Assembly (NCBI GenBank): GCA_037447195.1 | Contig: JBBIHD010000011.1 | Coordinates: 1 to 24,941, forward strand | Reading direction: 5' to 3' | From: Nitrospirota bacterium | GTDB taxonomy: Bacteria; Nitrospirota; UBA9217 | DNA length: 24,941 nucleotides | Part shown: positions 1 through 24,941 of the stretch, one piece after another | Layout: each line of letters begins with the position of its first letter | Position numbering within the stretch: position 1 is the first letter of the stretch | The notes under the pieces: generated by a model | Told to the model about the DNA's origin: nothing | Database searches by the model: none | What the model saw: the letters and a program-made list of their open reading frames with translations, nothing else | Translations under genes and position numbers: made by a program

Positions 1-430
1 GCTTGGCGATCTCGATGAAGCGCTCTTCATAGATCTCGAATGGGAGCTTGTCGGTGATGCAGATGGGGTCAAAGCGCCAAACAATGTGGTCAGGCGAATA
101 GCGCCTGGCGATATGGATGAAGTCCTTGACAGCCTCGCGAAAGTCCGGAGTCCTGAGTTCAAGCTCCCGGTTTCCGGTGATGGTGAAGTGAAAGAACAGG
201 TTCCCGGTGGTTTTTTCGACCTCGTCGAGGGACGAGAGCAAGGGCGCATAGTCCTTGGACCAGAAGACGATGGCCCCCACATCTTCGGGCTTTAAGGAGA
301 CCTGAAACCATTTCCGCGTATAGGGGTGACGGACGTCGGCAAAGCCTTCACGCAGGCGGGTCAGAAGCCACTCAGTATAGAAGGCGGGAATGTCGGTGCG
401 GCGGCTGGCTGAGATGATCTGCTGGGACAT
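1..430 (-). CDS. DUF1848-family protein, 5' part (runs off the left edge; absent from the ORF track)
   Basis: Manual translation from ATG at 430: MSQQIISASRRTDIPAFYTEWLL...VFWSKD...WRFDPI. IISASRRTDIPAFY and WRFDPI are motifs I recognise from DUF1848. Confidence 0.85.
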   Translation of the reverse strand, partial: MSQQIISASRRTDIPAFYTEWLLTRLREGFADVRHPYTRKWFQVSLKPEDVGAIVFWSKDYAPLLSSLDEVEKTTGNLFFHFTITGNRELELRTPDFREAVKDFIHIARRYSPDHIVWRFDPICITDKLPFEIYEERFIEIAK

Positions 431-440
431 GGGACATTAT

Positions 441-771
441 AACCGCAGATCACTGCAAGGAAAAGAAATAAACCATGCCAGCCGCGTATGAACGCGAATA
501 AATACTTGGATAACAATGAAAAGGATCGATTGGCCACGGATGCACACTGATGGACACGGATAGGTACGAATGCTTTTGAGCCGCGAATGAACGCGAATGG
601 GCGCGAAGAAATGATTAAATAAGAAGAAGATCGCTGAGCAAAGCATGTCCACAGCGCGACAAGGACGTGAGCCAATGCTTTTTTACCGAGGCAGAAGGAG
701 ATGTTCTTTTGTCTCTATTCGCGTTATTCGCATAAATTCGCGGCCAATGGTTTTAAGTTCCTATCTGTGGC
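441..771. repeat. Cluster of short imperfect direct and inverted repeats (GCCGCGAATGAACGCGAAT and GCCACGGAT types), nested
   Basis: gccgcgtatgaacgcgaat 481-499; ggccacggatgcacactgatggacacggat 532-561; gccgcgaatgaacgcgaat 580-598; inverted tattcgcgttattcgcataaattcgcggcc 716-745; inverted atctgtggc 763-771. Confidence 0.75.
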
Positions 772-787
772 AAAGAATGTCTTGCTA

Positions 788-2197
788 TTACCCGATCATC
801 CCCACAGCAGCCTCGATCCGCTTCAGCACCTTGTCTCTGCCCATCACCTCGATCACGTCATAGATGCCGGGGCTGACGGTCCCGCCGGTGAGGGCCACGC
901 GCACAGGCTGGGCCAGCTTGCCGAGCTTGACGCCCCTGGCGTTCACGAGGTCGTTGAAGGTTTTTTCGACAGCATCGTGAGTGAAAGGTTCAAGCGTCCT
1001 GAGGGAAGCGGCCAGCTCCGACAGCATCGGCGCGACTTCCGGCGTGAGGTGTTTGGCCTTTGCCTTTTCGTCCATCGTGATGTCGTCCTGGATAAACGGG
1101 AGGGAGGAAGTCTTCATCTCGAGCAGCGTATGGCTGCGCTCGGTCAATATGCTGACGAGCTTCTGCATCCAGGCTCCCTCAGGCTCCTTTCCTGCCTGTA
1201 CTACACCGTCCTTCCTGAGCAGATCGAGCAGCAGCCCTGCGAGGCGCGCGGGATCAGCCTGCTGGATGTAGTGGTGGTTCAGCCAGACCAGCTTCTCGGG
1301 GTTGAAGACCGCCGGGGCCTTGCCCACGTTGTCGAGGGAGAACTTCGCGATCAGTTCGTCTCGGGAGAATATCTCCTGGTCGCCTGAAGACCAGCCGAGC
1401 CGGGCAAGATAGTTCACGAGCGCTTCGGGCAGGTACCCCAGGTCAGCGTACTCGGTGACAGCAGTTGCTCCGTGGCGCTTCGATAATTTCGTCTTGTCCG
1501 GGCCCAGGATCATGGGCAGGTGCGCGAAGGCAGGCGGCTCATGTCCCAGGGCCTGGTAGAGCTGGATCTGGCGCGGCGTGTTGTTCAGGTGGTCGTCGCC
1601 GCGGATCACATGGGTGATATGCATGGTCACATCGTCAACGACCACGGCGAAATTGTAGGTGGGAAGGCCGTCAGAACGCAGAATGATCAGGTCGTCGAGC
1701 TGCTTGTTCTCGAAGGTCACTGCGCCGCGGATCAGGTCGCGCACGATCGTCTCGCCGTCGTCCTGGGACAGGAACCGGACAGCTGGGGTCCGGCCTTCCA
1801 CGGGAGCGGTCAGGGAAAGGCATTTGCGGTCGTACTTGGGCGGCCTGCCGGCTGCCATGGCCTCTTTGCGCCGGAAATCGAGCTCTTCAGGCGAGCAGTA
1901 GCAGTAGTAGGCCTTCTTCTCCTTCAGCAGCCGCTCCACATGAGACCGGTAGATGTCCATGCGCTCGGTCTGGCGGAAGGGGCCTTCGTCCCAGTCCATG
2001 CCGAGCCACTTCATCCCGTCCAGGATGATGCGGATGGACTCGTCGGTGGAACGAGTCTTGTCCGTGTCCTCGACGCGCAGGACAAAGGTCCCCTGGTGGT
2101 GGCGCGCAAAGAGCCAGTTGAACAGGGCGGTGCGCACGCCGCCGATATGAAGGGCGCCCGTGGGGCTGGGCGCGAACCTGACGCGAACAGTGCTCAT
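788..2197 (-). CDS. gltX: Glutamate--tRNA ligase
   Basis: 469 aa; VRVRFAPSPTG, HIGG (HIGH motif), LRVEDTD, HVIRGDDH, KLSKR (KMSKS motif), LRVALTG-like C-terminus. Confidence 0.98.
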   Translation of the reverse strand: MSTVRVRFAPSPTGALHIGGVRTALFNWLFARHHQGTFVLRVEDTDKTRSTDESIRIILDGMKWLGMDWDEGPFRQTERMDIYRSHVERLLKEKKAYYCYCSPEELDFRRKEAMAAGRPPKYDRKCLSLTAPVEGRTPAVRFLSQDDGETIVRDLIRGAVTFENKQLDDLIILRSDGLPTYNFAVVVDDVTMHITHVIRGDDHLNNTPRQIQLYQALGHEPPAFAHLPMILGPDKTKLSKRHGATAVTEYADLGYLPEALVNYLARLGWSSGDQEIFSRDELIAKFSLDNVGKAPAVFNPEKLVWLNHHYIQQADPARLAGLLLDLLRKDGVVQAGKEPEGAWMQKLVSILTERSHTLLEMKTSSLPFIQDDITMDEKAKAKHLTPEVAPMLSELAASLRTLEPFTHDAVEKTFNDLVNARGVKLGKLAQPVRVALTGGTVSPGIYDVIEVMGRDKVLKRIEAAVGMIG

Positions 2198-2264
2198 GGT
2201 CGTTATCGTATTCCTTTCAGGCCGCAGCGGTCATCCATGTTTCCGGAACGGGATGTGAGGGCTG

Positions 2265-2273
2265 ATTATAACA
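2265..2273 (-). promoter_or_regulatory. Extended -10 sigma70-type promoter for gltX
   Basis: Minus strand reads TGT-TATAAT (TGn plus perfect -10) about 68 nt upstream of the gltX start; no good -35. Confidence 0.55.
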
Positions 2274-2466
2274 GATTGGCCATGCGGCTGAAAAGGAAAA
2301 ACAGGGTCCCGGCGAAAGGGCCCGTGGACGCCGATGAACCTGTAAAGAGCATTTGGACGCGGATAAAAGCTGACAACTTCTGATAAAGCCAAAAGAGACC
2401 TGCGGTTAAAGTACTTTACGGACAAACATCTTAAATTTTCAGCCAAGTTCTATAGAGCCAAAAGCG

Positions 2467-2561
2467 TTCACCGCGAGGGCGCAAAGGTCGCAAAGGAAAG
2501 CTCGAATTCAGATTTTAAAAGCATAAAAAACCTTCGCGTCCTTCGCGTCTTGGCGGTTCAA
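2467..2561. repeat. Miniature inverted-repeat element (ACCGCnAnGnCGCnAAGG type)
   Basis: Left arm ttcaccgcgagggcgcaaaggtcgcaaagg 2467-2496. Right arm ccttcgcgtccttcgcgtcttggcggttcaa 2531-2561 is its imperfect reverse complement. The spacer is AT-rich, about 34 nt. Confidence 0.75.
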
Positions 2562-2745
2562 CGGTTTGGTTTTGTTTCATCGGTCTGATGCAGAGCCTCG
2601 CTAATTCTTGAAAAAAACTCACCTGCAAGGGGAAAGGTGACAACGTTCAGGACAAAAAGCATTGGTTTTTTCATTGGTTATCGGCTTTTTCTGTGTCCCA
2701 ACTGTTGTTTTTAGGATGAAGGAAGTCAGGGAGGCCCAAAATAAA

Positions 2746-2773
2746 AAAAGGGGCGGCAGAAGCCGCCCCTTTT
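2746..2773 (-). terminator. Rho-independent terminator of atpB-atpE
   Basis: Stem aaaaggggcggc / gccgcccctttt, 4-nt loop, followed by a T-run on the minus strand, 18 nt after the atpE stop. Confidence 0.85.
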
Positions 2774-2790
2774 CGTGCTCAGAGACCAGA

Positions 2791-3928
<1,138 letters not shown>

Positions 3929-3975
3929 GGCGGGGTCTCCTGCGATTTGAAAGAAACAGATGTTATGCAGTCAAA

Positions 3976-4004
3976 ACTTTACTTCAAGCCCCCCGGCAAG
4001 TCAA
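3976..4004 (-). promoter_or_regulatory. sigma70-type promoter for atpB-atpE
   Basis: Minus strand TTGACT-17 nt-TAAAGT, 47 nt upstream of the atpB start. Confidence 0.7.
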
Positions 4005-4072
4005 GAAAAAATCAGGCATCGTTCCATTAAATTTCCTAATGATTGTATATGCTTTTGTTAATAAAATAAAAA

Positions 4073-4099
4073 ATCCACACCCCGGGAAGGGGTGTGGAT
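4073..4099 (-). terminator. Rho-independent terminator after the YeiH-family gene
   Basis: 11-bp stem atccacacccc / ggggtgtggat, followed on the minus strand by TTTTTTATTTT. Confidence 0.85.
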
Positions 4100-4143
4100 C
4101 TCGGTGATCAGGCAAGGTCGCGGGCAAGGTCGCGGGCAGGGGC

Positions 4144-5106
4144 TCAGGCCATGACCAGAAACACGCCCACGGCAGCGGCCCAGGCCAGGAAGGCCACGAT
4201 GATGGGCTGGACCTTCAGGGTCTTGAAATCACACAGCAGGCCGAGGTTCACGAAGGCCGTGGCAAAGACGATGGTGGCGGCCGCCTTGATGGCCTTGAAC
4301 TTGGTCACAACAGCAAAGGCCGGGCTGAAGGCCGTGAGGCCCAGGATCACGATGAAGGCCGTGAGCACGATCAGGAGATAGCCGGCCCCCTTCTTTTTGC
4401 CCGCCTGCCTGGAGGCGATGAAGAAAAAGGCAAGGGCCACGAAGGGGATCAGGGCCGTGCGAAGAACTTTTACCGGCAGCGCGATGTCCTTGCTGACCGT
4501 GCCGAGGCCTGCCGTGGCGATCTTCACGATCCCGGTCTGATGGAGGGTGGCGCCTGACAGGACGCCGTACACGTCATTGCCCAGGCCCTGGAAAAAGGGG
4601 ATCGCCTGGAACATCACCACCGCTGCGAGGCCGACGAGGGTGATGGCGATGAGGGAGTTCGAGATGTCCTCGTCCTTGGCGTCAACAGCCGTGCAGGTGA
4701 TCGCAATGGCTGAAGCACCGCAGATGGACGATCCCACGGCCGTCAGCCAGTTGGTTTTTTGGGGAAGCTTGAACAGACGGCCGAGCAGCAGCGCCGCGAC
4801 CAGCAGTACACCGAAGGCCGTGAAGGTCTGGACGTAGACTTCCCCGGAAAGGGCAAGGCTTTTCTTGATATTGATGGTGGCAGCGTAGAGTATCACGCCG
4901 ATGGGAATGAGGAAGTCCTTGATGTCTTTGGCATAGGCGATCACCATGTCAAAGGACGGCAGTTTACCGAAGAGCAGACGTACGATCATGCCGGCCAGAA
5001 GCGCCATGACCAGCGCATCCAGCGTTTCGTGAAGCCCCGAGAGCACAAATGCGCCAATTCCGAGGAGTGTGGTGAGCAAAACACCTGGAGCCAGGGCCTT
5101 GAACAT
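4144..5106 (-). CDS. YeiH/UPF0324-family membrane protein (putative sulfate/sulfite exporter family)
   Basis: 320 aa, about 10 hydrophobic segments; AVGSSICGASAIA signature, GATLHQTGIV, VKVLRTALI; RBS AAGGAGG. Confidence 0.85.
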   Translation of the reverse strand: MFKALAPGVLLTTLLGIGAFVLSGLHETLDALVMALLAGMIVRLLFGKLPSFDMVIAYAKDIKDFLIPIGVILYAATINIKKSLALSGEVYVQTFTAFGVLLVAALLLGRLFKLPQKTNWLTAVGSSICGASAIAITCTAVDAKDEDISNSLIAITLVGLAAVVMFQAIPFFQGLGNDVYGVLSGATLHQTGIVKIATAGLGTVSKDIALPVKVLRTALIPFVALAFFFIASRQAGKKKGAGYLLIVLTAFIVILGLTAFSPAFAVVTKFKAIKAAATIVFATAFVNLGLLCDFKTLKVQPIIVAFLAWAAAVGVFLVMA

Positions 5107-5133
5107 GAATCCCTCCTTGCACGCTATCCAGAA

Positions 5134-5340
5134 TTAGAATTTGATATCCAGAGAATCTTTGCCCAGGACCGTCTTGGCAGCCTCCAGGAAAAGCTTCTCT
5201 TTTTCAGCATCATCCGGGGTGTCCTCAGTGAGTTTGGAAAGATCCTCGTGCACCAGAAGCCTCATCCTGCTCATGGCAAGATTCTTCAGTACGGTATGTT
5301 CCGCTACATAATCCACTATTTTTTTCAGCCTGCCGGGCAT
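5134..5340 (-). CDS. Small hypothetical protein (68 aa), co-transcribed with the YeiH-family gene
   Basis: Strong RBS GGAGGAGG upstream of the ATG, promoter just upstream, 27-nt gap to the next gene; helical, hydrophilic sequence. Confidence 0.7.
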   Translation of the reverse strand: MPGRLKKIVDYVAEHTVLKNLAMSRMRLLVHEDLSKLTEDTPDDAEKEKLFLEAAKTVLGKDSLDIKF

Positions 5341-5408
5341 ACTGCATCCCCTCCTCCACGCAAAGCGCCCTCAGGGCGCACGAACGCTGTTTTATCGGCA
5401 TGGTGGAC

Positions 5409-5438
5409 AGTATATCACAGATTTTCTCAGTTTGTAAA
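5409..5438 (-). promoter_or_regulatory. sigma70-type promoter for the 68-aa gene and YeiH
   Basis: Minus strand TTTACA-18 nt-TATACT with TG extension (TGA-TATACT). Confidence 0.6.
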
Positions 5439-5547
5439 TAAATTTCCTGTTGAGGATCGCCAGGCAGCAGTGGTTAAGGTATTTCAAGGCTAATATGCAG
5501 GGTCGCCCTTTGAGCCAAAGGTGCTCATTGTTAGATTGCAAAAAAGA

Positions 5548-5570
5548 AGGGGAGGCTTTATGCCTCCCCT
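5548..5570 (-). terminator. Rho-independent terminator after the rhodanese gene
   Basis: Stem aggggaggc / gcctcccct with 5-nt loop, followed on the minus strand by TCTTTTTT. Confidence 0.75.
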
Positions 5571-5613
5571 GCGTGAAGTGCGTGTTTATGCTCTCGTAGT
5601 CCCCGGTACGCTC

Positions 5614-6171
5614 TTAGTCAGCGTAGGCGCCCAGGGCGTTGAAATTGTAAGGCAGGCCGTCGATCTTCCAGCCGTTCCGGGTCCGGTAGCCCTTTGCATC
5701 GGCGCCGCCCTCGAATCCGTTTACCATATTCATGACACGGTAGCCCAGCGGCTCAAGAATATTCGCGGCTGCCACGCTGCGCGCGCCGCTGCGGCACATG
5801 AGGATCAAAACCACGTTCTCCTTCACGGTGCCGAAAAGTTCGTTGATCTCGTTCACAAAGGAAGGATTCACGATGAACTGCTTCTTCCAGTCGATCTGGT
5901 AGGCCACGTTGAAGATCTTCAGGTCGAGCCCCTTGCCGTCGCCCGCCCTGTTCACGCCCGGGTGGCCGACCCAGCGCCACTCTTCGGGCGTGCGCACGTC
6001 GACAATGTAATAGACCGTAGCGCTGTCATAAGCGATGGCTGCCGTGGAACCGTTCATGACAAGCTCATAGGCCTGTGCTGTCGAGACGTTTTCGTAGGCT
6101 GCGGCCGGCATGGCCGCTGCAAAGGTAAAGAGGGCTGCAAAACAGACCATCAAAACAGTAGATTTTTTCAT
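5614..6171 (-). CDS. Exported single-domain rhodanese (sulfurtransferase)
   Basis: Sec signal MKKSTVLMVCFAALFTFAAAMPAAA; IVDVRTPEEW..GHP; active-site loop CRSGARS; GFEG...GWKIDGLP; RBS AGGAG. Confidence 0.9.
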   Translation of the reverse strand: MKKSTVLMVCFAALFTFAAAMPAAAYENVSTAQAYELVMNGSTAAIAYDSATVYYIVDVRTPEEWRWVGHPGVNRAGDGKGLDLKIFNVAYQIDWKKQFIVNPSFVNEINELFGTVKENVVLILMCRSGARSVAAANILEPLGYRVMNMVNGFEGGADAKGYRTRNGWKIDGLPYNFNALGAYAD

Positions 6172-6585
6172 GTGCGTTTTCTCCTATTATAGGGTGCGTT
6201 AAGTGTTGGTTACCGGTTAACTGCAAGAGATCCATCCTTGAAGACATGCTGCAACGTAACAAATGATGATGGCCTTCTTCAGACATCACCTCCCCTTGTC
6301 GATATGATGATTATGGAAGTTGTGTTTACTGGAATCGGCCCTAATGCGTTAGTACAAAAGTAGCAATTAGTTGCTTGTCTGTCAACTACAATTATAATCG
6401 GCATGCGCAAAAAATACATGTCTGCAAAATGATATAAAAACAGATAGTTGATGAACCATTCCGGATCGGCATGGCAATTTTAGATGAATACTTCTTCCGC
6501 AATAGTCAGAGCTTCGGCTAGTCTGGTGATGGATAAAAATTAAACGATCGTTTGTGATGGGGGGGGTTGCCTGGCAACCACGGGT

Positions 6586-7218
6586 CTATTTCAGCTTGCC
6601 ATATCGCTCCGCCTCTGCTCGAGATCTCTCATAATTAGGCGAGTCTCCGGTAGCCTGGTAAACCTCTGCCAGATGACCATAGGCCTCAGAGAGGTATTCC
6701 GGCCGGTCCTGAGGAAGGGTCCTTACAGACTCTTCGAGCGCCTCTAACGCTTCACTGATCCGCCCTTGGCGGTAAAGAACCACGCCGAGCGTGTCAAGGT
6801 AGTAAGGCCGCTGCTCCGGAGTGCGCCGTATCGCTTCCCTGGCAAGCTGTTCAGCTTTCCTCAGTTGATCTCCCTGTTCGAGATACACCCATGCAAGATT
6901 GTTATAGCTGTTCCCGTTCCCGGGATCCAGGGATATGGCTTTGAGATAGGCCTTTTCAGCCTCTTTATGTGCTCCTGTGCGGAAGGACAGGTCGCCTATC
7001 ATGAGCCAGGTGAGCGGGCTGTTGCTGCCGCCTCTGACTGCAGCGCGGTATTGCTGCAGCGCTAACTGCAGTTTGCCCTGCGACTCATAGACCTGCCCCA
7101 GGCGGACATGCTCTTCCGCCGTAAGCGGATCATTCAGAACGATGATCCTCGGGAGCGAGCAGCTGGTGGCAGCAGCCAGTGAGGTCAGGATCAGAATATG
7201 CAGAATGAATTTTGTCAT
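6586..7218 (-). CDS. TPR-repeat lipoprotein
   Basis: Signal with lipobox-like AATSC. TPR helices: LGQVYESQGKLQLALQQYRAA, IGDLSFRTG..EAEKAYLKAISLDP, YNNLAWVY, YLDTLGVVLYRQG. Confidence 0.85.
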   Translation of the reverse strand: MTKFILHILILTSLAAATSCSLPRIIVLNDPLTAEEHVRLGQVYESQGKLQLALQQYRAAVRGGSNSPLTWLMIGDLSFRTGAHKEAEKAYLKAISLDPGNGNSYNNLAWVYLEQGDQLRKAEQLAREAIRRTPEQRPYYLDTLGVVLYRQGRISEALEALEESVRTLPQDRPEYLSEAYGHLAEVYQATGDSPNYERSRAEAERYGKLK

Positions 7219-7264
7219 GCTATATCATATCTGGAAAGGACAGAAAAGTCGCCAGGCTGCGGCA

Positions 7265-7900
7265 TTATCCGGCACCCTGCGCCGCAACAGGAGCGCGTGC
7301 CGGTGTAGGGTGCACTACAAGCATCCAGTTGCCGGTACGGCCCCAGGATTTTTGAAAGCTATCATAGGACATCAGCCGGTTCCGTGTAACGCCGTCATGC
7401 ATGATCATGACACGGTTGACATCGTCAAAGCCGATCGCGACCACGTAATGGGGCCGCCGGTAGAGGCCGCTGCCCAGGTCGAGCAGGCAGATGACCGGCC
7501 GACCGCTACGGATCTCAGCGTGCAGTCGCTCAAGGGTGCCCGCTGCGGCTTCGGTAGAAAATCCCGACGACCGGGCGAAATTTTCCATGTCAGGAGGAAG
7601 GGTTCCCCCGAGGGCCGGCGTCATGATGCGCGACCCGATCTCGTCAAGCGGGACGACGGCGCCATAAAATGCCAGGACGCCGGAAAGGGCGGCCGGACCG
7701 CAGTCGTCCGCACCCTGGCGCACAAAGGGCACGCCGCTGATATAGTGTCCGCGGGCATCGAGGCCCGGCGGCAATGAAGACAAGTCCCGAGGCGCGCATC
7801 CCACAGCCAGGAGCGTTGCAGCAACGATAATGATGAACAAAAAAAAACCGCAAACAGCCCCTTGTCTGTTTGCGGACCAACTCGTTTCCAGTGCGGCCAT
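7265..7900 (-). CDS. Stand-alone C39-like cysteine peptidase, lipoprotein (PA2778-like)
   Basis: Lipobox LAVGC; VPFVRQGADDCGPAAL (Gln and catalytic Cys), HYVVAIGFD (His), MHDG (Asp). Its ATG overlaps the upstream TAA (TAATG). Confidence 0.85.
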   Translation of the reverse strand: MAALETSWSANRQGAVCGFFLFIIIVAATLLAVGCAPRDLSSLPPGLDARGHYISGVPFVRQGADDCGPAALSGVLAFYGAVVPLDEIGSRIMTPALGGTLPPDMENFARSSGFSTEAAAGTLERLHAEIRSGRPVICLLDLGSGLYRRPHYVVAIGFDDVNRVMIMHDGVTRNRLMSYDSFQKSWGRTGNWMLVVHPTPARAPVAAQGAG

Positions 7901-8325
7901 TATCTGCGCTTCACCTCAATGCGGCCTTCAAGCAGATAGATAAGCAGCACAACAAGCAGTGCGATGATGAGCAGTCCGACAACGGCTCCCACGGCATCGC
8001 CGCCGGCCTGGAGCGAGTCCAGGTTCGATGCCAGGTGATGAAGTTGTTCATCAGAAAGACTGTTCAACTTCGCCGCGGCCTCGTCGGCCGAAAGCCCGTA
8101 GTCCATGAGGCGCTGCTGGATCACCTTGGATTCGAGCACCGTCTGAACCTTGCCCAGGTCCGCGATCCGCTCTTGCGACGACACACCCGTGGCCGCTGCG
8201 CCCTGCGGATCCACGGCCAGGTACATGGCCTCTGCCGGACCGGCAAAGGTCGAGATCACGAGCAGGGCGGCTGCGAGGTACACTGCCAATGGTTTGGCAT
8301 AGAAACGCTTCAGCATAGGGTTCAT
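7900..8325 (-). CDS. PA2779-like protein, paralog B (signal peptide, helical domain, AGG, C-terminal TM helix)
   Basis: RBS AAGGAGG; signal ending GPAEA; QRLMDYGLS..LSDEQLHHLASNLDSLQAGG then a strongly hydrophobic helix and basic tail. The family name is from recall. Confidence 0.8.
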   Translation of the reverse strand: MNPMLKRFYAKPLAVYLAAALLVISTFAGPAEAMYLAVDPQGAAATGVSSQERIADLGKVQTVLESKVIQQRLMDYGLSADEAAAKLNSLSDEQLHHLASNLDSLQAGGDAVGAVVGLLIIALLVVLLIYLLEGRIEVKRR

Positions 8326-8360
8326 AACGGGAAACCTCCTTTTTGATGGAAGCAGCGCGT

Positions 8361-8747
8361 TTATTTTCTGATGATGACCTGGTGGTCTGTCGCCTGCAGC
8401 ACGACGATAACAACGATCGCGACAAGCAGCAGGAAGATCACTGCTCCAATGCCGTCGCCGCCTGCCTGGAGCGAATCCATGTTTGCAGCAAGCTGATGAA
8501 TCTGCTGGTCGGAAAGGCTGTTGATCTTCAGCAGGGCCTCTTCGGCAGAAAGGCCGAGATCCATGAGGCGTTGCGAAACGAGCGAGGATTCGAGGGCGGA
8601 CTGCACCGCAGCAAGGTCTTCAGCGCGGCTGGTCCGGGTCGGTTCGACGGGCAGGAACATTGCCCAGCCCTGGGCGGGCAGGGCCAGCAGAAAGACCGCC
8701 ATGGCGAGGTAGAGTGAAAGGCCTTTTACCGCAAAGCGCTGCAGCAT
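8361..8747 (-). CDS. PA2779-like protein, paralog A
   Basis: Start re-called to MLQRF (8747) behind AAGGAG; signal ending QGWA; QRLMDLGLS..LSDQQIHQLAANMDSLQAGG then a hydrophobic helix; 128 aa. Confidence 0.8.
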   Translation of the reverse strand: MLQRFAVKGLSLYLAMAVFLLALPAQGWAMFLPVEPTRTSRAEDLAAVQSALESSLVSQRLMDLGLSAEEALLKINSLSDQQIHQLAANMDSLQAGGDGIGAVIFLLLVAIVVIVVLQATDHQVIIRK

Positions 8748-8784
8748 GGGACAGCTCCTTTCGGGGACCGGCAAAACTGCCGGC

Positions 8785-9342
8785 TCAAACGGTCATGATC
8801 TCTTTTTCCTTGTGCGCGAGCAGTTCATCGATCTTCTTTATGTGCTCGTCGGTGCTCTTCTGGATCTCGTCCTGCAGCTTCTTCGTCTCATCTTCGGAGA
8901 AGTGCTCTTCCTTCGAGCGTTTTTTGATCTCTTCGTTGATGTCCCGGCGGATATTCCGGACAGCCACCCGGGAATCCTCGGCCAGCTTCTTTGCGTGCTT
9001 CACGATCTGCATCCGCCGTTCTTCCGTCAGGGGCGGTATGGCCAGCCTGATGAGCTTGCCGTCGTTGTTCGGCGTGAGCCCCACATCGGACTTCAGGAGC
9101 GCTTTCTCGATCTCGCCGATCATCTTTCCTTCCCAGGGCTGGATCGTGATCATGCGCGGGTCAGGCACGGCGAGGTTCGCCACCTGGTTGAGCGGCGTTG
9201 GCGTGCCGTAATAGTCGACGGTGATCCCGTCGAGGATGCCAAGGGACGCCCTGCCCGTCCGCACCGCGGCGAACTCCCTTCGCAGGGTTTCCAGGCCCTT
9301 GTTCATTTTCTCTTCGGCTTTCTTCTTTATTTCATGAGCCAT
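8785..9342 (-). CDS. frr: Ribosome recycling factor
   Basis: Start re-called to MAHEIKKK (9342) behind GGGAGG; [35 protein letters not shown]. Confidence 0.97.
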
Positions 9343-10066
9343 AGTTCCTCCCGGCGACGATCGTCCCCACCTGTTCGCCCAGCGCCAGCCGCTTGATATT
9401 GCCGGGAACGGTGAGGTTGAACACGATGATGGGAAGTTCATTGTCCATGCAGAGCGAAATGGCCGTTGCGTCCATGACCTTCAGGTCCTTCTGCAGAACG
9501 TCGAGGTAGGTGAGGCGGTCGTACTTGACGGCCGAGGGGTCCTTCACCGGATCGGCGCTGTAGACGCCGTCGACTTTAGTGGCTTTCATGATCACTTCAG
9601 CGCCGATCTCCATGGCGCGGAGCGCAGCGGCAGTGTCGGTGGTGAAGTAGGGATTGCCTGTGCCGGCGGCAAAGATCACGATGCGCTTCTTCTCTAGATG
9701 CCGCACGGCCCGCCGCCGGATATAGGGTTCGGCGAGCTCGCGCATCTCGATGGCCGACTGCACCCGTGTCTTTACACCCTTGTTCTCCAGCACGTTCTGC
9801 AGGGCCAGTGAATTCAGCACGGTTGCCAGCATGCCCATGTAGTCGGCGCTCGCCCGCTCCATGCCCTTGGCCGTGGCTGCGAGCCCCCGGAATATGTTGC
9901 CGCCGCCGATGACGATGGCGGTCTCGATGCCCAGGTCGTAGATCTCCTTCACCTGGGACGCGATGGAATCGAGCATGGCATAGTCTATGCCGTACTCCTG
10001 CTCGCCCATGAGGGCCTCGCCAGAGAGCTTGAGCAGTATGCGTTTCCGGGACGGTCGTGAGGTCAT
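9332..10066 (-). CDS. pyrH: Uridylate kinase
   Basis: [59 protein letters not shown]. Confidence 0.98.
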
Positions 10067-10069
10067 AGG

Positions 10070-10951
10070 TTATTTGAGCTGCGCTGCTACCTCTTCGGCA
10101 AAGTTGCCCTGTTTCTTCTCGATGCCCTCGCCGAGCTGGTACCGGACAAAGCGCTTGATCGAGGCCCCGCCTGCCTGCTTCAGCAGGTCACGGACCTTCA
10201 GCTTGCCGTCAGGGTCCTTGATGTAGACCTGCTCCAGGAGGCAGGTGTCGCCGTAGAACTTCTCCATCTTGCCGTCAACGATCTTCGGGACAACAGCGGC
10301 TGGCTTGCCGGACTCCTTTGCCTGGCCTTCATACACGGCCCGCTCGCGCGCAAGCACGTCGGAGGGAACCGCTTCCCGTGTCAGGAACTGCGGGTTGGCA
10401 GCTGCAATGTGCATGGCGATGTCCTTGCCGAGCTGCTCGTCGCCGCCCTGATAGTCCACCATAACGCCGATGCGGGACCCATGGAGATAGATGGCGAGCC
10501 TGCCGTCGGTCTGGTAGCGGACGAAGCGGCGGACCGCGATGTTCTCCCCGATCTTCTGCACCAGCGCCTGGCGCCTGGCCTCGACGCCCTGGCCGCCCAG
10601 GTCCAAGCTCGAAAGGGCCGCCACATCGGCCGGATCCTTCCCGGCAACAAGGTCGGCGATCCCCCTGGCGAACTGCTGGAACTCCTCGTTCTTGGCCACG
10701 AAGTCGGTCTCGCTGTTCACTTCCACCAGGACGCCGGTCCTGCCCTTCGCGTCGATGGCGGAGGTGATGGCCCCTTCGGCCGCCACGCGGGACGCCTTCT
10801 TCGCGGCCGCTGACAGGCCCTTCTGCCTCAGGACGTCCACTGCTTTTTCGAAATCGCCGCCGGCCTCTTCCAGTGCCTTCTTGGCGTCCATCATGCCGGC
10901 GCCGGTCTTTTCTCTGAGATCCTTGACTGCTGATGCGGAAATCGTTGCCAT
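10070..10951 (-). CDS. tsf: Elongation factor Ts
   Basis: VKDLREKTGAGMMDAKKAL, EVNSETDFVAKN, QKIGENI, MHIAAANP, LLEQVYIKD, FVRYQLGEG. Confidence 0.98.
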   Translation of the reverse strand: MATISASAVKDLREKTGAGMMDAKKALEEAGGDFEKAVDVLRQKGLSAAAKKASRVAAEGAITSAIDAKGRTGVLVEVNSETDFVAKNEEFQQFARGIADLVAGKDPADVAALSSLDLGGQGVEARRQALVQKIGENIAVRRFVRYQTDGRLAIYLHGSRIGVMVDYQGGDEQLGKDIAMHIAAANPQFLTREAVPSDVLARERAVYEGQAKESGKPAAVVPKIVDGKMEKFYGDTCLLEQVYIKDPDGKLKVRDLLKQAGGASIKRFVRYQLGEGIEKKQGNFAEEVAAQLK

Positions 10952-10977
10952 GATGCCAAAACCCCCTCTGCTGTTCT

Positions 10978-11793
10978 TTAACGCCTGCGTGCTGATTCCT
11001 CTTCCTCGGGCTCGTCGCTCGTATCTGCCTGGGCGTCGAGTGACTCCTCAACGACCTCGGCCGGCCCTGCCGCGACAGCTGCCTGCTCGGCGGCTGCGGC
11101 CTCCTTGGCGATCGCCTGCCGTCCTTCAATGAACGCGTCGGCCATTTTTGACGCCATCAGGCGGATGGCGCGGATGGCGTCGTCGTTCCCCGGGATGACG
11201 TAGTCGATGTTATCGGGATCGCAGTTCGTGTCCACCACGGCAACGACCGGTATGTTCAGCTTGTTCGCTTCCCGCACGGCTATTGCTTCCTTGCGCGGGT
11301 CGATGACGAACACCACGGAAGGGGGCTCGCTCATGGTCTTGATGCCCGTAAGGGTCTTCTCGAGCTTGGTGCGCTCCTTTTCGAGCAGCGCCACTTCCTT
11401 CTTGGTCAGCTTTTCATAGGTGCCGTCTTCCTTCATGCGCTCGATCTGCTTCAGCCGGTCGATGCTCTTGCGGATCGTCGTAAAGTTGGTCAGCATGCCG
11501 CCGAGCCAGCGGTACGAAACGAAGTGCATTCCGGCGCGCCTTGCCTCCTCGACGATGGCGTCCTGGGCCTGCTTCTTGGTGCCGATGAACAGGACGTCCT
11601 TTCCCTGCGAAGCGGTGTGACGCATGAATTCATAGGCGTCCTTGAAAAGCTTGAGCGTTTTCTGGAGGTCGATGATGTAGATCCCGTTCCGCTCGCCGAA
11701 GATGTACTTCTTCATCTTCGGATTCCACCGTTTGGCCTGATGGCCGAAGTGCACCCCTGCTTCCAACAGCTCTTTCATGGTAATGCTTGACAT
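10978..11793 (-). CDS. rpsB: 30S ribosomal protein S2
   Basis: [55 protein letters not shown]. Confidence 0.99.
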
Positions 11794-11900
11794 GATGCTT
11801 CTCCTTCTCTTTCCTTGCGGTTATTTCCTCCGCACAGCTCAACCCCCCGGCAGATCCTGAGTCAGGATACCCTGCCGGAAGTCCCTGTGCGTGTGGATTT
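11794..11900 (-). promoter_or_regulatory. rpsB 5' leader RNA (t44/S2 autoregulatory-type structure)
   Basis: Minus strand CCACACGCACAGGGAC...hairpin ccggcag/ctgccgg with inner atcctga/tcaggat...GAGCTGTGCGGAGGAAATAACC. The CACACG..GTGCGGAGG..TAACC pattern recalls the E. coli rpsB leader. Confidence 0.7.
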
Positions 11901-11933
11901 GATCTGAAGTGATGGCCTGAAAAGGCAGCCAAT

Positions 11934-11962
11934 AATCTACCACAGGGCCTGCGGTATTACAA
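11934..11962 (-). promoter_or_regulatory. sigma70-type promoter of the rpsB operon
   Basis: Minus strand TTGTAA-17 nt-TAGATT with TG extension, just upstream of the leader. Confidence 0.7.
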
Positions 11963-12152
11963 GGAAAAAATGGACAAATTGCGCCGGCGGTGCCGGCTTT
12001 GGGCGTCAGCGGCAGCCTCTGCTGTTCCGCAGGCGCGGGGCATCGTGGTCCTTGCGGAGCAGGCATGGCAGAACAACGTTCTTTTGCATTTGTGAAAAGA
12101 GCTCCGGCCTTTTCTCATTTCTGCAAAAAGCCCGGCAGACCTAACGCATTGA

Positions 12153-12165
12153 AATCAGTGCGTTG
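12153..12165 (+). promoter_or_regulatory. IHF-binding site
   Basis: AATCAGTGCGTTG matches WATCARNNNNTTR. It lies within the palindrome aacgcattga-aa-tcagtgcgtt (12143-12164), just upstream of the sigma54 site. Confidence 0.6.
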
Positions 12166-12171
12166 TCGTTT

Positions 12172-12187
12172 TGGCATGGTCTCTGCA
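12172..12187 (+). promoter_or_regulatory. sigma54 (RpoN) -24/-12 promoter
   Basis: TGGCATGGTCTCTGCA: GG and GC are separated by exactly 10 nt, as in TGGCACG-N4-TTGCW; 53 nt upstream of the next start. Confidence 0.75.
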
Positions 12188-12240
12188 ATAAGGCGGGACA
12201 GAACGCAGCAATCAGGGAATTGATGAAGGAGGTTTTTGAA

Positions 12241-12573
12241 ATGAGAACCACACTGGCAAAAAAAGCGGCTTACATTGGTGCAGGCTCGGGTCTGGTGCTG
12301 TTCGCGCTCTTCGGGCTCCTGCCTGGAAGCCTGATCGGCGGCGCAGCGGGCCTGAACATCGCCGGATGGCTGTTCGGCCTTCCTCTTGAGCCGGGGCTTC
12401 TTTCGCGGATCATCGTCTTCGGTTCCATGCTTGCCGGTGTGCTGATCGCGGGCATGGTGATCGTTACGGCGGCCTCCGCGTTCGGCTGGATACTGGGCAA
12501 GGCGGCGGACGTTGCCATTGCCGCGCGGGCCTGCGCACAGGACCCGTCGAATTGCCCGGAAAAACAGGCATAA
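12241..12573 (+). CDS. Small Gly-rich multi-pass membrane protein, paralog 1 (110 aa)
   Basis: Start re-called to MRTTLAKK behind AAGGAGG; IGAGSGLVLFALFGLLPG..LEPGLLSR; colinear with the next gene. Confidence 0.8.
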   Translation: MRTTLAKKAAYIGAGSGLVLFALFGLLPGSLIGGAAGLNIAGWLFGLPLEPGLLSRIIVFGSMLAGVLIAGMVIVTAASAFGWILGKAADVAIAARACAQDPSNCPEKQA

Positions 12574-12632
12574 CCAGTCAGGCCTTCGGGCTGACCATAC
12601 CTTACATATCGAGTATCGAAAGGAGAACTACA

Positions 12633-12947
12633 ATGCAGAACGAAACGATCAAAACAGGAACGAAAATCGGTGCAACCATCGGCGGGCTGGTCTTTCTGGT
12701 CTTCGGGATCGTCCCGGGCTTCTACTTCGGCAGCTATGGAACACTGATCCTCCTTCAGAAGCTTATGGGCGGCACGGTCGAGCCCACGCTCATCGTCCGG
12801 GCCGTCGTGGTCATGGGCATCCTGGTCGGCATCCTCTGCGTGGCTGCCGTGAGCATCGTGGTGGGCGGCCTGCTCGGTACGGCCATGGGATATGCCGTGT
12901 CCCTGCCGCAGGCCCTGCGCGCGAAGAAGGCCGAAGTCAAGGCGTAG
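12633..12947 (+). CDS. Small Gly-rich multi-pass membrane protein, paralog 2 (104 aa)
   Basis: Start re-called to MQNETIK behind AAGGAG; IGATIGGLVFLVFGIVPG..VEPTLIVR. Confidence 0.8.
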   Translation: MQNETIKTGTKIGATIGGLVFLVFGIVPGFYFGSYGTLILLQKLMGGTVEPTLIVRAVVVMGILVGILCVAAVSIVVGGLLGTAMGYAVSLPQALRAKKAEVKA

Positions 12948-12979
12948 AACGGCTGTACTCAGTATACCTGCTTGCGGAA

Positions 12980-13015
12980 GAAGAGGCGGCGAGTGATCAC
13001 CGCCTCTTCTTTTTT
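12980..13015 (+). terminator. Rho-independent terminator of the membrane-protein pair
   Basis: 10-bp stem gaagaggcgg / ccgcctcttc followed by TTTTTT. Confidence 0.85.
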
Positions 13016-13184
13016 CACCAGGGGCCTCCCGCTTCCTTACTATATGCTCCGCTGAAGGGTAGCACTACAAGCAGGTGTCGGCAGCGCTAAGTCCTTCAAA
13101 TAAAACTGTTTTTGCCTCACAGTGCTTCCTGTCTTCCTCGTCCTGTCCGCTGTCACCGCCAACCTGCCTCACCGCACAAAGCGC

Positions 13185-13213
13185 TTGACAAACATGGTGA
13201 AATTGTTTATATT
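13185..13213 (+). promoter_or_regulatory. sigma70 promoter of rplM-rpsI
   Basis: TTGACA-17 nt-TATATT. Confidence 0.8.
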
Positions 13214-13283
13214 CGCTCTTCTTCAGCCGTTTTTTGTATTCCTGCGGCATTATTATTTTCCTTAACGGAACAAGGTGGATTTC

Positions 13284-13718
13284 ATGAAAACATTTAGCGC
13301 AAAAAAAGAGGACCTCGAAGGCAGCCGGAAGTGGTTTGTCGTTGATGCCAATGGCAAGACCCTTGGCAGGCTGGCCTCCAGCGTCGCATCGGTGCTGAAG
13401 GGCAAGACGAAGGCGATCTATACGCCCAACATGGACGCTGGTGACTTTGTGATCATCGTGAATGCCGACAAGGTGCATCTCACGGGCAGAAAGCTCGACC
13501 AGAAGGTCTACTACCGGCATTCGGGCTACCCCGGAGGCCTCAAGTCCGTCACGGCAGGCACCCTCATGGGCACGAAGCCCGAGCGGGTGATCAAGATGGC
13601 CGTGCAGGGCATGCTCCCCAAGACGCAGCTGGGCAAGCAGATGCTGAGCAAGCTCAAGATCTATGCCGGGGAGTCCCATCCGCACGCAGCGCAGCAGCCG
13701 GCGGAGATGAAACTGTAA
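13284..13718 (+). CDS. rplM: 50S ribosomal protein L13
   Basis: Start re-called to MKTFSAK; [51 protein letters not shown]. Confidence 0.98.
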
Positions 13719-13754
13719 GGCACCATCGGGAGTTGAACTACTACGGAGGACGGA

Positions 13755-14156
13755 ATGTCAGCAGAAACAGTGACAAGATTTTATGCGACGGGAAAACGCA
13801 AGAACGCCATCGCCCGTGTATGGCTCATGCCGGGCAGCGGCAGGATCATGATCAATCAGCGGCCGGTGGAGCAGTATTTCGGCAGGGACGTGCTCAGGAT
13901 GATCATCCGCCAGCCCTTTGAAGTGACCGGCGTTGTCGATAAGTTCGATATCGTTGCCACGGTGCTGGGCGGCGGCGCATCAGGCCAGGCCGGAGCGCTG
14001 CGGCACGGTATTTCAAAAGCGCTGCTTTCCGTTGACCAGGAAGCGAAGGGCAAACTCCGCAAAGAGGGCCTGCTGACCCGCGATCCGCGGGCAAAGGAAC
14101 GGAAAAAATACGGCCAGAAGGGCGCGCGGGCCCGCTTCCAGTTCTCGAAGCGTTAA
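13755..14156 (+). CDS. rpsI: 30S ribosomal protein S9
   Basis: [56 protein letters not shown]. Confidence 0.99.
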
Positions 14157-14288
14157 GGGTTCTCGCAGCCGCGGCGACGGCCGCGGGTCCGAAGGCCTTC
14201 GCGTTACGGCGATCAGCTCACTAATTACACACGCAGGGAGATGGGGCCATATACGGATACGTATATGGTCCGATACTCCGGTACTCCA

Positions 14289-14319
14289 GGGAAGGTTGAG
14301 ACGCCTTCCCTTTTCTTTT
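14289..14319 (+). terminator. Probable terminator between rpsI and argC
   Basis: Stem gggaagg / ccttccc, 8-nt loop, followed by TTTTCTTTT. Confidence 0.65.
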
Positions 14320-14353
14320 GTTCAGCGACGGCAAAGCAGGAAAGGGATGTTCG

Positions 14354-15406
14354 ATGGCATCGGGTAAGCTGAATGTGGCGGTTGTCGGTTCGAGCGGATA
14401 CACAGGCGGTGAGCTGCTCAGGCTCCTGCTGCGCCATCCCCGGGTCGACGTCACGGCGGTCACCTCCGAGCGGTCGGCGGGCCAGCCGATCACGTCCATT
14501 TTTCCGAACCTGGCAGGGCTCACGCCGCTCATCTGCGAGCCCCTCGATCCTGACAAGATCGCGGCCAAGGCCGAGTTCGTCTTTCTCGCCCTGCCCCATG
14601 TGACGGCACAGGAAGCGGCCTACCGGTTCCATGCCCTCGGGCGGAAGGTCGTGGACCTGTCTGCCGATTACCGGATCACCGATCCCGCCGTCTATGAGAA
14701 GTGGTACGAGCACGGCCACCAGTACCCGGCGCTGCTCAAACAGGCCGTGTACGGGCTGCCTGAACTGTATCGCGACAGGATCAGGAAGGCCGCGCTCATC
14801 GCCAATCCGGGGTGCTACCCCACCAGCGCGATCCTGGGTCTCGCGCCGCTCCTGCGCCAGGGCATGATCGACCCTGACAGCATCATCATAGACTCCAAGT
14901 CAGGCGTCTCCGGCGCAGGCCGGAGCCCGGGGCTGGCCCATCATTTCCCAGAGGTGAACGAGGGGCTGATGGCCTACAAGATCGGGTCGCACCGCCATAC
15001 GCCCGAGATCGAACAGGAACTGTCGGCCCTTGCCGGCAGAGCGGTCATCGTATCCTTCACCCCGCACCTCATTCCCATGAACCGGGGGATCCTGACCACC
15101 GTCTATGCCCGGCTGACGACGGCAGTCGACACGGCAGGGCTCCGGTCCGGCTTCGAAGCGGTGTATCGGGACGAGCCGTTCCTGCGGCTCCTTCCGCCGG
15201 GCCAGTCGCCGAATGTGCGGCATGTCCGGGGTTCGAACTTCTGCGATATCGGCGTTACTGCCGACCCGCGTACGGGCAGGGCGGTGATCGTGACGGTTAT
15301 CGATAATCTGGTGAAGGGCGCTGCGGGCCAGGCAGTGCAGAACATGAACCTCATGGCGGGGTTCGACGAGACCGAAGGCCTGCTGTCGGCAGGCTTGTTC
15401 CCGTGA
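14354..15406 (+). CDS. argC: N-acetyl-gamma-glutamyl-phosphate reductase
   Basis: Start re-called to MASGKL; GSSGYTGGELLRLL, VVDLSADYR, IANPGCYPT, SGVSGAG, HRHTPEI, DNLVKGAAGQAVQNMN. Confidence 0.97.
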   Translation: MASGKLNVAVVGSSGYTGGELLRLLLRHPRVDVTAVTSERSAGQPITSIFPNLAGLTPLICEPLDPDKIAAKAEFVFLALPHVTAQEAAYRFHALGRKVVDLSADYRITDPAVYEKWYEHGHQYPALLKQAVYGLPELYRDRIRKAALIANPGCYPTSAILGLAPLLRQGMIDPDSIIIDSKSGVSGAGRSPGLAHHFPEVNEGLMAYKIGSHRHTPEIEQELSALAGRAVIVSFTPHLIPMNRGILTTVYARLTTAVDTAGLRSGFEAVYRDEPFLRLLPPGQSPNVRHVRGSNFCDIGVTADPRTGRAVIVTVIDNLVKGAAGQAVQNMNLMAGFDETEGLLSAGLFP

Positions 15407-15506
15407 TCGCTGTGGGCATCAACAAAAGGGGCCAGGAACAGCAGGCAGGTGCATTCTGCCGGCGGACACACAGGGCGCCTGTCCCCGTTATCATCGAGGG
15501 AGAACA

Positions 15507-16712
15507 ATGAGAATACTGGACACGAAGAATCTTATGGTTCCGGGCTTCAAGGTCTGGGGTATTCACTGCGGCATAAAAAAGGACGGCAGAAAGGACCTGG
15601 CACTAATCGTCTCGGACCGCGAGGCGGCCATTGCCGGCATGTTCACCCAGAACAAGGTGAAAGCCGCGCCGGTGCTCCTGGACATGGCCCGCATCAGGTC
15701 AGGCAAAGGGCAGGCGGTGGTCGTGAACAGCGGCTGCGCCAATGCCTGCACGGGCAAGCGCGGTCTGGTCGACGCCCGCGCTACTGCCGAGGCGGCTGCT
15801 GCCGAGCTGGGCATCGCGCCCGAAGCCGTGTATGTTGCATCAACGGGTGTGATCGGCGAGTTCCTGCCCGTGCCGAAGATGCGGATCGGGATCGAGACAA
15901 GCGCAGGCCTTCTGTCACCGTCGGGCTGGGACCAGGCTGCCGAAGCCATCATGACCACGGACATCTATCCGAAGCTGGCCGTGGTGCAGGAAGAGATCGG
16001 GGGAAAAACGGTGACCGTCGCGGGGATCGCGAAGGGGTCGGGAATGATCCATCCCAATATGGCCACCATGCTCGGTTTCATCGTGACCGACGCCCTCGTG
16101 GCCGCGCCGCTGCTCAAGAAAGCGCTGCGCGATTCCGTGGACCGGTCCTTCAATGCTATTACCATCGACGGCGAGACGAGCACCAACGACATGGTATTGT
16201 GCATGGCCAATGGAGCGGCGGGGAACAGGAAACTCGCGGCAGGCAGCAAGGACCTCAAGAAATTCCAGGCCTGCCTGGATGCGGTGGCGCATTCGCTTGC
16301 CACACAGGTGGTGCGGGACGGCGAGGGCGCCACAAAGTTCGTCGAGATCACGGTGCGGGGCACAAAAACGCCGCAGGCCGCGAAAAATGCGGCCATGGCC
16401 GTGGCGCTGTCACCGCTCGTCAAGACAGCCCTCTTCGGCGAGGACGCGAACTGGGGCAGGATCATGGCCGCACTGGGGCACTCGGGAGTGGATATGGACG
16501 AAGCGAAAACCGATATCACCATCGGCAAGCTGAAGCTCGTGGAGAAGGGCCTGGGGCAGGGCAAGGCAGCGGAGAAGGATGCCGCCGCAGCGCTGAAGCA
16601 GCGGGACATCAAGATTGTCATCGATCTTCACAAGGGCAAGGCCGAGGCGACCGTCTGGACCTGCGACTACTCGAACGAGTACATCAAGATCAATGCCGCC
16701 TACCGGAGCTGA
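15507..16712 (+). CDS. argJ: Ornithine acetyltransferase / N-acetylglutamate synthase
   Basis: GIKKDGRKDL, VVNSGCANACTG, STGVIG, KGSGMIHPNMATML (autocleavage Thr), DGETSTND, DGEGATK, NWGRI. Confidence 0.97.
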   Translation: MRILDTKNLMVPGFKVWGIHCGIKKDGRKDLALIVSDREAAIAGMFTQNKVKAAPVLLDMARIRSGKGQAVVVNSGCANACTGKRGLVDARATAEAAAAELGIAPEAVYVASTGVIGEFLPVPKMRIGIETSAGLLSPSGWDQAAEAIMTTDIYPKLAVVQEEIGGKTVTVAGIAKGSGMIHPNMATMLGFIVTDALVAAPLLKKALRDSVDRSFNAITIDGETSTNDMVLCMANGAAGNRKLAAGSKDLKKFQACLDAVAHSLATQVVRDGEGATKFVEITVRGTKTPQAAKNAAMAVALSPLVKTALFGEDANWGRIMAALGHSGVDMDEAKTDITIGKLKLVEKGLGQGKAAEKDAAAALKQRDIKIVIDLHKGKAEATVWTCDYSNEYIKINAAYRS

Positions 16713-16949
16713 GTCGGGCCTGTTCCGGGGCAGGGAAAAATACCGCAAAACAGCTGGAAAAAGAGCAACATTTCTCTTGACTTTAGGCCGTTCACTTGTT
16801 AATTATGTAATTTAGCCGCCTTTGCAGCCATCCCTGCAAAGGCGGCTTTCATTCCTTCCGGCCAGGCATCTATTCTGCCGGGAATATTCTTTCTTTTCAG
16901 CGTCTTATCCAGGAATCAGGTCGCAGCAACGAGAGGGGGTGTATGGCAC

Positions 16950-17147
16950 GTGCCAAGTGTTAGGGTGCGAGATAATGAGTCCTTTGAAGCCGCACTCCGG
17001 AGATTCAAGAAGAGCATCGAGAAAGAAGGGGTGCTCTCGGAGGTCAAAAAGCGTGAGCACTACGATAAGCCGAGCGTAAAGCGGAAGAAAAAGGCCCTGG
17101 CAGCCAGGAAAAAGGCCGCAAAGTCAGCGCGTTCGTTCCGGCACTAA
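16950..17147 (+). CDS. rpsU: 30S ribosomal protein S21
   Basis: GTG start behind GAGGGGG; [35 protein letters not shown]. Confidence 0.97.
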
Positions 17148-17207
17148 GTGCGGGAAGGGCGGACCGTCCGGTGCTGTTCCCGCCGGTGATCGATGCGAGG
17201 AGAGCGG

Positions 17208-17651
17208 ATGGAACTGAAGCAGAAGATCGAGGCCGACGCCAAGGCGGCGATGAAAGAGCGGGCCGCAGAAAAGGTCTCGACATTGAGGATGCTGATCGCG
17301 GCCCTCAAGAACAAGGAGATCGACAAGCGGCGGCCTCTCACCGGCGACGAGGTGATCGAGACCGTCCGTTCCCTCATCAAACAGCGCAAGGACTCTGTTG
17401 AGCAGTTCGCCAAGGGCGGCAGGCAGGACCTTGTGGACAAGGAGACCGCGGAGATCGCGGTGCTGGAGGCCTACCTGCCGAAGCAGCTTACTCGCGAGGA
17501 GCTCGATGTTCTGGTGCGTGACGCCGTGGCGGAGACCGGGGCCCAGGGCGCCAGGGACATGGGCAAGGTCATGAAGGCTGTTGCCGCGAAGGCGGCAGGC
17601 CGCGCTGACAACAAACTCGTGAGCGAGCTCGTGAAACAGGCGCTGGGTTAG
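17208..17651 (+). CDS. GatB/YqeY domain protein
   Basis: Start re-called to MELKQKI behind AGGAG; AMKER..STLRML.AA, KQRKDSVEQFAKGGRQDL, YLPKQL, DMGKVM; usual position after rpsU. Confidence 0.92.
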   Translation: MELKQKIEADAKAAMKERAAEKVSTLRMLIAALKNKEIDKRRPLTGDEVIETVRSLIKQRKDSVEQFAKGGRQDLVDKETAEIAVLEAYLPKQLTREELDVLVRDAVAETGAQGARDMGKVMKAVAAKAAGRADNKLVSELVKQALG

Positions 17652-17700
17652 GCGCGCACGATCCGGAGCGGGAAGGAAGGGTCATTCTGTACCAGTCTGG

Positions 17701-17735
17701 CAGGGGGCCGTCATGCGACGCCCCCTGATTTTTTT
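17701..17735 (+). terminator. Internal Rho-independent terminator after yqeY
   Basis: caggggg-c-cgtc-atgc-gacg-ccccctg followed by ATTTTTTT, 15 nt before the next start. Confidence 0.7.
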
Positions 17736-17750
17736 CTGGAGTCATGAGCA

Positions 17751-18710
17751 GTGAAACTGCGGCAATTCTTTGATCTTGCAATACAAACGGGCATCGACGC
17801 CGATCCCCGGGGGCGCCAGGCCGTCGAGCGGGAGCTGGATCGGACCCGGAAGGCCTTTGATGAGCTCAAACCGGGCGACCGGGACCTGTTTGACCGCGAG
17901 AGCCTTACCAATCCCTATGCCGACAGCCGGATCCTTCACGGCGATCCCGAGCGCACCGTCCGGAAGGTCCTCGTGGGAGTCGACATTGAGACGGCTGAGC
18001 TCGTACTCGCCGACCGGCTGAACGAAAAGGGTGCGGGCATCGACCTGGTCGTTTCCCATCATCCCGAAGGCCGCGCCTACGCCACGATCTACGACGTGAT
18101 GAAAATGCAGGCGGACATCCTGCACCGCTTCGGCGTGCCGATCAACGTCGCCGAGGGCATCCTGTCCGGAAGAATGAAGGAAGTGGAGCGCAAGCTGATG
18201 CCGATCAATCACAATCGTTCGGTTGACGCGGCCCGGCTGCTGGACATTCCCTTTCTCTGTCTGCACACGCCGGGCGACAATATGGTGGCAGGCCATCTGC
18301 AGCGCCTCCTGGAGCAAGAGGCGCCCCATGCTCTCCGGGACGTCGTCGCCCTGCTCCGGGGCATCCCCGAGTATCAGGCTGCAGCGCGGAACAACGCAGG
18401 CCCCAAGGTGCTGCTCGGGTCCGACGAGCGCCGCGCAGGAAAAATATTCGTGGACATGACCGGAGGGACGTCAGGGCCGAAAGATTCCTTTGAAAGACTT
18501 TCCCGCTCCGGCGTGGGCACGCTGGTCATGATGCACCTTTCCGAAGAGAACCGGAAAGAAGCGGAAAAACATCATGTGAATGTCGTCATCGCCGGCCATA
18601 TTGCGAGCGATACCCTCGGCATGAACCTTCTGCTTGACGCGATTGAAAAGAGCGAAGCCCTCGAAGTGCTGGAATGCTCGGGATTTACGAGGATCCGGCG
18701 GTCCGGTTGA
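17751..18710 (+). CDS. Nif3/NGG1p-interacting-factor family metal-binding protein
   Basis: GTG start; LVGVDI, VVSHHPEG, CLHTPGDN, IAGHIASDTLGMN (His-rich dinuclear metal motifs of Nif3-like proteins). Confidence 0.8.
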   Translation: MKLRQFFDLAIQTGIDADPRGRQAVERELDRTRKAFDELKPGDRDLFDRESLTNPYADSRILHGDPERTVRKVLVGVDIETAELVLADRLNEKGAGIDLVVSHHPEGRAYATIYDVMKMQADILHRFGVPINVAEGILSGRMKEVERKLMPINHNRSVDAARLLDIPFLCLHTPGDNMVAGHLQRLLEQEAPHALRDVVALLRGIPEYQAAARNNAGPKVLLGSDERRAGKIFVDMTGGTSGPKDSFERLSRSGVGTLVMMHLSEENRKEAEKHHVNVVIAGHIASDTLGMNLLLDAIEKSEALEVLECSGFTRIRRSG

Positions 18711-18735
18711 TCCCGGCCGGACAGCCGGCCAGAAT

Positions 18736-21114
18736 ATGAACGAACAGGCCCAGAGGGTTCTGGAGTATGATAAGATAAAGGATATCATTGCCGGTTTCGC
18801 CCTGTCTGCGCCGGGTGCCCAGGCTGCCCGCGCCATGCAGCCTGCTGCCGGCGAGGATGCCGTGCATGCCCTGCTGGAGGAGACTGCGGAGTATCTCGCC
18901 CTGATCGGGCGGGGGGATGTACCGCCTCTGGACGGCATCAAAGACCTCGGCCCCCTGCTTGAGAAGCTTTCCGCAGCAGGCGGCATGCTTGCTCCTGCGG
19001 AACTGCTTGATGTAGCATCGACGCTCGGCACGGGACGGCGGGTCCAGTCCTTTTTCCAGCGGAGCAGCGGCGACCCCGCATCAGGTCGAACAGCGCCGCG
19101 CCTGGGCAGCAGGGCGGCCGCACTGCAGCCCAGAAAGCAGATCGAAGACGCGGTCTTCGCGGCCATTGACGACAGCGGTGAAGTGAAGGACTCGGCAAGT
19201 CCGGCGCTCCGGAAGATCAGGAAGCAGCTTGCCAGGGTCCGGGAAGACATTCTCGCCAGGCTGACGCGCATCCTTCAGAGCAGCGCAACGCAACATGTCG
19301 TCCAGGAGCAGGTCATCACGGTCCGGGACGGACGGTACGTGCTTCCCCTGAAGCAGAACTTTCGCCAGGGCGTGAAGGGCGTGGTGCACGGACAGTCGGG
19401 GTCGCGAGCCACGGTGTTTGTCGAACCCCTCGACGTGCTGGACCAGAACAACAGGCTTACGGAGCTCCGGAGCGAAGAGCAGGAAGAGGTCGAAGCGGTC
19501 CTGCGCGGACTGACGGCCCTCGTCGTTCAGGACGCACCGGCGGTAAGCGCCACGTTCCATATCCTGACGGCGCTCGATGCCATCCAGGCCCGCGCCAGGT
19601 TCGGCGTCGAATACGGCGGCAGCATTCCGTCCCTGTCCGGACCGGGAGGCCCGCTCCGGCTCCGGGCCGCGCGCCACCCACTGCTGATGGGCCGCAGGGG
19701 CCAGACCGGCAAGGCCGCGGCAGTGACGCCGAATGACATCGCACTGGGCGGTCCCGACCGCCTGCTGATCATAAGCGGACCGAACGCAGGCGGCAAGACC
19801 GTGGTCCTGAAGACCCTTGGGCTGTTGAGCCTCATGGCCCAGTCAGGCATACCGGTGACAGCCGCCGAGGGAAGCGACCTTCCCCTGTTCAGCGATGTGT
19901 TCGCCGACATCGGCGATGAGCAGAGCCTGGAGCGGGACCTGAGCACGTTCTCGTCCCACATCGTCCGGGTGGCCGAGATCCTGCGCAGCGCCGGGACCGA
20001 TGCGCTGGTGTTGTTCGACGAGCTCGGCGCCGGCACTGATCCGGCTGAAGGGGCGGCCCTGGGCGCGGCAGTGCTCGACAGCCTTCTGGCCCGCCGATGC
20101 ATGACCGTTGTGACGACCCATCACAGCGCACTGAAGCTATTCGGCGCCCAAACCGGCGGCGCCGTGAACGCGGCCATGGAGTTCGATCCGGCCACGCTGA
20201 AGCCGACGTACCGCATGATCGCCGGAAGGCCGGGCAGGAGCTACGGTCTTGACATGGCGGCCCGGTTCGGCATCCCGGGAGAGGTCGTCGAGGGGGCGCG
20301 CTCCCGCCTGACGAAAGACGCGCTCCGGCTCGAAGACCTGCTCGAAGATCTCGAGCGGGAAGCCCGCGATCTGGCAGACAGCAAAGAAAGCGCGGAGCAG
20401 GCGCGGGAGGCGGCGAAGAGGGACCGGGACGCCGCAGGACAGGAGCGCGCCACTGCACAGAAGGCGTCGGCCGAAATACTGGCCCGGGCGCGCGACGAGG
20501 CAAGGACCATTCTCAGTTCGCTCCGCCAGAAGCTGCGCGATCTTTCCCGCAGCGCCGCCATGGAGCCGGCGAAAATTCAGCAGGTCCGGGGCGACGTGGA
20601 GCATCTTGCCCGGCAGCTGCAGTCCGCAGAACCGGAGCGCAGCGACGCAGCGGGACTGCAGGTGCAGCCGGGAGAACAGGTAGCGATCCCGAAGTTCAAG
20701 GCCTTCGGCACGGTGTTGGCCCGCTTTCGGGGCTCAGTCGAAGTGGACGTGGCAGGAAAGACCTTCAGGCTGTCGGCGCAGGATGTGCTTCCTGCAGCGG
20801 CGCCGAAGGCAGGCGCAGGCTCAGGACGAACGCCGGGCTGGAGCGTGGACCTGCCCGATGATGAGGCAGCCCCTGACCGTGTGAACATCATCGGTTTCCA
20901 CGTTCCTGAGGGACTCGCCGAAGTGGAGCACCTGCTCAACCGGGCCGCGCTGCAGGGCCTCTCATCAGTGGTTGTCATTCACGGCCACGGAAGCGGGGCG
21001 CTCAGGACCGCAGTAAACGATCTCCTGAACGGGCATCCGCTCGTGGCGGCATGCAGGCCCGGAGGCCGGTCCGAAGGCGGCGCAGGCGTGACGGTGGCGG
21101 AGCTGAAGAAGTAA
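18736..21114 (+). CDS. mutS2: MutS2 (endonuclease / collided-ribosome splitting factor)
   Basis: Start re-called to MNEQAQRVLEYDKI; GVVHGQSGSRATVFVEP, Walker A GPNAGGKT, DIGDEQS..LSTFSSH, DELGAGTDP.EG, TTH, C-terminal Smr domain (IHGHGSGALR...GGAGVTV). Confidence 0.95.
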   Translation: MNEQAQRVLEYDKIKDIIAGFALSAPGAQAARAMQPAAGEDAVHALLEETAEYLALIGRGDVPPLDGIKDLGPLLEKLSAAGGMLAPAELLDVASTLGTGRRVQSFFQRSSGDPASGRTAPRLGSRAAALQPRKQIEDAVFAAIDDSGEVKDSASPALRKIRKQLARVREDILARLTRILQSSATQHVVQEQVITVRDGRYVLPLKQNFRQGVKGVVHGQSGSRATVFVEPLDVLDQNNRLTELRSEEQEEVEAVLRGLTALVVQDAPAVSATFHILTALDAIQARARFGVEYGGSIPSLSGPGGPLRLRAARHPLLMGRRGQTGKAAAVTPNDIALGGPDRLLIISGPNAGGKTVVLKTLGLLSLMAQSGIPVTAAEGSDLPLFSDVFADIGDEQSLERDLSTFSSHIVRVAEILRSAGTDALVLFDELGAGTDPAEGAALGAAVLDSLLARRCMTVVTTHHSALKLFGAQTGGAVNAAMEFDPATLKPTYRMIAGRPGRSYGLDMAARFGIPGEVVEGARSRLTKDALRLEDLLEDLEREARDLADSKESAEQAREAAKRDRDAAGQERATAQKASAEILARARDEARTILSSLRQKLRDLSRSAAMEPAKIQQVRGDVEHLARQLQSAEPERSDAAGLQVQPGEQVAIPKFKAFGTVLARFRGSVEVDVAGKTFRLSAQDVLPAAAPKAGAGSGRTPGWSVDLPDDEAAPDRVNIIGFHVPEGLAEVEHLLNRAALQGLSSVVVIHGHGSGALRTAVNDLLNGHPLVAACRPGGRSEGGAGVTVAELKK

Positions 21115-21115
21115 A

Positions 21116-22900
21116 TTGTACTCCGAAGACGTCATACACAGGGTGCGGGACAGCGTTGATATAGTCGACCTGGTGTCGGGCTATGTCTCCCTGAAAAAAA
21201 CGGGCAAGAATTATGTTGGCCTCTGCCCGTTCCATGCGGAAAAAACGCCGTCCTTTACCGTGAACCCGGACAAGCAGATATTTCATTGCTTCGGGTGCGG
21301 CGCCGGCGGTGATGCTTTCAAGTTCATCGGGACCCAGGAAGGGTTGAACTTTCCCGAGGCAATGCGGCGGCTGGCGGAGCGGAGCGGCATTGCCCTTCCC
21401 GAGGACCAGCGCAGCAGGCAGGAGGCTGCCGGCGACCGGGAAGAGCGGGACCTTCTGCGCGCGGCCATAGCCGGGGCAGAGCAGTACTTCCTGGGCGAGC
21501 TTGCCGGTCCGGCCGGTGCGGCTGCCAGAGAATATCTCAAGCGGCGCGGCGTGAGCGAGGCCGCCGCCCGGGATTTTTCGCTGGGCTATGCCCGGCCCGA
21601 GTGGGACGGCCTGCTGAGGCATTTGACGCAGAAGGGCATTGCTCCCGCACTGCTGGAAAAGGCCGGGCTCGTGGTGCAGCGCAGCAGCGGCGACGGATAC
21701 TATGACCGCTTCCGGGGAAGGATCATTTTTCCGATCCGCGACGTTTCGGGAACGGTGATCGCCTTCGGCGGCCGGGTGATGGACGATACGCTGCCCAAGT
21801 ATCTGAACTCGCCCGAGACGCCGCTCTACAGCAAGAGCAACGTGCTCTTCGGTCTGGACCGGGCAAAGGAGCAGGGCCGGAGGCTCGGCTACTTCATCAT
21901 TGTCGAAGGCTATCTCGATGCGCTGGCCTGCCATCAGTTCGGCGTGCAGAATGCCGTGGCAACGCTCGGCACGGCGCTTACCGAGGGCCACCTCAGGCTG
22001 CTGAGGCGGTTTGCAAAGAAGGTGGTGCTGATCTTCGATCCCGACCCTGCGGGAGTAAAGGCCGCACTGCGGGGCCTTGACCTGTTTGCTGCAAGCGGCA
22101 TGAAGGTAAATGTGGTTTCATTGCCTGATGGTGAGGACCCCGACACGTTCCTGCATCAACGGGGCTACGACGCCTTTACCGAACAGCTGCGCAGGTCCGT
22201 AAAGCTCATGGAATTCGTGCTTGGCCAGGTGGCGCGGGACGGCAGGAAGGCGCCGATCGACGAAAAGGTGGAGCGGGCCGGCCAGATGCTCGGCTTCATC
22301 GCCAAGCTTCCGAGCGCCATCGAACGGGACCATTATCTCAAGCGCACGGCCGAGGCCTTTGATCTCGACGAAGGCCTGCTGCGCAGGGAAATGCCCTCTG
22401 GAGCGCCGGTGCGCCACAGGGCCGGCCAGGCCCGCGCAGCAACCCCGTCACAGCAGCGCCCCAGGGCGGAGGAGATGCTGATCCACCTGATGCTTCGCGA
22501 TGACGGCATTGCCCGGGACCTGCAGGGCCAGCTCAGTGCCGATGATTTTACCGATCCGCTGTACCGGAAAGCTGCCGAGCGGATATTCTCGGTCGTGGCC
22601 AGGACGGGCCGGCTCGAGAGCGCCGCCCTGCTGCAGGGCGAAGACGAGGAACTGAACCATCTGATCTCGCATTATTCCGTGCTCGACCTGGAGCACCACG
22701 ATCCCGGCCGGGCGCAGCGCGACTGCGTGGAGCGGATCCGGCAGCAAGGGGTCGCGCGGAAGATGAAGGAGATCGGCGCTGCGATCAAAGAGGCCGAGGC
22801 CCGGGGAGATCAGGACCGTCTGCGCAGCCTGCTGGACGAGCAGCGGCGGCTCGCAGAGCGAAGAACACGAGACGACCGACCAGGCGCCGGGGGAAGCTGA
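21116..22900 (+). CDS. dnaG: DNA primase
   Basis: TTG start; Zn finger [59 protein letters not shown]. Confidence 0.97.
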
Positions 22901-22983
22901 AGGCGCTCCGGGGAAACCCGGATGCAGAAGCGATACCGACGCTGCGAACGATTACGCCGCATCTCGACAAGGAGCACCAGGGT

Positions 22984-24786
<1,803 letters not shown>

Positions 24787-24844
24787 CCGCCCGTTGGCGC
24801 CGCCGGTCCGCTGGCCGCCTCGTGCACGGAAGGGAACAGCCGGC

Positions 24845-24873
24845 TTGACATTTGTGGGCCGTTGTGAGAATAT
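24845..24873 (+). promoter_or_regulatory. Probable promoter of the tRNA gene
   Basis: TTGACA-17 nt-GAATAT, 31 nt before the tRNA. Confidence 0.5.
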
Positions 24874-24904
24874 GGTCGCCGCAGCGACCTTGCAGCGCAA
24901 TGCA

Positions 24905-24941
24905 GGGCCCATAGCTCAGCTGGTAGAGCTACCGGCTCATA
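24905..24941 (+). tRNA. tRNA with CAU anticodon (probably tRNA-Ile2, otherwise elongator Met), truncated by the window end
   Basis: Acceptor 5' strand GGGCCCA, TA, D-arm GCTC-AGCTGGTA-GAGC, anticodon stem ACCGG, loop CT-CAT-A (anticodon 24938-24940). Confidence 0.9.

Follow-up and report, generated by a model that had tools for sequence, protein, structure and literature searches.

A split PA2779/PA2778 cassette of Nitrospirota as a candidate periplasmic substrate-protease module

Gene layout and family assignment of the cassette

The stretch analyzed here, referred to below as the window, comprises the 24,941 nucleotides of contig JBBIHD010000011.1 from an uncultured Nitrospirota bacterium (GenBank assembly GCA_037447195.1). 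It holds four co-oriented ORFs on the minus strand at positions 6586 to 8747 (Table 1), coding for two PA2779-family small proteins (paralogs A and B), a stand-alone C39 cysteine peptidase lipoprotein, and a TPR lipoprotein. The upstream neighbors of the cassette are tsf, pyrH, and frr, and downstream lie genes for a rhodanese-like protein and a YeiH-like membrane protein, followed by atpB. An original prediction, made from the sequence alone, had described four co-oriented genes, two Sec signals and two lipoboxes among their products, and a coupling of paralog B to the peptidase by a TAATG in which the stop codon of the one overlaps the start codon of the other; all of these features were recovered on our reading of the sequence. 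Neither an ABC transporter nor a modifying enzyme adjoins the cassette in the window, which agrees with the earlier view that it is not a classical bacteriocin cluster.

Table 1. Features of the cassette and their positions in the window
Feature	Position	Strand	Details
PA2779-family paralog A	8361..8747	-	128 aa; ATG at 8747; AGGAG 8 nt upstream
Gly-Gly of paralog A (G96, G97)	8457-8462	-	
PA2779-family paralog B	7900..8325	-	141 aa; GGAGG upstream
Gly-Gly of paralog B (G108, G109)	7999-8004	-	
Stop/start overlap of paralog B and peptidase	7902-7898	-	TAATG
Stand-alone C39 cysteine peptidase lipoprotein	7265..7900	-	211 aa
Terminator-like element in peptidase ORF	7839..7875	-	codons 9-21; terminator scan
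Stem of the element	7875-7848	-	10 bp
U-run of the element	7847-7839	-	U9
Peptidase lipobox Cys35	7796-7798	-	read from sequence
Peptidase catalytic Cys67	7700-7702	-	
Peptidase catalytic His151	7448-7450	-	
TPR lipoprotein	6586..7218	-	210 aa
TPR protein lipobox Cys20	7159-7161	-	read from sequence

Paralogs A and B are 47% identical, and each begins with a Sec-type signal that, as read from the sequence, ends in AQGWA/M in A (cut after residue A29) and PAEA/M in B (cut after residue A33), the slash marking the bond. A helical ectodomain of 68 aa (M30-G97) follows in A and an ectodomain of 76 aa (M34-G109) in B; both terminate in the motif LQAGG/D, beyond which come an ~20-residue hydrophobic transmembrane (TM) helix and a basic tail (HQVIIRK in A and GRIEVKRR in B). 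Both proteins scored above the cutoffs of NF033919 (80.6 bits for A and 83.2 bits for B; cutoff, 40) and DUF6627 (42.8 and 35 bits, respectively; cutoff, 27) and display the full set of family traits, namely, a signal peptide, a Gly-Gly motif, a C-terminal TM helix, and a basic tail. A Pfam scan of all 90 aligned PA2779 members gave DUF6627 plus weak matches driven by the TM helix, a search of the PA2779 profile against solved structures returned only noise (E ≥ 0.037), and an ESM Atlas search with PA2779 offered no lead beyond its own family.

The family itself is large, with 1,101 clusters at 50% identity matching paralog B at an E value of ≤0.001. Among 124 PA2779 representatives (50% identity set), Gly is found at G108 in 110, at G109 likewise in 110, and Asp at D110 in 91; hydrophobic residues are conserved at positions -5, -8, -12, and -15 of the motif, and column conservation extends to the helix and the basic tail. 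The variants of the Gly-Gly pair are GA, GS, or AG, a range of small residues that C39 enzymes accept, and the motif is kept in orphan copies as well. The ectodomain also contains several conserved polar residues (R53, D56, E65, K67, R72, E82, D92, and H96).

The peptidase bears a lipobox (LAVG-C35) and was recognized by both Peptidase_C39 (PF03412; 42 bits; cutoff, 22) and Peptidase_C39_2 (40.5 bits), with the catalytic Cys and His and the preceding Gln (Gln62) all present. Across 18 homologs, Cys35, Cys67, and His151 are invariant, and every homolog examined carries a lipobox or a Sec signal. In the host genome, the cassette gene is the single peptidase match. Among solved structures, the peptidase is closest to LahT150, ComA-PEP, and PCAT1, all of them Gly-Gly proteases. 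The third catalytic residue of C39 enzymes, about 16 residues past the His, is Asp in ComA and LahT; the window peptidase and its close relatives have Asp169 at this position and many family members have an aligned Ser, a variability that counts against reading the cassette as substrate and protease.

The fourth protein has the lipobox ATS-C20, directly followed by a conserved SLPRIIxLxDPLxxEEH segment and then about 4 to 5 TPR repeats (TPR_2, 83.7 bits; NF033920 positions 156 to 254, 43.5 bits); its invariant residues are C20, D30, L32, E36, N106, N107, and W110. In a six-frame search of the genome, the cassette TPR protein reached 38 bits versus 35.2 bits for the next, unrelated TPR protein. 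The view that it is dedicated to a PA2778-type partner rests on synteny (of 24 adjacent loci, 21 have its ortholog behind the C39 gene), the conserved motifs, and the co-fold described below. Asp at +2 is absent from both the peptidase and the TPR lipoproteins, which by the Escherichia coli rule points to outer-membrane sorting, though the rule may not hold for Nitrospirota; such a placement would leave both proteins remote from a proposed cleavage site close to the inner membrane, which speaks against the substrate-protease reading.

On the strength of these model matches, we assign the cassette to the catalogued PA2779/PA2778 pair (NCBIfam NF033919/NF033920; Pfam DUF6627, PF20332), in a split form. 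NF033920 is an equivalog model of 255 positions, membership in which is defined for a single protein that scores ≥150 bits over its C39 and TPR parts; the peptidase attains 116 bits over profile positions 2 to 151, below this cutoff, and, judged by the rule of the model itself, is thus a split variant rather than an equivalog. The split form, with C39 and TPR as separate genes, is the usual one in Nitrospirota; three fused relatives from this phylum reach about 330 bits with the same model. The checks against NCBIfam and Pfam proposed earlier thus returned PA2779, DUF6627, Peptidase_C39, Peptidase_C39_2, and TPR_2. The earlier claim that the layout matches that of the Pseudomonas aeruginosa pair held for the identity of the pair and calls for a correction as to the layout: the gene order of small protein then peptidase, the signal peptides, and the model matches are shared, whereas canonical PA2778 is one protein in which C39 is joined to about 100 aa of TPR, and the cassette divides these parts between two genes whose products both bear a lipobox, with a longer TPR protein (about 190 aa) and a substrate gene duplicated into A and B types. 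Literature searches found no paper on DUF6627, PF20332, NF033919, or NF033920 and neither a published function for the two families nor an experiment on any member, in keeping with the earlier description of the pair as functionally uncharacterized.

Distribution in Nitrospirota and a terminator-like element in the peptidase gene

Of 201 Nitrospirota genomes, 121 lack PA2779 as well as the peptidase and 78 encode the two together; PA2779 by itself is seen in none, and a peptidase-like match by itself in 2. The co-occurrence analysis suggested with the original prediction therefore recovered the substrate without the peptidase in 0 of the 78 genomes with PA2779. The pattern is patchy within genera (e.g., one of five genomes in genus g3 and seven of ten in genus g7). 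Of 30 sampled loci, 24 have the PA2779 gene next to that of the peptidase and 6 have it elsewhere, so that adjacency is common and not obligatory, and the parts persist in the genome when unlinked: genus g53 has C39 and TPR together and PA2779 elsewhere, while genus g46 has TPR and PA2779 together and the peptidase elsewhere. The 25 genomes of the window's family contain 77 PA2779 matches versus about 27 peptidase matches, a ratio of ~3:1 that fits many substrates for one enzyme. Twelve related loci have an A-type copy upstream of a B-type copy, and the duplication of the substrate gene into these types is old. The single-protein search for related loci returned close Nitrospirota relatives only. 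One genome (G200) has a peptidase and no detectable PA2779, an observation that counts against the substrate-protease reading.

A terminator scan located a hairpin and U-run inside the first 60 to 75 nt of the peptidase ORF (ΔG, -15.9 kcal/mol; z, -3.2), where the U-run codes for FFLF of the signal peptide. Equivalent elements with differing stem sequences are present in 19 related loci, 43 to 64 nt into the C39 ORF, and the hairpin is absent from all five of the peptidase genes that have no upstream PA2779 gene. Covariation was seen in a hand-defined helix of 8 pairs across related peptidase 5' ends; RNAalifold gave no consensus structure on a MAFFT alignment of these 5' ends, owing to differences in stem length and register. 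We considered and rejected a peptidase start downstream of the hairpin, since later starts lack a charged n-region and a ribosome-binding site and the overlap between the PA2779-B stop and the peptidase start (TAATG or ATGA) is kept in relatives. The locus was found in DNA runs of subsurface metagenomes only and in none of the RNA sequencing runs. Judging from the sequence features, the element probably acts as an attenuator that keeps the expression of the peptidase and the TPR protein below that of the substrates.

Predicted complex and comparison with known systems

Co-folding of C39, the TPR protein, and PA2779-B gave a score of 0.82 in three runs, versus 0.01 for the best of three controls, and the score fell from 0.82 to 0.01 when the TPR protein was swapped for an unrelated one. 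Of 80 solved complexes, 58 attain a mark of 0.82, as do 2 of 110 mismatched pairs, a calibration that holds only roughly because self-made alignments were used. In the model, the conserved Gly-Gly-Asp segment lies against Cys67/His151 and the helical ectodomain is seated within the TPR protein; the interface takes in C39 residues 64-68 and 146-152, PA2779 residues 103-119, which touch the peptidase, TPR residues 21-32, and PA2779 residues 34-42. The complex prediction proposed earlier thus brings the Gly-Gly segment into the active site of C39, and the modeled seating of the ectodomain fits the idea, put forward at the same time, of the TPR protein as a scaffold. The model describes binding geometry rather than catalysis, and its docking of Gly-Gly may echo a memory of solved C39-leader complexes.

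The peptidase is of the same fold family as ComA, LahT150, and PCAT1 (PDB codes 3k8u, 6mpz, and 4ry2; E about 1e-10) and has the Gln, Cys, and His active-site residues in common with them, and in its presumed substrate, as in theirs, Gly-Gly closes an amphipathic helix. In contrast, those domains are cytoplasmic, are fused to exporters, and cut an N-terminal leader from a secreted peptide, whereas the cassette peptidase is a predicted periplasmic lipoprotein without a transporter. The cassette Gly-Gly lies between a Sec-exported domain and a membrane helix, unlike that of ABC-exporter leader systems, and the proximal hydrophobic residues are at -5 and -8 as opposed to -4 and -7 in the C39 substrates of ABC exporters. 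With its Sec signals, a motif near the C terminus, and no ABC exporter nearby, the cassette does not conform to a double-glycine leader, class II bacteriocin, or PCAT system.

FapD, from the Fap amyloid system of Pseudomonas, is a C39 peptidase that is active in the periplasm and needs its active-site Cys to function (PMC5557850). By description, it resembles the cassette enzyme in being Sec exported and stand-alone; it differs in lying in the fapA-F operon, needing the FapF barrel, and having neither a TPR partner nor a PA2779-like protein. GlyGly-CTERM systems comprise a small-residue motif, a TM helix, and a basic cluster on a Sec-exported protein, together with a dedicated protease (PMC3237569, PMC6219818), and the PA2779 C terminus shares all three elements. 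However, rhombosortase is an intramembrane serine protease that serves many unrelated cargo proteins, whereas the cassette combines a soluble-domain cysteine peptidase with one small protein family.

Proposed mechanism and alternatives

We consider it reasonably probable that the cassette is a self-contained periplasmic substrate-protease module in which the C39 enzyme cuts PA2779 at the membrane surface; this reading builds on the family identity, the intact catalytic dyad, the strict co-occurrence, the conservation of the motif, and the co-fold that passed its controls. Paralogs A and B would be exported by Sec, lose their signal peptides, and stay tethered to the inner membrane by the C-terminal helix, with the N terminus out and the basic tail in. 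The TPR lipoprotein would grip both the three-helix ectodomain and, by way of the conserved segment behind its lipobox, the conserved mature N terminus of PA2779, and the juxtamembrane (L/I)-x-x-L-x-A-G-G/D would thereby be offered to Cys67/His151 of the C39 lipoprotein. Cutting after Gly-Gly would generate a soluble domain of 68 aa (A) or 76 aa (B) and a membrane stub of 31 to 32 aa, either of which might carry the biological role. We further propose that the embedded hairpin and U-run would stop most transcripts after the substrate genes and so leave the substrate in excess over the enzyme and the TPR protein. The earlier interpretation as an extracytoplasmic processing system is thus partly supported, in that every part of it open to in silico testing was borne out.

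The PA2779 C terminus, with its conserved helix and tail, resembles not only GlyGly-CTERM but also PEP-CTERM and LPXTG signals, and cysteine peptidases pass through an acyl-enzyme intermediate. These points would suit a sortase-like reaction in which Gly-Gly, TM helix, and basic tail are a sorting signal and a C39-Gly109 thioester leads, in place of simple hydrolysis, to transfer of the ectodomain to a phospholipid, peptidoglycan, or another protein or to its being handed on for outer-membrane export. Yet no GlyGly-CTERM or other sorting-signal NCBIfam model matched the cassette proteins at E ≤ 0.1, the cargo is always one small domain and not many diverse proteins, no acceptor is recognizable in the sequence, and we know of no transpeptidase activity among C39 enzymes; we regard such a reaction as unlikely. 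A new C-terminal sorting system, with a TPR-guided periplasmic C39 enzyme as the transpeptidase or feeding an outer-membrane exporter, seems to us just as doubtful; if true, it would parallel the rhombosortase and exosortase systems with a cysteine protease. Of similarly low probability is a stable, uncleaved complex, with PA2779 as an inner-membrane anchor, regulator, or pseudo-substrate and other envelope proteins as the real substrates. The breadth of contact between the TPR protein and the ectodomain, together with the polar residues conserved in the latter, would suit a lasting association, and a co-fold that speaks to geometry and not catalysis, the varying third catalytic residue, and the retention of the peptidase without PA2779 in G200 are all compatible with it. 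A fixed stoichiometry is nevertheless opposed by the presence of ~3 PA2779 copies per peptidase, the orphan PA2779 genes, and the embedded terminator; moreover, the Cys/His dyad is invariant, and the motif admits only small residues that C39 enzymes cut after.

A role in antagonism was brought up by a P. aeruginosa transposon screen, in which PA2778 was listed, without follow-up, among possible H1-T6SS toxins because a neighboring small gene lost insertions (bioRxiv 10.1101/733030). The peptidase would then be a toxin (e.g., a type VI effector) with a small immunity protein, or else the C-terminal 31 to 32 aa would be a bacteriocin-like peptide, as the resemblance of the PA2779 motif to the end of a double-glycine leader might suggest. 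We find this very improbable: the lipobox or Sec signal on all examined peptidases is unsuited to T6SS delivery and does not fit a type VI effector-immunity pair, an ABC exporter is absent nearby, the "core" peptide would arise in the producer's own membrane, the PADLOC defense-system models matched none of the three core proteins, and the cassette is located behind housekeeping genes.

C39 peptidases are the textbook cytoplasmic leader-cutting domains of bacteriocin exporters. As a substrate-protease module, the cassette would place the same catalytic unit on the opposite side of the membrane, equipped with a dedicated receptor and a tail-anchored substrate of its own. It is widely spread, with about 1,100 small-protein clusters at 50% identity and a presence in about 40% of the sampled Nitrospirota genomes, and its predictions are defined: one scissile bond, one catalytic Cys, and one helper. 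A terminator within signal-peptide codons would be a tidy case of gene-dosage control inside a coding sequence, and cleavage, if true, would add a new class to regulated envelope proteolysis or to protein sorting.

Cassette layout and a split form of PA2778

The cassette consists of four minus-strand genes in head-to-tail order, coding for two small DUF6627 paralogs (PA2779-A and PA2779-B, the presumed substrates), a stand-alone C39 peptidase lipoprotein, and a TPR lipoprotein. Both PA2779 genes have good Shine-Dalgarno sites, and their products carry a C-terminal hydrophobic helix and, after it, a short basic tail; the PA2779-B stop codon and the peptidase start codon share one base in a TAATG (7902 to 7898). 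The original prediction had described this four-gene layout, its export signals, and the overlap, and every detail was found to be right upon rereading the sequence. The TPR gene begins with an ATG without an obvious Shine-Dalgarno site (7219 to 7264), and a weak hairpin (7264 to 7250) follows the peptidase stop codon.

Features of the cassette (forward-strand coordinates)
Feature	Coordinates	Strand	Description
PA2779-A	8361-8747	minus	128 aa; Sec-type signal, Ala-x-Ala cut after residue 29
PA2779-B	7900-8325	minus	141 aa; Sec-type signal, Ala-x-Ala cut after residue 33
C39 peptidase	7265-7900	minus	211 aa; lipobox LAVG-Cys35
TPR protein	6586-7218	minus	210 aa; lipobox ATS-Cys20
Terminator-like element	7839-7875 (stem 7875-7848)	minus	10-bp GC-rich stem, then nine U; from terminator scan

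Upstream lie tsf, pyrH, and frr, and downstream lie genes for a rhodanese-like exported protein and a YeiH-like membrane protein, followed by atpB; no transporter, immunity gene, or modifying enzyme was found near the cassette in the window. The 37 nt between the frr stop and the PA2779-A start (8748 to 8784) hold a short hairpin (ccggca/tgccgg) without a U run. Because the cassette is placed differently in its relatives (after frr in locus L013 versus between era and nadA in locus L011), its linkage to the frr operon is local, lineage specific, and outside the module proper. The nearest relatives of the window are Nitrospirota/Nitrospiria MAGs, and its DNA is present in subsurface metagenome runs; the source assembly is 86% complete, in 383 contigs.

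Profile searches bore out the predicted family assignments, with the PA2778 model matched below its cutoff. The NCBIfam PA2779 model (NF033919) recovered PA2779-A at 80.6 bits and PA2779-B at 83.2 bits (cutoff, 40), both of which also match Pfam DUF6627. The peptidase matches Peptidase_C39 and aligns with positions 2 to 151 of the 255 in the PA2778 model (NF033920; 116 bits; cutoff, 150), and the TPR protein aligns with positions 156 to 254 (43.5 bits). As the two genes match separate segments of NF033920 and one-piece relatives exist (three in the same phylum, at ~330 bits), the window cassette carries a split form of PA2778. An assembly fault as the source of the split is ruled out by the separate TPR gene in 21 of the 24 loci with a peptidase after PA2779 and by the separate lipobox of each part. 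In locus L012 (6434 to 7166; ENA assembly), the peptidase gene itself occurs as two overlapping frames, whereas the near-identical contig L013 is intact; this break probably reflects a frameshift introduced in sequencing or assembly. The PA2779/PA2778 gene pair is already in the NCBIfam and Pfam catalogues, and our literature search found no paper on its function.

In a comparison with an unrelated TPR protein of the same genome, the match of the TPR protein to NF033920 was barely better (38 versus 35.2 bits). Stronger evidence for its membership in the module comes from its fixed place after the peptidase gene, a conserved family-specific stretch (SLPRIIxLxDPLxxEEH) that immediately follows the lipidated Cys, the invariant residues N106, N107, and W110, and the co-fold (see below).

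Phyletic coupling of PA2779 and the peptidase

Across 201 genomes spread over the phylum, in which the peptidase was searched for with our own model, PA2779 was found in 78, the peptidase in 80, and neither in 121. The original prediction had made the PA2779 proteins dedicated substrates of the peptidase, and no genome had PA2779 alone: the peptidase was present in all 78. Among 79 clear peptidase carriers, a single genome (G200) has the peptidase without PA2779, for which a genome-wide search gave no match at an E value of ≤1e-5; its gene (L049, 2701 to 3321) encodes a lone intact C39 lipoprotein with neither PA2779 nor TPR genes alongside. One further genome (G134) gave only a weak peptidase match, inside a 722-aa frame. 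Presence is patchy within genera (1 of 5 genomes in g3, 7 of 10 in g7, and 1 of 2 in g11), and gain and loss of the two families go hand in hand. The nominal P value for co-occurrence was given no weight, because relatedness makes the genomes non-independent observations.

Of 30 PA2779 loci sampled, six lack an adjoining peptidase; each of the five genomes of such orphan loci that were checked encodes exactly one peptidase elsewhere. All three parts persist through rearrangement, as they are retained though unlinked in genus g53, where the peptidase and TPR genes are paired and PA2779 is on another contig, and in genus g46, where TPR and PA2779 are paired and the peptidase, with a plain Sec signal and no lipobox, lies ~0.8 Mb away. 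In g46 (L050, L051, and L052; genomes G062 and G102), the TPR lipoprotein gene is directly upstream of PA2779 and overlaps it. The 25 genomes of the window's family contain 77 PA2779 matches versus ~27 peptidase matches, and the A-type-then-B-type order is kept in 12 loci; hence, the duplication is old and both copies are maintained.

Candidate cleavage site and three-chain model

Searching the 50%-identity representatives with PA2779 gave 1,101 relatives (E ≤ 0.001), of which 124 were aligned. The best-kept positions of the alignment (PA2779-B numbering) are the signal-peptidase Ala, polar ectodomain residues (R53, D56, E65, K67, R72, E82, D92, and H96), L73, G77, and an I/L-D-x-L-x-A-G-G-D segment directly before the membrane helix, with Gly at G108 and at G109 in 110 sequences each and Asp at D110 in 91. 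Counting back from the putative cut, positions -5, -8, -12, and -15 are recurrently hydrophobic, so that the preceding amphipathic helix resembles a double-glycine leader, except that its proximal end is offset by one residue. Orphan PA2779 copies retain the motif. GA, GS, or AG replaces GG in some related loci; C39 enzymes cut after such small-residue pairs. Many A-type copies (in L011, L020, L022, L024, L030, L035, L040, L043, and L046) have Gly-Ala or Gly-Ser before the Asp, and B-type copies, as well as the window PA2779-A, retain Gly-Gly. The short cytoplasmic tail after the helix (8361 to 8384 and 7900 to 7926) keeps a basic-basic-(I/V)3-basic pattern family-wide (e.g., HRIIIK) and may serve either to set topology or to mark the stub for disposal.

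The closest solved relatives of the peptidase are the Gly-Gly proteases LahT150, ComA-PEP, and PCAT1. Cys67 and His151 are present in 18 of 18 aligned homologs, and the window enzyme has Gln62; the triad-completing Asp of the solved enzymes corresponds to its Asp169, which is Ser in many relatives.

Co-folding of the mature peptidase (36 to 211), the mature TPR protein (21 to 210), and PA2779-B (34 to 122, lacking most of the membrane helix) scored 0.82 in three runs, against 0.01 for the best of three controls. For calibration, 58 of 80 solved complexes attain this mark, as do 2 of 110 mismatched pairs; with three chains and our own alignments, that calibration is only rough. The confident interface includes peptidase residues 64 to 68 (with Cys67), 146 to 152 (with His151), and 187 to 192 and PA2779 residues 103 to 119, including G108, G109, and D110. 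In the model, the concave TPR face packs against PA2779 57 to 101, and TPR 21 to 32 lies with the mature PA2779 N terminus (34 to 42), both segments being conserved; swapping the TPR chain for an unrelated protein abolished the score. The model supports the binding and geometry originally proposed, not catalysis, and solved C39-leader complexes may account in part for the Gly-Gly docking.

An embedded hairpin and the proposed processing module

The terminator-like element (ΔG, -15.9 kcal/mol; z-score, -3.2) begins 26 nt past the peptidase start codon; stem and U run together span about codons 9 to 21, and the U run codes for signal-peptide Phe and Leu residues. Nineteen related loci, drawn from several families of the phylum, have this arrangement 43 to 64 nt into the peptidase frame (L011, L013, L016, L020, L023 to L025, L027 to L030, L034, L037, L038, L041, L042, L044, L046, and L047), with z-scores of -2.7 to -8.4 in 18 of them. 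Often an A tract precedes the stem and a U tract follows it, and stem sequences are unrelated between lineages: position is kept, but sequence is not. A strict scanner was positive in 17 of 35 peptidase 5' windows (background, 0.087 per 150 nt over all fetched DNA), with three more missed through misanchoring. In a crude alignment, an 8-pair helix was paired in 71.5% of cells, a value reached by 0 of 500 shuffles, with changes on both sides in seven of the eight pairs. The hairpin is absent from all five peptidase genes without an upstream PA2779 gene; hairpin-less peptidases have short, ordinary signal peptides, and hairpin-bearing ones have a 17- to 20-aa N-terminal extension of unconserved sequence. 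We infer that the hairpin would be a partial terminator, with most transcripts ending after the substrate genes, and that read-through may depend on ribosome reinitiation at the overlapping start codon.

The cassette is probably a dedicated periplasmic processing module, in which the TPR protein would act as a receptor and the C39 enzyme would cleave after Gly-Gly, freeing a 68- or 76-aa soluble domain and leaving a 31- to 32-aa stub in the membrane. Judged by the E. coli rule, both lipoproteins lack a residue for inner-membrane retention, yet the site that they would have to reach is at the inner-membrane surface. That PA2779 serves as an anchor or pseudo-substrate in a stable, uncleaved complex seems unlikely, since the surplus of substrate gene copies and the putative attenuator are more readily explained by an enzyme-substrate relation than by a fixed complex. 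We give similarly little credence to a sortase-like mechanism in which the freed domain would be transferred or handed over, for which the tripartite C-terminal signal of PA2779 and the GlyGly-CTERM precedent (PMC6219818) speak. An antagonism module is very improbable: PA2778 figures in one list of possible T6SS toxins (bioRxiv 10.1101/733030), but the universal export signals speak against such a role.

The closest analogue that has been studied is FapD (PMC5557850), a C39 peptidase of the periplasm for which no substrate is yet known. To the PA2779/PA2778 family, the window cassette contributes a clean phyletic test, a three-chain model that passes its controls, and further evidence for the putative internal terminator.

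Follow-up and report, generated by a model that had tools for sequence, protein, structure and literature searches.

Two PA2779-family paralogs with a conserved small-residue motif before their membrane anchor, and a neighboring C39 peptidase lipoprotein that may cut there, in a Nitrospirota bacterium

Two adjacent small genes of a Nitrospirota bacterium encode related proteins in which a double glycine, a motif familiar from the leaders of secreted peptides, sits directly before a C-terminal transmembrane (TM) helix, and the genes that follow encode a C39 cysteine-peptidase lipoprotein and a TPR lipoprotein. Is the double glycine the end of a leader, the place where a protein is released from its anchor, or a structural feature of the junction between a helix and the membrane? 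The question arose in the window, which is the whole stretch of DNA that was analyzed (24,941 nt, positions 1 to 24,941 of contig JBBIHD010000011.1, assembly GCA_037447195.1). The original prediction, made from the letters alone, held that the periplasmic domain acts as a long leader whose product is a membrane peptide, or else that the double glycine is a shedding site for the anchor.

Both paralogs are members of the PA2779 family (NF033919; DUF6627, PF20332), scoring above the cut-off of either model (Table 1), and they have a common predicted layout that consists of a Sec signal peptide, a three-helix periplasmic domain, the junction LQAGG/D, one TM helix, and a short basic tail. Overall identity between paralogs A and B is 50%, while 18 of 23 residues agree over the block from NSLSD to LQAGGD; this bears out the earlier remark that the block stayed nearly identical as signal peptides and linkers diverged. 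The codon positions given earlier for the two double glycines, the 31 and 32 residues counted after them, and the quoted sequences were also confirmed. The most likely start codon of paralog A is ATG 8747, with AGGAG about 7 nt upstream and in agreement with the starts of homologues; TTG 8774 is a less likely alternative. The −1 column of the signal peptide is Ala in 129 of 135 family representatives. We infer the export and the topology of the two paralogs from such features.

Table 1. Features of the PA2779/C39/TPR module and their coordinates in the window
Feature	Coordinates	Strand	Evidence
Paralog A, PA2779 family, 128 aa from ATG 8747	8361..8747	-	NF033919 80.3 bits (cut-off 40); PF20332 42.5 bits (cut-off 27)
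Paralog A, predicted Sec signal peptide, residues 1-29, ending A-Q-G-W-A	8661..8747	-	Sequence; presumed cleavage
Paralog A, helix 3, leader-like and amphipathic, LSDQQIHQLAANMDSLQA, P side of GG	8463..8516	-	Homology with paralog B, whose model has helix 92-106
Paralog A, Gly-Gly codons, proposed scissile site (after the second Gly)	8457..8462	-	Position ruler; family conservation
Paralog A, post-GG segment, 31 aa: D-G-I-G, TM helix, tail DHQVIIRK	8364..8456	-	Sequence
Paralog B, PA2779 family, 141 aa	7900..8325	-	NF033919 83.2 bits (cut-off 40); PF20332 35 bits (cut-off 27)
Paralog B, predicted Sec signal peptide, residues 1-33, ending P-A-E-A	8227..8325	-	Sequence; conserved P28, A-x-A 31-33
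Paralog B, helix 3, leader-like and amphipathic, residues 90-107	8005..8058	-	Alignment and structure model
Paralog B, Gly-Gly codons (G108, G109), proposed scissile site	7999..8004	-	Position ruler; helix break in model
Paralog B, post-GG segment, 32 aa: D-A-V-G, TM helix, tail EGRIEVKRR	7903..7998	-	Sequence, alignment
C39 cysteine-peptidase lipoprotein, N-terminal half of PA2778-type protein	7265..7900	-	PF03412 42 bits; PF13529 40.5 bits; NF033920 positions 2-151 of 255, 116 bits
C39 gene, lipobox Cys35 codon	7796-7798	-	
C39 gene, catalytic Cys67 codon	7700-7702	-	
C39 gene, catalytic His151 codon	7448-7450	-	
Hairpin (stem-loop 7875-7848) and T9 run (7847-7839)	7839..7875	-	Terminator scan
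TPR lipoprotein, C-terminal half of PA2778-type protein	6586..7218	-	NF033920 positions 156-254 of 255, 43.5 bits; TPR families

How general the motif is in the family was judged from a profile search, which returned 1941 clusters at 50% identity, and from an alignment of 136 representatives of such clusters. We relied on this alignment because QAGGD was among the two patterns of a separate locus search, whose loci are therefore biased for GG conservation. Of 135 representatives, 116 have G and 18 have A at position −2; of 136, 122 have G, 6 have A, and 5 have S at position −1, and 98 have D at position +1. The variants of the small-small motif in the family are GG, GA, GS, and AG, and GS is also tolerated by C39 enzymes. 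With small residues at −2 and −1 in nearly all of the representatives, the motif is kept across the family and is not a chance feature. The further expectation, that AGG and LSD would be the most conserved columns and that the helix after them would vary, failed. By information content the two Gly columns rank only 8th and 10th, below L73, E65, G77, A33 (the signal-peptidase −1 position), L64, and A99 and with H96 between them, and the mean information is 2.46 bits per column in the TM segment versus 2.38 in the periplasmic domain. In the paralogs L017, L029, L038, and L040 and in the middle copy of L013, the P side (LQAG-G/S) is retained where position +1, the TM helix, and the tail have diverged, which is compatible with an enzyme that recognizes the P side.

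The same numbers can be taken to mean that the PA2779 proteins are never cut. The double glycine would then be a hinge or tight-packing motif, and the proteins would be partners (an anchor, receptor, regulator, or inhibitor) of the C39 and TPR lipoproteins, whose substrates would lie elsewhere in the envelope. We consider this possible but doubtful. It would account for several domain columns that outrank GG in conservation and for a TM helix and cytoplasmic tail that are conserved as much as the domain, a result that is unexpected if the anchor is merely discarded. It accounts less well for the preserved P side and for the restriction of both motif positions to G, A, or S, given that GG and GA have been named as motifs of C39 peptidases (PMC5557850).

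Can the paralogs be leaders in the strict sense? The whole periplasmic domain would then be a long double-glycine leader, similar to those of Nif11 or NHLP, and the post-GG peptides would be diversified, membrane-active products similar to bacteriocins or RiPPs, with each paralog giving its own. Long leaders are a feature of the NHLP and Nif11 families, and in the paralogs an amphipathic helix does precede GG, a C39 peptidase is encoded next to them, and the post-GG sequences differ between A and B. The conserved columns of this helix 3 are L90, S91, D92, H96, L98, A99, L102, and L105 (paralog B numbering). The helix is on the N-terminal side of GG, the same side as in classical leaders, so that the description of the motif as "reversed" cannot be upheld; by its sequence context, the motif is odd in lying close to the C-terminus of a protein exported by Sec, and hence at a predicted periplasmic position. 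The residues within the helix are also placed differently. PCAT substrates have hydrophobic residues at −4, −7, and −12 (PMC6959990), whereas helix 3 of paralog B is hydrophobic at −5, −8, −12 (L98), and −15 and polar at −7 (D103) and −4 (Q106). Its LSDEQL occupies −20 to −15 versus the canonical −12 to −7, which is 8 residues out of register with LSxxELxxIxGG. Among the attributes of a double-glycine leader, the paralogs have the small residues at −2 and −1 and lack the hydrophobic residues at −4 and −7 and the cytoplasmic precursor paired with a C39-ABC exporter. An NCBIfam scan gave no match to NHLP, Nif11, or bacteriocin leader models (E of 0.01 for full proteins and 10 for C-terminal parts), and membership in the NHLP and Nif11 groups was rejected on these scans. 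The strict leader reading is further contradicted by Sec signal peptides with a conserved A-x-A, by a cassette without a modification enzyme, and by supposed cores that are conserved TM helices and not hypervariable. Nor do its gene neighborhood and expression fit: the module stands behind pyrH-frr here and in 15 related loci, and expression in P. stutzeri is constitutive and very high, the PA2779-family gene there being one of 39 that stay within the top 3% of expression in each of the four conditions tested (PMC10155442). We regard this reading as highly improbable, and the proposed kinship with bacteriocin, Nif11, and NHLP leaders did not survive the comparison.

The enzyme next to the paralogs fits the reading of GG as a shedding site. 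NF033920 describes a fusion of C39 and TPR parts with a cut-off of 150 bits, and the C39 and TPR lipoproteins jointly cover it, each remaining below the cut-off because the gene is split in two. The C39 gene begins before paralog B ends, with stop and start codons overlapping in TAATG. The active site of C39 is intact, with Cys67, His151, Asp169, and, six residues upstream of the Cys, the oxyanion Gln, and an alignment with the ComA peptidase domain runs through the catalytic Cys and His. None of 26 orthologues departs from Cys67 and His151, and nearly all have the lipobox Cys, a pattern which suggests that C39 is active on something and speaks against uncut partners. On the other side, the third catalytic residue, Asp169, is variable across the family in these alignments, which counts against cleavage and agrees with the proteins being partners only. 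When the genome (86% complete) was searched for C39 domains, the lipoprotein, which has no ABC part, was the sole one, and no PCAT was found; the leader reading is thereby left without an exporter or a second C39 in this genome. The C-terminal signature of GG, TM helix, and tail occurs in the genome only in paralogs A and B.

Compared with the double-glycine systems ComA, PCAT1, and LahT, the similarities are a C39 domain with aligned Gln, Cys, and His and small residues before the presumed cut, and, with PCAT/AMS leaders in general, an amphipathic P-side helix with a hydrophobic −12. In contrast to these exporters, the peptidase here has no ABC transporter and is itself exported as a lipoprotein. 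Its candidate substrate also differs from PCAT/AMS leaders: it is Sec-exported, its site is periplasmic and near the C-terminus, a membrane anchor and no secreted cargo follows that site, and the hydrophobic residues and LSDEQL of its helix are shifted as described above. A precedent for C39 work outside the cytoplasm is FapD of the Pseudomonas Fap amyloid system, which is a periplasmic, catalytically active, stand-alone C39 whose active-site Cys is required for function; the same paper names GG and GA as possible sites of C39 enzymes (PMC5557850). FapD differs in belonging to an amyloid secretion operon and in having neither a TPR partner nor a PA2779-like neighbor.

The tie between the peptidase and the small proteins extends well beyond this genome. 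About 47 of 62 loci, drawn from Nitrospirota, Thermodesulfobacteriota, Spirochaetota, and others, have the order PA2779 (1 to 3 copies), C39, TPR, and in most of the 62 the TPR gene comes after the C39 gene. Among 201 Nitrospirota genomes, 78 (~39% of those sampled) have a PA2779 member and 79 have a C39 of the PA2778 type; all 78 genomes with PA2779 also have the C39, and G200 is the only genome with the C39 and no PA2779. The two genes co-occur without linkage as well, being present at distant sites in 10 of 10 genomes of family f16, and the genomes that host orphan PA2779 copies carry a full cassette at another site. Co-occurrence and linkage would be expected of a partner no less than of a substrate. 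No candidate substrate other than PA2779 accompanies the C39, however, and this counts against the idea that PA2779 proteins are uncut.

The two paralogs are also part of this wider pattern. Paralog A falls into an A-type clade of 31 rows (support 99/95) and paralog B into a B-type clade of 36 rows (support 100/99). In about 24 genomes the two types keep their own TM and tail sequences, and the tail pattern T-G-H-x-V-I-V-R is kept among A-type orthologues. Going by the tree and the fixed gene order, A and B are two old, separately conserved lineages and not a recent duplication with diversified cores. The proposal of a tandem duplication with two different products is thus right in that there are two distinct, conserved post-GG lineages, and wrong in that the duplication is not recent and the cores were not diversified. 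The retention of a separate TM helix and tail by each type suggests that the anchor has a function, for example in A-B pairing, as would be expected of partners that are never cut.

A structure model of paralog B from 136 representatives (AlphaFold2, mean pLDDT of 81.5) contains helices 3-27, 50-75, 80-89, 92-106, and 109-133, with a helix break at A107-G108 and a fall of pLDDT to 69 in the 101-110 block; an earlier model from 16 close sequences was poor (pLDDT of 58.9). Fold searches with the model gave nothing in the PDB at E of 0.001 or below and only PA2779-family entries among AlphaFold clusters, and the PA2779 profile had only chance-level matches to the sequences of solved structures. 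As modeled, the periplasmic domain is without a recognized fold relative. A prediction of the complex between the C39 domain and residues 49-124 of paralog B scored 0.00, and, being without controls, this score speaks neither for nor against binding.

The relative amounts of the proteins may be set within the peptidase gene. A hairpin with a T9 run lies ~50 nt past the stop codon of paralog B, in the part of the C39 gene that encodes the signal peptide. In 16 related Nitrospirota loci a hairpin with T5 to T9 recurs at this offset, with differing stem sequences and dG from −11 to −27 kcal/mol, and folding of the alignment revealed double-sided changes in 6 of 10 pairs. The hairpin and T-run are probably a leaky intrinsic terminator or attenuator that keeps the peptidase scarce. 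An excess of small proteins produced in this way, to which the high expression of the P. stutzeri member also points, suits the ratio of a substrate to its enzyme better than the 1:1 complex of an uncut partner.

We propose that the four genes are a dedicated protease-substrate module in which C39 cuts behind GG, on the outer surface of the inner membrane, a proposal to which we give about an even chance. In this model, Sec would export each PA2779 paralog, the signal peptide would be removed after A-x-A, and the C-terminal helix would hold the mature protein in the inner membrane, with the N-terminus outside and the C-terminus and basic tail in the cytoplasm. The three-helix domain of ~55 residues would be periplasmic, and its helix 3 would end with L-Q-A-G-G at the membrane surface. 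The C39 lipoprotein, aided by the TPR lipoprotein, would dock on amphipathic helix 3 and cut after the second small residue (G-G, G-A, or G-S), which would free a soluble periplasmic domain of ~75 residues and leave a membrane peptide of ~32 residues behind. The leaky terminator inside the peptidase gene would provide the substrate in large excess over the enzyme. We infer, too, the membrane in which the lipoproteins reside, the cleavage itself, and the identity of the functional fragment. Of the suggestions made originally, the shedding site for the anchor appears to be the best supported, considering a small-small motif at a predicted helix break by the membrane and an adjacent, co-occurring C39.

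Several considerations run against this model. The double glycine at the helix-membrane junction could be purely structural. The hydrophobic residues of helix 3, which are shifted by one residue from the PCAT −4/−7, may form the core of the three-helix bundle and not a docking surface. If the C39 and TPR lipoproteins were sorted to the outer membrane, a linker of ~20 residues would be too short and could not bring the enzyme to a site at the inner membrane.

Cleavage need not end in hydrolysis. A short motif followed by a TM helix and basic residues is the layout of sortase, exosortase, and rhombosortase signals, and papain-like Cys peptidases act through acyl-enzyme intermediates. The GG, TM helix, and basic tail might therefore be a sorting signal from which a sortase-like C39 transfers the domain, through a thioester at its C-terminal Gly, to an amine of peptidoglycan or lipid and not to water. 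A substrate made in excess over its enzyme and expressed as strongly as in P. stutzeri would be in keeping with a structural envelope protein. The resemblance to LPXTG/sortase, GlyGly-CTERM/rhombosortase, and PEP-CTERM/exosortase pairs extends to the dedicated enzyme, but this enzyme is a papain-like lipoprotein, neither a sortase nor a polytopic membrane protease, and the signal is limited to one domain family and, in this genome, to paralogs A and B, unlike general sorting signals. To our knowledge, C39 enzymes are hydrolases only. The GlyGly-CTERM model had no match at E of 10 on the C-terminal parts, and the best TIGR03902 match in the genome had 21.3 bits against a cut-off of 84, the level of generic rhomboids as in all control genomes; a GlyGly-CTERM/rhombosortase system was rejected for these reasons. 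We give little credence to transfer by C39. The bolder claim that C39 is a sortase-like transpeptidase of diderm bacteria, or its milder version in which the real product is the 32-residue membrane peptide, as a regulator of an inner-membrane machine, also seems very unlikely to us.

How does the locus compare with what is on record for the family? The four-gene set is an ordinary member of the widespread, already catalogued PA2779/PA2778 type and brings no new principle. It matches PA2779/PA2778 of P. aeruginosa in the order of small protein and peptidase and in the succession of signal peptide, domain, small-small motif, and TM helix. It differs in that the C39 and TPR parts, fused in PA2778 of Pseudomonas, are encoded here as individual lipoproteins, the small protein has two copies that represent the old lineages A and B, and the module lies behind pyrH-frr. 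A literature search found no paper on DUF6627 or on a periplasmic C39 + TPR system, no experiment showing cleavage of PA2779-family proteins, and only passing mentions of PA2779 and PA2778: the former is termed a hypothetical protein in P. aeruginosa (PMC3985676), and the latter appears only as a putative enzyme close to a TraDIS hit (bioRxiv 10.1101/733030).

The family is large, with a namesake in Pseudomonas. What this locus adds is a motif restricted to G, A, or S, a conserved anchor, an old and fixed A/B pair, and an internal terminator that probably sets the ratio of substrate to enzyme. If the domain were instead transferred in a sortase-like manner, it would be a new mode of tethering envelope layers. 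If GG is indeed where C39 cuts, this enzyme would be the first of the C39 peptidases to have a defined periplasmic substrate, and the pair would offer a simple two-protein model of juxtamembrane processing in the Gram-negative envelope.

The module lies on the minus strand after tsf, pyrH and frr, and it comprises two PA2779-family paralogs (A and B), a C39 cysteine-peptidase lipoprotein gene, whose start overlaps the paralog B stop, and a TPR lipoprotein gene (see table). The C39 and TPR proteins carry lipoprotein-type signal sequences (L-A-V-G-C and A-A-T-S-C, respectively) and, to judge by their PA2778 model matches, are jointly a split form of the C39-TPR fusion known from Pseudomonas. The PA2779/PA2778 pair is catalogued by NCBIfam and Pfam, and the module in the window is an ordinary split, duplicated member rather than a new kind of system; our literature search found no experimental paper on the pair. 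Only 37 nt (8748-8784) lie between the end of frr and the paralog A start codon (ATG), and a terminator scan covering 6000-9600 gave no terminator-like site in this gap. The TTG at 8774, called as the paralog A start by the ORF listing, is probably not the real start. Another 15 Nitrospirota loci (L003-L005, L007-L012, L018, L020, L022, L026, L027 and L031 among the homologous loci of reference genomes) likewise have pyrH-frr directly before the module, as in the upstream region 8748-10066 of the window, so the link to this housekeeping operon characterizes the lineage as a whole. The rhodanese gene is not kept beside the module in the related loci compared.

Features of the module and its surroundings (nucleotide positions in the window, or residues of paralog B where so marked)
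Feature	Position	Strand	Assignment or detail
frr	8785-9441	minus	RRF family
Paralog A	8361-8747	minus	PA2779_fam, 80.3 bits (cut-off 40; NCBIfam); also passes Pfam DUF6627
GG codons, paralog A	8457-8462	minus	31 residues after GG
Paralog B	7900-8325	minus	PA2779_fam, 83.2 bits (cut-off 40; NCBIfam); also passes Pfam DUF6627
GG codons, paralog B	7999-8004	minus	32 residues after GG
Hairpin	7875-7839	minus	10 bp, GC-rich, then nine T residues (terminator scan)
C39 protein, 211 aa	7265-7900	minus	Peptidase_C39 and C39_2 matches; PA2778 model positions 2-151 of 255
TPR protein, 210 aa	6586-7218	minus	TPR; PA2778 model positions 156-254 of 255
Rhodanese-domain protein	5614-6171		415 nt beyond TPR gene
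Paralog B model, signal helix	residues 3-27		then disordered linker
Paralog B model, three helices	residues 50-75, 80-89, 92-106		pLDDT 87-95
Paralog B model, break	residues 107-108		exactly at A-G; confidence dip
Paralog B model, TM helix	residues 109-133

The order PA2779 (one to three copies), C39, TPR is found in about 47 of the 62 reference loci, and the remaining loci are contig ends or extra orphan copies with a full cassette elsewhere in the genome. Of 201 evenly sampled Nitrospirota genomes, 78 match the PA2779 model and 79 the C39 alignment; C39 is present in every PA2779 genome (78/78) and alone in a single genome (G200), and 122 genomes have neither. The distribution is patchy down to the genus level. 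Although these genomes are related, so that the counts do not represent independent events, the pattern of both genes being repeatedly present or absent together across 26 families is strong. In all 10 genomes sampled from one family (f16), a single PA2779 gene and a single C39 gene lie hundreds of kilobases from each other (for example, C1:369550-369891 and C1:1251621-1252064 in genome G062), so co-occurrence there is independent of linkage. The f16 C39 match begins near model position 38, and its N-terminal part differs. The C39 gene of G200 is at C2:546266-546796, and no PA2779 match was found in that genome at E 1e-5; its substrate may have diverged, or the PA2779 gene may have been lost. 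In the genome of the window, the C-terminal signature occurs only on paralogs A and B. At locus L032, an orphan A and B pair stands just after a large Lnb_N/DUF7840/DUF7843 protein (L032:1417-3372) and 1.3 kb before a rhomboid protease gene (L032:5687-6385), which may be coincidence.

The C39 lipoprotein looks active and exported: Cys67 and His151 are invariant, and the lipobox Cys nearly so, among 26 orthologues drawn from several phyla. Alignment with the ComA peptidase domain also pairs up the Gln six positions before Cys and the Asp that follows His, although this Asp is not conserved across the family. FapD of the Pseudomonas Fap system illustrates that a periplasmic C39 protein can be catalytically active (PMC5557850).

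For the PA2779 proteins, a profile search over 1.84 billion cluster representatives gave 1941 matches (E <= 0.001), and our alignment combined A and B with the 134 of the best 150 representatives that were near full length. The sequences, GG codons and post-GG lengths of the original prediction are all correct, as is the near-identity of the paralogs around the motif (18 of 23 residues in the block NSLSD...LQAGGD, against 50% overall). Relative to the proposed cut after the second Gly, the -2 residue is Gly in 116 and Ala in 18 of 135 sequences. Of 136 sequences, 122 have Gly, 6 Ala and 5 Ser at -1, and 98 have Asp at +1. Ranked by information content, L73, E65, G77, A33, L64 and A99 stand above both glycines, with H96 between them. 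The place of A33 at -1 of a conserved A-x-A signal-peptidase site makes it almost certain that the hydrophobic stretch at the N-terminus is a Sec signal that is cleaved off. Across loci, the two motif positions are GG, GA (most A-type copies) or GS, and AG in the Nitrospira clade; GS is tolerated by C39 enzymes. The FapD paper mentions both GG and GA motifs for such enzymes (PMC5557850). The P side (N-terminal of the cut), L-Q-A-G-G/S, is retained even where a paralog has diverged at the +1 residue, in the TM helix and in the tail, which is what an enzyme reading the P side only would be expected to select for. In Nitrospira-clade loci (L034-L037, L039, L043), the substrate motif is I-I-P-A-G|D rather than L-Q-A-G-G|D, and in the C39 protein Asp replaces the Gln that otherwise stands six residues ahead of the catalytic Cys; the two changes may be correlated, though they amount to a single phylogenetic event.

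An AlphaFold2 model of paralog B from the 136-sequence alignment is confident (mean pLDDT 81.5), and fold searches with it matched only other PA2779-family models; the periplasmic domain is thus modeled as a small helical bundle without known relative. The main rival to the cleavage reading takes GG as a structural hinge, with the small proteins left uncut as partners of the peptidase. We regard this as possible, at well under an even chance.

The motif had been likened to double-glycine leaders. PCAT substrates dock on the peptidase through a two-turn helix from -10 to -4; positions -7 and -12 are leucines, and -4 is a specificity residue (PMC6959990). In the PA2779 family, hydrophobic residues occupy -5, -8, -12 and -15, whereas Asp stands at -7 and Gln or a variable residue at -4. 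The LSDEQL block, proposed as an LSxxEL leader pattern, spans -20 to -15 and is too distant from the cut by two helical turns. NCBIfam scans of both paralogs gave no NHLP, Nif11 or GlyGly-CTERM match, and the genome (86% complete) contains no PCAT, no C39 domain besides the lipoprotein, and no rhombosortase above cut-off. Membership in a leader family is ruled out by the shifted register together with the missing leader model match and PCAT, and the likeness goes no further than an amphipathic helix with two small residues after it. Nor is the motif reversed relative to the cut, as had been suggested; rather, its place is shifted to the periplasmic side, near the C-terminus of a protein exported by Sec. 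Sortase-like transfer by C39 is very unlikely in our estimation.

The original prediction also expected AGG and LSD to be the most conserved columns and the post-GG helix to vary. The second half fails, the TM segment carrying 2.46 bits per column (periplasmic domain, 2.38; tail, 2.11), and the glycine columns rank only 8th and 10th of 141. Post-GG segments in related loci fall into a few conserved types: B-type (...Y-L-L-E/Q-G-R-I-E-V-K), A-type (...L-E/Q-A-T-G-H-x-V-I-V-R), and rarer types with Gly/Tyr-rich or 'a-p...a-s-a' tails. In a maximum-likelihood tree of 94 homologues from the 62 loci, all first-gene copies of one Nitrospirota lineage form one clade (31 rows, support 99/95) and all peptidase-adjacent copies its sister clade (36 rows, support 100/99), so the A/B duplication is old. 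Both copies are retained in fixed order in about 24 genomes. An old, fixed pair with conserved post-GG types is the opposite of diversifying bacteriocin cores. A strict model of leader and product is very unlikely. Extra paralogs (L017:4001-4444, L029:3953-4444, L013:3083-3508, L030:3548-3970, L038:3971-4420, L040:4004-4408) keep LQAG(G/S), and their ends after a shorter TM helix are quite different, some Gly/Tyr/His-rich and others 'a-p...a-s-a'; several lie far from any C39 gene, with a full cassette elsewhere in their genomes. PA2779 genes on four contigs of a MAG titled Betaproteobacteria bacterium MAG281 (L024, L032, L038, L042) nest within Nitrospirota clades, and this bin is probably mislabelled or mixed.

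The hairpin follows the paralog B stop by about 50 nt, within the signal-peptide-coding part of the C39 gene. An equivalent strong hairpin with a run of T5-T9 follows the last PA2779 stop at the same distance in 16 related loci (L003-L012, L014, L016, L018, L022, L023, L031); none was seen in Nitrospira-clade or Thermodesulfobacteriota loci. Because its position is conserved in these 17 loci, including the window, while the stem sequences are quite different and the encoded amino acids are not conserved among the 26 C39 orthologues, selection appears to act on the RNA. The hairpin is probably a leaky terminator that sets the ratio of substrate to peptidase, yielding a large excess of the small proteins over the enzyme. 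In P. stutzeri DSM4166, the 39 genes that rank in the top 3% of expression across the two media and two growth phases tested include one of the PA2779 family (PMC10155442).

The best-supported reading of the sequences, to which we give about an even chance, is a dedicated periplasmic protease-substrate pair in which C39 cuts tethered proteins after GG. The C39 lipoprotein, with its TPR partner, would cut PA2779 proteins at the outer face of the inner membrane, releasing the three-helix domain and leaving a conserved 31- or 32-residue peptide in the membrane. The conserved anchor and tail suggest that the membrane part matters too.
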